In this document: positions 1 through 64,000 of the stretch, piece after piece
Numbering within the stretch: the stretch's first letter is position 1
Layout: each line of letters starts with the position of its first letter
Origin: Candidatus Poribacteria bacterium
Lineage (GTDB): Bacteria > Poribacteria > WGA-4E > PCPOR2b
Assembly: GCA_965218095.1 (NCBI GenBank)
Contig: OZ244587.1
Location: forward strand, 1,152,001-1,216,000
Length of the DNA stretch: 64,000 bases
Direction: 5' to 3'
Program-made: the position numbers and the translations under genes
Notes under the pieces: generated by a model
What the model saw: the letters and a program-made list of their open reading frames with translations, nothing else
The model's database searches: none
Told to the model about the DNA's origin: nothing

Positions 1-521
1 GCATTACCCCTGACTTGACCACTTATGGAAAGGTTGTCGGCGGTGGCTTTCCTGTCGGCGCGTTTGGCGGGCAGGCGGACATCATGGATTTATTGGACAG
101 TACGCGAGGAAGCACGGGCTTCTTCCAGAGCGGCACATTCAGCGCACACCCCATCACGATGACTGCGGGATTGGCGACCCTGAGACAACTGACGCCTGAC
201 GCTTTTGCCTACCTGAACGGGTTAGGCGACCGGCTGCGCACCGGGCTGAACGACCTGTTCGCTCGTAACAATATAGCTGCGAAAGCGGTGAACACGGGCT
301 CGGTGTTCAGCATTCACTTCACCGGCGAAGATCTCATTAACTATCGCAGCCTTGCCCGCACCGACAAGGCGATAGCGCATCGCGTCTTCCTCTCGCTATT
401 GGAGCAGGGGTATTTCCTGAGTCACGGACTGTCAATGAACGCGCTGTCGCTGCCGACGGAAACCAGCCATGTGGAGGGATTGATAGACGCCGTGGAAAAA
501 GCTGTCGAGCAGGCGAAGTAA
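1..521 (+). CDS. Class III aminotransferase (glutamate-1-semialdehyde aminomutase-like), 5' end outside window
   Basis: PLP-lysine motif PDLTTYGKVVGGGFPVGAFGG and SGTFSAHP; frame open from window start. Confidence 0.85.
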   Translation, partial: ITPDLTTYGKVVGGGFPVGAFGGQADIMDLLDSTRGSTGFFQSGTFSAHPITMTAGLATLRQLTPDAFAYLNGLGDRLRTGLNDLFARNNIAAKAVNTGSVFSIHFTGEDLINYRSLARTDKAIAHRVFLSLLEQGYFLSHGLSMNALSLPTETSHVEGLIDAVEKAVEQAK

Positions 522-583
522 TTGTTCAAAACCATCATTTTCAGAAGTTAGAATCTCGGTTCGCTTCTTAGCAGGAGAGCAAC

Positions 584-992
584 ATGAAACATTTAAACGT
601 CGTTCTCATCTTCGGCTGCCTGATTTTATCTGGAGTGATTACGTTTGCCTAAGATGAAGGCACAACCGCAACTAGTAGAGTGTATGGTCAGATTAAAGGA
701 CGTCCCCCGCTGACCGCTGAGGAGTTGAAGCCCGGTGGGATCACTGAGATGGATCCCTCGGAGTTACATCCCATTGCTGGTGTCAGAGTGGTTATCGTTC
801 GTACTGACGGAACTGAATACGAAACAGCGACGGATAGCCATGGGGAGTATGAATTCTCAAGCCTACCTAGGATATTAACCAATGAGTATTTATAGAGATA
901 GCTACGGAGATCGGTTTGGCAGATCTGTCACGGTTGTCGCCGGAGGCGAGCACTATGTGCCAATACAGATGGCGAAAAATCGATCTAAATGA
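584..992 (+). pseudogene. Decayed secreted protein with carboxypeptidase-regulatory-like domain
   Basis: RBS AGGAG + ATG 584; signal peptide MKHLNVVLIFGCLILSGVITFA, then in-frame TAA at 650-652; frame continues PIAGVRVVIV...TATDSHGEYEF; apparent frameshift near 870. Confidence 0.55.
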
Positions 993-1013
993 AGATTACT
1001 GATTCCATTAGCG

Positions 1014-1205
1014 ATGAACCTGGTATTCTCCGCAAGCTGCATCTTCTGGATATGGATGCTTATTAACTGTGTGACTGAAAAACTCGTTGAGGGAAATGGC
1101 AAAGTTGTTTGGATTATTTTCGTCGCTTTCGTTCCTTTGATAGGCGGTACGATTTATTTCTTTGTGAGGCGACCAACACGCTTAATAGTACAAGAGAAGA
1201 GGTGA
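1014..1205 (+). CDS. Small two-TM protein, PLDc N-terminal-like domain
   Basis: IFWIWMLINC...KVVWIIFVAFVPLIGGTIYFFVRR pattern. Confidence 0.65.
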   Translation: MNLVFSASCIFWIWMLINCVTEKLVEGNGKVVWIIFVAFVPLIGGTIYFFVRRPTRLIVQEKR

Positions 1206-1570
1206 CCAATTAGTATAACCGTAGTCGCGTGGATCATCATCTTAATATTTGGTGCAGCTCTGGGCACTGCGGTTATGCTGCTTATTCCCATAGTGCCTGA
1301 AATAGGGTGGGCTAGGGCAGCGACCACGCCTGACCAAGCGGTAAGGGTTTCTATGGGGGGGCGGGGATAGTCTCAGGTATAGCCATGCTTAAGAGGCTCA
1401 ACTGGGGCCGTCTGCTGTACCTGTGGTATGTGCCTATTTCGTTCGTTCTCTCCTGAATTCGTTATGGATTTCAGCCGATGTTTATACTGGAGATCGCTTT
1501 ATACGTTGTTGTTTTTGGGATCCTCATGAGGCCCGCCTCATTAGCGTTTTTTCGCAGAAAATCGTCCTGA
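1206..1570 (+). pseudogene. Decayed multi-TM membrane protein remnant
   Basis: Hydrophobic segments PISITVVAWIIILIF... and SGIAMLKRLNWGRLLYLW... broken by a frameshift near the G-run at ~1355 and a stop. Confidence 0.4.
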
Positions 1571-1598
1571 ATCATCTTGAAATAGGGGGTAAATCATC

Positions 1599-2768
1599 AT
1601 GTCTGACACTAACACCCACACATACGATTTGCTTATCCGCGCCGGGCGCGTTGTTTGTCCGGCGACCGGGCTGGCTGGGCCAGGCGCCGTGGCGGTCCGG
1701 GGGGATCGAATCGCTGCTGTCGGCGATAACATCAACGGGGCTGCACAGGAGACACTGGATTTCCCGGACGCCATGCTGCTTCCGGGGCTGGTGGATATGC
1801 ACGCCCATCCCGCACACGAAGGTTCAAAGTACGGGGTTGACCCCGACGTTCATTTCCTTCCCCGAGGTGTTACCACTGTGCTTTCTCAGGGAGATGCGGG
1901 CGCCGCCAACTGGACCCAATACCGTGAATCTGTCATCGAAGGCGCACGCACGCGCGTCCGGCTGGCTATCAACCTGTCCGCCCGCGGCGAATCTATGCCG
2001 GGCGGTTGCTTTGAGAATTTAGATGATGTGGATGTAGATGCCTGCGTCGGAGCAATTGAAGATGGAGGCAAGGCAATCTGGGGCATCGCCGTTAACATCA
2101 GCGCCTCCTGCTGCGGCGACACAGCCCCCCACGAGGTGATGCGGCGAGCGCTGGCTGTCGCCGACCGAACCGGCTGTCCGCTGCTTTTCGGCACACATCG
2201 GCAGGCGGAGTTCCCTTTGGACGAGCAATTGGCGTTGCTGCGGCCCGGCGACATTGTCACCTACTGTTTCCAGAGCGATGTTGACTGCATTGTGAAGGAG
2301 GGTCATATCCGGGACGAGGTTTGGGAAGCCCGCGAGAGGGGCGTCTTGTTCGATGTGGGGCACGGCATGAATTCGTTCAACTTTGACGTAGCGGAGGTGG
2401 CGATTGCGGATGGGTTTCCGCCAGATACGATCTCGACGGACCAGTACCTTCAACATGTAGGGAGCAGCCCTCAACATGACTTGCCTCGCACCCTTTCCAA
2501 GCTAATGGCTGCCGGAATGTCTGAGGCAGATGCCCTGGCGCGAGTGACGGCACGTCCAGCAGAATTGTTAGGACTGTCTGGAGAGGTTGGAACGTTAGCG
2601 CCCGGTGCGTGCGCTGACCTCGCTGTATTGCGCTGGAATCCGGATGCGCTGCTCCTGCGAGACGTCACGGGCGCTGAGCGTCCGGGAGGCTGCTGGGAGC
2701 CGATTCTCACTGTGCGGGTGGGGGAAATCGTCCGTCCCGAGCCTAATACATTGTCTAATAAATCCTGA
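1599..2768 (+). CDS. Amidohydrolase/deacetylase (dihydroorotase-like) metallohydrolase
   Basis: PGLVDMHAH, FDVGHG, PDTISTD, GTLAPGACADLAV. Confidence 0.9.
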   Translation: MSDTNTHTYDLLIRAGRVVCPATGLAGPGAVAVRGDRIAAVGDNINGAAQETLDFPDAMLLPGLVDMHAHPAHEGSKYGVDPDVHFLPRGVTTVLSQGDAGAANWTQYRESVIEGARTRVRLAINLSARGESMPGGCFENLDDVDVDACVGAIEDGGKAIWGIAVNISASCCGDTAPHEVMRRALAVADRTGCPLLFGTHRQAEFPLDEQLALLRPGDIVTYCFQSDVDCIVKEGHIRDEVWEARERGVLFDVGHGMNSFNFDVAEVAIADGFPPDTISTDQYLQHVGSSPQHDLPRTLSKLMAAGMSEADALARVTARPAELLGLSGEVGTLAPGACADLAVLRWNPDALLLRDVTGAERPGGCWEPILTVRVGEIVRPEPNTLSNKS

Positions 2769-3179
2769 CATGTTATGAATAGAACGCTGATGACGCGGAT
2801 TTTCACGGATTTGATTCAAAATCCGTGCGAATCTGTGCTATCTTGAGCTCAAAGATCAACTCAAGCATACAAATAGAGGATATAGCAGAAGATTTGATAG
2901 AGAAGCCAACTCGGCCATGGAAGGAAAACGTATATCATGGGCCGAAGCCAGAATATGAGAATCCAAGACATCGCGATCCAGTTGCGCCAAATATTCAAGG
3001 CGACCCAGAAGTCTTCGAGATCGAAAACGAAGCGATAGATCCCAACGAGCACATAGCAGCAACGATCGAGTCAATCGTTCTGGACCTGGGGGCCGGGAGA
3101 CGTATTGATCGACGAAACTCAACCTAGGCATTCAATGATCAAGAAACAGTATCCTAACGGAAAAAGGCGGAGGTAAATC

Positions 3180-4289
3180 ATGTTAATTATTGATGGCGAC
3201 TATCCCATGGCGCATGGCGCGGTTGACCTGAATCGGGATCTGACCCTTCCGATTGACGAAGTCCGCGCGGTGCAGGAAGGCTCGCGGGAAGCAGCACGAT
3301 GGCCCGCATCTGAAACGATGGCGTCCCTGCCGGAAATGCGACGCGGAAAAATTGCAGCGGCGCTGGTTAAAATCTCGGGACGGATTCAGCGGAAAGGCAG
3401 CCCCATCTGGGGATACAGGAGTGGTGATATTGCCTATGCCGCGGCCCAAGCGGGCCTTGCCTACTATCGGATTCTGGAGCGTAGAGGCGAGGCGCGTATC
3501 CTGAAGACTCGTGAAGATTTCAACGCCCACATACAGACCTGGTCGGAAGCTGAGAGTTATAACGATTTGCCAATCGGCATGGTCCTCGGTATGGAGGGGG
3601 CAGACCCCATTCTCTGGCCCGAACATGTTCACGAGTGGTGGGAAAGCGGACTGCGAACAATCAACCTGGCACATTACGGTGTCAGCACATATTCCCACGG
3701 GACAGGCAGACCCGGTGGTCTGCTGCCTCCCGCCAAACCGCTCCTGCGTGAGATGGACGGGCTGGGGATGATTCTCGACCTCACCCATACCGCTGATGAA
3801 GCTTTCTGGCAGGCGCTGGATCTGTTCTCCGGCCCGGTGATGGCAAGCCACCAAAACTGTCGGGCGTTGGTCCCCGGCGAACGACAGTTTTCCGATGAAC
3901 AACTCAAAGTTATCCTGGAACGCGGCGGGGTGATTGGCGCATCAATGGATACTTGGATGCTCTACCCGAGAGGAAACCTGGATTGGGGTGGGAAGGTTTT
4001 TCCAGCCCGTCGTAGCCGCTTCCCGAGAGAGGCTGTCACCCTGGAGAATCTGGTGGACAACATGGACCATGTGTGCCAGTTGGCGGGGAATTCGCAGCAC
4101 GCCGCCATTGGCGGGGATACAGATGGCCAGGGCGGGAAAGACGGCGCCCCGTACGAAATCGACACAGTGGCAGATTACCAGAAGATTGCGGAGGTCCTTG
4201 AGAGGCGTGGGTATGCGCAGGAGGATATCGTCAACGTAATGTACCGCAACTGGCAGCAATTTTATGAGCAGTGGCTCCCCGCTGCGTGA
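3180..4289 (+). CDS. Membrane dipeptidase (peptidase M19) family
   Basis: LGMEGADP, ILDLTH, ASHQNCRALVPGERQFSD, IGGDTDG. Confidence 0.9.
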   Translation: MLIIDGDYPMAHGAVDLNRDLTLPIDEVRAVQEGSREAARWPASETMASLPEMRRGKIAAALVKISGRIQRKGSPIWGYRSGDIAYAAAQAGLAYYRILERRGEARILKTREDFNAHIQTWSEAESYNDLPIGMVLGMEGADPILWPEHVHEWWESGLRTINLAHYGVSTYSHGTGRPGGLLPPAKPLLREMDGLGMILDLTHTADEAFWQALDLFSGPVMASHQNCRALVPGERQFSDEQLKVILERGGVIGASMDTWMLYPRGNLDWGGKVFPARRSRFPREAVTLENLVDNMDHVCQLAGNSQHAAIGGDTDGQGGKDGAPYEIDTVADYQKIAEVLERRGYAQEDIVNVMYRNWQQFYEQWLPAA

Positions 4290-4323
4290 ACAGATGTTGC
4301 CAACGAAAAAGGAGTGTTAATGC

Positions 4324-5793
4324 ATGAGAGTGATTACTGGCGCAATTGGTCATGAGACAAGCACGTTTACCACAGTCGCCACCACCTGGGAAAGCTATCG
4401 TAATGAGCGATTCGGCTATCTAATCGGAGACGAAATCATCAGCAAGTTCCGCGACACCAACACGACCATTGGCGGATTCATTGAGGGAGCAGAGGCATAC
4501 GGATTTGAGCTTATCCCCACGATCTTTGCCAACGCGCATCCGAGTGCGCCAACGCCGCGGGATATCTTTGATGCCATTCTGAAGGATATGCTGGACCGAA
4601 TTGCTGAAGCAGGCCCGATTGAAGGCGTCCTCCTTGACCTGCACGGCGCGATGGTAGCGGAGGGCATCGACGACGGCGAAGGTCATATCCTGACGGCCGT
4701 GCGAGATTTGGTCGGACCACAGGTCCCTATCTTGGCGGAGTTAGACATTCATTCCAACGTCTCCAAGCGCATGGTCGAGATGGCTGATGTGTTGATCGGG
4801 CGGGAGACCTACCCGGAGATCGATCAGGCGGAGCGAGCCCGCGAATGCGCTGATGTTCTGGTGGGCATGCTCCGAGATGGCCTGCGCCCCACCATGGCGC
4901 TGCACCAGATTCCCCTGGTCTGGGGGATGAATCAGGTCACGGCGCACTCGCCGATGCGGGAAGCGATTGCTGAATTACACAGAATAGAGGCGCAGCCCGG
5001 GGTAATTTGTGGCTCGATTGCCACCTGCTATCCATTGGCTGACATCCCGGACCTGGGCGCGTCGGTTTATATCGTCACCGACAACGATCAGGCGTTAGCA
5101 CAGCAGTACGCGGATGAATTGGCGGAATGGATCTGGGAGCGCCGGGCGGATTGGCATACATCCATGCCGCCGGCGCGTGAGGCACTCGCGCAAGCTGAAG
5201 CGGCAGGAAAATATCCGGTGATTTTTGCCGATCGAAATGATAACACCGGCGGCGGTTCACCGGGGGACAGTACCGGCGTATTGCAGACGTTTATTGATGC
5301 TGGATTGGAGGACGCCTGTCTCCTCTACATCGTCGATCCGGAGGCGGTGGCGCAATGCCAGCAGGCTGGCGTGGGAGCGACGTTGACCTTAGATGTAGGT
5401 GGGAAATCAACCCCCCTCCAGGGACAACCCATCAGCATGACGGTGGAAATTGTCGCGCTTTCAGATGGTCGCTTCCGCTACGACGGTCCGAGGAATGCCG
5501 GACTGGAAGGCAGCATGGGCCCCTCGGCATATATCAGACAGGGTGGGATTCATGTCCTGCTGGTAACCGAACGTGAGCAACCTTACGGTACCGCTTTTGC
5601 GCGAACCATGGGTTTAGACCCACGCCGGATGCGTTACATCGGCATCAAATCCACCGTGCATTTTCGGGCCGGCTTCGAGTCGTGGGCGAGGGCAATCTAC
5701 ACGGTGTCCGAACCGGGAGTACATAACCCAACTGGGGGAGAATTGCCGTTCCACAATCTGGGTCGGAAGCTGTATCCATTTGATGACATTTAG
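4324..5793 (+). CDS. M81 (MlrC-like) metallopeptidase
   Basis: HETSTF, LDLHGAMVAEG..DGEG, LDIHSN, DNTGGGSPGD, KSTVHFRAGF. Confidence 0.92.
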   Translation: MRVITGAIGHETSTFTTVATTWESYRNERFGYLIGDEIISKFRDTNTTIGGFIEGAEAYGFELIPTIFANAHPSAPTPRDIFDAILKDMLDRIAEAGPIEGVLLDLHGAMVAEGIDDGEGHILTAVRDLVGPQVPILAELDIHSNVSKRMVEMADVLIGRETYPEIDQAERARECADVLVGMLRDGLRPTMALHQIPLVWGMNQVTAHSPMREAIAELHRIEAQPGVICGSIATCYPLADIPDLGASVYIVTDNDQALAQQYADELAEWIWERRADWHTSMPPAREALAQAEAAGKYPVIFADRNDNTGGGSPGDSTGVLQTFIDAGLEDACLLYIVDPEAVAQCQQAGVGATLTLDVGGKSTPLQGQPISMTVEIVALSDGRFRYDGPRNAGLEGSMGPSAYIRQGGIHVLLVTEREQPYGTAFARTMGLDPRRMRYIGIKSTVHFRAGFESWARAIYTVSEPGVHNPTGGELPFHNLGRKLYPFDDI

Positions 5794-5992
5794 GAGGAAT
5801 GGTTCATTTTCCTGTGCTATCGCTAAATATCTGATAAGCCGCACGATGACCGATCCATGCGTGAAACGTGAAACCGCTTACGCATCACGCTTCATATATG
5901 GCGTCGTGCAGTTGAGGGTCCCAATCACACGGATCGGCGCTGTTCATTTTCCGTCAGAGTTAGGTTGATATTTTTCAAAGCGCCGAAAAATC

Positions 5993-6019
5993 GGAGAACA
6001 AGCTAGCAGCTTGTTCTCC
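5993..6019. repeat. Perfect 12-bp hairpin, possible terminator between convergent genes
   Basis: ggagaacaagct-agc-agcttgttctcc. Confidence 0.5.
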
Positions 6020-6132
6020 TAAAATCGTCAGCCAAATCGTGAACCATTCCCACGAATCTTCTCACAAACTTAGTGATAGTAGACCATCCCGCCTCACTCA
6101 TTACTGCGCATGACAGATTAATGGACAAAACA

Positions 6133-7665
6133 TCACAACCTGCAATAAACCCCGTCGCTCACCAAATCTTTACACTGATAGCGCCAATCCTCCTCCGGAT
6201 TATCGAAGAGATAACGCGCCTCTTTCGGGCCCCAGGCGCCGGCTGGATAGCCATAAATGTTGATGTTCGGGTTTTCTTTCCAGGCCTTTAAAATGGGGTC
6301 CACAAATCGCCAACAGGCCTCTACGGCGTCGGCACGGGTGTAGAGCGTCGCATCACCCAACATGCAATCCAGCAGCAGACGTTCGTAAGCGGAGGGAAGA
6401 TAGGCATCTGTCAGATCCGAATAATGGAAGTCCATATTCACATCTTCGATCTGAAAACCGGCGCCCGGCATCTTCATCCCAAATTTCAGCAAAATCCCTT
6501 CATCGGGCTGAATCCAAATAATCAACTGATTACAATTACGACCGAGATTGTTTTGGGTAAATAAATGATGGGGAGTTTGCTTGAAATAAATGACTACCTC
6601 CGTCACGCGGGTGGGAAGGCGTTTTCCAGTACGGATATAAAAGGGGACGCCGCCCCAACGCCAGTTATCGATATACAATTTCAGTGCGACATAAGTTTCC
6701 GCCCGGGAATCCAGAGCGACATTTTTTTCACTGCGGTAAGCCAAAACTTTTTCGCCATGAATTATTGATTCTGTGTACTGACCACGTACCACATATTTCC
6801 CCACGTCTTCGGGGTTAATCGGGCGTAAAGACTGGAAGACTTTTACGGTTTCATTCCGCACGCCATCGGCGTCAAAACTGGCGGGCGGCTCCATGGCGAT
6901 AGTCCCCAGTACCTGCAGCAGGTGATTTTGCACCATATCCCTCAACGCCCCGCATTCATCATAATACCCACCACGGTTTTCCACACCGATAGATTCTGCG
7001 GCAGTCACTTCGACATGATGAATAAAATTCTGATTCCACAACGGTTCAAAAATGCCGTTAGAGAAACGAAACGCCAGCATATTTTGCACCGTTTCCTTGC
7101 CTAAATAATGATCAATTCGATAAATTTGACATCCCTGGAAGATCTGCTGTATTTTGGCATTTAAAGCTCGGGCAGAGTCGAGATTATAACCAAATGGTTT
7201 TTCGATAATGATGCGTTTCCATCCGTCCCCATTTCCCTGATGCTGCAGGCCCTGTGCACCAAGATGTTGAGGGATAATTCCATACATACTGGGTGGGGTG
7301 GACACATAAAAAATATAATTCTCCCCGGTCTTTAATTCCCGGTCTATTTCAGAAAGCCTAGCTTTCACTTTTTCATATTCTGCGCCATCATTGGTATTGA
7401 TGGATTGATAATACAATCTTTTTGAAAAAACCCTGAGCAATTTCATCTCGACCGGCTTTCTCTTGCTATACAATTTGACGCCTTCGATCATCCGTTTTTG
7501 AAATGCCTCATCCGAAAATGTCGTTCGACTGACTCCTAACACGGCAAATTGCTTTGGAAGCACGTTTTGCTGATACAAATCAAAGAGCGCCGGCACGAGT
7601 TTTCGCTGGGTTAAATCTCCAGATGCGCCAAAAATGACCAGGGTACAATTGTCAGGTAGTTTCAT
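6133..7665 (-). CDS. zwf: Glucose-6-phosphate 1-dehydrogenase
   Basis: GASGDLT, EKPFG, RIDHYLGKE, RDMVQNH, GVPFYIRTGK, AYERLL; ATG 7665 downstream of GGGAG. Confidence 0.97.
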   Translation of the reverse strand: MKLPDNCTLVIFGASGDLTQRKLVPALFDLYQQNVLPKQFAVLGVSRTTFSDEAFQKRMIEGVKLYSKRKPVEMKLLRVFSKRLYYQSINTNDGAEYEKVKARLSEIDRELKTGENYIFYVSTPPSMYGIIPQHLGAQGLQHQGNGDGWKRIIIEKPFGYNLDSARALNAKIQQIFQGCQIYRIDHYLGKETVQNMLAFRFSNGIFEPLWNQNFIHHVEVTAAESIGVENRGGYYDECGALRDMVQNHLLQVLGTIAMEPPASFDADGVRNETVKVFQSLRPINPEDVGKYVVRGQYTESIIHGEKVLAYRSEKNVALDSRAETYVALKLYIDNWRWGGVPFYIRTGKRLPTRVTEVVIYFKQTPHHLFTQNNLGRNCNQLIIWIQPDEGILLKFGMKMPGAGFQIEDVNMDFHYSDLTDAYLPSAYERLLLDCMLGDATLYTRADAVEACWRFVDPILKAWKENPNINIYGYPAGAWGPKEARYLFDNPEEDWRYQCKDLVSDGVYCRL

Positions 7666-7700
7666 TTTTTTCTCCCGCGTTTTCAAGCTTCAATTTTTTT

Positions 7701-7779
7701 TCTTAACAGCGTGGCCGCTAAATTGCTGACGCAGTGCAGCCGGGACTTTCATTGGAAAGGGCAGCGGTATATGTTAGTG
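7701..7779 (-). other. attC-like integron recombination site upstream of zwf
   Basis: Minus strand CACTAAC-atata-CCGCT...AGCGG-ccacgct-GTTAAGA; same layout as the sites at 27.2 and 28.3 kb. Confidence 0.45.
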
Positions 7780-7918
7780 ACTTTTCTTGTTCGCAGAGGG
7801 TTAAGTTTATCGATCAATTCCTCCGAGTTCAATATTTTGGCTCATGTCAAAAGAAAGTGCAAAAGTGTTAAAAAATCCACGAAATCATTGGTGTGAATTT
7901 TGCCGTTGCACGAAGTCT

Positions 7919-8329
7919 TACTAAAGTTTGGACAATTTGTTTGCAATTTATGTAGTGTTATCAAGGGTTTGTTGAATATCGGGTGAATATTCGGCAATTA
8001 AGTGGCTTGAGGGATTGTTGCAGAAAATAATCACCTCTCGTGGCACCTAAGCACCTTGAAAACGAAAATCTGTCTGTTTTCCAACTGCGTATCGGCATCA
8101 TTTTGGCAGATGACCGCCGGATTCGATGGGACGTGGCAATCGCTTGGCAGGTTGCCAACCTGCGCCACGACGGAGTTTAAGCCCATGTGATGGAAATGTT
8201 CAATGTTGATGAAGCCTTTTGCCTCCACATACTGTAAAGTCAAAAGAGAATGATTTCTGAGTGCTGTTTCGCATCACCAGAAGGGGTCTCAACCAGCCAT
8301 CTGTGTTGTGAATTGTACAAACTTTAGTA
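7919..8329. mobile_element. MITE-like element (~410 bp) with terminal inverted repeats and TA flanks
   Basis: ttactaaagtttggacaatt (7918-7937) vs reverse complement of 8311-8330, 19/20 identical; no transposase inside. Confidence 0.7.
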
Positions 8330-8627
8330 ATATTAACTTAGAGAGTTTATTAGTAGTATCGACATCATAGACCCTATTCAAAACAGAAGTGATGACTTTC
8401 CGATAACTTTCTAAGTCGCCTGCTCTGCCAATTTCAGGTTATCGGACATTTCTGATCTTCTCAACAGAGCGTTTGATATTATCAAACGAAAAAGTATGAT
8501 CCGCAACAAACATCTTCTCCTTGAATGCCAGCATAAATACTTCGCACTCCTCAAGACTTCCATTGAAAATAACTTCATCGGCTAGGTTGTCCTTGTTCTA
8601 ACGATACACGAGCCTGAGTTTGTATTG

Positions 8628-9131
8628 TTATATTCGTTTTCTAATCTTTTCGTCTTTGCCGCGTGGTTCTATTCCTTCCCATCTTCTACCTTCGATTTTG
8701 CTTTTTTTCATGTGTGCTTCGTCTATCATATCTCTTAATGGTTTTGCGTATGATATAAAGTAGGTTTCTATTTGTTCTTGTGTCATTGGTTTATTTATGT
8801 CCTCTTTCAGGTCTATGAGGCTTTGGTGGTGTAGGGCTAGAATACGCCGGATTGCTTCGAGTGAGTCGTTTATGCTTCCTGATAGGTCTACTAGCTCGGC
8901 TCTTGTTTGTCTTCTTCCTAGTATTTGTGATATTTTTTCAATCTTCCAGCCTAAGTCTCGTATTTTGATTTTTAGTTTATGTCTTATCTTTTCTGACTCT
9001 GGTTTATCTGGTTTTCTTTTGGCTGCCCAAATGCCCACTGCTATTGCTCCTATTGCTCCTATTGCTCCCAATATTCCTGCTATGAGTCCTATTGTGTCCT
9101 TGTATTCAATCAAAAATTCTATAATACTCAT
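8628..9131 (-). CDS. Hypothetical protein, one N-terminal TM helix + coiled coil
   Basis: AT-rich 167-aa ORF, RBS AAGGA, hydrophobic IGLIAGILGAIGAIGAIAVGIW. Confidence 0.7.
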   Translation of the reverse strand: MSIIEFLIEYKDTIGLIAGILGAIGAIGAIAVGIWAAKRKPDKPESEKIRHKLKIKIRDLGWKIEKISQILGRRQTRAELVDLSGSINDSLEAIRRILALHHQSLIDLKEDINKPMTQEQIETYFISYAKPLRDMIDEAHMKKSKIEGRRWEGIEPRGKDEKIRKRI

Positions 9132-9226
9132 TGTCTTCCTTTCTGCTGCTGTGCCGGGAGCGCGGCATCCCGGCTATTGATAGTTAGAATATCCGGTAAG
9201 TTTAATTATCGGATATTTTAAGGAAT

Positions 9227-9793
9227 TTAGGGCTGTCCATTAGTTAATTTTCTAAAACGGTGATAATTACCAGGAATTTTCCAAAACTCTTCAGGGCTGT
9301 CCCATAATGAATTCGGCACCTTGTATTGTGTGCCTTTCTTATTTATACTGGTGTGAACCATACTGATAAATCGGAACTTATAATCATTAAGAAAGTCGTT
9401 TTCTTTCCAGAATTTTTTCCCGATACATTGGCAATACTTCACAACACATGCCGCTCCTTTTAATTGCTCCGTGACATGCCTTGCCGTTTTAGAATCCTGG
9501 GTTTGAATTTCGATACAGATAATCCACTTCCTCCCCTTTTTATCGTGAGATACAATCACAAAATCAGCACGCTTACGCTCGCCTTTTAATCCCTTAAAAA
9601 CATAAACGGGTGTCTTAAAAGTTTCCGCCCCTATAACAATTGAGTCGTCAGGCAGCCCAGTTATTCTTACAGTTGTATCTGCCTGCTTATCTGTTAGTTC
9701 AACAGAAAGAGATCTACCTTGTCCCTGCTGTAACGGCACTTGGACATCATTATTACAAACAAGCATTTCTCTCAATATTTCAATATCATTCAT
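9227..9793 (-). CDS. Putative PD-(D/E)xK-like nuclease partner of the ATPase
   Basis: RKRADFVIVS...WIICIEIQ...EQL; starts 5 bp after the ATPase stop. Confidence 0.65.
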   Translation of the reverse strand: MNDIEILREMLVCNNDVQVPLQQGQGRSLSVELTDKQADTTVRITGLPDDSIVIGAETFKTPVYVFKGLKGERKRADFVIVSHDKKGRKWIICIEIQTQDSKTARHVTEQLKGAACVVKYCQCIGKKFWKENDFLNDYKFRFISMVHTSINKKGTQYKVPNSLWDSPEEFWKIPGNYHRFRKLTNGQP

Positions 9794-9798
9794 AGGTT

Positions 9799-11460
9799 TT
9801 ATTCTGCCCCCCATATAATGTCTTCCTGAATGCGATTCATTCTATCTATTGTCTCATCAAAACTGGAGGCTTCAATGCCAAGCACGGGATCGATCTTAGC
9901 CTCTACGAAAGTAAATCCGCTTTGGCTTTCCTTTTGCTCCTTCTCTAATGGCAGAGCCATATAGACCTTGACTTGGTCGGATCGGATTAACTCCGAATCC
10001 TGATAACCGTTTTCTTTAGCAATCCTTTTCAGGTGTGGTTTATCGTGGTTGAGCATGATGAGGGTGTTTAACTCTTTGATGATGTAATCGCTGTGGGTTG
10101 TGATAAAGATTTTGACACCTAAGTTTACCAATTGCGCAAAAAGCCTAGCAATGCGACACTGATTTTCCGGATGTAGGTTTAACTCTGGCTCATCTACCAT
10201 AAGCAGATGCCCTTTTTGAGCAACATGACGCAGATAAAAACCCATATCGAATAGCGAACGAACGCTACTTGAACTTTCAGCCATCTTCAATTCAATCTCT
10301 GCCCCTTTGGGAATATAGGAGCGTTGATTGTCTTGTGTTATTTTATACTCGCCACCGATAATATCAGCGAAGTTTGCTAACACTTCAGGGTGTTCTTTGG
10401 CAATAAAACTCTGCATCTTCGTAATGTCTCCAAGTTTGCGTATAAAGTCCACATTTTCCTCTATCGGCATAGGATACCTCGGGTAAGAATCTGAGATTAA
10501 CGGTTGCGGCCTAACCTCTTGGTCCGCTTGCACGATCTGCTCTAGTAAACGGTGTCGAGCAAAATCAAGTTCTCTGTGGAAAATAGAGGCTCCGGTGCGT
10601 TCGACTGAAGATATAAAAGGAGACGGAAAATAATCGGAAAAAATAACGGTGCCGATAGCGGCGTTAATGAGGTCTTCTATCATGAAAGGGGTGTCATTTA
10701 GGCTTCCCTCCAATGTCGATCTAATTATTAACTCGTTGCTCCTCGTTTCCTTGGCAAAGGTAATGCCTCTCTCAGAACCGTATCTTATTTCGCCTGCCCA
10801 TCTTTTATCAAATATGTCAATTGGTCCTATTTTGATGTCAAATTTACTGTCGCTAAATAGTCCATCAGTTGCTGCAAAAACCTTCCGCTCCAGCAGGTGA
10901 TCGATATACCGTTTGTTTACTTCTGCAAGCAGTTGATCTGCCTGTTTAACATATTCTGTCAATTCAACTTTGACGCCACCTTCTGTAGACAATAGTCGGA
11001 TTTGACTGTCCGTCATCTTGAAATCTGCCAGTACCGCCCAAGACTTCAAGAAACCGTAGAGTGCATAGGTTGCGTAGGTTTTACCGGTGTTATTCTTGCC
11101 GCAAAGAGCGGTTAAATCTCCTAGCGTAAATTCTGCCTGTTTTAAGACACCAAAATTTTCTAACTCTATTTTCAGATCCCCGACCATCAATTCCTCTTTT
11201 AATCCGTCGCTATCAATGCTCCATAGCCCGCGTGTCGGATTATTTGCCTTACCGTCGTTTTTTAGTCTACTCAAACCGTGCACAGTAGGGCCTATTATCG
11301 TGGAGGTCTGCGGTAAACCTCCACAGCTAAGGTGAACTTCTGTTACTTTTTCTTCGATGTTCCGATAGGGAACAGCCGTCTGTTTATCAAAAAATTCTAA
11401 GATCAGATTAGCCGCAACTTTCGCTGTTAAAGGTTTGTTCTTGTAAGGGTAGTCTTGCAT
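9799..11460 (-). CDS. ABC/AAA (AAA_15/AAA_21-like) ATPase with N-terminal winged-helix-like extension
   Basis: IELENFG, Walker A GKNNTGKT, SSSSVRS, Walker B LMVDEPELNLHP, ITTHS. Confidence 0.9.
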   Translation of the reverse strand: MQDYPYKNKPLTAKVAANLILEFFDKQTAVPYRNIEEKVTEVHLSCGGLPQTSTIIGPTVHGLSRLKNDGKANNPTRGLWSIDSDGLKEELMVGDLKIELENFGVLKQAEFTLGDLTALCGKNNTGKTYATYALYGFLKSWAVLADFKMTDSQIRLLSTEGGVKVELTEYVKQADQLLAEVNKRYIDHLLERKVFAATDGLFSDSKFDIKIGPIDIFDKRWAGEIRYGSERGITFAKETRSNELIIRSTLEGSLNDTPFMIEDLINAAIGTVIFSDYFPSPFISSVERTGASIFHRELDFARHRLLEQIVQADQEVRPQPLISDSYPRYPMPIEENVDFIRKLGDITKMQSFIAKEHPEVLANFADIIGGEYKITQDNQRSYIPKGAEIELKMAESSSSVRSLFDMGFYLRHVAQKGHLLMVDEPELNLHPENQCRIARLFAQLVNLGVKIFITTHSDYIIKELNTLIMLNHDKPHLKRIAKENGYQDSELIRSDQVKVYMALPLEKEQKESQSGFTFVEAKIDPVLGIEASSFDETIDRMNRIQEDIIWGAE

Positions 11461-11837
11461 AGTATTTTCTCCTCTCTCAATCTCTTGAAGTTTTACCAAA
11501 AGATACGTTCCTCCTTAGTGGCATTTGTCACTTGTCACGGCATCTTTCAAACTCCTCCGCCGTGAGCTGTTTTATGTTTGTCATGGATTACGTTGATCAC
11601 AACTTCTATATTCCAGTCAAATGCAATATCCGATAAGAGAACTTATCAACCGTTCCATGTTAATGAAGTTTGATATTTCTTTTTTACAATGAACCAAAAT
11701 CCATTTGTCTCACTCTCTTGCCTAAAACGAACCATTATCGCCCCGCGTGAAAACCACTACATTAGGGGACAAAACTAGACGACGCCTAACAGACATGGAA
11801 ATCTCCTATTGAATTTGCAATTTTCTTCATGGGATTC

Positions 11838-11945
11838 GGCTTTCTAGCCTTCATGCCCGGTCAATGGGTGTGGGAGACGCCACTGTGCAGTGGCGTCTCC
11901 CACGAAAGCCAATACAATTATACCATATTTTGCTATTTGAATCAA
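11838..11945 (-). promoter_or_regulatory. Sigma70-type promoter followed by a structured leader
   Basis: Minus strand TTGATT-17-TATAAT with extended TG; GGCTTTC...GAAAGCC stem encloses a perfect 16-bp hairpin (11870-11903). Confidence 0.6.
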
Positions 11946-11998
11946 AACCTCCGCTCCGGCGATTTCTCCCTCATTTTCTGAGGAATGGTATACTCGAT

Positions 11999-12154
11999 TC
12001 ACGGCGGTTTGAGTAGCATCACCAGGGGGTTGGTCAGTTTTGCTATCTCTTTTTCGAGTCGGCTCGCTTTCTGTTCCAACTGGTCTATTCTCGCTTGTAA
12101 CCTTTCGACTGTCTCTGCTAACATCTGATAACATCTCCCCTTCTCAACTATCAT
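11999..12154 (-). CDS. Small coiled-coil protein (51 aa, not in ORF track)
   Basis: MIVEKGRCYQMLAETVERLQARIDQLEQKASRLEKEIAKLTNP heptad pattern; GAGG upstream. Confidence 0.45.
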   Translation of the reverse strand: MIVEKGRCYQMLAETVERLQARIDQLEQKASRLEKEIAKLTNPLVMLLKPP

Positions 12155-12268
12155 TCATCTTAATCCTCTTGTATCCTTCCTCTTGTGAACACCGACACAC
12201 AAGAGGAAAGCGCGGATGGCGTAAATGCAGCAAAAACTGAAACCTGAATCTATCGTAGAATAGACATT

Positions 12269-12646
12269 ATGTCTACTCAAATGTATAGACAAATGTCTAT
12301 TAAACAAGCCGCCGCACATTTCGGAGTAACCGAAACCACAATTCGCCGACGGATAAAGGCGGGAAAGTTCAAAGCCACGCGCAAAGGCAAGCGTATCTAT
12401 GTGCACATCGAACTAGACACCGCGTCTAGACAAAATGCTCAAAATGTGCACTCACCTGATGAAACTATCAAGCTGCAGCAGTCCGAGATCAATCACCTCC
12501 GAGAACAGGTGGATAAACTCACCAGTCTGCTCGCCATGCAGACCCAGCAGAACAGCAACCTCATCGCACAGCTACCAAAGCCCCGCCCTTCGTTCACTAA
12601 CCAGATTCGCAGTTTTTTTACCCGGCTCATCGGAAGCCCCGAATAA
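12269..12646 (+). CDS. Excisionase/MerR-like HTH + coiled-coil protein
   Basis: MSIKQAAAHFGVTETTIRRRIKAGKF, C-terminal heptads. Confidence 0.8.
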   Translation: MSTQMYRQMSIKQAAAHFGVTETTIRRRIKAGKFKATRKGKRIYVHIELDTASRQNAQNVHSPDETIKLQQSEINHLREQVDKLTSLLAMQTQQNSNLIAQLPKPRPSFTNQIRSFFTRLIGSPE

Positions 12647-13340
12647 TCCACCACACAACTAAGAACACGCCATGCCCCATGGCAAAGGTAACGATGAAAG
12701 CCCCAAGCAGATCTCTCACCGCTTTCGCCCGTGCTTTCCATACCCTTTGTGGATGTTTGTTTTCCCATTCTTGATATTGCTTCTCTTTCTCTATCGCGTT
12801 ATCAATCATTTTTTCGAGTTGACCCTTCTTGAAAGACCTTGCTGCTGCCATCGACTGGACATCTGCCAAAATCTTTTCCTTCGGGGAAAAAGGGGGGGGA
12901 ATAGGATGAAGGTCTATACCGAACGCTTCCAACCTTTCATCGCTTGTCAGATCTTCTTTACACCAGTGGCGAACAAGTGACGGAGGCAGATTGAGTTGTG
13001 ATGCGATGTCCTTGATTTTCATGCCTTCGTTTCTCAATTTCCTTGCGCTCTGCTTGTCTTTGTCCTTTGCGGCTCGTTTTTTTTTATATGCTGCGATCTC
13101 TTTTTCATATTCAAGCAATTGATCCCAACTCTTTATCACAAGTTTTTTTATCTCACCCTGAATTGACCGAGGGCGATAAGTGGATGTGTGAAAATAGAAA
13201 TCCAAGTGTTCCGGCGGTTTGTGGGACGCTTGATATCCCCCTATCAACCCAATAAAGCCGACAGTGGCAAAAGCCCCAATAATAGAAGCTACCAGCCACA
13301 AGCGGTTGAATCCCCTGTGATACTTGTTGAGCCATCGCAT
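12627..13340 (-). CDS. Hypothetical two/three-TM protein with internal HTH
   Basis: TM segments at both ends; ARKLRNEGMKIKDIASQLNLPPSLVRHW; starts 5 bp after the recombinase stop. Confidence 0.65.
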   Translation of the reverse strand: MRWLNKYHRGFNRLWLVASIIGAFATVGFIGLIGGYQASHKPPEHLDFYFHTSTYRPRSIQGEIKKLVIKSWDQLLEYEKEIAAYKKKRAAKDKDKQSARKLRNEGMKIKDIASQLNLPPSLVRHWCKEDLTSDERLEAFGIDLHPIPPPFSPKEKILADVQSMAAARSFKKGQLEKMIDNAIEKEKQYQEWENKHPQRVWKARAKAVRDLLGAFIVTFAMGHGVFLVVWWIIRGFR

Positions 13341-13345
13341 AGTTA

Positions 13346-14266
13346 TCACTTCCCCTTCCCATAGAAGAACCTTGCGACCGCGCCCCGTTCCGCGAGCTCC
13401 GCTTTGGCATAATGCGCCGGCATCTGTGGCGACTTCCACCTGCCTGCGTTCTGCATATCGACGACCGAAGCCCCAGCCTGAGCGAGCGAGACAGCACTGC
13501 CGACCCTGAGCGAATGACCAGAGATAAATCCTTCGACACCCGCAGTTTTGGCACGGGCTTGGATGATACGCCGAGCTGAGACGGTGGTGAGCCTCCCGCT
13601 TTGGACATGATCCCCGCGTCTGATATGCCTGAACAACGCCCCGCTTTGAATCTCAGCGCTTGTGCAGTAACGATCTATCAACTTCAGTGTGGGACCGCCA
13701 ACATACAATACCTCGCCCCGACCCTCCTGATCGGTCTTGGACGATCTTATCCTCAGTGTGTTCTTGTGCAGATCTCCGACATTGACCGCGACGGCTTCCG
13801 AAATTCTCAACAGACAATCGCTCATGAGCCTGATAAGCGCTGCGTCTCGAAGCCCTGCGATCGTTTTATCGGCTTCGGCAAGGGTAACAACCCTCAACAT
13901 CTCCTCGCGCTCCACGCCGTCCACCTGCCCTTTGCCGCGTTCCTTCCCTTCACGGCGGATACCTGCCAATGTCTTACTGGTAACTTCACCAACGATCTCA
14001 ATGCCATGATTCTTTGCCAACCACTTCGCCGCGGCAACCACCTGTGCGATCGTCGAGGGGGATTTGCCCTCAGTGTGAAGCTCGGTGATGTAATCCGCCA
14101 GTCGCCCGTCGGTTAAGATCTGACCACTGAGCCATGCTTCAAGCTCCCTCGATAGTCTCTGGTATCGCTTGAGCGTGCTATCTGCGATACTCGATTGAAT
14201 CAACTCTTTCGTCTCTTGGCGGATAGCGAGTTCTGTTTTCTGTTGCCGTGTTACCAATTCGTTCAT
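13346..14266 (-). CDS. Cre-like tyrosine recombinase
   Basis: LLRISE (R), SKTDQ (K), GHSLR (HxxR), AGRW (W), PAHY (Y); RBS GAGGAG. Confidence 0.93.
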   Translation of the reverse strand: MNELVTRQQKTELAIRQETKELIQSSIADSTLKRYQRLSRELEAWLSGQILTDGRLADYITELHTEGKSPSTIAQVVAAAKWLAKNHGIEIVGEVTSKTLAGIRREGKERGKGQVDGVEREEMLRVVTLAEADKTIAGLRDAALIRLMSDCLLRISEAVAVNVGDLHKNTLRIRSSKTDQEGRGEVLYVGGPTLKLIDRYCTSAEIQSGALFRHIRRGDHVQSGRLTTVSARRIIQARAKTAGVEGFISGHSLRVGSAVSLAQAGASVVDMQNAGRWKSPQMPAHYAKAELAERGAVARFFYGKGK

Positions 14267-14589
14267 GTATTCACTCCTCTCAATTGAGCCTCGCCCCGGT
14301 CGGTGAGATGCCAGCACCTCTGTTCGCGATCATAAAGGACTTCAACTAGCGTTGGCTCTTGGGTAGCGAGGCAATTCATGTCAATTGAGCCGGTGAGTTG
14401 CTGGTGTTGGTTCTTGGCAATCAACTGAACAATCGTGTTAATGAATGCGTATCCATGCTCACCCCTAATGGCAAGGGGCTGATTCATGAGGGTAATATTC
14501 AAATCTGCATAGCTAGTGCCGGTGATTTCAAAGACTTCCTCGACATTGACTTGAACTTCCTGGCTTATTCTAATTGGATCTATTTGCAT
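14263..14589 (-). CDS. Hypothetical protein
   Basis: RBS GGAGG; ATGA overlap with the recombinase. Confidence 0.65.
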   Translation of the reverse strand: MQIDPIRISQEVQVNVEEVFEITGTSYADLNITLMNQPLAIRGEHGYAFINTIVQLIAKNQHQQLTGSIDMNCLATQEPTLVEVLYDREQRCWHLTDRGEAQLRGVNT

Positions 14590-14628
14590 GGGGCTGTCCT
14601 CCGATTTTGTTCATGATCAATCATCCTG

Positions 14629-15201
14629 TTAAGGTGCGCTCCACTTGATATTCCCCATCGCATCTTCGACGATGACCGCTGCGCCTGCCCCGTTGTCCTC
14701 TACTTCCACCATATTCATATGGTCATCCGAACTGACCAACGTAATCCCTCTGCCATCGGCACTTCCCCTGCGTCCCAACGTTACAAAGCTGTGCCTATCG
14801 TGGCTTCGTAGAGCCAACCGTTGCGTGAATGCCGCGTCCGCTGGATCACATAGTAACACCTGATTGCCCTTCTCCTCTTCGCTTAGTAACCAAACCCCAA
14901 TACCACGATTATTCTTATTGCTTATCATGATAGAATTCGCGTCATCGTGGACACTTAACGCCATCTGTGGAGTGCCTGCCTTATCCGACAGTCTTATCAT
15001 ATTCCCATCCTCACCACTAATCAGATCAATCATGTGTTCCCCCGCGTGATTGACCACTGTGAGCCGGGAACACACAATATCATCAAATACCCCACTTCGC
15101 TGTGCAATCAACGGCGGTGAAACAATCGCCCCGACCGCAAGCCCAATTAACATGATTACTGCCCCTAACCCCATAGATCTGACACAGATTCTTCGTTTCA
15201 T
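14629..15201 (-). CDS. Hypothetical exported/membrane-anchored beta-rich protein
   Basis: RBS AGGAG, N-terminal hydrophobic helix, repeated beta-strand pattern. Confidence 0.7.
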   Translation of the reverse strand: MKRRICVRSMGLGAVIMLIGLAVGAIVSPPLIAQRSGVFDDIVCSRLTVVNHAGEHMIDLISGEDGNMIRLSDKAGTPQMALSVHDDANSIMISNKNNRGIGVWLLSEEEKGNQVLLCDPADAAFTQRLALRSHDRHSFVTLGRRGSADGRGITLVSSDDHMNMVEVEDNGAGAAVIVEDAMGNIKWSAP

Positions 15202-15445
15202 GCCCTGCTCCTACTATCCCCTTGGATGGGCACCGATTGACTGGGGATGTCGCACAATCGGCGTTAATGTTCGGTAAAATGATTTACATAAATCTATTAT
15301 AACCGATGCGATGCCCAGATTGCAACGGGAAACCCTGCCATACAGCGTGCTTTTTATCTTGTAATATATTGCATGGGATATTATAATAAAAGGAACGCAG
15401 AATATTGTTCTGAATATCCCAAAACACAGGGAGGGAGGGAGGATT

Positions 15446-15643
15446 GTGAGGGAACGCTACACCGAAAGACTTACCATCAACCTGACAGAAACTTTGAAAG
15501 ACAAAATCAAGAACGCTGCCGCTAAGTTGGATTGGAATGTTTCTGATGTTGTGCGCGAATGTGTAGAGGTTGAACTCTCCCGGCTCATCGACCGTGAAAC
15601 CAAACGGACAAAACGTAGGACACAGCAAAACGATAACTCGTAA
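15446..15643 (+). CDS. Ribbon-helix-helix (CopG/Arc-like) regulator
   Basis: ERLTINLTETLKDKIKNAAAKLDWNVSDVVRECV; RBS GGAGG; AT-rich divergent region upstream. Confidence 0.75.
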   Translation: MRERYTERLTINLTETLKDKIKNAAAKLDWNVSDVVRECVEVELSRLIDRETKRTKRRTQQNDNS

Positions 15644-15710
15644 AACCCACGCCAACACTGAGCCGGGCAGTTTTTTAGACCCCGGACAATTTATAGGACA
15701 GGAGCTGAAT

Positions 15711-15890
15711 ATGAACATCAAGAAAACGCTTCAGGGGTAGGAGGAAACACTCGCCCAAGAAGCAAAGGACGGGAACGATGATGCAATCGCTATCCTCGAC
15801 TGGATGAAACGGAACAGATGGCTCAAGTCGCAACGACAATTGAAACCAAAGCATTATCTCAAAGGCGTTAAACCTAAAATTGAGGTCTGA
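15711..15890 (+). pseudogene. Small ORF with internal amber codon
   Basis: RBS AGGAG, ATG 15711, TAG at 15738-15740, frame open to TGA 15890. Confidence 0.4.
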
Positions 15891-15971
15891 TCACGGAAAA
15901 TGATGTCTTTGAACCCGAAACCATTGATAAAGAAAATCAACAGCTCCAATCACAACTGGAGGCAACCGAAG

Positions 15972-16457
15972 ATGAACGATCAACGACGTCATGTCGATAT
16001 TTACTCCGCCGTGCCACAGGAACTGAAAGAACGTCGCCAGTGGGTCATGTGGAGATGGACAAAACGGGAGGACGAGGACAAGCCCACAAAACCGCCATAT
16101 AAGCCCACTAGTCGATTTCTCAATCGCCAGAAAGCCAAGAACAATGATCCATATACGTGGACGGATTTTCAGTCGGTGTACAAACCGCAACTCTCTGATA
16201 CACCTTGCTTCGGTGTGCTACCTGAAGATTATGACGATCGGGGAACAGAATGCGGCTGCGTTTTTTCAGGGATTGGCTTCGTGTTTAGAAAAGATGACCC
16301 ATACTGCGGAATAGACCTCGACGATTGCCTCTACCGCGATGAAAACGGGAAGATTCAGATTAAGCCCTGGGCACAGCCGATTGTTGATATGCTAACGCCT
16401 ATTGCCTACGCTGAGGTATCCCCAAGTGGTAAAGGTATCAAGTTTTGGAAGTCTTAA
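15972..16457 (+). pseudogene. Truncated primase-polymerase (NrS-1-like N-terminal domain)
   Basis: PQELKERRQWVMWR..TKPPY, GIGFVF..DPYCGIDLDDC, YAEVSPSGKG, then abrupt stop; no helicase domain. Confidence 0.8.
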
Positions 16458-16637
16458 CATGAAGCCAATATTTTATTATTTCCACATCCCTTAGTCTTAG
16501 CCTCGGCCTTAACCTTCATCGACATCCTGAAAAAGAGGCGGACGGAATGGTTTGTGCGTGATGAGCGACCCTTCGGATTGGGCTGCTGCTTGCGTCGTCA
16601 AGAAGACGTGTCCTGCCTTTGAAAGGTTTACTACAAT

Positions 16638-17045
16638 TCACCTCCTATCAAGGTAAAATTCAACGTCGGGGTTGGTAACGACCGGAATATGTACACGCAC
16701 TTCACCATCTTCGTAACCGAGATTAAAATTCTCATGTTCGCGGATGATAGATCCAGCGCTGAATTTAAGAAATTTGACTGATGTGAGAAGACACTTAAAA
16801 GTTCCTAGCACTTGCCGGGTGTAAGCACAGTAGGACAAGATCTCTGTATCAGCAAATGGTTACTGGGCAGCCGGATCAGGGTATATTTGGTTTGAAATAC
16901 CGCCGATAGAACGTAAAACAACCTCACTCCACTCACCTTCGTAAATGGCGGTATTAAAGTGGGGCCTCCATTCATTTGATGAAATTTGATCAAGGTCGGC
17001 ACGGAGATGATCCGCGTCAAATTCAAAAGGAAGCTCAAAACTCAT
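16638..17045 (-). pseudogene. Aspartyl/asparaginyl beta-hydroxylase-domain gene, disrupted
   Basis: LPFEFDA..L..DL...WRPHFN...WS.VVLRS, in-frame TAA at 16860-16862, then IREH...GEVRVHIPVVTNPDVEF; 3' truncated. Confidence 0.8.
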
Positions 17046-17057
17046 AAATCACCCTTG

Positions 17058-18137
17058 TTATTCTTGTCTAATCCGGCGCTCGAAAGCACGAATTTCTTCC
17101 CCGCCCTCCAGAACGCCTATTTCTAGGTGAAACTCCCGGACTTCGCCGGGCTGGATGTACTGAAGGTAGTCATGCTTGCGGTTCCAGGCGCGACCCAGCA
17201 TACTGACATTGCCGGGTTCGATCCCCGTTACATAAGTCCCTCTGTGGAAGTGCTGCCAATGGGTGACGACAGGCATCTCCTGAATGGGGAATTTCCAGTA
17301 CAGTCCCAGTTGCAGGTTGTCGTTAATTAAGCCCACATGCACGTTGCCCTCAGCATCGGCGACGGGACGGTGTATGTACACATCGTCGTGCGCTTCTGTC
17401 TGCGGCATGAGAGCTACTTCGTAATCGTCGGGACTTACTTCCCGGTCTTCCAGCCATTCCGTGGTCTTCTCGCTGTTGAGAACCAGGCGGGCGCCGGCAT
17501 CAAGGAGCGGGAAGCCCGGATTGGTATGGTAGACGAACATCAGCGGCGAGCCATCCACACTAAGATTCTCGATACGGTCGTGGATGCGCAGGCATTTCTC
17601 GCCCAGCACTGTGGAGATCGCTCGGGTGAGTTCCAAGTTCGTGCCGAAGACTACCGCCTCGCGCATCCTGCCGCGTACTCGCACCACGTAATCCTCTCCT
17701 TCCCAGCCACAATCGGCTACGACACCTTTGGCTGGGATAAAGGAGAGGCGGCCGTGCAGGCCCAGTTCCTCATTTTCTTCGTCGGGGTCCACTTCCGGAT
17801 GGCCGGTGAAGATCATGCCGCAACTGGTCACGAGACCGCCAAAAAAGCCGCGCATCCAGCCATAGCCCTGGGGCTCGTAAAAGGCTGGTCCCACATCCCC
17901 GGTATTGCCGCGGAAACACAGGGACATCCCCTTATAGTGGGCGAAGGCGATATCCAGGGAGCGGCCCGGTAGGATGGAAAAACAGAGTCCGGAGGCATTG
18001 AAGACTTCAATCAGATCAGCGCCCTGTTCATTCCCTTCTACCAGTTCCGCCCGACGGGCTGAAGCCAGTTGGGTCATATCTCCGACCATTTCCAGGAGTT
18101 GCTTTTTTGTGTACTTTCGTCCAAAAAGCTGTGGCAT
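17058..18137 (-). CDS. Aldose 1-epimerase-like (DUF4432) protein
   Basis: ILPGRSLDI, FFGGLVTSCG, GLHGR, YHTNPGFPLL, TGIEPG. Confidence 0.88.
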   Translation of the reverse strand: MPQLFGRKYTKKQLLEMVGDMTQLASARRAELVEGNEQGADLIEVFNASGLCFSILPGRSLDIAFAHYKGMSLCFRGNTGDVGPAFYEPQGYGWMRGFFGGLVTSCGMIFTGHPEVDPDEENEELGLHGRLSFIPAKGVVADCGWEGEDYVVRVRGRMREAVVFGTNLELTRAISTVLGEKCLRIHDRIENLSVDGSPLMFVYHTNPGFPLLDAGARLVLNSEKTTEWLEDREVSPDDYEVALMPQTEAHDDVYIHRPVADAEGNVHVGLINDNLQLGLYWKFPIQEMPVVTHWQHFHRGTYVTGIEPGNVSMLGRAWNRKHDYLQYIQPGEVREFHLEIGVLEGGEEIRAFERRIRQE

Positions 18138-18300
18138 GATTTGTCCTCCTAAACATTTGAGTTGGGGGATGGTGAAAAGTTCGGTTCACACTGTTTACAC
18201 GCTTTGAAAAATCCCGTCGCCTGTAAATTTCATATTTCGCATTGATTTGTACGCAGTCTGAAACCTTCCAGAATCCCATTCGCATATTGGCCAATTTTAA

Positions 18301-19590
18301 TCACCGCCCCTGCCAGCGCCCGCGCACTGGGTGCTTCTGGGCTCGCTCGAACAAGTCTGCCCATTCCCTGGAGCCATCATCCGGCTGGGGTTCTAACCGC
18401 ACGCCTTCGACGTAGGCTGGCCCATGCCCGGCGCCGAAGTAGCCATACCCCTGTCTACTACTGCCCATGCGGATGCAACTGCCATCCGGGTAGACAATGG
18501 TATTGATGATCCGTGGTTTTGGGCGGTCATAGAGCTCGCCTCTCTCTCTGAATTCTCTGAGTGTATCTTCAGGGACGCGATACCTTTCAATGGTCTCCTC
18601 GTCTACCTCAACGCCCAGCCCAGGTCCATCCGGCACCTTGTGGTACCCGCCGACAACCTCGATCTCCTTTTTCAACAACTGGTGGCTGTAAAGGTTTATG
18701 CAGGTAATCGCTGGCCAGGTGGCATGGGTCAAGACCGCGCCGAGATGGGCGGCCCAGGTCGTCGTCAGGCCATTCCCCACCAACTGCAACCAAAAAGGCA
18801 TGCGTGCTTCAGCGCTTAGAATCCCTTGTTTTATAACTGTAGACTTTCCAGCACAAATGACGTACCCATCGCAGACCCCCTCGCGGATATTCGTAATATA
18901 AGGCGGAAATCCGAAATGCATAGCAATCGGCCGGTTAATCGCCTGACGAATCTGGATATTCCCGAGCACATCGTCTTGGGGAATGGGCGTCTCAAACATT
19001 GCCACATTGTCGTACCTTTCCAGTTTTTTAATGATAGGAATCGCCGCTGCCGCATTCTGCCAGGTAGCGTTGGCGTCGAGGTCTAGCTTAAAATGCGACG
19101 GCACGACCTGGGCGATGGCATCGACCTGCGCTGCGATGTCCCACCAAGGTCGGGCCTTGAGCTTGAAACTGGTGTAGCCCTTCGCCACTGCCTCCTTAGC
19201 TTCGGCAGCCCAATCTTCGGGGGAGGCATCGATAGACCACCAGGAAATCGGAACCGAATCCCGCACCTTGGCCCCCATCAATTCGTAAACCGGTACTTCC
19301 AACACCTTCCCGACCACGTCGAATAACGCCATCTGTAGTCCGGCGCCCAGGGAATCATCGTTCATCAGTTTTGCCGGGCTCTGTCCTTTCACCTTTTTTA
19401 CGGTATCGTTCGTCACCCGCGCCCAGGTATAATGAATCACAGTCTCGCCCCAGCCTATGTGCCCGGTATCTGTTGTCACCTTGCACAACTCTAAAATCGC
19501 CCAGTTGTATACCTCCCGCTCAGTGATCTTCTGCTGCCGAAGGGTAAATGGCACATCCACGATAATGCGTTCTACATCTACGACCTTCAT
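18301..19590 (-). CDS. Mandelate racemase/muconate lactonizing (enolase superfamily) enzyme
   Basis: GWGE, GYTSFKLK, LDAN, FETP, VPDGPGLGVEVD. Confidence 0.9.
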   Translation of the reverse strand: MKVVDVERIIVDVPFTLRQQKITEREVYNWAILELCKVTTDTGHIGWGETVIHYTWARVTNDTVKKVKGQSPAKLMNDDSLGAGLQMALFDVVGKVLEVPVYELMGAKVRDSVPISWWSIDASPEDWAAEAKEAVAKGYTSFKLKARPWWDIAAQVDAIAQVVPSHFKLDLDANATWQNAAAAIPIIKKLERYDNVAMFETPIPQDDVLGNIQIRQAINRPIAMHFGFPPYITNIREGVCDGYVICAGKSTVIKQGILSAEARMPFWLQLVGNGLTTTWAAHLGAVLTHATWPAITCINLYSHQLLKKEIEVVGGYHKVPDGPGLGVEVDEETIERYRVPEDTLREFRERGELYDRPKPRIINTIVYPDGSCIRMGSSRQGYGYFGAGHGPAYVEGVRLEPQPDDGSREWADLFERAQKHPVRGRWQGR

Positions 19591-20043
19591 TGTATTATCC
19601 TTTCTAGTTAATCGGTAATATGGTAAAATTATGTCAGTCTATCATTGAGTTTTTTTACATGATTCCCGACGGGGCGCCTCCAGAAGGGATTACAGCTATT
19701 AACCTTTGGTAGTTTTGGAATGTGGATTCAATAACGACGGGTATAAAGCCCTGGACTACGGAGAATTGTATGATAGCCTGGCCCCTTGTGGGCGTTGAGT
19801 TTGGTACGAACTAGCACCATTGGTTATTATAAGCATTTGCAGATCTATGTCAACAAGAAAAAGTGGCGAATCCGATAGGGATGACCGTCAAACTTGTACA
19901 CTTTGAAGCGTAAATGCTCGGGCAGCTACCAAAACCCATTGTACCAACCATTTGGTCGATCTTCGATCGGGGTCTACCATTGATTATCTAACTGTTCAAA
20001 TACTTCTGCCGTGCACCAATAGGTGGATAGAGAGGAATGAATT

Positions 20044-21156
20044 ATGAGAATCGATCGCATTGATGTGTATTATGTTAGCCTGCCGCTCATTTACCCCTGG
20101 CGCACGGCCTATGGCGAGGATGCTGCTGTACATTCGGTGCTCGTGCGCATGGGATCGGATGAATACGTGGGATGGGGCGAGACCACGCCGCTCAAAGCCC
20201 CGGCGTACTCGCCCGAAAGCACGATGTCGGCATACCACACGATAGCTGAGTTTATCGCACCGGTGCTGGTGGGTCAAACGTTTGACACCGCCGACGAACT
20301 GCTAGCGGTATATAATTGGATCAAGGGTAACCCGTTTGCCAAGGCGGGTCCCGAAATTGCCTGGTGGATGCTCAAAGCGAGCATGGAAGGTGCGCCGCTG
20401 CACAAACTGCTAGGCGGCACCTTCAGAAAGGTAGATGCAGGCGCCGATTTTGGCATACAGGATTCCATTGACATGCTGTTGGAGAAGATTCAGGGAGCTG
20501 TTGACAATGGCTTCAAACGGGTTAAGCTCAAGGTGCGGCCAGGTTGGGATCTGGAGATGTTGCAGGCGGCCCGTGCGAGTTTCCCCCAGCAAACCTTCCA
20601 TATTGATTGTAACTCTGGATATACGCTGGACGATATTGGCTTCTTTAAGGGGGTAGATAAGTTGGGATTGGCGATGATTGAGCAGCCATTGTATCACAAC
20701 GACCTGCTGGAGCACGCCGAGTTGCAGAAGCGGATCGAGACGCCGGTTTGTTTGGACGAGTCAATTACATCGGTGCGCGCTTTTGAATGGGCATTGAAGC
20801 TGAAGTCGTGTCAGATCCTCAACCTCAAGACCGGCCGCGTCGGTGGTTTGTCGGTGGCGGTGAAGCTGCACAACATGGCGCGTGACGCCGGCATCCCATG
20901 CTGGGTGGGCAGCATGTTGGAGAGCGGCATCGGCGGTGGCATCTTAATCGAGTTGGCGACGCTCGACAATTTCACTTACCCCGGTGACATCTTTCCCAGT
21001 AATTTTTTCTACCGACAGGATTTGACAGAACTGGAACTAGTGTTGAATGATGACTGCACCTTTACGCCATCGCGGACGCCCGGGACGCCATATAAGCCGG
21101 TGTTGGAGCGTGTTGAGAAGGCGGCGCTGCACAGCCAAACCATTCTGCCGAAGTGA
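20044..21156 (+). CDS. menC: o-succinylbenzoate synthase / N-acylamino acid racemase type enzyme
   Basis: APAYSPE, KGNPFAKAG, RVKLKV.PGWD, IDCNS, IEQP, LDESI, WVGSMLESG. Confidence 0.8.
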   Translation: MRIDRIDVYYVSLPLIYPWRTAYGEDAAVHSVLVRMGSDEYVGWGETTPLKAPAYSPESTMSAYHTIAEFIAPVLVGQTFDTADELLAVYNWIKGNPFAKAGPEIAWWMLKASMEGAPLHKLLGGTFRKVDAGADFGIQDSIDMLLEKIQGAVDNGFKRVKLKVRPGWDLEMLQAARASFPQQTFHIDCNSGYTLDDIGFFKGVDKLGLAMIEQPLYHNDLLEHAELQKRIETPVCLDESITSVRAFEWALKLKSCQILNLKTGRVGGLSVAVKLHNMARDAGIPCWVGSMLESGIGGGILIELATLDNFTYPGDIFPSNFFYRQDLTELELVLNDDCTFTPSRTPGTPYKPVLERVEKAALHSQTILPK

Positions 21157-21431
21157 CGAGATTACAGTTCATCGTTAGGTTTCTTAATCCCGATTTATCG
21201 GGGCACAGCCTGACCTACTTTACTGACACAGTTCTACTTTCTGCGAAGACTTTAGAGATCCTGTCATTCGATGGGTTGATGACAGACGGGATTATGGGGA
21301 AACCCGAAGGATTGGCATCGGCCACACCGAAGGATTTTTCTTCGGATCACGCATACTTTACGCGGACGCAAAATCCGCATAATCAATGCGCAGGAGGCAA
21401 AGAATCATGAAAAAAGAACGCAATAAGTAGA

Positions 21432-21524
21432 TTAGGGCTTTAAGGGTTGATTGGCGCCGGGTAGTTCTTCAACAAATCCGATGTATCCTTCTGGGACTTT
21501 TTTGAAAACTGCGGTGAATTTCAT
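21432..21524 (-). pseudogene. Truncated HicB-like antitoxin
   Basis: RBS GGAGG; MKFTAVFKKVPEGYIGFVEELPGAN then stop; lacks the expected TQG.T.EEA continuation. Confidence 0.7.
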
Positions 21525-21605
21525 ATCGGAACCTCCCTAGCTGTTAGACGTTTCTTTATGTTCTGTGTTTAATGAGAAGCCCCCCCCTAGCCCCCCGCAA
21601 GCGGG

Positions 21606-21878
21606 CTTACTATTACCCACAAGTCTGCAAAGTCGGACGGGGAACGGCTTCACCCGCGTCTTGCTTGACTTAACCCTTACGTGCAAGTTGAGAAAGTCGG
21701 CGGTTCTTTGCTCCCAAGTCAGATAGAGAGCCCGGGACGGCCGTCATCTGGGGAGGATGGCAGCGGTTGAGAGATATTTCTGACACCTTTTTCCTTTTAC
21801 ACGCTGCTGAAATGAACGATAGTTGTTAGCTTTAACATAGACGGCGCCTACCTCCGGGGACTTGTGGGTAATAGTAAG
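21606..21878 (+). mobile_element. Internally deleted IS4-family (IS50/Tn5-like) miniature element
   Basis: Perfect IR cttactattacccacaagtc / gacttgtgggtaatagtaag; internal remnant KSDREPGTAVIWGGWQRLRD. Confidence 0.8.
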
Positions 21879-21950
21879 CTTCTTAAGGGGAAGAAATCTT
21901 TGTGAGGGAAGGTTTGCGACATTCCCTTTAGATTATGGGAACGGTAAGTC

Positions 21951-22934
21951 TCATCTTGATTCTTCTATTGCTACATGTATACTTTTTGCTGCGGTTGCCC
22001 CAAAAGCGCCCATCACGGGTTTCCCATCTTGATCCCGAAGATTCGATCTTCGCGCATCATTCAATGGCAATGATGAAAAGATATAACGCCCATATTCCGG
22101 GCTGAGCGCTTCAACCGTGATTCTCAGAACTTTGCCAGCATTTGATTTTCGACTCACATAGAAATCTTCTTTTCCGATAGAAACACCGTGCTTTTCTGTC
22201 AGATCTTTATCCCTGGACGATGAATATGAAGTGAGGAATCTAGATTCTGGTTTATCTTCACGGATGCGTGCTGGTACTTCAACGGTAACGAGGTATGAAG
22301 TCACATCCAAATCTGATTTCCAAAAAATTGCCTTTTCATCATTGATCTTCAGTGTTATGAGGTCGTCATCAAAGGTCGAAAGTGTATCAATATCGATGAA
22401 TTCAACCGGAGGATACACCGTTGTCACACCGGTAATCGTTTTATCGAACGCTCTGGAATAGATTTCTATTCGATATTGGGCATAGAGTTTTACCTGAAAA
22501 CGGTTTGATTTTGGTTTGTAGCCTCCATCGGGGATTACATTTCTGGCATCTTCGCCGTTGAAACCTTCATGATACCGAATGACGACCCTATCAGCTAGCT
22601 CAACATACTGAAATTCGTATTCTTCGCCTGAATTCAAATTTGTCACTGTGACGATAGCCGTCGTATCCTGGACAAGCGGGAGGGTTTCGTCGTATTCATC
22701 GATCTCGCCATCTCCGTCATTATCAATTCCGTCGTATACATCAGAATCCGTAATCGCCTCGGTTCTGATTATCCGGATGATAGAATCTTGCGGGTTATCG
22801 TGTTGAAGCCGTCCCAAAACTTTTAATTCCGGTTGGTAATTTCCAAAATCATCTCTGAAATCGGCAACATCCAGTTCTCGTTCACATGAGAGACAAACCG
22901 TTGACAAAAGCACAATCAGCGAAATTCTTATCAT
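21951..22934 (-). CDS. Outer-membrane lipoprotein (DUF4249-like) partner of the TonB-dependent receptor
   Basis: Lipobox CLSC, C-terminal SNL...VMGAFGA, acidic loop DGIDNDGDGEIDE. Confidence 0.75.
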   Translation of the reverse strand: MIRISLIVLLSTVCLSCERELDVADFRDDFGNYQPELKVLGRLQHDNPQDSIIRIIRTEAITDSDVYDGIDNDGDGEIDEYDETLPLVQDTTAIVTVTNLNSGEEYEFQYVELADRVVIRYHEGFNGEDARNVIPDGGYKPKSNRFQVKLYAQYRIEIYSRAFDKTITGVTTVYPPVEFIDIDTLSTFDDDLITLKINDEKAIFWKSDLDVTSYLVTVEVPARIREDKPESRFLTSYSSSRDKDLTEKHGVSIGKEDFYVSRKSNAGKVLRITVEALSPEYGRYIFSSLPLNDARRSNLRDQDGKPVMGAFGATAAKSIHVAIEESR

Positions 22935-22950
22935 CTGCACTGTTTTGCTC

Positions 22951-25278
22951 CTAGAACTCGAATTCCAATCCAAAGGACGGGATAATTGGGAACATACTGA
23001 TCGCTCTAACTTCTGAAGGTGAACTATCGTGATTCCAAAGATAGATGAGATAGTTGTAATGATTCGTAAAATTGATGACCTGAAGCTTGAATTTCCCATT
23101 CACCCCAAAGGGTGAGATGTCTCTAATCCAGGCGATATCTCCCCGAACATAGGGTGGATAACGGGATGAATTCCTTCTGCCCTGGATACTGATAACTCTC
23201 GCATAGGGATTATCCAGCGCGTCGCCCTCATGATAGACTTTGCCGACGACCGGCGTATACGGTTGACCGCTTGACATAGTCCAGGACAGCGATACCCGAT
23301 TTCTCATGCTCACCTGATAACTGGCAACCAAGTTGAGTGAATGCAGTCTTGAGTATTTGGGCGTATAAACCTCAGACGCTTGATTCTCAGTTTTTTCGAT
23401 CTTGCCATCACCATTGAAATCGAATCGTCTTTCAATATTCGAATATGAATAGCCGAGCCAGCCTGAAACTTTTCCAGTGGTTTTCTTCAGAAAAAACTCC
23501 AATCCCCAAACACGCCCTGTGCCAGCTATGAACTCATCAAACTCAATGCCGGGGTCATTATCCGGATTGTTGGTGAGGACATTGCTATAGGGTTTATAAT
23601 AGGTTTCAATGGATCCGGTAAACCCCGGATTGAACCATCGTTCTATTCCAAGAATGAAATGCTGATTCTTTATTGCATCAAATTCTTCGGGTACTGGTAG
23701 CCAGAAATCGACAAGCTGCAGAACTTGATCTTCATCATTGACAGTGAAAAGGAATTGATTGAACCCGCCCCAACTTCCCTTAAATGTCAAGTTTTCCGTT
23801 AACAGGTATTTGAATCCGAGCCGTGGATCAAGATAGATGTTATCATGTAACTCATATTTGGAACCTCGCAACCCCAATTGAAGTGAGAGCAGGTTATTGA
23901 CTTTCCATCTATCCTGAACAAAAGCGCTGAAGACGTAGGGGTTTTGCTTGATGTCAAAGAAATTGACGTTATCCACATGAAAGTTAAATTCCATGCTCAG
24001 TTTCTTTAGCGCGGCTCCCAGTTTCAGGGTATGCCGAGGAGATAGGTACCATGTTAATCGTTCCGAGACTGAAACGTCCTGAATTTGATTGGTTGCGTTG
24101 GCGATTGTTTCGTCTTGGTTTCCACTGCTGTCAATTTCTGTGTGTTTCAGATCCACATCAAAATCAAAATTGGAGCGCGTCAGGACAAATTCTGAGAAGA
24201 ACCTTGCGTTAGGAACAAATCGCCACTTCAGACTGGGGGCGTTATTTCCCCAATCCCAGTTAAAATCTGTTTTGTCATCAGAATCCTCCTCATCAAAGAA
24301 GAACCTCAAGACATCGCGTCCATCGAAGGTCGAAAACGTCAACCTGTTTTCTGAATTCAGATCGCTGAAGATTTTGATTTGACCGTCCCAGAAGTAATAC
24401 CTCCAGTCCTGATCTTCTCCCCTTACTCTATTGGATTGCGCAGCAAGGAGATCAAAATAGGTTCTTCTACCGGAGATAATCCAGGCGCCCTTGTAGAACG
24501 GTCCTTCCAGCATCATTTTGCTACTGAGGAGCGAGATTTCTCCCTTTCCCTTGATTTGCTTTCCTTCTCTTGATGTAATGTCCAAAACAGATGACAGTCT
24601 ACCGGGGTATTCTGCGGGATAGCCACCAGCCAGGAATTTAGCATCGGCGATCGTATCTGCGTTAAACGTCGAGAATAACCCGACAAGATGATACGGATTA
24701 TAAATCTCTGCACCATCAACCAGAATTAGGTTTTCATCAGGACTTCCACCACGCACGACCAGCGCAGAGCTAAAGTCGCTTTGTGAAGTGACACTCGGGA
24801 GTTGCTGTATTGTCCGAAAAACATCGGCTTCAACAAATGACGGTGTACTGACTATCTCTTTGGAACTGATATTTGTGCGACTGATTTCCACATCTTCTTT
24901 GAATCGCGTTTTTTCGCCAGTCACCGTCACTTCATCAAGTCGAATTGCTTCCGGCGCGACCTCAACATCAAATCTCAACTCGCCGTTGGGTTGAACTTCT
25001 ATTTCCTTTTCAACCCGCTCATATCGTGTCATTGAAACGATTAACTTGTATTTACCTGGCGGTATGCCGTTCAATACATAATATCCATGCACATCGGTTG
25101 TTGCGGCAAATTGAGTGTTTTGCAGCATTACATTGGTATACGGCAATGGTTCTCCGGTGACCTTGTCATGCAAGTACCCATTGATACGACCCGTCCCCTG
25201 AGCAAACAGGAGCGTTGGCAAGAACGCCATCAACGAGAGTGTTAAGACACTGGTGTTCCGGTTAAATATCTGGCGCAT
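22951..25278 (-). CDS. TonB-dependent receptor with N-terminal carboxypeptidase-like regulatory domain
   Basis: Signal peptide, DKVTGEPL, VRGGSPDENLILVDG, GGYPAEYPGRLSSV, terminal GLEFEF. Confidence 0.93.
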   Translation of the reverse strand: MRQIFNRNTSVLTLSLMAFLPTLLFAQGTGRINGYLHDKVTGEPLPYTNVMLQNTQFAATTDVHGYYVLNGIPPGKYKLIVSMTRYERVEKEIEVQPNGELRFDVEVAPEAIRLDEVTVTGEKTRFKEDVEISRTNISSKEIVSTPSFVEADVFRTIQQLPSVTSQSDFSSALVVRGGSPDENLILVDGAEIYNPYHLVGLFSTFNADTIADAKFLAGGYPAEYPGRLSSVLDITSREGKQIKGKGEISLLSSKMMLEGPFYKGAWIISGRRTYFDLLAAQSNRVRGEDQDWRYYFWDGQIKIFSDLNSENRLTFSTFDGRDVLRFFFDEEDSDDKTDFNWDWGNNAPSLKWRFVPNARFFSEFVLTRSNFDFDVDLKHTEIDSSGNQDETIANATNQIQDVSVSERLTWYLSPRHTLKLGAALKKLSMEFNFHVDNVNFFDIKQNPYVFSAFVQDRWKVNNLLSLQLGLRGSKYELHDNIYLDPRLGFKYLLTENLTFKGSWGGFNQFLFTVNDEDQVLQLVDFWLPVPEEFDAIKNQHFILGIERWFNPGFTGSIETYYKPYSNVLTNNPDNDPGIEFDEFIAGTGRVWGLEFFLKKTTGKVSGWLGYSYSNIERRFDFNGDGKIEKTENQASEVYTPKYSRLHSLNLVASYQVSMRNRVSLSWTMSSGQPYTPVVGKVYHEGDALDNPYARVISIQGRRNSSRYPPYVRGDIAWIRDISPFGVNGKFKLQVINFTNHYNYLIYLWNHDSSPSEVRAISMFPIIPSFGLEFEF

Positions 25279-25587
25279 TAGACCTTTTTTCTTTCGGCTT
25301 GATGCCAGGAAGAGTTTCCCCAAATGCTTTTTGGGCAAGGATTTCTGTGCAATTGGGGCACTCAGTTCGGGACAGGTGATCGAAGATTAGTATCGAATCT
25401 GAAGCATGAGTTCCGACATTGTAGCTTAAAGTAACCTGAATGTCAAGTATTCATGGGCTTTCTACGTCCATCCACACACAACCACGCTCAAAGCCCCTTT
25501 GCTAGTAAATTGTAGGCGGATTTCACGAAATCAGTGGGAATCCCCCGTTATCACTGCGTTTTTCCAATTTTTGCCGATACTCAGAAG

Positions 25588-26157
25588 TTAGTCATTCTTC
25601 TTTACCATGTATTTCGTCTGCACAAATCCAAAGTCGAAAATGGTCGTACGCATGTGGGTCAAGTTAATGCTTTTCTCTAAAGAACCGAAGAGCGGTATCC
25701 CGTCTCCAAGTATGACGGGGATTGTCGTCACTGTAAACTCATCGACCAAACCCTCGGAAAGAAATCGTTGAATTGTAATTCCACCATCAACGTACACACG
25801 CTCTGCCCCTTCGTCTGCGAGCCTCTCGAGAAGATCCTGTGGCGCGTCCGATGAATGGGTGACAGTATTCGGCACATTTGGCGGAAAAGAAATCGCGTTG
25901 CGACTCAGAACGACAATTGGCTTTCCCTCATAAGGCCACTCGCCGAAAGACAATACAGTTTCATAGGTCTTTCGCCCCATGACGATTGTGTCGACTGAGT
26001 CCAAGAACGCCTTAAAGCCGCAATCTTCGCCACGCGGAACAGTGGCGTTTGATTCGTTCAACCAGTCAAGTTCACCATCCTTCCCAGCGATGAACCCATC
26101 CAAGCTGGTTGCAATGTAGACGGATACTTTTACGGGCATTTCTTGCGATGTCAACAT
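25588..26157 (-). CDS. Dihydrofolate reductase-like (RibD C-terminal) protein
   Basis: YIATSLDGFIA, MGRKTYE, VDGG, IPVILGDGIPLF. Confidence 0.9.
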   Translation of the reverse strand: MLTSQEMPVKVSVYIATSLDGFIAGKDGELDWLNESNATVPRGEDCGFKAFLDSVDTIVMGRKTYETVLSFGEWPYEGKPIVVLSRNAISFPPNVPNTVTHSSDAPQDLLERLADEGAERVYVDGGITIQRFLSEGLVDEFTVTTIPVILGDGIPLFGSLEKSINLTHMRTTIFDFGFVQTKYMVKKND

Positions 26158-26258
26158 CTAGATCCTATTTCTGCGCGGAAACGCGCAATGAATGGGATAA
26201 GAGAAAACGGGAAATCGGGGATTTGATAATCGAAGATCACTACTACCAACCATGTGAT

Positions 26259-26296
26259 AAGAAGGGCTAGAGAGCTTCAACTCTCTAGCCCTTCTT
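26259..26296. repeat. Perfect 16-bp inverted repeat overlapping the methyltransferase stop
   Basis: aagaagggctagagag-cttcaa-ctctctagcccttctt. Confidence 0.7.
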
Positions 26297-27091
26297 TCCC
26301 ACCCCCAGGATATGTGCGCTGACACCTATAAGCGTTGTTTCATCTTCTATTAAGCGCAGCGCGTCAAGAATAATCTCTCTCCGTTCAATGTCCGCCCACC
26401 GCTCCTCAAGATCTCCCAAAAGCCATGCTGGTCCTTCCAGTCCCATTGTTTTCAGATGGCGAAGTCCTGCCTCTTCGATTTCCTCTGGCAATTCATCCGG
26501 TCTGTGCAAGTATGCTGTCGTGAAATAGTGGGGGACTTCCTTCGGATTGAGGTGTTTTCCATCTCGCAAGTCTTTTTGTACAGTTTCACGAAACTCGGGG
26601 TCAGACAACAATCCCTGCCTCAATCCATCAAGAAGGGGCACGAACCTCGATATGACAGCACAGAAAGCCAAGCCACCCTTTTTTAAGACTCGACGAGTTT
26701 CTTTCAGTACCCGAATTCGATCCGACCGGTCCTGAAGGTGATAGAGCGGTCCTAGCAATAGCACCGCCTCCATAGAGTCGAACTCGAAATCAAGACTTCT
26801 GGCATCTCCTTGGCAGATGCTTGCAAGGATACCCTCACTGTCCGTAGCCTTTGCCTGCTCCACATGCAAGGGAACAATGTCGACCAGATGCACTTTATAC
26901 GATCCCTTCGCAAGCCAGAAGGCGTAGGCTCCTGATCCGCCTCCGACATCAAGAATCTGGGCAGGCGGAGGCGGCAAATACCTCAGCAGGATTTCCTTTG
27001 TTCTTTCAAATTCCACACGGGAAGGCCCCTTGGCAAGACGAGTTGCCTCTCCTTTGACAGTCTCGTAGTGTCTGACCATCTTCGAATCCAT
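26285..27091 (-). CDS. Class I SAM-dependent methyltransferase
   Basis: ILDVGGGSG, GDAR, LLGPLYHL. Confidence 0.9.
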   Translation of the reverse strand: MDSKMVRHYETVKGEATRLAKGPSRVEFERTKEILLRYLPPPPAQILDVGGGSGAYAFWLAKGSYKVHLVDIVPLHVEQAKATDSEGILASICQGDARSLDFEFDSMEAVLLLGPLYHLQDRSDRIRVLKETRRVLKKGGLAFCAVISRFVPLLDGLRQGLLSDPEFRETVQKDLRDGKHLNPKEVPHYFTTAYLHRPDELPEEIEEAGLRHLKTMGLEGPAWLLGDLEERWADIERREIILDALRLIEDETTLIGVSAHILGVGKKG

Positions 27092-27162
27092 TATCGATTT
27101 CTCCTAGATTGGGCGTTTATCCGCTCCAACACTGAAATGAATAGCTTTCGATTTCCTATGTT

Positions 27163-27279
27163 GCCTAACGTATCGCCGGTTTGTGAGCCCTAGCTCCTCG
27201 GTTGAGCCCGTCGAAGCATGTCAAGGAGTTGCCGAAGGCCAATACCGACAACCTTGCAGCGCAAACCGTGCTGTTATGC
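27163..27279 (-). other. attC-like site (117 bp)
   Basis: Minus strand GCATAAC-agca-CGGTTTG...CAAACCG-gcgatac-GTTAGGC, 25 bp after the stop at 27305. Confidence 0.7.
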
Positions 27280-27304
27280 GTAACTTGCGTAGCCCACGGC
27301 TCCC

Positions 27305-28164
27305 TCAGTCAAGTAATCTCAGCCCGTCAAAGGCCACCCGGTAGCCGTGTTTCCCAGCATACTCATCAAGCTCATCATGCTCCAAATTCCCCTCGTGAGA
27401 TATGTGAGTCGCATAGACTATTCCATTGTCCTTGAGCAATCCAACTTCGCGAAATCGATCAGCGTGAGCGATGACGTCTCGTGATCCCAGATGGTCTGCC
27501 GGCCTTGAGTCAAGACCAATTCCATAGGTGTGATCGAGGACAAGCAAGTCATACCGTGTGCGGTGGAGTAGAAGATGCTCCCAGACCTCCTCGGACAGAA
27601 CCGACGTGTCGGTGCCATAGAATACTGCATGGTACCCTTGCTCTATTGAATATAGTAGATATCCTTGATCAGTGCCGTGGTTAGCAGGGTACCCGGTAAC
27701 GCGGTAGTTCCCTACCGCGTTACCGGGTACAGCGTAACGGATAACACATTCATCTTCAGTGCGGCCTGTGTGTCTGGGTCGAAAATGCTCCCGTATTCAC
27801 ATCTTCGACACACAATCTCATCGACAGCTCTCAGGGTTTCACTGGAGCCAACAAAGAGCAAATCACTGGAGACCACTGTTCCGTATTCTGCGTGTCTAGA
27901 GATGATGAACTCGGTATCTAAATGGTCTTCGTGAGAGTGCGTTTGTAGACAGACGCTGATGCCGGCGAGAGAGAGATTGTGTTCGAACGACGCGACTGCT
28001 ACGTCGGGCCCAATGTCAACAAGCAAATCATCGTTGATGATGATTGAAGATCGCCGGCGCAGGTTCTTTCCGCCAACCCTTCTGGCATCCGTGCATACTT
28101 GGCAGGTGCAGAAAGGAATCGGCATTGATGGCGCTGCCGCTGTTCCGAGAAAGGTCACTTGCAT
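27305..28164 (-). pseudogene. PhnP-like metallo-beta-lactamase-fold hydrolase, frameshifted
   Basis: FLGTAA, CTCQVC, THSHEDH; second frame ANHG, YGTDT, ATHISH; break at the 27689-27730 hairpin. Confidence 0.85.
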
Positions 28165-28318
28165 CCGCTAGGCTACCCTCCAGTTTTCGCCATCGCAATC
28201 GGGGTATTCAAGGTGCTCACTGATTTGGGGGAGGCGGCCGTAGCAAAAGTATGGACATGTTGTTCCCAGTCGGTTCAACAAGTGATTGAGCATCCAGAAT
28301 TCTCCTGCGCGCATATTC

Positions 28319-28467
28319 GCATAACGTTCTCCGGTTTGCGAACCCGCGAAGCGGGTTGCCGAAGGCTAAGTCCCGCGGAGCCGCTATAGTGCAGACACAA
28401 TGACGGCACCAAGTGCAGGGCAATACTTTGGGTTTGATGAAGGCCCGTAACAAACTCCATGTTGAAG
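28319..28467 (-). other. attC-like site (149 bp)
   Basis: Minus strand CTTCAAC-atgga-GTTTG...CAAACCG-gagaac-GTTATGC; shares ccggtttg and gttgccgaaggc with the 27163 site. Confidence 0.6.
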
Positions 28468-28567
28468 GCGATGTCGCCTATACATCCCGACTCTCTTAAG
28501 AGCGAAGAAGCAATAGTACCGAAATGCGACATCGCGCTGCTTACTCCTGTGCCAATCTACAGACAGG

Positions 28568-29533
28568 TTATCTCCACCTAGACTTCAGGTCCGCTTCAAT
28601 CTCCGGCCAAGCTACTTGCAGTTTTGCTGCTCCGACCATCAAGGCATACACAACATCGTTAAACTCCTCTGGGATCCCCGTTTCGTGGGTAAATGCCCTC
28701 ACAAACTCAGCGGATTCTTCACCTACTTTTTTACAAATCTCGTTTTTGTCCCCTAAGAGTTTTGAAGTAGACGAACCCATTGGGTTTTGAGCGACTGCAA
28801 CAATTCTGCGGTACTCTTCCTCCCATGGATTGGTGATTTTCCGTCCAATCAACGAGATGTCGCTAAACCGTACAACCTCAGCCACCCTAAGGCCTGTTCT
28901 AGACATTGCACTATCGGGCGATTTGTCTCCGCGATATACGACCTCGACACACCAATCGTGGGTGCCTTCCGCTACAGTGTTCTCAGTGTCACCAGCATAG
29001 GCAACGACGCTGAATTGCAAATCTCTTAATTGGAGTTGTTGCGAAAGGTATTGACAAGATGTTCGTTCATATTTCTTGTTTATGGCAATAGACACGGGTG
29101 GCGAAGATTCAGGAATTAGTCCTTCTCGGTTCAACAAACAGAGAGCAGGCCGTTTGAACTGAGCATTCGGGTCGAACCAATCGTAAGTATTGAGAACCCC
29201 AAGCGGAGAATTGCTAGCCCCCAATATGTACTCATCGAACAAATCGTCTCCGGTAAGGCCATAGGCGACTTCTCCACGTTGGATGCAATCATTGACACGT
29301 TGAGGCACATCCTCTCCCCGTGCTGACACGATGTCAAGGATTCCTTTGCTCCGGTCAGCCTGATCGAACTCGCCTGTATCGCGGACACCGATTTCTCTGA
29401 GGAGACTGTTCACATATTCACTCAAGCCCCTGTTTTTCGGAATATAGAGTGTCGCCCTTGGTTCAGGGACAAATTGACCGATGGTTTCTCGAAACACGTT
29501 TTTCTCCTCTAAAGCAAATGGGTAAGGCATCAA
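28568..29533 (-). CDS. Fusion of short HisG-like ATP phosphoribosyltransferase and HisE-like PR-ATP pyrophosphatase
   Basis: IPKNRGL, RGEDVP, GLTGDDLFDE, GDTE; C-terminal STSKLL..KKVGEESAE..EEFNDVVY. Confidence 0.75.
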   Translation of the reverse strand: MMPYPFALEEKNVFRETIGQFVPEPRATLYIPKNRGLSEYVNSLLREIGVRDTGEFDQADRSKGILDIVSARGEDVPQRVNDCIQRGEVAYGLTGDDLFDEYILGASNSPLGVLNTYDWFDPNAQFKRPALCLLNREGLIPESSPPVSIAINKKYERTSCQYLSQQLQLRDLQFSVVAYAGDTENTVAEGTHDWCVEVVYRGDKSPDSAMSRTGLRVAEVVRFSDISLIGRKITNPWEEEYRRIVAVAQNPMGSSTSKLLGDKNEICKKVGEESAEFVRAFTHETGIPEEFNDVVYALMVGAAKLQVAWPEIEADLKSRWR

Positions 29534-29563
29534 TGCCGGTGTGGCAGGTGGTAGAGTGGTAAG

Positions 29564-30592
29564 CTACGAATCCAGGCGGCTCCAATCAAAAACCGCCGAG
29601 AGATACTCATCCTTCTTTGAAGTCAGGCCCGTGTAGATTTCCTGACAGTCCGTCGGCGAAGCGAGATGGGTAAGCAGGGGTTCGACGATAATACGGTCTT
29701 CAACGATCCAGTTCACAAGTTGCCGGTAGTTTTCCACGATGTTGTGGCGACACCGATCCACTTCGTGGGGTGGCCACCGCCATTCCAGCGAACCAATCAT
29801 TCGGATGGCTTCGAGGTGGATTCTCAACAGCATAGGGGTCGCGTCGAAGACCGCCTTCGCCCGAGGGCTGCCGAGCAGAATCGTTTCACCGTAACCGCGC
29901 GTGAGCATGACCGCCTCTGCAACCAGTTCACTGACGCCAATCGCCTCCACTGCGATGTGAACGCCTTTGCCGCCGGTCCAGTCCATGACGTACTCTTTCA
30001 GGTCAGTCTCATTCGGATTCACTACCCGCTTTATGCCGCATTGTTTCGCTTTTTCAATCCGAATCGGGCTAAGTTCTGAAGCGAGAACATCAGCGCCTGC
30101 CAGTTGAAATAATTGGGCGGCGAAGTTCCCTACCAAACCAAGCCCAATCACCAAAACAGTATCGCCAGGTTGAACTGAGGAGGATCTGACCGCGCTGATA
30201 CTCACTCCTGCCATTCGGGCAAAAACGATTTTCTCCCCAGGCGCGTCCTTCGGCGTCGGCAACGCACATTGGACGGCGTCCGCTTTGACCAGGGAGGCGT
30301 GATTGGAGAAACTCAACACCCGGTCTCCGGGCTTGCACATGGTTACATCCGACCCGATGTCGAGTACTTCGCCCAGGTGACCATACCCGGTGTTCGTGGG
30401 ATACGGATGGCGCTCCTTTCTGAACGGCATCTCCACCACCAGCCCGGTGAATCCGGCACCCTCGGTCCCTGCACTGACGATGGAGTATTCCGCCCGCACC
30501 AGTGCCTGGTTTGGCGCCAGTTTGCCATCAATCTCGCGTTCAAACAATTCAGCCTTATTCATTTCGGTAAAAACAATCTGATACGTTTTCAA
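29564..30592 (-). CDS. MDR / zinc-binding alcohol dehydrogenase family
   Basis: SAGTE, GY, IGLGLVG, VEAIG. Confidence 0.9.
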   Translation of the reverse strand: MKTYQIVFTEMNKAELFEREIDGKLAPNQALVRAEYSIVSAGTEGAGFTGLVVEMPFRKERHPYPTNTGYGHLGEVLDIGSDVTMCKPGDRVLSFSNHASLVKADAVQCALPTPKDAPGEKIVFARMAGVSISAVRSSSVQPGDTVLVIGLGLVGNFAAQLFQLAGADVLASELSPIRIEKAKQCGIKRVVNPNETDLKEYVMDWTGGKGVHIAVEAIGVSELVAEAVMLTRGYGETILLGSPRAKAVFDATPMLLRIHLEAIRMIGSLEWRWPPHEVDRCRHNIVENYRQLVNWIVEDRIIVEPLLTHLASPTDCQEIYTGLTSKKDEYLSAVFDWSRLDS

Positions 30593-30682
30593 TGGTTTCT
30601 CCTATATAATTCCCTAGTGACTTTCTTCCAAATCACGATTGATCTGAATTTGGAAAATCACAAATGATTCGCAGGGTTTTAC

Positions 30683-31465
30683 TCACGCCGGCCCATATTG
30701 CCCCATATATCCGGTACGGGCACCGAGGATTTCCTTGAGCTCACCTTCGCTTGCGTCAATGACTTCCTGCGCCGGACTGCATCCGGGCCAGCACTGCATC
30801 CAGGGCGGAGTGAAACCGTAGAACATGGTATAACGAGTTCGCTCGGAGAGGATCGGCACGCCGGTATGAATCAACGCCTCTGTGAAGTGCATCACCGATC
30901 CGGCCTTTGCCTCAACCTGAACCACCATCGCCGGATCGAAGATCTCCCGCCAGTCCTTTGCCTCCATTCGATGTGAGGCATTGAGGATCATTGTCCCGCC
31001 ATCTTGGGGGCTGACGTCCGTCAAGTAGGTAGCGTTATTGAGAAACGTCGTGTTGATGTAGGGATGGTTGTTCGCCGGCACGATACCGTATTTCGGTCGA
31101 ATGCCGCGATGCCAGCCCATTTTGGCCCGATCGCGCAGTTCATCGCGCTTTGTTTTCCGGTCCGGGTGTGGGAGTTTGATCATTGCATGGCAGCATTCAA
31201 AACGTGGCGGCGTTCCCAAAAGCTGTTTCAGGACCGGCAGAATCTTCGGGGACATCATCCAGTCCCGAAAAATCTGGTCGTAATTCACCATATTGTCGAT
31301 GTTCTTGATGTCCCCAGTATCCTTATGAACCATAGTCGAGACCTTGCTTTCATAGAGCCGGTCCAGGGCGTCCTTGAACGCTTCGATTTCTTCAAGACTG
31401 AAGACGTTCTCCTGAAGAACCCAGCCATGAACAGCGAAATGATGGAGTTGCGCGTTAGTCAGCAT
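30683..31465 (-). CDS. Phytanoyl-CoA dioxygenase (PhyH) family
   Basis: GWHRG, YLTDV..DGGT..ASH, EALIH. Confidence 0.85.
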   Translation of the reverse strand: MLTNAQLHHFAVHGWVLQENVFSLEEIEAFKDALDRLYESKVSTMVHKDTGDIKNIDNMVNYDQIFRDWMMSPKILPVLKQLLGTPPRFECCHAMIKLPHPDRKTKRDELRDRAKMGWHRGIRPKYGIVPANNHPYINTTFLNNATYLTDVSPQDGGTMILNASHRMEAKDWREIFDPAMVVQVEAKAGSVMHFTEALIHTGVPILSERTRYTMFYGFTPPWMQCWPGCSPAQEVIDASEGELKEILGARTGYMGQYGPA

Positions 31466-31584
31466 AGCTAACTCCTGTTGATGGTTGATAGTTATTGGTT
31501 ATCGTTCTCGATACAAGGCAAGGGGGAATAGCTTAAATCTTGCCCCATAGGGATCAACTTAACGGATCTAGCACACCTCTACAC

Positions 31585-31698
31585 CCGCCGACGAATCAGC
31601 GAGCTACCAAGCGGCGTCCGATGAATCGGACTTTCGAGGGCCTAAGAGCCTGATTTATCGGGCGCGGTTCTTTAGTGCGGTGACTTCATCACCGCGCT
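31585..31698. repeat. Cluster of short REP-like palindromes
   Basis: gtccgatgaatcggac, cctgatttatcggg, gcggtgacttcatcaccgc; related cccgatttatcggg at ~21189 and ~47395. Confidence 0.5.
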
Positions 31699-31721
31699 TA
31701 ACTTAATCCGTATGAAATGGC

Positions 31722-32483
31722 TTAAATCTTCCCCTCTTTTGTCCACTGCTCCATCAGTTCCTTCCTGTACGCCGCCTGACGTTCTTTATTCTCCCTAGCG
31801 CGTTGGGCAAAGTAGACAAACCCTAACGCCCGCCGCGGTCGCTCGCTAGGATTTGCATCCGCCCGGTGAATCGTCATACAGTGATGCGCGATCAGATCTC
31901 CCGGCACCGCATGAATCGGCGCCTCCGCCGCGTAATCCGCCTCACCATAGTCTGTAACCCCCTGGGAAAACCCCAGCACGGCTGTCTGGCGGTGTGGCCG
32001 CATACCCCACCGGTGGGAGCCTCGCACATAACACACGCAGCCGTTCTCGTCATTCACTGTATCCAGAGCCAACCACAAAGTTAGCGCCTCATTCGGCTCG
32101 AGCATGAAGTAGAATCCATCCTGATGGGGCGGCGTCTCCACCCCGATTCGGGCCGGCTTGGTGAACCACTGCATGTTCTTAGTCACAACCCCATCGTCCA
32201 GCAGCAATTCCGCCAGTTTGACGAAGCGGTCGCTGGAATAGAGTTCCTTAAAATGGTTATCGTAATCAGCCATGGCTTGCAGCCGCATGATAGTTTCGGG
32301 CTGACCTTTGACTTCGTAAAAAGCGGCATCAGACGGTAATTGCGGCAGTAACTCCGTTATGTACCAGTCAATATGCGTGTTCAACGCCTCTACCTCTGCA
32401 GGGGCGTAAAAGCTTCGAATGACCACATACCCATCGCGGTCAAAGGCTTCCTTGAGTTGCTGTGAATTATTCTGCCAATCCAT
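31722..32483 (-). CDS. PhyH-family dioxygenase
   Basis: TPPHQD, WLALD..ENGC..GSH, HCMTIH. Confidence 0.9.
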   Translation of the reverse strand: MDWQNNSQQLKEAFDRDGYVVIRSFYAPAEVEALNTHIDWYITELLPQLPSDAAFYEVKGQPETIMRLQAMADYDNHFKELYSSDRFVKLAELLLDDGVVTKNMQWFTKPARIGVETPPHQDGFYFMLEPNEALTLWLALDTVNDENGCVCYVRGSHRWGMRPHRQTAVLGFSQGVTDYGEADYAAEAPIHAVPGDLIAHHCMTIHRADANPSERPRRALGFVYFAQRARENKERQAAYRKELMEQWTKEGKI

Positions 32484-32600
32484 CTGAACTCCTTTCCGTT
32501 AGGGCGCAGCTATGTTATCCAAATGGGGATGAATCATCCACAGAAAGAAAGGAATTTAACTCCTTCCATTCCTTCTATCTCCTCCGTGTGTTGTGGTGCA

Positions 32601-33707
32601 TTATTCTTCCACCCTCAACTTTACCCAACGAGTGTGGGTAACTCCCTCCACAGTACACCAGAAATAGGTCATCAGATCGCTGTCCGGCAAGAGCACCCCG
32701 CCAGGCTTGCCAAAAGCGATTTGCATGTGTTCTGCCAGGAAATTCTCGTTTTCAGGTTCCCCCAAGCTAACTTCCTTGCCTGCATCGAAAACCACAATTT
32801 CATTCTCCACATCAAAATGCTCCAAATCTTCGGTCAAAGCTACATGGATGCCCTGAGGCTCATGTCGGAAATTGTATATTGCCGCCAACCGACCGTCGGG
32901 CAAAGAGATAGGAGTGCAAACCTGACCACGCAGATTCGTTGGCCGGGGTTCAGACCAAGTACGTCCCTGGTCTTCTGAGATGACCCAATGATTCGTCAAG
33001 TCCTCGGAGGCACCGTACTGATGGGTCCATATCATGGTATAGATCCTGCTATCCGGCAAGACCGTACACATCTGATCCCACCAGAGTAGTGCGCCCGTGG
33101 GGTCATCTGCAACTACAGTGAACTCTCCCCAAGTCTGCGCCTGGTCCGCGGAGAATACCACCGCCGCTTTCTGATCGGGGGGACCTTCATAGCCTTCCGG
33201 TTTCCACGTTTCCAGGGGGTACATCCACCGATCTGGCGCCAGTTGCAACAGGACGCCAGCCCCATTCCAAGTGTACTTCTCGGGCGGCAGATCCACCGGC
33301 ACAACCTGTGGCGCCGACCAAGTCTTCCCTCCATCCCCTGACCAGAACAGCAGCATCTCCGGACGCTGCAGGGCTTCCGATTCCGAATCAAAGAGCTTTT
33401 CACTGCTGGTCTCAAAGCGGGTTGCAGTCATCACCAAGCGCCCGTCCGGCGCCTCGTTTATCTTCGGTCCCCGGTAGGACCATCCGTCCGTCGGCGCGCC
33501 TCTACCATGAATACTGCCTTCATTAATCCACGTCACGCCCCCATCCATTGAGCGGAGCACCTCAATATGATTATCCGGCGTGCCTAAGCCCTGCCCCACA
33601 TGCTGGCAGGCAATGAAACTCCCATCTGCGAAGGGCGTGATCACAGGCATATAGGCACCCCGTCCTTTTTGGTGGGAAAGGATACCGCTATCAACAATTT
33701 TCAACAT
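32601..33707 (-). CDS. Sialidase/BNR-repeat protein
   Basis: Asp-boxes SMDGGVTW, SGDGGKTW, SADQAQTW, SEDQGRTW. Confidence 0.85.
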   Translation of the reverse strand: MLKIVDSGILSHQKGRGAYMPVITPFADGSFIACQHVGQGLGTPDNHIEVLRSMDGGVTWINEGSIHGRGAPTDGWSYRGPKINEAPDGRLVMTATRFETSSEKLFDSESEALQRPEMLLFWSGDGGKTWSAPQVVPVDLPPEKYTWNGAGVLLQLAPDRWMYPLETWKPEGYEGPPDQKAAVVFSADQAQTWGEFTVVADDPTGALLWWDQMCTVLPDSRIYTMIWTHQYGASEDLTNHWVISEDQGRTWSEPRPTNLRGQVCTPISLPDGRLAAIYNFRHEPQGIHVALTEDLEHFDVENEIVVFDAGKEVSLGEPENENFLAEHMQIAFGKPGGVLLPDSDLMTYFWCTVEGVTHTRWVKLRVEE

Positions 33708-34343
33708 CTCTTATCTACCCCTTTCAAAATCAATACCCGACTCCTTTTTCAGGCACAAGCTTTTCGGTTAGCATAGTAGAGCGAGCGGATCGCTTGTTCC
33801 GCCTGAGAGTAAATCGCCAAAATAAGCTGGCAGTATACTCTACCATCCCACTTTCAACTCAAGTAAGTACCTGGATTTCGTCCAAAGAAGTGGAGGTTCC
33901 ATTGATCTGCCGAGGGCTAATCAGCCCAGTGGTAGTGCGGTGCAAAATGGTCAAAAGATGGATCCTATGGTTAGTTTTGGTATCTCAGGAAGCCTTTCTA
34001 TCACGTCGTTCATTTTTGCGGGTGGTTCAAAGCGTGGCTATATGGCGCCTTGGAGGCCGCCCTGCTGATGGGGGAAGACGCCCCACCGGCACAAACTGTT
34101 GAGTTAATCGGGTTAAGCCTCCAAACCCTAAAATCGCGTGGGATAAAGCGTTTCCTGCGCCAAATTCTCTTTTTGTCTGTCAGGTCGTGTTTTGCGGGAA
34201 AAGGGTCATAGGGATTGCACTGACCCCTTTATATCCCTTGATAGATCGCATCACAACTGCGTTACAAGTCTTGCTAAAGCCGTATAACATCCGGGTGATA
34301 TTGAACGAAATCTAGGTAACTAATCAGATCTTTTCAAGATTTC

Positions 34344-35207
34344 TCAATCAACCGAAATACGATAGGAGTTGCGGTCGATAATCTCATGGTCTGATGAGCG
34401 AGCCTTCTTGAGCGCATGATCGGTAACCGGCAAATAGTAATGTGTCTCAGCGTTTAGTGAGATAAAGCCTTCTGCATACGCGCAGCCTCCCGCAATGCCA
34501 AACGCCCCATCGCTAGTTTCGATTCGCTTGCGGGCATAGGCACCACCGTATCCCTGACTCACCAGATAATCCAGAGCCGCCAGCTTTTTATCTGCCACAT
34601 CCGTGATGTCAATGAATACATCGTTATAGTAGCCGCCCTCGGACTGCCATACGTTTCGCGGCACGCTCGCTGCACCCGTGCCGAAGAAAAAGACCTGCAC
34701 GGTCTTGTGAGGCGGGTTCCGATCTCCCGGATCAACACCGCCTGCAAACGAGATCGCGTGCATTACAATCTGCCCGGCAATTGCGTGCGGGTTTGTGAGC
34801 CCATCGCTCTCCTTGGGAAAATGAGTCAGGATGATGTCTGGACGCAACTCACGCAATAATCGCGCAAGGCGTTTTACCGTGTCTTCTGTAACGAGGAGTA
34901 CCGCGTCATCTGCGCCGAAAAAGTAGATGTCTTCGATCCCCAAGATCTTGCAAGCCGCACGGACTTCATCCGTCTTGACATCCGAACGTTCCTGCATAAG
35001 TGCTAGCAGTTCAGAACCGTCCGGAACTTCTTTACGATGAAACATCGAGTCACTGATCACGGTATCATGTACCCGAGCCCCGTGGGTCAAGACAACACAG
35101 CCGACATAATCCCCCCGGCTGGTGTGGTGGGCCATGGCACCCCCGGACTGGTCAAAAATATCAGCCGGGTGCGCTCCGATTGAGAGTAGGCGTAAGGATT
35201 CAGCCAT
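34344..35207 (-). CDS. PIG-L family deacetylase
   Basis: GAHPAD, RPDIILTH, NPH, YAEGF. Confidence 0.85.
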   Translation of the reverse strand: MAESLRLLSIGAHPADIFDQSGGAMAHHTSRGDYVGCVVLTHGARVHDTVISDSMFHRKEVPDGSELLALMQERSDVKTDEVRAACKILGIEDIYFFGADDAVLLVTEDTVKRLARLLRELRPDIILTHFPKESDGLTNPHAIAGQIVMHAISFAGGVDPGDRNPPHKTVQVFFFGTGAASVPRNVWQSEGGYYNDVFIDITDVADKKLAALDYLVSQGYGGAYARKRIETSDGAFGIAGGCAYAEGFISLNAETHYYLPVTDHALKKARSSDHEIIDRNSYRISVD

Positions 35208-35249
35208 TTTTTATGTCTCCTTTCCGATGTATTGATTCCTGGCTCTATT

Positions 35250-36488
35250 TCATAATCTCTCCAGCACCATCCCTTCCCGCTCAATCCGCGCGAACATTTC
35301 CCGGTACGCCGGCGTTCCGTCGTCGTCCCAGTATTCGGTGGAGATGGGTGCGTCATAGCTCATCGGGATAAGACGACTCCGATCCGGCCGCACCATAAAC
35401 AGGGAATTCTTGGGATCTGCGATATTGTACATCTTCGTCCCGTTTTTGAACTGGGACTTGATGATCCACTTTTTCTGTTCGGGCAACTTCAGTTTCTCCA
35501 GGCGCTCTAGTTCGTCGCGGTCAAGCGTGACCCCCAGGCCCGGTTTTTCCGGTACGCGCAAAAAGCCGTTAATTGGCTCCAGTCGCTCCTTCACGACATC
35601 ACTCTTCCACGTTTCAGTGTCGGCGAAGAAGTGGAAGGTCGCCGTGGGAAACGCAGCCATCATGTGTGTCGTCATGGCGCGGGTGATGTTCCCGCCGACG
35701 TTCTGGAGCATGAAAGGACTATTGTTCGCGGCAAAGAGTCCAGCGCGGCGAATAGCGTCCCCGATTCTGGCATGTCCCAGCATGTACGCATCGGCTGGCT
35801 TCATCAACACTTCGTAGGTCGCGCCCATAGGAAAATGGTGGAGGACAACGGGCAACCGACAACGCTTGCGCAACTCGATATACCCCTGAATATCCTCCCC
35901 TGGAAGGGGGTCCTCAAAGCAGCCAGCGATAGGGTATTGAGCCAGTTTGTCGAGCAACGTGAACATATGATCGTCGGTACCGTGCATGGTGAAGTCGTAG
36001 TGGATCTTGAACCCTTCTGGCGTCACCGCCTGCATTGCCTCGGTCTGATCGATGATGTTCTCAAAGGGGGAGAGGTGAAATTTCAGCCATGTGTACCCCT
36101 GTGCCGCATACTGCTCAACCGTCTCAGCCATGCGTCGAGGATGCGTGGAGACCGTCCAACTCCCCACCGGTACCCAGGAGCGATACTTCTGTCCAAACAA
36201 CTTGTAGGCCGGCACACCCGCAAACTTTCCCATTAAGTCGTACATCGCCGTTCCCAGCCCCAAGGATGTCTCGTCCCCTATCCAGTCGAAGGGATTGGTC
36301 CCGATGTACTGGTCAATGACCTCCTCTGGTTCTGTCGAGCCTCCCTCTCCTAGTCCTACCAGTCCGTCCTCCGTGTGAACAACGTACACGCTGCGCCCTA
36401 CGGGGCCGTAGAAGTGATTGAGTTGGTAGGCGATCCAGTCCTCGTATTCAAGGGTGATTCCGTGGACTTCGATCTCGGTGATTTTCAT
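35250..36488 (-). CDS. Mandelate racemase/enolase superfamily enzyme
   Basis: GLGE, AMYDLMGK, WLKFH, FEDP, PEKPGLG; paralogous to 18301-19590. Confidence 0.88.
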   Translation of the reverse strand: MKITEIEVHGITLEYEDWIAYQLNHFYGPVGRSVYVVHTEDGLVGLGEGGSTEPEEVIDQYIGTNPFDWIGDETSLGLGTAMYDLMGKFAGVPAYKLFGQKYRSWVPVGSWTVSTHPRRMAETVEQYAAQGYTWLKFHLSPFENIIDQTEAMQAVTPEGFKIHYDFTMHGTDDHMFTLLDKLAQYPIAGCFEDPLPGEDIQGYIELRKRCRLPVVLHHFPMGATYEVLMKPADAYMLGHARIGDAIRRAGLFAANNSPFMLQNVGGNITRAMTTHMMAAFPTATFHFFADTETWKSDVVKERLEPINGFLRVPEKPGLGVTLDRDELERLEKLKLPEQKKWIIKSQFKNGTKMYNIADPKNSLFMVRPDRSRLIPMSYDAPISTEYWDDDGTPAYREMFARIEREGMVLERL

Positions 36489-36615
36489 GGCACCCCTCCA
36501 TTTGGGTTTTTCATCTCATGTTTTTTTCTTGATGATTTAGCGATTCTTAAATGCGTATAGGGTAGGGCAGTGGATTCTCCAGAAACTCTATATGGACTTA
36601 CGCCGACGATACTTT

Positions 36616-37257
36616 TCATGATGCTCCACCCGCCCACAACGCCAGCAATTTCTGGGAAGATATCACGTCGAGGCCTATGGCGCGAAATTGCCGCAGCGCA
36701 GCCTCATGCCCACCGGGGCGAGGGGAACGGACACAGTCTTCAACGACCACCACGTAATAATCCTTATTCGTCGCATCCCAGGCGGTCGCCTCGACACACC
36801 AGTCCGTCGAACAGCCGACGAGAATGACGGTTTCCCGCTGAAGCGAACGGAGAAGCAGTTGAAAATCTGTCCCTTCAAACGCGCTGCCACGGTCCTTGGG
36901 TATGATGCAATCTTCGGGCTGAGGCTCCAAGCCGGGGTGCACCTGCATGCTTTCGTCGGCGGGGTCAAACCGGGAACTGAACTGTTCCGGGGCGTGACCG
37001 AGATTCATCAACACGCGGATATAAGCAGCCGAAATGTTCCGCAAACCGGGTCCGCGCGTGTTGTAGAAGAAAAAGACGGGCAGACCCGCAGACCTAGCTA
37101 CACATGTTAGATTCTTTACTTTATCAAAAATTACCCAATCGGCACCCTGTTCCCACATCCTCGTATTTTGGATATCGATAACCGCCAAGGCTGCACGCTC
37201 TGGAGCAACCACTTCGGCGAAAGTTTCACAAACGCGCTTTCCTACAATATTCAACAT
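36616..37257 (-). CDS. Isochorismatase/cysteine hydrolase
   Basis: VIDIQN, K..GSAF.GT, GCSTDWCV. Confidence 0.9.
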   Translation of the reverse strand: MLNIVGKRVCETFAEVVAPERAALAVIDIQNTRMWEQGADWVIFDKVKNLTCVARSAGLPVFFFYNTRGPGLRNISAAYIRVLMNLGHAPEQFSSRFDPADESMQVHPGLEPQPEDCIIPKDRGSAFEGTDFQLLLRSLQRETVILVGCSTDWCVEATAWDATNKDYYVVVVEDCVRSPRPGGHEAALRQFRAIGLDVISSQKLLALWAGGAS

Positions 37258-37892
37258 TTTCCGTTCCTCCCTGGGTCTTTGGCAGTAATGTCCGGTATAG
37301 TTTTTGCCTTTTCAAATGACTACCAATAGCCAAAGCATCTCGGTAAGCGGTTGCCATTGAGCCACGATGAAGACACACAACATGCCACAGCAGGTGTCGG
37401 TTTCTTCTGCGATTCCGGACCTCTCCTTGCCAAGCGTACACCATGGTAAGAAGACACCAAGTGAGTCAGCGTTTCCGGCTGGGGCTGATCAGGTGTGGCT
37501 ACTATCAACGTTTAACCGTTTGATGAGCTAGTTAAGGTTGGGTCGGTGTATCCCCTTCCTTTGGATTGATCGAAGCCTCTCCACCCACATCAGACAGCAA
37601 ATCCTTCCGCAGGTCGACTTCCTTGAATGGACCAAGGATGAGCCCATGCAGGTAATGAAGTGTGTGATGTGTGCGCATGATGAACCTCCGTAGATATAAT
37701 TGTGGCAAAAACTGTTGTTGGTGTCAAGGGAAAAATGTATAATCGTCTGTTGACGCTGTTCCTTAGCGCAGGAAGCGTACCAAGATCGATCGCCATGAAC
37801 CAACAATGGCGCAAACCCGCACCACGTCTAGCCAAACACAGTCAGGATGGAGAAAAAGAGAGGAAAGATGGGAAGGGTAAAGGGAGAGGGCA

Positions 37893-37932
37893 GCTTATCA
37901 AAGTGATAAGCGTTTTTATCACTTTGATAAGC
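37893..37932. promoter_or_regulatory. Tandem palindromic operator candidate (2 x TTATCA-N3-TGATAA)
   Basis: gcttatcaaagtgataa-gcgttt-ttatcactttgataagc in a divergent intergenic region. Confidence 0.5.
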
Positions 37933-38045
37933 GTTTCCTCCAGAGGAAGGCAATTTGGGATAGGGCGTGAATTTACTGAGATAAAAAATCTTGCTGTCAC
38001 CCCACAAAACTGCTATAATTCCACCATTCTTTACAGGAGGAGGCT

Positions 38046-38797
38046 ATGCTTGAGAATCTCAGTAGTGGTGTCGGAGGCTGGCGGGCGCGGCTTGGCCTCC
38101 TGACCTCCGACGATGGAATAAATGACGACGAATACTGGCAGTATTTGCCAGAAGGCGTCTCGCTGATTTTTACGCGCTACCGGACGGAGACGCGCTCCGA
38201 TCCTATTAGTCTCAGCATGGTAGATAGCTATGCCGATCTCAACTCCATTCTGGATGCGGCGGAGACTCTGCGCATCACCCGTCCCAAAGCTATTGTTTTC
38301 CTCTGTAATTCGGGCAACTTTGTACGTAGCGTGGGAGGCGATCTGGAAACCGCCGAAGCCATCCAGCGTGCAGTAAATATCCCGGCGACGACCATCAGCA
38401 CCGCCCAGGTCCAGGCGCTGCGGACGTTGGGAATGCATCGCGTGGCTGTGGCTGCCCTCTACCCGGCAGAGGTGACGCAGTTCCTTGTAAAATCCTCGAA
38501 GGGCACGGCTTCGACGTGACAGGCAGCCAGAGCGCGGGACTAGAAACCGAGTGGCAGATTGGCAACTCCCCACCCTCGGTGTGGTACAACCTCGCATGCG
38601 AGGTAGACTCGCCGGAAGCCGAGTGCGTGTTGCTAGCTTGCAGCGGCATCCGCACCGCGGCAATTATGGAACCCTTGGAAAGCGACCTGGGAAAACCGGT
38701 AGTGAGCGCGCCAGCGGTGAGCATCTGGGCGGGTTTACGTCTGGCTGGAGTGAAGGTGCCCGTATCTGGACGCGGTGTCCTGTTAGCGGACTATTGA
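38046..38797 (+). pseudogene. Maleate cis-trans isomerase / Asp-Glu racemase family, single frameshift
   Basis: FLCNSG and LACSG.R cysteine motifs in two frames; adding 1 nt at ~38493 gives FLVKFLEGHGFDV. Confidence 0.85.
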
Positions 38798-38912
38798 TTC
38801 AAATGAAGTTGCTATGTTCTTGTCGCTGTTCATTGACATTGACCTTTTTCCCACATCGTGATATGATTGACAAGCGAGAAGTCAAGGCGCGATTTCGGAT
38901 AGGGAGAATTTT

Positions 38913-40118
38913 ATGAAAACGGATAAGGTGAGATTGGCTATCATTGGTTGCGGTGGAATGGCAGGCGCACACCTGAACGCCTACGTTGGGCTCAAGCAAC
39001 AAGGCATTGACATCTTCGATTTTACAGCGATGTGCGACGTTGATTCGGATCGGGCGAATGCGTTTGCCGTCAAAGCTGCCGAAGCTCAAGAGGGAACACA
39101 TCCAAAAGTCTACACAGACATCAACGAAATGCTGGATGGGGAGGTATTAGACGCAGCTGACATCTGTGGTCCGCATTTTCTTCATCACACGCTTGCGATT
39201 GCCTGCTTCGAGGCAGGACTCGATGTCATTGTCGAAAAGCCACTTGCGGTGACAGTCCGTGCGGGAAGAAGGATGATCGAAAGTGCAGCAGCCCACAATC
39301 GTATCCTTGCCATTGCTGAACAGGTCCGTCGCTGGGTTAGCTCGCGCACGGTCGAATGGATGATTCACAAGGAGAAGTTGATTGGGCAGCCGCGTATGTT
39401 TTTCCGGCAGGGTATCGGCAGCCCCAACAAAGACCCAGAGAATCGCTTGCGCGATGACCCAATGGTATGGCGGAAAAACAAGCTCACCAGCGGAGGAAAC
39501 AGCATCATTGATAGTGGGGTACACTATGTAGATCTGCTGATCTATTTCTTCGGTGAACCTGATGAGATCTACGCCAGATCGGAAAATCTTAACCAATTCC
39601 AGTTCAAAGATGCAGATGGCAACTACGTTCCACAGACGGTTGAGGACACGGCGCTTGCAACGATTACATTTAAGAACGGGGTGAATGGTCAATGGACAAG
39701 CACCAGCGCCGCGCCGGGACATGGCACGAGTTACAATAGCTATCACGGAAGTCTCGGCTCGATCTACAGCAGTGGCAGCTATCCGCAATCTCCTGAGTTG
39801 CAACTGTGGGATGGGACCAAGCAAAATTCAGACACACTGCAAAGCGCTTACATGGAAAGCCTCAGCGAGTCGGAAAAACAGCGATTGTTCCCGTACGGCA
39901 TCACCGAAGGGGTAATGCTTGAAGTCTACGATTTTCTGGATGCGGTTCGCACACGTCGTCGCCCGGAACTCGACGGCACGGATGGGCTGAAAGCACAAGC
40001 CATCTGCAACGCAATCTACGAGTCAGGCTGGTGTGGACAGGCAGTGAAATTTGAAGATGTCTACAATGATAAAGTAACAGGTTATCAAGACGAGATCAAT
40101 CAACGGTGGGGGCTCTAA
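38913..40118 (+). CDS. Gfo/Idh/MocA oxidoreductase
   Basis: IGCGGMA, VEKP, DSGVHYVD. Confidence 0.92.
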   Translation: MKTDKVRLAIIGCGGMAGAHLNAYVGLKQQGIDIFDFTAMCDVDSDRANAFAVKAAEAQEGTHPKVYTDINEMLDGEVLDAADICGPHFLHHTLAIACFEAGLDVIVEKPLAVTVRAGRRMIESAAAHNRILAIAEQVRRWVSSRTVEWMIHKEKLIGQPRMFFRQGIGSPNKDPENRLRDDPMVWRKNKLTSGGNSIIDSGVHYVDLLIYFFGEPDEIYARSENLNQFQFKDADGNYVPQTVEDTALATITFKNGVNGQWTSTSAAPGHGTSYNSYHGSLGSIYSSGSYPQSPELQLWDGTKQNSDTLQSAYMESLSESEKQRLFPYGITEGVMLEVYDFLDAVRTRRRPELDGTDGLKAQAICNAIYESGWCGQAVKFEDVYNDKVTGYQDEINQRWGL

Positions 40119-40148
40119 AGCCTGAGATAAAATTAAAAGAGGAAGCGC

Positions 40149-40622
40149 ATGGACTGGAGATTTACACTCGGTGTTGGCGGCGCGGTTGTCCGCGATGGGG
40201 GGCTGTTGCTCGTTCACCACACCTACGGCGCGAAGAAATGGCAGATTCCGGGGGGATACGTCAAACCTGAGGAATGCGCGCATGAGGGGGTCGTGCGGGA
40301 GGTCTACGAAGAAACCCACATCCGCGCTGAAGTCGATGGGCTTCTTGGCGTGAGACACTGTGTGAAGGAAGGCGATAATTCCACCTACCTCATTTTCAAA
40401 ATGAAGCCACTTCAGTCCAGCGATCCAATCCCTGATGGACGCGAGGTCGATGCAGCGAAGTACTTCACGCTCAAAGAGATTGGAGCATTCTCGGCAGAAG
40501 AAATCCCGGCGCTTAATCAGTGGGTAGCGCGGTGTGTCCTCGGTGGCGCACCAAATATGCTGCTAGATCAAGGCGATCCGGATGGGCTCAAGCGCCCCTA
40601 TAACCTTTACATTTGTCCTTGA
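40149..40622 (+). CDS. NUDIX hydrolase
   Basis: PGGYVKPEE...VREVYEETH. Confidence 0.9.
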   Translation: MDWRFTLGVGGAVVRDGGLLLVHHTYGAKKWQIPGGYVKPEECAHEGVVREVYEETHIRAEVDGLLGVRHCVKEGDNSTYLIFKMKPLQSSDPIPDGREVDAAKYFTLKEIGAFSAEEIPALNQWVARCVLGGAPNMLLDQGDPDGLKRPYNLYICP

Positions 40623-40738
40623 ACGGTAACGCTTGTCCGAAAAGAAAATTAGGCGATCAGGAAATGGGTTCAGGACTTCAGAAGTTCAGGACTTCACTCG
40701 CGCATCACGTTTCACGTTTTACGCATCAGGAGATTTCC

Positions 40739-41812
40739 ATGAATCGACACAAACAGGAATCAATTGTCAATGCAGACAATCTGCAACAGGTCTGCAGCCA
40801 GCTTTACCAAAAAGTTGGGGTTGCCAAAGCAGATGCCGAGACCATAGCAGAGATGCAGGTGTCGATGGACTTGCGCGGCGTTCATTCGCATGCCACACGG
40901 GGGATACCGCGCTATGTGCACAGCGTGATGAGCAGCGACACGAATCCAGCCCCCCAGATCAAGGTGCTTGCGGATAATCCCGCTTCCGCCCTATTAGACG
41001 GAGATCGCGGATTGGGACACCTCGTCGGCATCCGCGCCATGAACATAGCGATTGAAAAGGCGAAGGTCGCATCGATTGGGATGGTTGTTGTGCGCAACAG
41101 CGAACACTTCGGCGCGGCATCCAGCCATGCGATGCGAGCGCTTGAACACGATATGATCGGCTTTGCAACAACGAACGGTACCGGTGTGAATGTAGCAGTT
41201 TTTGGCGCTGGGACAAACTCAATCGGCAACAACGCCCTTGCTTTTGCCATTCCCGCAGGAGAAGAACCACCAATCGTGTTGGATATGGCTTGTGGTGCGG
41301 CGGCTGCCGGCAGAATTGGGACGGCGCGGATGTATAATGAAAAGATCCCTCCGGGTTGGGGACTCGACGAAAATGGGGAGGAGACCGATGATCCGTCAAA
41401 GGTGGCTGCTATCCTTCCTGCGGGAGGCCCGAAGGGTTCCGCGCTCGCAATCGTCATGGATGTGTTATGCGGTCCGTTGAGCGGTGGACTCATGGGCATC
41501 AATAAAAAATTCCAGCCGGAAGATGCACCGCCTGAAAAAGTCGCAACTGCGCACTTTTTTCTCGCGATTAACATCGCTAGTCTGACCTCCGTCGATGAGT
41601 TCAAAGCGGAAATTGATCGGCAGATCTGCATGACGCGCCAAGCCAAGCCCCGCAAGGGATTTGATCGCGTAACCCTCCCCGGCGAAATCGAATGGGAGTT
41701 GACCCAGGAACGTCGTGTGAACGGGATTCCCCTCCACAAGTCCCAGTTACAATCCCTCGAAGAAGTTGCAGATGAGTTAGGGGTACACATCCCCTGGGAA
41801 AGGCAACAATGA
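40739..41812 (+). CDS. Ldh_2 (type 2 malate/L-lactate dehydrogenase) family oxidoreductase
   Basis: DLRGVHSH, NSEHFG, VLDMA, GPKGSAL, LPGE; RBS AGGAG. Confidence 0.92.
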   Translation: MNRHKQESIVNADNLQQVCSQLYQKVGVAKADAETIAEMQVSMDLRGVHSHATRGIPRYVHSVMSSDTNPAPQIKVLADNPASALLDGDRGLGHLVGIRAMNIAIEKAKVASIGMVVVRNSEHFGAASSHAMRALEHDMIGFATTNGTGVNVAVFGAGTNSIGNNALAFAIPAGEEPPIVLDMACGAAAAGRIGTARMYNEKIPPGWGLDENGEETDDPSKVAAILPAGGPKGSALAIVMDVLCGPLSGGLMGINKKFQPEDAPPEKVATAHFFLAINIASLTSVDEFKAEIDRQICMTRQAKPRKGFDRVTLPGEIEWELTQERRVNGIPLHKSQLQSLEEVADELGVHIPWERQQ

Positions 41813-41837
41813 AATTCAGGAAGCAGGAGAAGAAAGA

Positions 41838-42572
41838 ATGTCGAAACCAGATATCTTGACAACCAATCAGATCGAGTTTTTCAAAGCAAGCGGATACCTG
41901 ATCCTTGAAGACTTAATTGAACCAGCTATCATTGAAAGCTGGCGAGAGCAGATCTGGACGCATTTCGGTTCTAGCCTGGAAGAACCGGATACGTGGCCCG
42001 ACGACTATGTTGTGAAAGATTTGAACTTCTCACCCCTCTTCGGGAAACTCCCAGCAATGCAAGCGATTGTCGAACAGCTCGGTGGTGGTAAGTTTACAGG
42101 CGGCGGTGGGTCGTCGTTGGTCAAATGGCCCAATCCGGATGGCGAGTGGTCAATGCCGGGCAGTGGACATATCGATGCTTATGGCCCCGGTGGTTGGAGT
42201 CCCTTCATGTTGGGCGCGACGACCTATCTCTACGATGTTGAGCCAGGAGGAGGCGCCTTCGTTTATTGGCCCGAAAGCCATCATACGACACACAGATATT
42301 TCCTTCAATATCCCGAACAGATTGACGGGAGTTTCAGAAATGTCGAAGGTTGGGGCTGGCATGTATTTTCAGATCTATTACTAGAGGGACCGCGGGAATT
42401 CACAGCCGTCGCGGGAAGTGTTGTCCTGTGGCACGCTTTTCTCTGCCACACCGGTTCAGGCAATGTGAGGTCTATTCCGCGCTTCGGGTTATTTGCTCGT
42501 TACACCCACAAATGCAAGGATGAAATTAGATATGAAATTCCGAAAGATCTCTGGAAGTATTGGGTAATTTGA
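41838..42572 (+). CDS. PhyH-family dioxygenase
   Basis: GHIDAY, YLYDVEPGGG, WH..LCH. Confidence 0.85.
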   Translation: MSKPDILTTNQIEFFKASGYLILEDLIEPAIIESWREQIWTHFGSSLEEPDTWPDDYVVKDLNFSPLFGKLPAMQAIVEQLGGGKFTGGGGSSLVKWPNPDGEWSMPGSGHIDAYGPGGWSPFMLGATTYLYDVEPGGGAFVYWPESHHTTHRYFLQYPEQIDGSFRNVEGWGWHVFSDLLLEGPREFTAVAGSVVLWHAFLCHTGSGNVRSIPRFGLFARYTHKCKDEIRYEIPKDLWKYWVI

Positions 42573-42580
42573 GTTATATT

Positions 42581-42748
42581 TAACCCGAGTTGCTACCTTT
42601 CACTCCATTTGCCTGTTTTCAGTGATTATAGACATCTTCCTTCAGTGTGGCTGGAAGAAGATGAAGAATGAAACGAGCGGGTTGCTTCCCTTTCTTCCTC
42701 TCGTTCCATAGTTCCAAACCGAAATGGAATAGGTGGCAACTTGGATTA
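42581..42748. mobile_element. MITE-like element (168 bp)
   Basis: taacccgagttgctacct vs reverse complement taatccaagttgccacct (15/18), TA at both ends. Confidence 0.55.
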
Positions 42749-42883
42749 TACTTCGACTGGCTATCCATCCACACGATTTCGCACGCTAACTCTAAGTGGT
42801 TTCGGATAAGTAATTGGACATTGGACAAGTGTGCTTCCACCTTCCATTCAATTTCCTTCCAATCCCTAACAGGAGGACAAAAA

Positions 42884-43645
42884 ATGAAAATCAGACTAAA
42901 CCGAATCAAGCACAAGCTGGTCGAGGGCGGTCTCGCATACGTAATCGGTGGCATTACACACCCTGACGACATTGATGCCTTCGGCCCGAACGGGTTCGAC
43001 GGGGTGTGGCTGGAGGGCGAGCACGGCGCAGTGGACGCCGCTGAACTCGGCAACCTCACCCGCGCCTGCGACATCTGGGGCATGACCTCCGTGGTTCGCG
43101 TCAACCGGAACGAGCAGAGCCTCATTTACCGCACGCTCGACCGCGGCGCCCAGGGCATCGTCGTTCCACACGTCAACACGAAGAAAGAGGCGCAAAATGT
43201 GGTCGCCGGCGGCAAGTTCGCCCCTGTCGGTCATCGGGGCATGTTCACGAGTCGCCAGGGCTACGGCGTCCCCGATTACTTCCATGTTGCAAACGATGAG
43301 ACGCTTCTGGTCGTACTGATCGAAGACATCGTCGGCATCAGGAATCTTGACGAGATCCTGACAGTGGATCACATCGACGTGTTCTCTGTCGCACCGTCAG
43401 ACTTGGCGGCTTCGATGGGGCACATCGGTGACATTCAACACCCGGAAGTTCAACACACAATTGATGACGCACTGGCGCGTATTCAGGCCGCGGGGCGTAT
43501 CGCCGGTGCGCTTGCCAACAACGAAAACGTTGCAAAGTACGTCGCGGCAGGTGTCCGATTCTTCCTGACCCAGATTAGATATTGGCTTGCGGCCTCGTCG
43601 GCCGAATTCATGAGCCGCGCCGAGAACGCTAGGCGAGGCGAATGA
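42884..43645 (+). CDS. HpcH/HpaI aldolase family
   Basis: WLEGEH, LDRGAQGIVVPHV, LIED, PSDL; RBS AGGAGG. Confidence 0.92.
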   Translation: MKIRLNRIKHKLVEGGLAYVIGGITHPDDIDAFGPNGFDGVWLEGEHGAVDAAELGNLTRACDIWGMTSVVRVNRNEQSLIYRTLDRGAQGIVVPHVNTKKEAQNVVAGGKFAPVGHRGMFTSRQGYGVPDYFHVANDETLLVVLIEDIVGIRNLDEILTVDHIDVFSVAPSDLAASMGHIGDIQHPEVQHTIDDALARIQAAGRIAGALANNENVAKYVAAGVRFFLTQIRYWLAASSAEFMSRAENARRGE

Positions 43646-43686
43646 CAGCCTTGGAGAAATATATCCCCTCTTGCTAAGGAATCCCG

Positions 43687-44379
43687 ATGACAAAAGCCGT
43701 TTTCTTCGATTTCTTCGACACACTTATCTTCTGGACGCAGCCCCTCCACGTAACCATTCGCAAGATCGCCGACCGGTATCAGCTTGATCTGGATTGGGCT
43801 GCATACGACGAGGCGCGAGCGATTATGACCCAAGCATATCAGGCATCAAAGCCGACGGATAACATCCTGGAGACAATGGCGCGACAGATTGACGGATGCT
43901 GCGCGTTTCTGAGGAAGTTGGGGGTGTGTGAACATGTAGAACAAATCGCGTGGGAGGTTTTGCAGTATGAACACGCTATGTTCTCCCGCAACAATGCGAC
44001 GCTCTATGACGACGTGCTGCCGACATTGGATCGGTTGCAGCGGGCGGGACTGAAGATGGCGATTGTTTCTAATTGGGATACGCCTTTACACAATACCGTC
44101 GAGGTGCTTGGCATTGATCGATATTTTGAGGCAATCGTCGCTTCTCATGATCAGCGGGTGCAAAGCGCGAAGCCGGATGCGGCAATTTTTGAACATGCGC
44201 TGAATGTTGTTGGCGCTTCTGCAGACGAAGTGGTTCACGTTGGGGACTCTTACGAGTCGGACATCGTGGGCGCCCAATCCGCAGGCCTCCGCGCGATTCT
44301 GCTGGATCGAGCGGGAACACAGGATAGGCGTTGGGGAGAGGCTATCCGTAACCTCTATGAGTTGTCCGACCTTCTGTAA
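43687..44379 (+). CDS. HAD-IA hydrolase
   Basis: FFDFFDTL, VSNWD, KPDAAIF, HVGD..SD. Confidence 0.9.
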   Translation: MTKAVFFDFFDTLIFWTQPLHVTIRKIADRYQLDLDWAAYDEARAIMTQAYQASKPTDNILETMARQIDGCCAFLRKLGVCEHVEQIAWEVLQYEHAMFSRNNATLYDDVLPTLDRLQRAGLKMAIVSNWDTPLHNTVEVLGIDRYFEAIVASHDQRVQSAKPDAAIFEHALNVVGASADEVVHVGDSYESDIVGAQSAGLRAILLDRAGTQDRRWGEAIRNLYELSDLL

Positions 44380-44464
44380 GCATGATATGTCAAACGTGAT
44401 GCGTGATATGTGACGTGATGCCTATTGCACAAGATGAGTCGTTGGTTTTTGAAAGGGGTCACAA

Positions 44465-45181
44465 ATGAGCTTAACCCATAAACAGGTCGAACAGTATGAA
44501 CGCGATGGCTTCCTCGTCGTCGATCGCCTCTTTTCCGAAGCAGAAATCGAACCCTTTCGTGTCGCTGTGGACGACGTGTTGGAAGAGGTACATCAGGAAG
44601 CTATCGCCGCCGGGAGAAATCCCGAGGGTATCTTCAGCAGCGGCGTTTATGTCGGACTATCGCTGCGGCGTGAGATCTTCCGAAAGACCGCTCGTGCCCC
44701 ACGCCTGCTCGATGACCTCGAAGCTCTGATAGGGAAGGATATCGGCTTCCTCAGCGATAAGGTTGCTTTCAAAGGTAAGGGGGTTACATTCAATTCCCCG
44801 TGGCACCAGGATTGGTCGTATTGGGGCGGGAGTCACAAGATTTCTGTATGGGTGGCGCTGGACGGGGCGACGCCGGACAACGGCTGTCTACAAATTCTGC
44901 CAGGCTCTCATCAAAAGCCGATAGACCACGACAATGTCAGATCGGCTGAGGGGTTCGGGCATCAACTGGATTTGGCAGAACGCGGCTTCGACCCGTCGAA
45001 AGTCGTGACGGCGCCTGTCGAGCCAGGCGATGCAATCTATTTCCACGACTTGACGCTGCACGCCTCGCTCCCCAACCGCACAGCAGAGGACCGGCGGGCA
45101 TTGATTATCACGTATCGGGATCTTAGCCAACCGGATCGAGAATATCCGAGCTTGTCTGCTGCAGCACGGGTCCGTGGATAG
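44465..45181 (+). CDS. PhyH-family dioxygenase
   Basis: PWHQD, WVALD..NGCL..PGSH, TLHAS. Confidence 0.9.
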   Translation: MSLTHKQVEQYERDGFLVVDRLFSEAEIEPFRVAVDDVLEEVHQEAIAAGRNPEGIFSSGVYVGLSLRREIFRKTARAPRLLDDLEALIGKDIGFLSDKVAFKGKGVTFNSPWHQDWSYWGGSHKISVWVALDGATPDNGCLQILPGSHQKPIDHDNVRSAEGFGHQLDLAERGFDPSKVVTAPVEPGDAIYFHDLTLHASLPNRTAEDRRALIITYRDLSQPDREYPSLSAAARVRG

Positions 45182-45225
45182 CGACGGATGGACTCGTTCG
45201 CTTGCTTTTAATCCGTTGCGCTTAA

Positions 45226-46872
45226 TCACCGTGGAGCGATTGCGCCCAATAACTGGTCTAACTCTCGAATCTTCAGCAACTTGCATGCCCCGATTAAGAC
45301 AGCCACTCCGAGTCCAATTGGAACAAACGCACTGATGAGCCGGGCGATTAAATCCTCTATGCCGATCCAACGCTCGATTTGCGAGTTTGCCCACCAGCAG
45401 ACCCAACCCATGACGCCGGCAGCAACACCTATCTTCATCAGCAGCCTCCAGATGCCGCTCAATCCCAATCTTCCAACTTTTCGTCGCAGGAGAAACAGGA
45501 GTGCCAGAAAATTCAAGGTGATCGTGCAGGAGGTCGAAAGGGCAAGGAATCGGTGATCAAGACGGAGTTTATGGATAAAAAGGTAGTTCAAAAGAATATT
45601 GAGTGCGACAGTGCACAAGCTAACTTTGACCGGCGTGCGTGTGTCGTTGAGAGCGTAAAACCCATCCGTCGCAATCTTGACCGCCGAAAAGCCGCACAGT
45701 CCGAAGGCGAAAAAGATTAGGGTGCCTGCTGTTTGCTGCGTGTCCAAAGCTCCCGCTTTTCCGCCCTCAAAGATCAAGCGGCAGATCGGTTCAGCGAGTA
45801 TCATCAATCCGATTGATGCAGGCAATGTCAGCAGAAACATCAGGCGGAGGGCATGCGAAAAAGATCTGCGATACGCCTCCATTTCTCCCTGTGCGACCAA
45901 TCTGGCAAGGTTTGGCAAGGCGGCAGTGGAAATTGCCACGCCAAAGACCCCAATCGGCAGGTGCATCAGGCGGAAAGCGCGGCTGATCCATGTCAGCCAG
46001 CCCTCTCCCTTTGACGCGAACATCGAGTTGACAAACAGGTTCACCTGCAGCGTAGCGACTCCAAGAATCGCGGGACCAATCAGGCGCATGACCTGTCGCA
46101 CTCGCTCATCGCGAAAACTGATGAGTGGTCGGTAGCGAAATCCAACGCGCCACATTGAAGGTGCCTGGATCAAGAACTGCGATGCACCGCCGACGAGCAC
46201 TCCAACTGCCATCCCTGTTGTCGGGTGTAAGTCAAAGCGCGGTGCGACGTAGTACCCCCCCACACCAACGAGTAGCGATCCAAGGTTGAAAAAAGAGGAC
46301 GCGCAGGCGGGGACTCCAAATTTCCCCTTGCTGTTGAGAAGCCCCATTGCAACTGCTGCAAGTGAAACCAGCATCAGGAACGGGAACATGATCCGCGTGA
46401 GATAGACTGTCAGATCGCGTTTGGTGCTGAATCCAAAGTGTTCTGACGAATCGAGATCAACATCTTGAAACCCTTTGCCCATGAACATCAAATCGACGAT
46501 AAGGGGGGCTGCGAGAATACCGATTAGCGTGAGCAGCGTAAGCGCCAAAGCAATCGCGTTGAAGATTCGACTCGCCAAACGCCATGCAACTTCTCCGCCA
46601 TCCTCCAATTCCGTCGCCGTAAACGTCGTCACAAATGCCTTGCTTAACACCCCTTCACCAAACAGATCGCGCATTAAATTGGGGATGCGGAATGCCGCAT
46701 AAAACGCATCTCCACCGATTCCGGCGGCAAAATAGTGAGCAATCGCTTTTTCGCGGACAAGCCCAAGAATACGTGAACCCATTACGGCGATGCTGACAAT
46801 TCCCGCAGATCGGGTTACGTGCTTCTGGTCTCCGTTGATTGAAGTTGGGGCGGTATGGATTTCGTTTGCCAT
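45226..46872 (-). CDS. murJ: Lipid II flippase MurJ
   Basis: SRILGLVRE, AFRIPN.MR.LFGEG, many TM helices, DTRTP. Confidence 0.95.
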   Translation of the reverse strand: MANEIHTAPTSINGDQKHVTRSAGIVSIAVMGSRILGLVREKAIAHYFAAGIGGDAFYAAFRIPNLMRDLFGEGVLSKAFVTTFTATELEDGGEVAWRLASRIFNAIALALTLLTLIGILAAPLIVDLMFMGKGFQDVDLDSSEHFGFSTKRDLTVYLTRIMFPFLMLVSLAAVAMGLLNSKGKFGVPACASSFFNLGSLLVGVGGYYVAPRFDLHPTTGMAVGVLVGGASQFLIQAPSMWRVGFRYRPLISFRDERVRQVMRLIGPAILGVATLQVNLFVNSMFASKGEGWLTWISRAFRLMHLPIGVFGVAISTAALPNLARLVAQGEMEAYRRSFSHALRLMFLLTLPASIGLMILAEPICRLIFEGGKAGALDTQQTAGTLIFFAFGLCGFSAVKIATDGFYALNDTRTPVKVSLCTVALNILLNYLFIHKLRLDHRFLALSTSCTITLNFLALLFLLRRKVGRLGLSGIWRLLMKIGVAAGVMGWVCWWANSQIERWIGIEDLIARLISAFVPIGLGVAVLIGACKLLKIRELDQLLGAIAPR

Positions 46873-46987
46873 TTTGCGATCAACTCTTTTGACATTTTAC
46901 CGAATGTGAGGTACACTTATCTTCACGCAGGAGATGTAACCAGAGGCAAGGTTGCACATAACCTACAATAGTGAGGTTTGTTGAACC

Positions 46988-47374
46988 ATGCGACAAAAAC
47001 GATATTTTACTGTAGAAGAAGCAAACCGGCTGATTCCCATTTTGGAACAAGAACTCTCAGAATTGAAGGGACTTCGGCAGGAACTCGAAGCACTCGGGGC
47101 GGAATTGACCCCATTCTTTGAAGTCATTCGTCACAACGGTGGGCATCGAAAAACACCGCAGTTTCTCGAATTGACAGGAAAATTCCGGGACGCCATTGAG
47201 GAGATTCAGTCCTATGGGTGCACGATAAAAGATATAAATCCGGGATTAATCGACTTCCCTCACCTTCGGGAGGGTAGGGAGGTTCACCTCTGCTGGAGGG
47301 CTGGGGAAGAAGCGGTCTTGTACTGGCACGAGGTTGATGCCGGATTTGCCGGAAGACAGTTGATTGAAGAGTAA
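46988..47374 (+). CDS. DUF2203-like protein
   Basis: FTVEEAN, KD...GLIDFP, LCWRAGE..YWH...GFAGR. Confidence 0.85.
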   Translation: MRQKRYFTVEEANRLIPILEQELSELKGLRQELEALGAELTPFFEVIRHNGGHRKTPQFLELTGKFRDAIEEIQSYGCTIKDINPGLIDFPHLREGREVHLCWRAGEEAVLYWHEVDAGFAGRQLIEE

Positions 47375-47482
47375 AGTTAAGCGCAGCAAAATCTCCCGAT
47401 TCTATCGGGATTCACGGCTCGGTAATGTTCGCTCCGAACAAACCGAGTCGGAACCGATCTATCGGGGCAGTGTCTACAGGGT

Positions 47483-47640
47483 TTAAGGGATTAAGGCAAC
47501 CCAATCTCGGTCTAATGGCACCCGGTCCACCTGCCAGCCATAGACGTTAATCTCATACACCTGTCGGCCCTCTTCTATACTCTCTTCAAAGATAATACGT
47601 TCCCCATCGGGAAACCACTTCAGAGTTGTAGCAAACTCCA
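47483..47640 (-). pseudogene. C-terminal fragment of a TolB/PD40-like beta-propeller gene
   Basis: KWFPDGERIIFEES...QVYEINV; no start. Confidence 0.4.
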
Positions 47641-47655
47641 CCAGCAAATTAAACC

Positions 47656-48404
47656 CTAAGAAACAGAACCTGCCTTTTTTAATGCCGCACTTAAAAACTC
47701 CAAGGCTGCCGTGCGGCGTAAGTATGGGTGGGCGAACTGATTCCGATAACCGCGTAGGCAGCCGTAGCAACTTTCGTCACAACCACAACCACCTTCAACC
47801 CGTGTTCTTGCGTTGCGAAGCATTTCCAAAAAAATTTTCTTATTTTCTAAATGTGCCACTAACCCGGCGCCACCCGGAACGTTATCATACAACACAATCG
47901 CCGCATCGTCCGCAGTATCCCCGCCAGTAATGGTGACGTTCAAGTCGGTATCCGGCACATCCAGTGCCTCGACCGCACCCAATAAAACGGCGTATGCGAG
48001 AGAATACGCCTCCCATTGATCGACCAATCTAGGAAATTGCAAACGGACTACATCAGTGATGAATTCATGTCCGAGAGACAGAGGTTCCAGAGGTCTGTTA
48101 CAATCACGACCTTCGGGTGTTTTATGCGAACTATCTGGCTCAGTGTAATGCGCGCCGCAGGAGCGACAAATATAAAACCCATTACCGTTTTTTCCTTCGC
48201 ATAGAACAACTAGGCCTCCTTGCAACGCTTGGGTAATCCTGATACCGAACAAATCCTTTGACGCATTCTCCAGTTGGGTGTCGTCATCAAACCCACGGAA
48301 GAACGGGCGCGTGGTATACAAACGGTGTGACCTCCCATGCGGCTCTTTGGGTTGATCCAGCAGCGAGGTCACGAAACCGAATTCGGGCCACAGGTATTTT
48401 CTTT
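47656..48404 (-). pseudogene. DEAD/DEAH helicase 3' fragment with DUF1998 Zn domain
   Basis: LGHEFITD, LYDNVPGGAG, CGCDESCYGCL..YRNQ..H. Confidence 0.88.
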
Positions 48405-48462
48405 CGCGCTCATAAGTTTTAGACTTGATTTTTCCTTGAAAATCTGAAAGGAGTTAAGAACG

Positions 48463-48939
48463 ATGAATGTATTTGATGCTGTAGAAAGATTTTCGGATCA
48501 AGAGAGTTGTATTAAACACTTAGAAACCATCCGCTGGGGGGGTAAACCTAAGTGTCCGTATTGCGAAAGTGATCATGTAGCACCGAAACAGGAAGGCGAT
48601 AAAGTTGGACGGTGGAATTGCCATTGTTGCAAGTCGAGTTTCAATGTTTTATCCGGCACCTTGTTTCAAGGTACACAGGTTCCGCTTCAGAAGTGGTTTC
48701 TGGCTATCTTGCTTATGAATAATGCGAAGAAAAGCCTATCCAGTTGTCAACTTGCCCGACATTTAGACTTAACCCAGCCTTCCGCATGGTATATGATGCA
48801 ACGAATACGGTCTGAGATGGGCAGAAAAGGTAAAGTTCCGATGGAATCGGAATCCTCGGAAGCGGGTTCCGCGGGACGCGGAATGCTCGCCTTGCGGCAC
48901 TTGCTGAGAGACATTATCGAGAAACCACTTCAGGGCTAA
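48463..48939 (+). pseudogene. IS1595-family transposase N-terminus only (Zn ribbon + HTH, no DDE domain)
   Basis: RWG..CPYC...CHCC..F.VL.GTLF, PLQKWF, SSCQLARHL..Q.SAW. Confidence 0.85.
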
Positions 48940-49051
48940 AACCCAATACTTTAGTTTTGGGAGTATGTCAATGAAGTTGACGAAACGTAGCGAGTGGTAG
49001 CAGAAGGTGTCCGTTCCGAGACAGGATTGATAGCACCCTCTGCTATTTTCA

Positions 49052-50473
49052 CTAGTCAAACTGTTTGGCAACAAGCACTAAATCAAAAATGTTTACAATG
49101 CCATCACCGTTGAGATCGGGCTTTGTTTTGCCGAAGTTTTTTGCAACCAATACCAGATCCAAGATATTGATTCTACCATCACCGTTGACATCAGCCGGGT
49201 TAGGGGTTTTGAGGTAGATTTCGCCATCTAAATCGGGAAGGATATGGATCATATCCTTCTTGTTGCTAGACATGGCAATCGTTGGTTGAGGCAATAAAAT
49301 TGCCTGCTCAGTCCTACTCCGGTTGTAGACTGCCCAGCCGTTAGTAAACTCTCGGATATACAAACCCTCGATATCTTGATACCGTTGGGTAATGGGACCG
49401 ATAGGTTGTCCGAGGTCAGCGTCCCAAAAAGGGTGCCAGATGTGTTTCTGGTAACCTTTTTGTCCGTTTTTTGTTCCAATAGTATAGAGCGAATATCCAT
49501 TAGACAGGGTGAGGCTCATTGTTGTGAATAAGCGCATCCACTGTCTATTTCTTGGGCTATCTGGTGGTTCAGCACCGATGCCGAAACCTCTTAAAAGGTT
49601 GATTTTGGGTTCTCGGACGTTTGCTTCATACCAGATAAGATTGTTTTCAATATCAATAATATCCGCGCGTGTGTACCCTTCTTCGCGCGTATTCGGGAAA
49701 GTTTCCATGAAACCGCCATTGATGTAAGGGGCTGAAAGCGGAAGTGGGTTCCGATTGTTATTACATAGAATGAGAAAATCGTCCGGCACAACTGCACGAA
49801 TTTTCTGGAGAATTGAGATGAGTGCCTGTCGTTCCACCTCAAGATCGAGCTGGTATTGCGGCGTTCTTTCATATTCATAATATGGGACCGTAGTCTCATC
49901 ATAAAGCACGACGTAGTTTTCCGCCCATGCGTCGAATACGATGCCGTCATACAAGCCACTTTTTGCGATAGCACCCGCCCGTTGAGCAATAACGTCTTGA
50001 ACTTCTGGCAATCTAAAATCAATTAGATAATCATTACCCCTGCGAACAGGATTTCCGTTGGCGTCTCTTAGCCAACCAAACCAATCTTCGGAATAACGAT
50101 CGGGGGAGGCATAACTTTGTCGAAGATCGAAGAGTAATATCAGATTGGGGTTTATGGAGAGCAGTTCATCCCGTATGGCTATCATTCTTGGTAAATCACC
50201 AATTAATTGATACCCTTCCGGGGTCAGTTGAAGCCCCTTACTCAAGTAATGCCACCAAAGATCATGAGTAGCAATACGTTCATTATAAGGTATCGAATCA
50301 TCCCACCAGTTACCACCACGATTCAAGATTCCATCGTCCCATGGTAGTGCAATAGATGGAAGGCTTCGATTGTCGATTCTGTCTCGAATCGAAGCGGTTT
50401 GAGAAGATTGCTGTGCAAAGGCAGAAGTCACAGCAAAGACGAATAAACAAACAGCAAAAACAAAACGTCTCAT
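49052..50473 (-). CDS. Secreted putative glycoside hydrolase (TIM-barrel-like) with C-terminal dockerin
   Basis: Signal peptide MRRFVFAVCLFVFAVTSAFA, YDGIVFD, NGGFME, DVNGDGRINILDLV / DLNGDGIVNIFDLV. Confidence 0.8.
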   Translation of the reverse strand: MRRFVFAVCLFVFAVTSAFAQQSSQTASIRDRIDNRSLPSIALPWDDGILNRGGNWWDDSIPYNERIATHDLWWHYLSKGLQLTPEGYQLIGDLPRMIAIRDELLSINPNLILLFDLRQSYASPDRYSEDWFGWLRDANGNPVRRGNDYLIDFRLPEVQDVIAQRAGAIAKSGLYDGIVFDAWAENYVVLYDETTVPYYEYERTPQYQLDLEVERQALISILQKIRAVVPDDFLILCNNNRNPLPLSAPYINGGFMETFPNTREEGYTRADIIDIENNLIWYEANVREPKINLLRGFGIGAEPPDSPRNRQWMRLFTTMSLTLSNGYSLYTIGTKNGQKGYQKHIWHPFWDADLGQPIGPITQRYQDIEGLYIREFTNGWAVYNRSRTEQAILLPQPTIAMSSNKKDMIHILPDLDGEIYLKTPNPADVNGDGRINILDLVLVAKNFGKTKPDLNGDGIVNIFDLVLVAKQFD

Positions 50474-50501
50474 TTTAGGGTGTTCCTTTCTTTTGAGAGT
50501 G

Positions 50502-51204
50502 TTTTCTTTTAGAGGGACCGTTGGTTTCGTTCCATTGCTTGAAATTACGTGCATCATCGTAATCATAGCACATCACTCGAAATTCCTTACCGATAATTTT
50601 TTTTACTCCGTGGGAAATCCATTCCCTTTTGTCTGCGACAACCTTACCTCCCGGTGCGTATTCGGCAATGGCCTGCTGCAAATCCCGCTGTAAAGAAACT
50701 TTTGCTGCATCTGCCCTGCTTTTCGGACGAGTGTCTAGTTCCACAACGTCTACTGGAAAACCATATTCAGGAATAATAGCCTTGCGTGATAAGAAGGTCA
50801 GCGTCCTTTCCTCGGCGATGGTTTTCATGCGTCTATCCATTTGATTGACATGCGAGTAATCTCCCTTTTGATAGCATTCTTCTATCATTTCCCGCATCTT
50901 GCGATAGTCATCGCAAATTTCCTGCTCGGCATAGGCGAAACGGCTTTCCGGTCCCGCGATTTCTTCCACCCATTTCCCGTTGTTTAGCCCCGTTTCGACG
51001 TGCATATCCGACGGGACCACGAAGCGCATAGACTTATGTAACTCGTCATTATTCCGGCAAAAATCCTCAAAGTCAGAAACAGCGCGAGGATTATCCCAAT
51101 CGTTGATAAGATCCTGCACATTCTTGAACCGCTCCACGTTATCTCTTTTTTTGAAAAATGCGGACAACGCCACGGCGGTGATATGCCGTAAAATAATTCT
51201 TTTA
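50502..51204 (-). pseudogene. Middle fragment of the same DUF1998 helicase
   Basis: IILRHITAVALSAFF, LSRKAIIPEYGFPVDVV, RDL..AIAEYAPG. Confidence 0.85.
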
Positions 51205-51966
51205 CGCAATCAGTAGTTTAGGGTTGAATTTCTGTGATAAATCGGGTATAATAAAGGTGTTCAAACCCGCATTATCAAAGGAGTTCAGCCATGAATTTGT
51301 TTGACACTATGGAACGATTTCCAGACCATAAATCTTGCATAGAATATCTTGAAAATATCCGCTGGGGTGATAATCCATATTGCCCACATTGTGGAAGTGT
51401 AGACGTGTATCAAAAGTTAGATGGCACCCGTGTAGGACGCTGGCATTGTAAGGATTGCCATGCAAGTTTTAATGTCTTAGCCAAGACGTTGTTTCAGGGA
51501 ACTCATGTTCCGCTTCAGAAGTGGTTTCTCGCCATCAGAGTGGTTTCTCGCCATCAGTCTGATGATGAATGCGAAGAAGAGCCTATCCAGTTGTCAGCTT
51601 GCCCGCGATTTGGGAATCAATCAGAAGACCGCATGGTATATGCAAGTCCGTATTCGTGCTGAAATGGCATCGAAGGGGGGCGGTCTCCTGAAAGGCATTG
51701 TTGAAACTGATGAAACCTACGTTGGTGGTAAGCCGAGAAAGGGAAACAAACGTAAGGATGATGAACCGAAGAACCCACGCGGGCGTGGCACGAAGAAAAC
51801 GCCGATCATTGGGGCTGTGGAACGCGGTGGCAAGGTTGTAGCCAAGGACCTGACGGGGAGAGGTGTCCTGAAGTTTATCAGGAATTACGTCAACCCAGAC
51901 GGGGCCGTGCTGATGACTGATGAATATCAAGCGTATAACGCGGTTGATTCTGCGTTCAAGCATGAA
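51205..51966 (+). mobile_element. Second IS1595-family element, frameshifted and right-truncated
   Basis: Left end cgcaatcagtag; promoter TTGAAT-17-TATAAT (51224-51252); tnp from 51291 with VETDETYVGG and MTDE; 19-bp tandem duplication at 51520-51557. Confidence 0.88.
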
Positions 51967-52490
51967 TTGGTTTCAGTTGCCTTATTACCTGACTCATCTT
52001 CGCCCGGTGCTGCGGAATCTGTCTGGGAGTCAGATTCCGCACCCGTATTCTCCTGACTCTGGGGTTCATCGGAATCTGTGAGGTTTTCTTCTGTTTCTTG
52101 TGTTTCTGGTTGCTCTGCCGATGCTTGGTCATCTGACTTTTCTTCTCCCTGTTCTACGGAATCTGTCCGGGAATCGGACTGGGGCTTGGTTTCGGTTGCC
52201 TTGTTATCTGGCTTGTCTTCGTCCGGTGCTTCGGAATCTGTCTGGGAGTCAGATTCCGCACCCGTATTCTCCTGATCCTGGGATTCATCTGAAGTCGTAG
52301 GATGTTCTTCTACTGTCCCGTTTTCACGCTGATTTGCTGTTTTCTCATCAGCAGCTACTACATCAGGTTTTTCGCTTTCTTGTGAATCTATTTTGGAGAC
52401 TGAATCACGGTTTGTGCTGTTGTTCTTGATCGAAAACCGGTGCCAAATGGCTTTGACTTTGATGAGTATTTTAACAAACTTCTTGAACAT
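51967..52490 (-). pseudogene. 5' fragment of an acidic low-complexity protein with a 73-aa internal repeat
   Basis: QENTGAESDSQTDS...NKATET repeated at 219-bp spacing; cut at the IS junction. Confidence 0.7.
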
Positions 52491-52494
52491 TGCC

Positions 52495-52680
52495 TTATAA
52501 CCTTTTTTGAATGCTTTGATAAGCTCGTTGAACATTGTCCTGTAACCTTAAATTCCATACATCTGGTAATTGACAATGTTCATGTCGAACGAGTACATCA
52601 GTCACTGCTAATCCAAAATGTTTTGCCGTCAACGGTTCGGGAATATCAAAATCCAAATCTGGACAAAAAATATCCCCCAA
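52495..52680 (-). pseudogene. Probable 3' remnant of an upstream gene of the same operon
   Basis: Protein-like 61-aa frame ending 4 bp before the next ATG; no good start. Confidence 0.35.
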
Positions 52681-52859
52681 GCCATTGATCCATTTACTTC
52701 TTTCGAGTGGTTATAGGATGACTACATCGCCTTCCAATATAGGCTATTTGCTGTGAAGAATACAACAAATTTTCCAATGTAAACAACAAGCCCATCTTAT
52801 CAGTGGTGAGTGCGTTTGTCAAGAAAAAATCACTCTGTTCTCCCCTCGCCCGCATCCCC

Positions 52860-53876
52860 TTAAATTTCCCCCCGATACTCCCGCTCAAGGGTATTGGTGA
52901 AATCAATCACCCGATCTAACGCCTCACTCGCACGGTCACAAGCCACACCCGTGGTTTCTTCATCGGCGAGCCATTTCTGCCGCTCCGGAATCCAATGCTC
53001 CTTGAGATAGGTCAATTGGTTCATAAAGTGAGGGTCTTCAGTGTCACTGACGAAATATTCAATAACACTGAGCAACCCGTACTTTCGGTTCGTCGGCATG
53101 TCATTCATTTCCGACGCAATTTGACCAGCCAACTGCTGGTTTCGATCCTGCCGCGCCTGCCCGACCTCCTTCGCCGATTCTGTCAATAAACTTTCGACGA
53201 AGGCCTGCTTGGAATTGACCCAGCGAGGTAGACTCTGGACATACTCCTCAAGATCGAACTTGCCGTTGCGCCGGATAGCGGAATAACTGTGGATATGGAC
53301 ATTTCGGAAAAATGCGGTATAGCCGACATTCGGGTCCATCGTGTCAGCATCGTATAGGATCTGATTTTCGACATTCCCGTAGAGAAAATCGAACCGTTCC
53401 TCGGTGAGGTTCATCGGCTTCAGGTGTGCCAGCACAATGGCACGGACAGCGTCAACAAAATCCTGATCGAAATCATACATCGCCAGTATCTTCTCGGTGA
53501 TAACTGCTCCGGACTCATGGTGAACCGTGCCGCCAAGGTTGTTTTCATCATAGAGCCGGGTGACGATGTTCTCTCGGTTCGGCGTGAGCGGTTCATTCAG
53601 CCAGAGTCCATCCGGATTAACGAGCCGTTTGCCATTCTCATCCGCCAAAATTTCACCGTCATACCGCTTGGTAATGTCGTGGAGTGTTCCTGCGACTTCG
53701 AGTTTGGTGACGTCGCCTCCCTCGCGCCTACCGAGCTCCATGCTCATGGCGCGGACCCGCATCGTGTGGTTCCATGTGTAGTACCGCCATTGGAATCCAA
53801 CACGGTTGTGATCCCATAGGCTGTAGGTTTCGGTGACGAGATTTTCAAGTTCGTTTAATACTTGAGAGTAGTTCAT
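52860..53876 (-). CDS. HD-domain protein
   Basis: NHTMRV, LHDITK, HH, LYDADTMD. Confidence 0.85.
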   Translation of the reverse strand: MNYSQVLNELENLVTETYSLWDHNRVGFQWRYYTWNHTMRVRAMSMELGRREGGDVTKLEVAGTLHDITKRYDGEILADENGKRLVNPDGLWLNEPLTPNRENIVTRLYDENNLGGTVHHESGAVITEKILAMYDFDQDFVDAVRAIVLAHLKPMNLTEERFDFLYGNVENQILYDADTMDPNVGYTAFFRNVHIHSYSAIRRNGKFDLEEYVQSLPRWVNSKQAFVESLLTESAKEVGQARQDRNQQLAGQIASEMNDMPTNRKYGLLSVIEYFVSDTEDPHFMNQLTYLKEHWIPERQKWLADEETTGVACDRASEALDRVIDFTNTLEREYRGEI

Positions 53877-53914
53877 AGATATCTCCTATTGCGTGATGCG
53901 TGATTCATTGACTC

Positions 53915-56326
53915 CTAGCCCGATGCTCTAGCGAAGTGAATGCTGACCTGTACCAGCTCTGTGGTTGAATCGAATTCAAACTCATAGATGGGCCTTTTCC
54001 AGCGAAAGTGGTAATTAGAGCCGTGGCACGCAGTTGCAGCGGGAACATAGCCTTCAGGTACATGAATGAACAATGTTCCTTTGCTGCGCGTGGGGGGCTT
54101 GCAAACCACTAAAAAACTCTGACTTCGCCCATCCCAGCCAGCGGACAGAATCTCGACGCTGCCCTGTGTGAAATGAATATCCGTTGCGAGCAGTTGGGGG
54201 ATGTCCTTTTCTGCGCGAAGACACAACAGCCTGACTGAACGGGATGGTGTATCGAACAGCGTTACCGTATCCCGGACGCTCCCGAGAAATTCACGATTCC
54301 AGAAATCGTGCACGAGGTAGTATTTCGATCGACTCAGGCCGAGCGAATCCAAAGTAAACTCGGCATCTTCCCTTCCATCCCCCCAGTTGAACACACCGAC
54401 CACATTCCAGGACTCGTAGGCGGATCTAACCTTGAGATTCCAGATCTGTGGAAGTATCTTTTCGTAGAGATCGACAGGCATTGCAGCATCTCCGATCAGT
54501 GGAAACACTTTGGCAAGCAATTCTGCCCGCGCCGGCTTGAGTGTCGTGAGGTCATCTGCGCAAGTCACTACGCCGCCACTGAGGGCTGCGACTGTAATCG
54601 CAACAAGCGCTTCATTCAAGGGAAGGGGTTCATCAATGACCAGCGCGCCAAACTCATTTGTCCATGATGCGCTATGCATCGGGAGATGCGCTGCGTAAGC
54701 ATTGGCAATTTGCTTTAGCCCTCGCCGCTCATCCCAGAGTGCTTCCCCGATATAGCTTCTATCACCCGAAAGCACACCATTCAATGCAAAGCCCCCAATG
54801 CTCGGTCCGCTGCACGTATTGCACGCAGCTAAGATGACCTCCTTTTTGCTTTCTTGAATCACCTGATTCAACAACTGGATGCCGAGACGGTAGAGCTCGA
54901 CGCTGGTAAGCGATTGGTCATGCCACACAAAGTTGTCCACATCCGCCATCGGTCCCATCGTGTAAGCGAGCAGATCAGCTTTGACCAGATCGTATCCCCA
55001 TTCATCGATAAGTTGTTGGGTTCGTTCACGAATGTGTGCTTGCGCGCCCGGATGGGATACATCGAGCAAGACAACCTCCGCCCCAGCTTCAGGCAAAACG
55101 AGGGAAGCCGGCTTCTTTTCACTGCGATCTTGCAGGAAATACTCCGGGTGCGTCTCCAGTAGTTTGGAGCTGATGTCTACGCAGAACGGCGAAAATTGAA
55201 TTCCCGCTTTTAGTCCCTTTGAATGGATGCTATCTGCAACCCACTTCATGCCACTCGGGAATTTCTGCGGATTCGCTTCGTGACTTCCGATTGATTCTGC
55301 CCAACGACTTCCAATCTGGATGTACTCCAGTCCACCTGGAATCAAGGGGTAAAATGATTGGCTTTTGGTAATCTGATTAATTTGCTGAGAGATCTGGGTT
55401 GCATTGATCGATTCGTGTTCGCCTGTGTGCGCGCACCAGCCTGAGAAGACACGATCTAGCGATTTCGGCTTCATGTGCTTCGCGACCATCTCTGCGTAGA
55501 GCTGATATGCCTCCGTTGCCTGATTTGCAAAATTCAAGTAAACGGGTTCAGAGCGTACCTCCTCACCTTGATGACAGAGATGGTTCTCGCACTTATGGTA
55601 AAGCGCCCAGTGATTCACGCCATGATTTTCTTCGTTACTCGATTGCGCTTGTACGTCATATCCGACCTGGATAGCTGACCGCCATTTTTGAAAGTTCAAA
55701 AAACCGAAAACAAGCGATCTCCGAGTCTCTGTATCGTAGAAAACACCATTGTAACAGGATTCTGTGGAAGCATCCTGATTAATGCGAAAACCGTCGTGGA
55801 GTTCCCTAACGCTATACGCAATCGGCGTATCCATATCCAGAAAGGTGTGATAACCGGAGGGCGCCCCTCCTAAATAGACGCCGCCTTCGGCTTTGCCGTT
55901 GTGGGGCGAGACATCAATCAAGGCGATCTGTTCTAATGCAACGGGCGCCTCGTTCAAGTTTTCAACACCGACGGTGAATACGAGATAAGGCTTCCTGTGA
56001 TAACATTTCAAGTAGAGGTGGGTCCGCAGCCCATAGCCTTCCGCCTGGTGAGAAAATGTAATTGGCTGGTAGATACCGAACTCATCTTCTGTGGTAGGGT
56101 GCGTTATAAACTCCGAATTTCCCTGGTCTAGTGTTGCTAGAACTGTTCCATCTTGTAAAACAACCTTTATATATGCATCCCTGATAACACTATAATCTGT
56201 TCTATCAATGTAGCTCCAAGTCCCTTTTGAAAGGTTGAAATTGACTCGGAGCAGATTATTTTTCGCTATGACTTGGTTGCCTCGTCGGATAACAGTCAGG
56301 TCGCCAGCTTCTTGTCTCATGCGCAA
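53915..56326 (-). CDS. Alpha-galactosidase-like (GH36-like) protein
   Basis: SGWC, KFPSGMK..AD.IH.KGLKAG, LDVSHP, WGYDLVKAD, VGVFNW. Confidence 0.85.
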   Translation of the reverse strand: MRMRQEAGDLTVIRRGNQVIAKNNLLRVNFNLSKGTWSYIDRTDYSVIRDAYIKVVLQDGTVLATLDQGNSEFITHPTTEDEFGIYQPITFSHQAEGYGLRTHLYLKCYHRKPYLVFTVGVENLNEAPVALEQIALIDVSPHNGKAEGGVYLGGAPSGYHTFLDMDTPIAYSVRELHDGFRINQDASTESCYNGVFYDTETRRSLVFGFLNFQKWRSAIQVGYDVQAQSSNEENHGVNHWALYHKCENHLCHQGEEVRSEPVYLNFANQATEAYQLYAEMVAKHMKPKSLDRVFSGWCAHTGEHESINATQISQQINQITKSQSFYPLIPGGLEYIQIGSRWAESIGSHEANPQKFPSGMKWVADSIHSKGLKAGIQFSPFCVDISSKLLETHPEYFLQDRSEKKPASLVLPEAGAEVVLLDVSHPGAQAHIRERTQQLIDEWGYDLVKADLLAYTMGPMADVDNFVWHDQSLTSVELYRLGIQLLNQVIQESKKEVILAACNTCSGPSIGGFALNGVLSGDRSYIGEALWDERRGLKQIANAYAAHLPMHSASWTNEFGALVIDEPLPLNEALVAITVAALSGGVVTCADDLTTLKPARAELLAKVFPLIGDAAMPVDLYEKILPQIWNLKVRSAYESWNVVGVFNWGDGREDAEFTLDSLGLSRSKYYLVHDFWNREFLGSVRDTVTLFDTPSRSVRLLCLRAEKDIPQLLATDIHFTQGSVEILSAGWDGRSQSFLVVCKPPTRSKGTLFIHVPEGYVPAATACHGSNYHFRWKRPIYEFEFDSTTELVQVSIHFARASG

Positions 56327-56343
56327 TATTCCTCCATCTGAAT

Positions 56344-56482
56344 TATACCCAACGCCGTATCAAATTGCGGTTTTGGTGGCATCCGTCATCCTGAACGAAG
56401 TGAAGAATCTCTTACGTTGAGATTCTTCGCAAAACCTCAGAATGACAGCCGAAAAGCGCAGTTTCTGGCGGTGGGCAGTATA
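56344..56482. repeat. Nested palindromic element
   Basis: Inner gtcatcctga..gaagaatct / agattcttc..tcagaatgac (56385-56446) within imperfect outer inverted arms. Confidence 0.6.
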
Positions 56483-56492
56483 ACGACTGAAC

Positions 56493-56537
56493 CGTGATGC
56501 GTGATGCGTAAAACGTGAAGCGTAAAATGTAATGCGT
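56493..56537 (+). repeat. Degenerate heptamer tandem repeat (cgtgatg/cgtaaaa)
   Basis: Same family at ~5860, ~40700 (reverse), ~44395 and ~53892. Confidence 0.6.
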
Positions 56538-56654
56538 CAGGTCGTTTGGGTATTAGGCTCAGGAATGATAACCCCCTAAATTTACTTTCCTAACGCCCAG
56601 CAGTGAAGCAGCGTGGCTGGCTCGCCGCCGACCTGTGATAGCGAGAACGTCTCT

Positions 56655-56840
56655 TCAGGCTTGAGAAAGATCACGTCTCTCACACCAAGCGTTGATTTCT
56701 CTTGGGTAGTCTTTACCCCTCCGAGTATCCTCCCATTCCAAAAAGTCGCTATCGAAAATCTGTGTCGCCCTTGAGACGTTCACTTTGTGCTTCTGCTGAT
56801 TTTCTCAGTTCTTCTGTTCGTCCCATTCATACTGTATCAT
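56655..56840 (-). pseudogene. BrnT-like toxin remnant
   Basis: MIQYEWDEQKN*ENQQKHKV...IFDSDFLEWEDTR with TGA at codon 12. Confidence 0.65.
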
Positions 56841-56865
56841 AATTGAACCCGCTTAAGACCAATAA

Positions 56866-57564
56866 TCAATAATCATCAAAATACCGGGAATAGTAACTGT
56901 GCCGCCGTCGCCGCTCAAAGAACTTGACCAGAATCAACCCGGCGACGAAACCGCCGATGTGCGCCCACCATGCCACCCCGCCGGAAGTCCCCAAACTACC
57001 AACCACAGCCAGTACAAACAGACCGTTGAACAATTGAGACAGAAACCAAAATCCAAGATACAGCAAGGCTGGGATTTCAATGAACCAGGGCAAAAAGAAG
57101 AGCGGAACTAACGCGAGGATGCGAGCACGGGGAAACAGGAGGAGGTAGGCGCCCGATATGCCAGAAATGGCTCCGCTTGCACCGACCATCGGAATAAGTG
57201 AGCGCGGCGCAATGAAAACCTGCGTGAGCCCTGCGGCAACACCGCACAGGAGATAAAACACGAAATAGCGGAAATGTCCCATCCGATCTTCGATATTGTT
57301 GCCGAAGAGATAGAGCGCCCACATATTGCTAATCAGGTGAAACCAGCCGCCGTGCAGAAACATAGAGGTAAAGATGGTATGAGACTCTAGCATCCAATTT
57401 CGGACCAGGTGCTGCGGCGTCAGCCCAACTATTTGAACCAAGCGATCTAATTGGCCCGGTGTAAGCGATACCTCAAACATAAAAATGAAGACGTTAACAG
57501 CGATGATCAGCCAGTTGACAAAAGGCACACTGCGAGGTCGTACGCTATCTCTAATCGGAAACAT
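56866..57564 (-). CDS. Rhomboid intramembrane protease
   Basis: SMFLHGGWFHL..NM, VGASGAI, AWWAHIGG. Confidence 0.95.
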   Translation of the reverse strand: MFPIRDSVRPRSVPFVNWLIIAVNVFIFMFEVSLTPGQLDRLVQIVGLTPQHLVRNWMLESHTIFTSMFLHGGWFHLISNMWALYLFGNNIEDRMGHFRYFVFYLLCGVAAGLTQVFIAPRSLIPMVGASGAISGISGAYLLLFPRARILALVPLFFLPWFIEIPALLYLGFWFLSQLFNGLFVLAVVGSLGTSGGVAWWAHIGGFVAGLILVKFFERRRRHSYYSRYFDDY

Positions 57565-57618
57565 GAGTTTGTCCTCTCATCCTTCTGTGGGGTCGGTTCG
57601 CAAATTCGCTGGTTTTCC

Positions 57619-58365
57619 TTACCAGACTTCGTTCGCAATCTCGTAATCCTGCGTGGTGTCGATCTCATAATACCCGCCCGCAACATCCACTTTGTGAATT
57701 TCTACACCGTGCTCAATCATTTCCTGAAAGAGTTGGATTAGATACGCTTTCTGCACCGATGCCGCTCCTTGAAAGGGCATGCCATCGTATTGGCGACAAA
57801 CGCGGTGATAGTGCTCCCGTAGGATTTTCGCCCCACACGGGCTAAACTTAGCGACGCCGATATACTCTCCGTGCGCAGCTTCGGGTGCTATATCGCGGCT
57901 GATTCTTGTGACTCGCGCTCCATCTGCGAGGATTTTTTCACCATCATCTTCGGGGTGGAGTGTACGCGCTGCGTAACGCTCTCGCCAAGCAGTATCAACG
58001 ACAAGCGTGATGTCGTAAGGGGTGTCCATCAACTGCTGCGTCACCCAAGGACGGCAGATAATGTCCGCATAGGTGCAGGCAAAAGGTTCATTCATTTCAG
58101 CTTCGGCGCAAAGGAGAGAGGTCAAGATATTATTATTCTGCCAGTTGGCGTTATGGTAAAAGTGGAAGGTAGGATAATCGTTCTGGATGCGTTGAATCTG
58201 ATATCCGCCGACAAAGACAATATCCTCCACATCTGCTGCACGCCACGCTTCGAGTATCCAATCGAGGATGCGTTTACCTCTGATCTCCGCGAAACATTTC
58301 GGCGTGTTCTCTGTAAGGGGCATGAGCCGCCTGCCTCGCCCCGCACCAATGATAATCGCTTTCAT
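57619..58365 (-). CDS. Phosphocholine cytidylyltransferase-like NTP transferase
   Basis: GAGRGRRL.PLT..PKC, GEYIG, EIDT. Confidence 0.88.
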   Translation of the reverse strand: MKAIIIGAGRGRRLMPLTENTPKCFAEIRGKRILDWILEAWRAADVEDIVFVGGYQIQRIQNDYPTFHFYHNANWQNNNILTSLLCAEAEMNEPFACTYADIICRPWVTQQLMDTPYDITLVVDTAWRERYAARTLHPEDDGEKILADGARVTRISRDIAPEAAHGEYIGVAKFSPCGAKILREHYHRVCRQYDGMPFQGAASVQKAYLIQLFQEMIEHGVEIHKVDVAGGYYEIDTTQDYEIANEVW

Positions 58366-58595
58366 TGTCTAGATGTCTTTCTTTAATCTGAAACTACTTA
58401 TATTTTACACAAGTACAAGCAGATCGTAAACCTTTTTTATCGGATTTTGCCTTAAGAATCTCCGGATACTACGATTTTTCCCTTCTCATTTCTGGGAAGT
58501 TGTGCTAGAATGAACCACTAGTATAGGAGCAAGTTTTGCACTTATATTGATAGAAGGTTACCGGTCGAACAAGACGATAAGTAAGGAGATTTTTT

Positions 58596-59486
58596 ATGTC
58601 AAACGCTAATCCTTTCAAACATCCCGGTCAATGGTATCGCGGCAACACCCACAGCCACAGCACAGAGTCCGACGGAAAGCTGCCGATGGCGGAACGCTTT
58701 GCGGCTTACCGTGAGGCAGGTTACGACTTTTTGGTGCTGACCGACCATCGAAAGGTCAATGATGTTTCCACCTACAGTGATGACGGTTTCCTAGCAATTT
58801 CTGGCAGCGAAGTACACCCCAACAACCCTTACGGCGGCGACACATATCATATTGTCGGTATAAACCTCCACGAACGCATCAACTGCGCCGAGCTACATCC
58901 TAACGCCGTGATCGAGGAGATTAAGCGGCAGGGCGGCGAGGCGGTGCTCTGCCACCCCTACTGGTGTGGACACACGCTGCTGGACTATCTGCCGCTGAGT
59001 GGATACTTCGCGGTTGAAGTCTATAACGACACCTGCATGGGCATCGGCAAGGGCTTTTCCGAACAGGCTTGGGATGACTTATTGGATCGCGGCGGCCCCG
59101 TCTTCGGTATCGCTTCTGACGATGCACACGGCACGGAGCACGACTGTTTTCACGGGTGGGTCATGGTGAAGGTGCCCGAGCTCACCACCGATGCTATTAT
59201 GACAGCGTTTCGCACCGGAGCTTTCTATTCAACCCTCGGGCCGGAGCTGATCGACCTGGAGCTGGTGGACGAAAGCGAAGAGAAAAGGAGCGTCAGCGTC
59301 AAGTGTTCACCTGCACAGTCCATCGTTTTCAAAGCCCAGCGCAGTCGTGGCAAGCGCATCGTTGCCCCCGAAGGGGAGACTCTGACTGAGGCAATGTATG
59401 AAGTGCCGAGCAGCGTCAAGTACGTCCGCGTCGAGATTACCGATGAGACCGGCAAGAAGGCGTGGTCAAATCCGTTTTTCTTTTAA
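58596..59486 (+). CDS. PHP-domain (CehA/McbA-like) metallohydrolase
   Basis: GNTHSHSTESDG, TDH, CHPYW, SDDAH, AWSNP. Confidence 0.9.
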   Translation: MSNANPFKHPGQWYRGNTHSHSTESDGKLPMAERFAAYREAGYDFLVLTDHRKVNDVSTYSDDGFLAISGSEVHPNNPYGGDTYHIVGINLHERINCAELHPNAVIEEIKRQGGEAVLCHPYWCGHTLLDYLPLSGYFAVEVYNDTCMGIGKGFSEQAWDDLLDRGGPVFGIASDDAHGTEHDCFHGWVMVKVPELTTDAIMTAFRTGAFYSTLGPELIDLELVDESEEKRSVSVKCSPAQSIVFKAQRSRGKRIVAPEGETLTEAMYEVPSSVKYVRVEITDETGKKAWSNPFFF

Positions 59487-59572
59487 GCTCAATCTGTAAA
59501 TGACGTGCCAGAGCATGTCCAAAGAATCTCACTGTCAATACTGAGAAAGGTGAGCAACGTTTAACAAGTACC

Positions 59573-59623
59573 GGCGATTGCCTCCCGCTCCCAAAATAGG
59601 CGTGGACAGGCAATCGCCCTTTT
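59573..59623 (+). terminator. Putative intrinsic terminator
   Basis: ggcgattgcct...aggcaatcgcc followed by ctttt. Confidence 0.45.
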
Positions 59624-59709
59624 GCCCGCTGTTAGTATTGTAGAGACAATTCCCTGTGTCTGTTCGCTTGTTGTCCGGCGATGTCCCGTCTTGTAGGAGA
59701 ATTGGCAAT

Positions 59710-60354
59710 ATGAAATCCTATAGTAAGACGATGCCCATTATCTCAAGTGTGGTGGCCGTGGGAGTTCTCTTTATTGTGTCCGTGGGAGCATTAGTCATGC
59801 CCATGCCACGAAACCTATCTTCACTGACACCCGCGGAAGAAGAATACCTCAACAAGAATCTTGCGACGAGGCGAATCTCGGAGGAAGATTTCCCGATGAT
59901 TATCCGCCGGATGCGCCGTGACCCCCAACGGGAAGGTACGTTGAAACGTGCAATTAATAACGATTTCAACGCCCGGTTTTCGCGTGATGTCCACGATATC
60001 AGCCGTGCGGTCCGTGATCCGTTGATTGTTTGGGATACGACCAAACAGTACTTTGAGCAAACGGGCATCCCGAAAGGGTTAGGCAAGATAGGCTTGTCCA
60101 TGATTACGAGCCCGTTTCGAGTTGCGGAGGAACTCATATCGGAACGACAAGAGCACCCTTTGAGGACAAATGTGGTGGCGTTAGCTTGGGGGGTACTGAT
60201 CTCTGTAAGCTTAACGGCATGTTTAGCAGATTTTCGCAATACGTTCGGCTACCCACATTTGGCACCCGTTATCCTGCAGAGTCCAAAAGTTTTGTGGAAA
60301 TTCACGCTGGATAGAATCAGGGAACTGTCAAAGGCGATACAGGGTAAAGAGTGA
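59710..60354 (+). CDS. Hypothetical membrane protein
   Basis: AGGAG upstream of ATG 59710; N-terminal and C-terminal hydrophobic helices. Confidence 0.6.
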   Translation: MKSYSKTMPIISSVVAVGVLFIVSVGALVMPMPRNLSSLTPAEEEYLNKNLATRRISEEDFPMIIRRMRRDPQREGTLKRAINNDFNARFSRDVHDISRAVRDPLIVWDTTKQYFEQTGIPKGLGKIGLSMITSPFRVAEELISERQEHPLRTNVVALAWGVLISVSLTACLADFRNTFGYPHLAPVILQSPKVLWKFTLDRIRELSKAIQGKE

Positions 60355-60474
60355 CTTCTCTTTGTAGGAACAGGTTTCAAACCTGCACTACCTTACAGCA
60401 CCTGCAAATTGACAGGTAAGGCATGGAGGGATACCAAGTCTACAAAAACAGGTCTGTCTAATAGAGTGAAGCTT

Positions 60475-60966
60475 GTGCAAACTCTTCTTCAAATCTGGAA
60501 AATATATCTTGATACTTGTTGTTTGAATCGTCCTTTTAATGATCAGACGCAAGCGCGGATTCGCCGTGAAACTGAAGCCGTTCAGACAATTCTCGCTCGG
60601 TTTTTCACAAGTGACTGGCAGTGGGTTACTAGCACGGTTCTAGTGAATGAAATCAGCAAAACCCCTGGTGCAGCACTACGCGATGATATGGAAGCCTTAC
60701 TAAGTCTTGCACATCAAAATGTCTCGGTTGGTGCGTCGGAACAAACGCGATGCACACCACTTAAATCGTTGGGATTTAAGTGGTTGGATGCTTTGCATAT
60801 TGCCTGTGCCGAAAGCGGTGGAACGGATATCCTTCTAACTACAGACGATCGGATGCTTAGAAGGGCGAAACGCTTCCATTCGCAACTTCGCGTTCGTGTT
60901 GAAAACCCTTGCACATGGTTAGAGGAGATCGCTGAAGATGAACATACGAGATCTGCTAGAAGCTGA
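60475..60966 (+). CDS. PIN-domain (VapC-like) RNase toxin; start uncertain
   Basis: IYLDTCCLNRPFND...E.EA, E, LDALHIACA, LLTTDD. Confidence 0.88.
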   Translation: MQTLLQIWKIYLDTCCLNRPFNDQTQARIRRETEAVQTILARFFTSDWQWVTSTVLVNEISKTPGAALRDDMEALLSLAHQNVSVGASEQTRCTPLKSLGFKWLDALHIACAESGGTDILLTTDDRMLRRAKRFHSQLRVRVENPCTWLEEIAEDEHTRSARS

Positions 60967-62632
60967 GATGAATAAACTCCGTCGTCTGAATCCAGAGGTT
61001 CACGCGCTTTTGGAGAGAATTTTTCAGTACAAAGATGGCAAAGGCGATTATTCCGTGGATCGACACAAATGGATGGAGACGCTTGATGAGGAAACATTTC
61101 TGAACGAGATTCGCCAAATTGAAGCACGCGAGAAAGCTATAGCTATGGCGCATACTCAAATCACACAGCAGATTGCCAAAGAAACCTTAGCCTCTATGGT
61201 GCTCTTGGAAATGGAAGATGCCACAGGCCGGCTCCTCGGAATTGGTAGTGGATTCTTCATACAAAGTAACCAGATTGTAACCAGTTTTCACGTTATTGAG
61301 GGAGCCAAGCGTGGTGCCGTCAAGCTGCTGGGAAACTCAACAACGTATAACATTGAGGGAATCACCGCGAAGAATGAAAAACACGATCTGGCAATTTTAC
61401 AAGTGCCAAATTTTGGAATTCCCCCCCTTTCCCTCGGTAATAGTGATACGGTCGAGATTAGCGAAATTGTGTATGTCGCGGGTAATCCAAAAGAATCGAC
61501 AGAGGCTTTCTCCTACGGTATCATCAGTAGTATCCGAGGAAGTTCTACTGACAGACGGTTCCAGATGACGGCAATGCCTCCTCCGTGGAGCAGTGGAATA
61601 CCGGTGCTAAACGAAAAGGGGGAAGTCATAGGTATTTCAGTAATGACCGTTGCAGGTGAGCAGAATCCTAATTTTATTATTCCGGTCAATTATTTCAAAA
61701 CATTGCTCACTCGGACAGAGCCGGCGAGACCTTTGTCCCAAGGGGAACCATTGGTATCTGCTGAGACTTACTTCAGGTGGGGTTATACAAAATCCGAGTT
61801 GGGTCAGTATGAATCCGCTATTGCGGATTATGACATGGCGATTCAACTCAGACCAGATTATGCAATAGCCTATAATGATCGGGGGGTTGTCAAGGGTAAG
61901 CGGGGTGAATATAAGGCTGCCATTGAAGATTATGACGAAGCAGTTCGCCTCAAACCCGATTGTGCCGTAGCCTACTACAATCGAGGCCGCACCAAAGATC
62001 AACTGGAACAAGGCTCTGCTGCGATTGAAGACTATAACATAGCAATTGACCTTGCACCGGATTACGCTGATGCCTACTATAATCGGGGAAATGCCAAGTC
62101 TACTCTGAAGCAATATAAGGCTGCGATTGAAGATTATGACAAGGCAATTAACCTCAAAATCGATTATTCTATTGCCTATAACGATCGAGGCGTGGCGAAG
62201 TCTGCCTTGAGGCAACATGAGGCTGCGATTGAAGACTATAACATAGCAATTGACCTTGCACCGGATTATGCTGATGCCTACTATAATCGGGGAAATGCCA
62301 AGTCTACTCTGAAGCAATATAAGGCTGCGATTGAAGACTATGACAAGGCGATTAACCTCAAAACCGATTATGCGATGGCCTATAACAATCGGGGAAGTGT
62401 GAAGTTCGCTTTGGAACAATATGATGCTGCGATAACCGACTATGACGAGGCGATTCGCCTCAATCCGGATTATGCCATGGCTTACTACAATCGGGGAAGT
62501 GCGAAGACTAATATAGGTCGTGTCTCGGAAGCGGCGCAGGATTTCCAAACTGCATTGGCACTCGCGGAGCAGACCGGCGATGAGGGTCTCAAAGCCATGA
62601 TTAGCAGCCCTATGGAAATTCACGTTGGATAA
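60938..62632 (+). CDS. Antitoxin-like N-terminus + trypsin-like serine protease + 8 TPRs
   Basis: GKGDYSVDRHKW; GSGF, VTSFHVI, HDLAIL, WSSGIPV; eight 34-aa TPRs. Confidence 0.85.
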   Translation: MNIRDLLEAEMNKLRRLNPEVHALLERIFQYKDGKGDYSVDRHKWMETLDEETFLNEIRQIEAREKAIAMAHTQITQQIAKETLASMVLLEMEDATGRLLGIGSGFFIQSNQIVTSFHVIEGAKRGAVKLLGNSTTYNIEGITAKNEKHDLAILQVPNFGIPPLSLGNSDTVEISEIVYVAGNPKESTEAFSYGIISSIRGSSTDRRFQMTAMPPPWSSGIPVLNEKGEVIGISVMTVAGEQNPNFIIPVNYFKTLLTRTEPARPLSQGEPLVSAETYFRWGYTKSELGQYESAIADYDMAIQLRPDYAIAYNDRGVVKGKRGEYKAAIEDYDEAVRLKPDCAVAYYNRGRTKDQLEQGSAAIEDYNIAIDLAPDYADAYYNRGNAKSTLKQYKAAIEDYDKAINLKIDYSIAYNDRGVAKSALRQHEAAIEDYNIAIDLAPDYADAYYNRGNAKSTLKQYKAAIEDYDKAINLKTDYAMAYNNRGSVKFALEQYDAAITDYDEAIRLNPDYAMAYYNRGSAKTNIGRVSEAAQDFQTALALAEQTGDEGLKAMISSPMEIHVG

Positions 62633-62661
62633 AATTTAGCAAAAGAGGAGGAAGTTGTACA

Positions 62662-63645
62662 ATGGCGGATCTGAGAGTCGGTGTTATTGGTTGTGGTGGG
62701 CACGCGCAGGGGCACTTTGCGATGATTAAAGATGAACCCCGGATGGAACTTATCTCAGTCGCAGAGATCGACGACCAACGGCTGCAGCAGGCAAAGCTCG
62801 CCCATAAACCCGAATCTGCGTTCCGCGATTACCGCGAGATGCTGGATCGAGTCGGCCTAGATGTTGTCTATGTCGTCACCATGCCCGGTCATCTGCTGCC
62901 GATTGTGGTGGAGTGTTTGGGGCGCGATCTGAACACGTCGGTCGAAAAATCGCCGGGGATGAACGTCGGAGAAACGCGGCAGATGCTTGATACCGCCCAA
63001 AATAGCAAAGGCAAAGCGATTCTGTCCGTCAATCGCCGCTACAAGCCAGAGGTTTTGGCGGTACGGAAGTTGCTGCAAGAACGGGGTGGGGCAGTTCAAG
63101 TGGCTGCGGATTACCACAAACTGCCATCGGGGTTGCAGCGTCCGGGCCTACGAGAGGTTGCGCCGCCGGAGATTATCTGCGACTCCATTCACCACGTGGA
63201 CCTGCTCCGCTGGATGGCAGGGCGCGCGCCGACCGAAGCGGCAAGCGCAGTCGAAGTTTACGGCCATTCATGGGCTGGTGAGCGAGAAGGCACGTCCCGC
63301 TACAACGCCGTCATCGCCTTCGACAACGGCTGTCACGGCACAATGATGAGCCACTACGGGGTCGGCTATCGGATTCAGACAGCGGAAGTCCACGCTGAAA
63401 ATATGTCAGCATACTTAGATCTGACGCGGACACCAAAGATCACAGTCTACCTTGACGGAAAACTGTGTGAGGAGCCGCTTGACCTCGACGCTGTCGGTGG
63501 GCCAGACTTCAACGAAACCAGCCATTTCGCGGACTGTATCCTCAATGACACCACGCCGTGGAGTCCGCTGGAGGATGCGGTGAAAACGATGGAATTGTGC
63601 GAAGCCATTGAGCGTGGACACTGTGGGGCGCTTACAACGGTGTGA
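62662..63645 (+). CDS. Gfo/Idh/MocA oxidoreductase
   Basis: IGCGGHA, VEKS, DSIHHVD. Confidence 0.9.
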   Translation: MADLRVGVIGCGGHAQGHFAMIKDEPRMELISVAEIDDQRLQQAKLAHKPESAFRDYREMLDRVGLDVVYVVTMPGHLLPIVVECLGRDLNTSVEKSPGMNVGETRQMLDTAQNSKGKAILSVNRRYKPEVLAVRKLLQERGGAVQVAADYHKLPSGLQRPGLREVAPPEIICDSIHHVDLLRWMAGRAPTEAASAVEVYGHSWAGEREGTSRYNAVIAFDNGCHGTMMSHYGVGYRIQTAEVHAENMSAYLDLTRTPKITVYLDGKLCEEPLDLDAVGGPDFNETSHFADCILNDTTPWSPLEDAVKTMELCEAIERGHCGALTTV

Positions 63646-63667
63646 AATCCAGAATGAGGAGGTTACC

Positions 63668-64000
63668 ATGGCTGAGAAAAAGTTGGGTGTGTTAATACAT
63701 GGCGCAGGATGGGTTTCGACACAGCATATCAAAGCCTTTGCGACGAATCCACACACGGAAGTAGTGGCGATCTCCAGCCGCAAACTGACAAGCTGTCAAG
63801 CCCGCGCGGAGGAGGCAGGATTGGAGGGCATTGGGCTCTACGATAACTATGAGCAAGCCCTCAAACACGACGGGATAGACATCGTTTCTGTCTGCACGCC
63901 TCAACAGTTACACCCAGAAAACACAATCACCGCAGCGGAGGCTAGGGTGCACGTTGTTATCGAAAAACCAATCGCCAACAGCATTAAGAAGATGAAAGCG
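63668..64000 (+). CDS. Gfo/Idh/MocA oxidoreductase, runs off window
   Basis: RBS GAGGAGG; MAEKKLGVLIHGAGWV...VCTPQQLH...IEKP. Confidence 0.88.
   Translation, partial: MAEKKLGVLIHGAGWVSTQHIKAFATNPHTEVVAISSRKLTSCQARAEEAGLEGIGLYDNYEQALKHDGIDIVSVCTPQQLHPENTITAAEARVHVVIEKPIANSIKKMKA

Follow-up and report, generated by a model that had tools for sequence, protein, structure and literature searches.

Gene content and layout of the locus

We analyzed a 64,000-nucleotide stretch of DNA (the window) from Candidatus Poribacteria bacterium, a sponge-symbiont-type, uncultivated bacterium. The window contains a PIN-domain gene overlapped by a long ORF in which a short N-terminal domain (N-domain) is joined in frame to a trypsin-like domain and a TPR array. 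The features are as follows (positions of the window):

60475..60966, + strand: putative toxin gene, PIN-domain RNase; starts with GTG at 60475, alternative starts GTG 60466 and TTG 60409
60938..60966, + strand: overlap of the PIN gene and the fusion ORF, 29 bp; AGGAG 10 nt upstream of the ATG
60938..62632, + strand: fusion ORF, 564 aa, with N-domain, linker, HtrA-like protease and 8 TPRs
60938..61147, + strand: N-domain, residues 1-70, PIN partner, antitoxin-like; motif KDGKGDYSVDRHKW
61148..61222, + strand: linker and junction, residues 71-95, placed from paralogue N-termini and alignment; shared sequence from QQIAK on
61223..61723, + strand: HtrA-like (S1C-type) serine protease domain (Trypsin_2; alignment to HhoA 5b6l)
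61289-61291 (H118), 61385-61387 (D150) and 61592-61594 (S219), + strand: protease catalytic residues
61586-61588, + strand: W217, in place of the oxyanion-hole Gly
61760..62575, + strand: array of 8 TPR units, residues 275-546 (TPR_1 in 8 stretches)

The PIN ORF runs from 60409 or 60475 to 60966 in the ORF list of the window, is single-copy within its own genome and matches the PIN domain in Pfam (E = 1.2e-6). All 43 aligned PIN proteins share its residues D13, E59, D105 and D124 (163-aa numbering). In the fusion ORF, Pfam detected Trypsin_2 at residues 103-233 (E = 1.4e-24) and TPR_1 in eight stretches (E = 1.3e-59; units 275-546). The TPR array holds a two-unit tandem duplication of 204 nt at 62018-62391 (TRF: period 204, 1.8 copies, 95% matches). 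The N-terminus of the fusion is charged and carries no signal peptide, as read from the sequence without a signal-peptide predictor; the protein is therefore presumably cytoplasmic. An earlier note on this DNA had described a PIN gene with intact acidic residues, a 29-bp overlap with the next gene, and in that gene an N-domain of about 70 aa in frame with a trypsin-like domain and eight TPRs, lacking a signal peptide. All of this agrees with the residue conservation, the ORF coordinates (60938-60966 for the overlap) and the Pfam matches; in addition, the leader of related secreted proteins (see below) ends where the fusion junction begins.

The reading frame across the junction of N-domain and protease is indel-free in contigs of three RNA-library runs (three studies) and of one further run, and it is also continuous in 17 protein clusters that were assembled independently. 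One contig, from run X16 (60300-61227), extends across the overlap of the PIN gene and the fusion ORF. The locus is covered by contigs from RNA libraries of three studies, which are no proof of transcription. In run X1, a deletion allele that joins 61101 to 62499 is present as well. Scanning 59400-62900 for promoters and terminators was uninformative (4 promoter-like sites, 3.9 expected), and an AlphaFold2 model of the entire fusion, built on an 18-row alignment, was discarded as unusable (mean pLDDT 43.6, pTM 0.30). The neighbouring ORFs are housekeeping genes (rhomboid, NTP-transferase, melibiase, HD and two Gfo/Idh/MocA genes), and no defence-island context was seen at the locus.

The N-domain belongs to a partner family linked to PIN genes

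Residues 1-81 of the fusion gave no family above cut-off in Pfam, NCBIfam or PADLOC, and the N-domain occurs only once in this genome. Homology searches identified 28 stand-alone homologues of 58-127 aa. The signature of the partner domain is GKGDYSVDRHxW. G36, Y38 and R42 are nearly invariant across 31 partner sequences, so that the motif G.GDY..(D/E)R..W, which the earlier note had given for the partners of this PIN subfamily, is real. Its further statement that such partners are usually small and stand-alone holds for only about a third of them (32 of 87 partner ORFs).

PIN relatives are numerous (2644 at E<=1e-5, many annotated as 163 aa). Among the best 80 of 504 relatives, the partner family adjoins the PIN gene at all 80 loci, downstream at 65 and upstream at 15. 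Represented among them are Latescibacterota, Chloroflexota/Anaerolineales and a Methylomicrobium record; the PIN linkage of N-domain homologues that the earlier note had proposed to look for is present in this sample. The reverse linkage is weaker, with an intact PIN gene at only 8 of 29 N-domain loci and a broken PIN gene or remnant at a further 8 of 29. One protein (P0030) is a natural single polypeptide of PIN and N-domain. N-domain hits occur in 29 of 61 related genomes with a patchy distribution, and some genomes hold several copies. A scan of viral contigs with the PIN alignment recovered only one partial relative, covering residues 105-145.

Searches of the Pfam/NCBIfam type found no RHH, AbrB, Phd or HTH DNA-binding domain in the partner. 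Because of this, and of its downstream position at 65 of the 80 loci, the partner is not a VapB, even though the module resembles a toxin-antitoxin (TA) pair. PDB profile searches returned no relative at E<=0.01 with the PIN alignment and only noise (E>=0.12) with the N-domain, for which the ESM Atlas gave no usable hit either. Modelled alone, the N-domain forms four helices (pLDDT 69.5, pTM 0.38), a model too weak for a fold search.

Co-folding of PIN and N-domain, a modelling step already suggested in the earlier note, yielded an ipSAE of 0.86 (runs 0.87, 0.83 and 0.86), whereas the best control reached 0.31. The ipSAE mark that the pair reaches is attained by 58 of 80 solved complexes and by 2 of 110 mismatched pairs. 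Contact agreement between runs was at least 75% and partner pLDDT at least 77. On the PIN side, contacts are predicted to flank E59 and D105; the conserved GKGDYSVDRHKW loop of the partner lies outside the confident contacts. These results support the N-domain as the cognate, PIN-linked partner, and a toxin-antitoxin pairing is well supported. From the co-fold we infer that the N-domain would bind PIN beside its active site and neutralise it.

TPR arrays are also found on related partners that carry no protease. Twelve such partner ORFs have 1-11 TPRs, which always begin at residue 157-159, and protease-free partner-TPR fusions are also present at loci L029, L031 and L033. Other Poribacteria have thus added TPR arrays to this partner domain in independent events, and the 12 ORFs indicate that TPRs can serve the module without proteolysis.

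Origin and active site of the protease part

The genome encodes at least seven close trypsin-TPR paralogues of the fusion (49-63% identity), and family genomes contain 1-10 of them at the search threshold used. The N-domain has no second copy in the genome, so these paralogues lack it. All seven instead have a hydrophobic leader ending in NAQ|TPQQIAK, and the fusion reads AHTQITQQIAK at the same point; in other family genomes, protease matches begin at query residues 66-79. By sequence comparison, the C-terminal 470 residues of the fusion clearly stem from a secreted trypsin-TPR paralogue, with the N-domain mapping to the exact place of the paralogues' signal peptide.

The fusion protease aligns to HhoA (5b6l; E = 3.8e-15), and all 18 fused proteins share the H118/D150/S219 triad. 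In the same 18 proteins, the residue two positions before the catalytic Ser, where the oxyanion-hole Gly is expected, is Trp (W217), and the Gly two positions after it is replaced by Ile, Val or Met. The fusion thus reads WSSGIP, whereas six of the seven paralogues have GSSGGP and the seventh GGNGGA. Since both Gly are replaced in all 18 fused proteins and kept in 6 of 7 paralogues, the fused domain may be a weak protease or a pseudo-protease.

NCBIfam HtrA models scored the fusion far below their cut-offs, and Pfam found no C-terminal PDZ domain, only TPRs. PADLOC hits were limited to the protease or TPR parts; among them, the protease part matches the retron type XI RT-protease (E = 9.6e-16) at profile positions 321-504 only, and Pfam found no reverse transcriptase (RT) domain in the fusion.

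Recurrence, selection and decay of the fusion

The fusion is intact in three of the 29 species genomes of the family (G000, G016 and G017), all at one syntenic locus, with orthologous ORFs of 565 aa in G016 and 428 aa in G017. It is also present in 17 protein clusters of 392-565 aa that differ by whole 34-aa TPR units. This count of genomes, which the earlier note had left to be made, bears on its own caveat that the fusion might be a one-off read-through from a TA operon into one of many trypsin-TPR paralogues: the origin from a paralogue stands, with seven of them in the genome, and the one-off event does not, as the fusion recurs. A candidate fourth fused locus, L035, was rejected as the same sequence as L007 (G016), and a metagenome contig scan with the junction region returned three relatives, all of the protease part only, and no new fused locus.

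Between the three species, dN/dS is 0.15-0.27 for PIN, 0.24-0.31 for the N-domain, 0.22-0.29 for the protease and 0.22-0.24 for the TPRs, that is, 2-5 times the values of the flanking genes (0.03-0.12). On these substitution rates, purifying selection on all parts of a recurring fusion is well supported. The module has a GC content of 45-48%, compared with about 50-58% in the flanks, and its dS is 2-3 times lower than theirs; together these values suggest exchange of the module between species.

PIN is intact at the three loci that have the fusion and damaged at all three loci, in three further species, where the protease-TPR part is deleted (a stop codon in G014, an IS-like insertion in G023 and a late stop in G003), these genomes being kin and not independent. 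The module has decayed at three of six syntenic loci, and truncated protein forms exist (P0001 and P0002), so its function is dispensable.

Proposed function and alternative explanations

We tentatively favour a type-II-like TA pair with the toxin gene first, in which the antitoxin carries a ligand-switched protease-TPR extension that would free PIN; this is a possible reading. In one Poribacteria lineage, the partner gene was joined in frame to a secreted HtrA-like protease-TPR paralogue, in such a way that the join replaced the paralogue's signal peptide, and this replacement makes the protease-TPR part a presumably cytoplasmic extension of the antitoxin. The putative protease would be attenuated by the Trp at the oxyanion-hole position until the TPR array bound a peptide ligand and switched it on, by analogy with PDZ-regulated HtrA/DegS. 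Candidate ligand classes are phage, host and stress. Once activated, the protease would cut the linker or the N-domain, either in cis or, inside an oligomer, in trans, and the PIN RNase thus freed would stop growth.

Both protease gating and phage sensing, which the earlier note had proposed, are steps that we infer. The gating idea is weakened because the locus lies among housekeeping genes, because related partners carry TPRs without any protease, because all 18 fused proteins have Trp instead of the oxyanion-hole Gly, and because the module has decayed at three of six syntenic loci. A bolder version of the same idea, which we consider unlikely, is a self-contained "autoproteolytic antitoxin": a phage, host or stress peptide bound by the TPRs would remodel the Trp-crippled site so that the protein cut its own N-domain and released PIN, as part of a wider, undescribed Poribacteria class of PIN partners with variable TPR sensors. 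If true, this would be a TA switch with no need for cellular Lon or Clp protease.

Several of the same observations would fit an arrangement that acts by binding or conformation and not by cutting. The N-domain would then hold PIN on a TPR platform, as a stable inhibitor or an adaptor, while the TPR array and a weak or inactive protease fold recruited other proteins or localised the RNase. The protease-free partner-TPR fusions (12 ORFs, L029, L031 and L033), the Trp that all 18 fused proteins carry at the oxyanion-hole position and the constant company of PIN and partner (80 of 80 loci among the best 80 of 504 relatives) are in line with it; for a pure scaffold, however, an invariant triad (18/18) and a protease dN/dS of 0.22-0.29, like that of the rest, would be unexpected, and we regard this arrangement as rather doubtful. 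Somewhat less probable still is that the C-terminal part is a tolerated passenger, unlinked to the toxin and being lost, which would have arisen by a deletion that brought together the antitoxin gene and a secreted protease-TPR paralogue, either a neighbour or a transposed copy; the N-domain alone would then matter, since it is the part that neutralises PIN. Suitable donors are at hand (at least seven close paralogues in the genome and 1-10 per family genome), the protease-TPR part is lost at three of six syntenic loci, truncated proteins exist, and run X1 contains the deletion allele (61101 to 62499). But a passenger would hardly keep a dN/dS of about 0.22-0.29 in protease and TPRs between three species, an invariant triad in 18 of 18 proteins and a TPR number that varies among the 17 clusters only in steps of complete in-frame units; nor would it be expected that a derived active-site residue such as W217 is fixed in the fused clade, or that PIN damage accompanies every protease-TPR deletion (3/3).

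Finally, the pair may not be a TA module at all, with PIN as a regulated cellular RNase, the N-domain protein as a specificity or assembly factor and the protease-TPR part serving quality control. The chromosomal, syntenic position among housekeeping genes and the lack of an RHH, AbrB or HTH DNA-binding domain in the partner are compatible with such a role. It is nevertheless very improbable in view of the patchy distribution (N-domain hits in 29 of 61 related genomes), the several copies in some genomes, the frequent PIN breakage beside an intact partner, the predicted contacts beside the catalytic residues, and the lower GC (45-48% versus about 50-58%) and dS (2-3 times below the flanks) that suggest between-species exchange.

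Comparison with known systems

The analysis defines an unannotated partner family strictly linked to PIN (80 of 80 sampled loci), which has repeatedly gained TPR arrays within one phylum and a whole protease once. The fusion further offers a clear case from nature in which a secreted enzyme was presumably redirected to the cytoplasm when a putative binding domain took the place of its signal peptide. In the part of the literature covered, a PIN partner fused to a protease-TPR was not found described. Should the protease prove to control the antitoxin, the locus would represent the first TA module whose antitoxin bears its own sensor-linked protease, and would form a bridge between classical TA biology and protease-activated immunity in bacteria.

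The module resembles VapBC-type type II TA systems in its PIN RNase with four acidic residues, its overlapping two-gene operon with a small partner, the predicted direct complex with contacts beside the active site, and a patchy, multi-copy distribution with often decayed toxins. It differs in that the toxin gene comes first (65 of 80 loci), in that the partner lacks an RHH, AbrB, Phd or HTH domain or any curated family and here carries a protease and eight TPRs, and in that the PDB holds no sequence relative of either chain.

Proteases of the HtrA/DegS/DegP group are allosterically regulated by peptide-binding PDZ domains. The fusion has the same protease fold and catalytic triad, and its C-terminal peptide-binding repeat module may likewise be an activating sensor. 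Unlike these enzymes, it carries TPRs and not PDZ domains, lacks an export signal, has a predicted toxin-binding domain at its N-terminus, and reads WSSGIP where HhoA has GNSGGP, so that the canonical GxSGG is absent. With the secreted trypsin-TPR paralogues, it shares the order of protease followed by TPRs and 49-63% identity over the protease; they differ from it by a leader peptide in place of the N-domain and, in six of seven, by GSSGGP.

Immune effectors controlled by proteases include gasdermins with trypsin- or caspase-like proteases bearing repeat sensors, Lon-SAVED CalpL/CalpT and TPR-CHAT Craspase, and Lon-dependent antitoxin turnover is a further case of a protease-controlled effector. 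The logic proposed here, in which an inhibitory segment would be removed by a sensor-linked protease, is alike, with the PADLOC match to the retron type XI RT-protease as its only database echo. In contrast to those systems, a single polypeptide combines protease, putative sensor and inhibitor, with a PIN RNase as the effector; the fusion locus has no NTPase, nucleotide sensor, RT or gasdermin, and, unlike in retron type XI, no RT domain is fused to the protease.

The PIN gene and the fusion ORF

The earlier note had described a PIN gene overlapping an ORF that fuses a short N-terminal domain to a trypsin-like protease and eight TPRs, and this description proved correct on all points readable from the sequence (ORFs, overlap and Pfam domains). 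The features are as follows:

60409/60475-60966, + strand: PIN ORF (Pfam PIN, E 1.2e-6)
60938-62632, + strand: fusion ORF, 564 aa (open frame and Pfam domains)
Fusion ORF residues 103-233, + strand: Trypsin_2 (Pfam, E 1.4e-24)
Fusion ORF, eight stretches, + strand: TPR_1 (Pfam, E 1.3e-59)

By their positions the ORFs overlap by 29 bp, and AGGAG lies 10 nt upstream of the fusion ATG. Residues 1-81 had no above-cut-off match in Pfam, NCBIfam or PADLOC. PIN and the N-domain (residues 1-70) have one copy each in the 6.35-Mb single-contig source genome, G000, and the genes around them have routine metabolic functions (rhomboid, NTP-transferase, melibiase, HD and two Gfo/Idh/MocA oxidoreductases). 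Locus L003 (G000:C1:6350289-6350342, minus strand) gives a second match, a weak one (E 0.17), to the part of PIN that holds YLDTC..NRPF; the 150-aa open frame containing it lies right at the contig's end and may encode a further PIN from a related subfamily. Between the upstream PHP-like gene and PIN lies a 232-aa ORF (59656-60354). It matches no Pfam family, includes a hydrophobic segment near its N-terminus, and is present in G000 and the related genome G016 and missing from the same spot in two others, G017 and G003.

A cognate partner for the PIN protein

Searching with residues 1-81 returned 28 proteins of 58-127 aa, mostly stand-alone proteins of 66-71 aa, the few with a name being entered as Candidatus Poribacteria hypothetical proteins. 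When 1.84 billion representatives were scanned exhaustively with HMMER, just 15 matched the N-domain at E<=1e-3, which makes this a small family at such a sensitivity; the PIN subfamily has 2644 relatives at E<=1e-5. Homologues of the N-domain had been expected beside the same PIN family, and this holds in one direction: in the best 80 of 504 confirmed PIN loci (one genome per species), whose record titles include Latescibacterota, Anaerolineales/Chloroflexota and Methylomicrobium, a partner-family ORF adjoins PIN in 80/80, on the downstream side in 65 and on the upstream side in 15. It fails in reverse, since the 29 loci found via the N-domain comprise eight with an intact PIN of the same subfamily, eight with a broken PIN or remnant and 13 with none, although one of the 13 (L015) has a C-terminal PIN remnant by eye. 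A PIN that is never alone and a partner that often is form the usual decay pattern of toxin-antitoxin (TA) pairs. In one 222-aa protein (P0030), PIN (residues 10-132) and N-domain (residues 155-218) form a single polypeptide. PINs of this subfamily thus have the N-domain as their cognate partner, and the two probably constitute a TA pair; that they are instead a cellular RNase and its adaptor, outside any TA system, is very unlikely.

Distant partner-family genes of 73-80 aa with the motif EGDYSVDRDQWL occur without PIN at nine loci (L018-L021, L023, L027, L028, L030 and L032), some next to genes for an SDR and an XRE-type HTH protein, others near DNA methylase or restriction-modification and ATPase genes (putative, read by eye). 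They may be orphan antitoxins, or may pair with other toxins.

Co-folding (43-row PIN alignment, 30 rows for the N-domain) predicts that PIN binds the N-domain, with an ipSAE of 0.86 (runs 0.87, 0.83 and 0.86) versus 0.31 for the best control, passing a mark reached by 58/80 solved complexes and 2/110 mismatched pairs. The runs share at least 75% of contacts, with partner pLDDT of at least 77. Confident contacts on PIN (20-21, 54-58, 103-104 and 146-153) flank catalytic E59 and D105, and on the N-domain they involve helices 1-31 and 46-62; its best-conserved loop, GKGDYSVDRHKW, is absent from them. Since the PDB contains no sequence relatives of either protein, the result is unlikely to reflect memory of a solved complex.

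Origin and recurrence of the fusion

The protease part has seven paralogues in G000 (49-63% identity, open frames of 366-667 aa), all with a charged-then-hydrophobic leader ending ..NAQ and followed by TPQQIAKKAL...; where this leader ends, the fusion ORF reads ..AIAMAHTQITQQIAKETL.... By inspection, the aligned sequences therefore indicate that the N-domain took the place of the export signal, with a boundary that nearly coincides with the putative cleavage site. Among the 28 further species genomes of the family, G016 and G017 have the complete junction; in the rest, protease matches begin at query residues 66-79, as in the secreted form. Outside the fused clade, the closest partner homologues are stand-alone proteins of 68-71 aa (66-77% identity). 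Because its relatives are secreted proteases and stand-alone partners, the fusion is the derived state. Exported protease-TPR proteins are strongly expanded in the whole family (each genome has 1-10 matches at E<=1e-20), and those of G000 lie at G000:C1:6198461-6201701 and five other places, two in tandem.

The earlier note had allowed that the fusion might be a one-off read-through joining a TA operon to one of many trypsin-TPR paralogues. Such a source is borne out by the seven paralogues, but the fusion is no artefact of a single assembly. It was counted in three species genomes, with an intact ORF at the same locus between the PHP-like and Gfo/Idh/MocA genes (G000, 564 aa; G016, 565 aa; G017, 428 aa), and 17 protein clusters of 392-565 aa from a 5.8-billion-protein collection, 81-99% identical over residues 1-95. 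From cluster to cluster the length changes by full 34-aa TPR units, so the array grows and shrinks in frame. Contigs of four runs (three of RNA libraries, each from a different study, and one further; not proof of transcription) show no indels where they cross the PIN/ORF overlap and the junction of N-domain and protease. Another candidate fused locus from a contig scan, L035, was rejected as G016 again. A 204-nt tandem duplication at 62018-62391, inside the fusion ORF, comprises two TPR units (95% matches).

Every part of the module is under purifying selection, weaker than on the flanking genes (dN/dS 0.03-0.12).

dN/dS among G000, G016 and G017 (Nei-Gojobori)
PIN: 0.15-0.27
N-domain: 0.24-0.31
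Protease: 0.22-0.29
TPRs: 0.22-0.24

Interspecies dS of the module (60475-62632) is 0.12-0.45 versus 0.56-0.86 in the PHP-like (58596-59486) and Gfo/Idh/MocA (62662-63645) genes of the same genome pairs, 2-3x lower, and its GC is 45-48% versus about 50-58% in the flanks, which suggests recent interspecies exchange by recombination or a different mutational regime.

Remnants occupy the same locus in three more species.

Decayed loci
G014: N-domain joined out of frame at residue 55 to last TPR; PIN with internal stop
G023: 66-aa N-domain and TPR-tail remnant; first ~100 PIN codons replaced beside a 417-aa IS-like ORF
G003: N-domain changed past residue 56, no protease-TPR left; PIN cut by late stop

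PIN is intact in 3/3 loci keeping the fusion and damaged in 3/3 without the C-terminal part, a parallel fate that suggests functional coupling, in a small set of closely related genomes. In sequencing run X1, one contig joins 61101 to 62499 out of frame, skipping 1397 nt; as this joint is of the G014 type, deleted and intact alleles may coexist in the sampled communities.

Possible roles of the protease and the TPRs

When aligned to HhoA (5b6l, E 3.8e-15), the fusion has its catalytic residues at H118, D150 and S219, which are invariant in 18/18 fused proteins. Around the serine, six of seven secreted paralogues read GSSGGP (the seventh GGNGGA), whereas the fusion reads WSSGIP; the Trp is invariant in 18/18, with Ile, Val or Met at position +2. 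The oxyanion hole of chymotrypsin-fold enzymes is formed in part by the Gly at Ser-2. Judging from this substitution, the fused protease is probably attenuated, tightly regulated or inactive. The change, being fixed and derived, argues for specialisation after fusion, and it cautions against assuming a vigorous protease.

We classed 87 partner-family ORFs from the 80 PIN loci (best 80 of 504): 32 are short (68-98 aa, approximate starts), 42 have 123-194 aa (N-domain with a degenerate half-repeat), another 12 have 1-11 TPRs without protease, always from residue 157-159 (Pfam-confirmed in 8), and one is of the protease-TPR type. The protease-free class in Poribacteria (N-domain, degenerate half-repeat, TPRs) includes L090:2958-4694, L068:2964-4031, L082, L055, L109, L114, L063 and L074; three further TPR-bearing ORFs (L029, L031 and L033) belong to another family of the order. 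Two consecutive partner genes occur at L086, L092, L056 and L102. TPR arrays thus joined the partner domain at least twice, independently, which makes a functional role for them more likely, and the protease-free forms indicate that this role does not require proteolysis.

We tentatively favour a toxin-first TA pair whose antitoxin bears a TPR-regulated, attenuated protease that would control antitoxin integrity. With the Trp change and the protease-free arrays on one side and the invariant catalytic residues on the other, a scaffold or tether without self-cleavage is rather unlikely. That the C-terminal part is a tolerated passenger is unlikely: although it has been deleted in related species, it is under purifying selection where kept. 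The fusion itself probably has a selected function. For the phage trigger that had been proposed there is no evidence, the gene context being housekeeping and viral contigs yielding just one partial PIN relative.

Comparison with known systems

Full-text literature searches listed no account of the partner family, nor of any PIN partner joined to a protease and TPRs. The partner differs from VapB in having no DNA-binding domain and in lying downstream of the toxin, and the fusion protease differs from HtrA in having no PDZ domain, export signal or GxSGG motif. In its proposed way of working, the module resembles type II TA systems.
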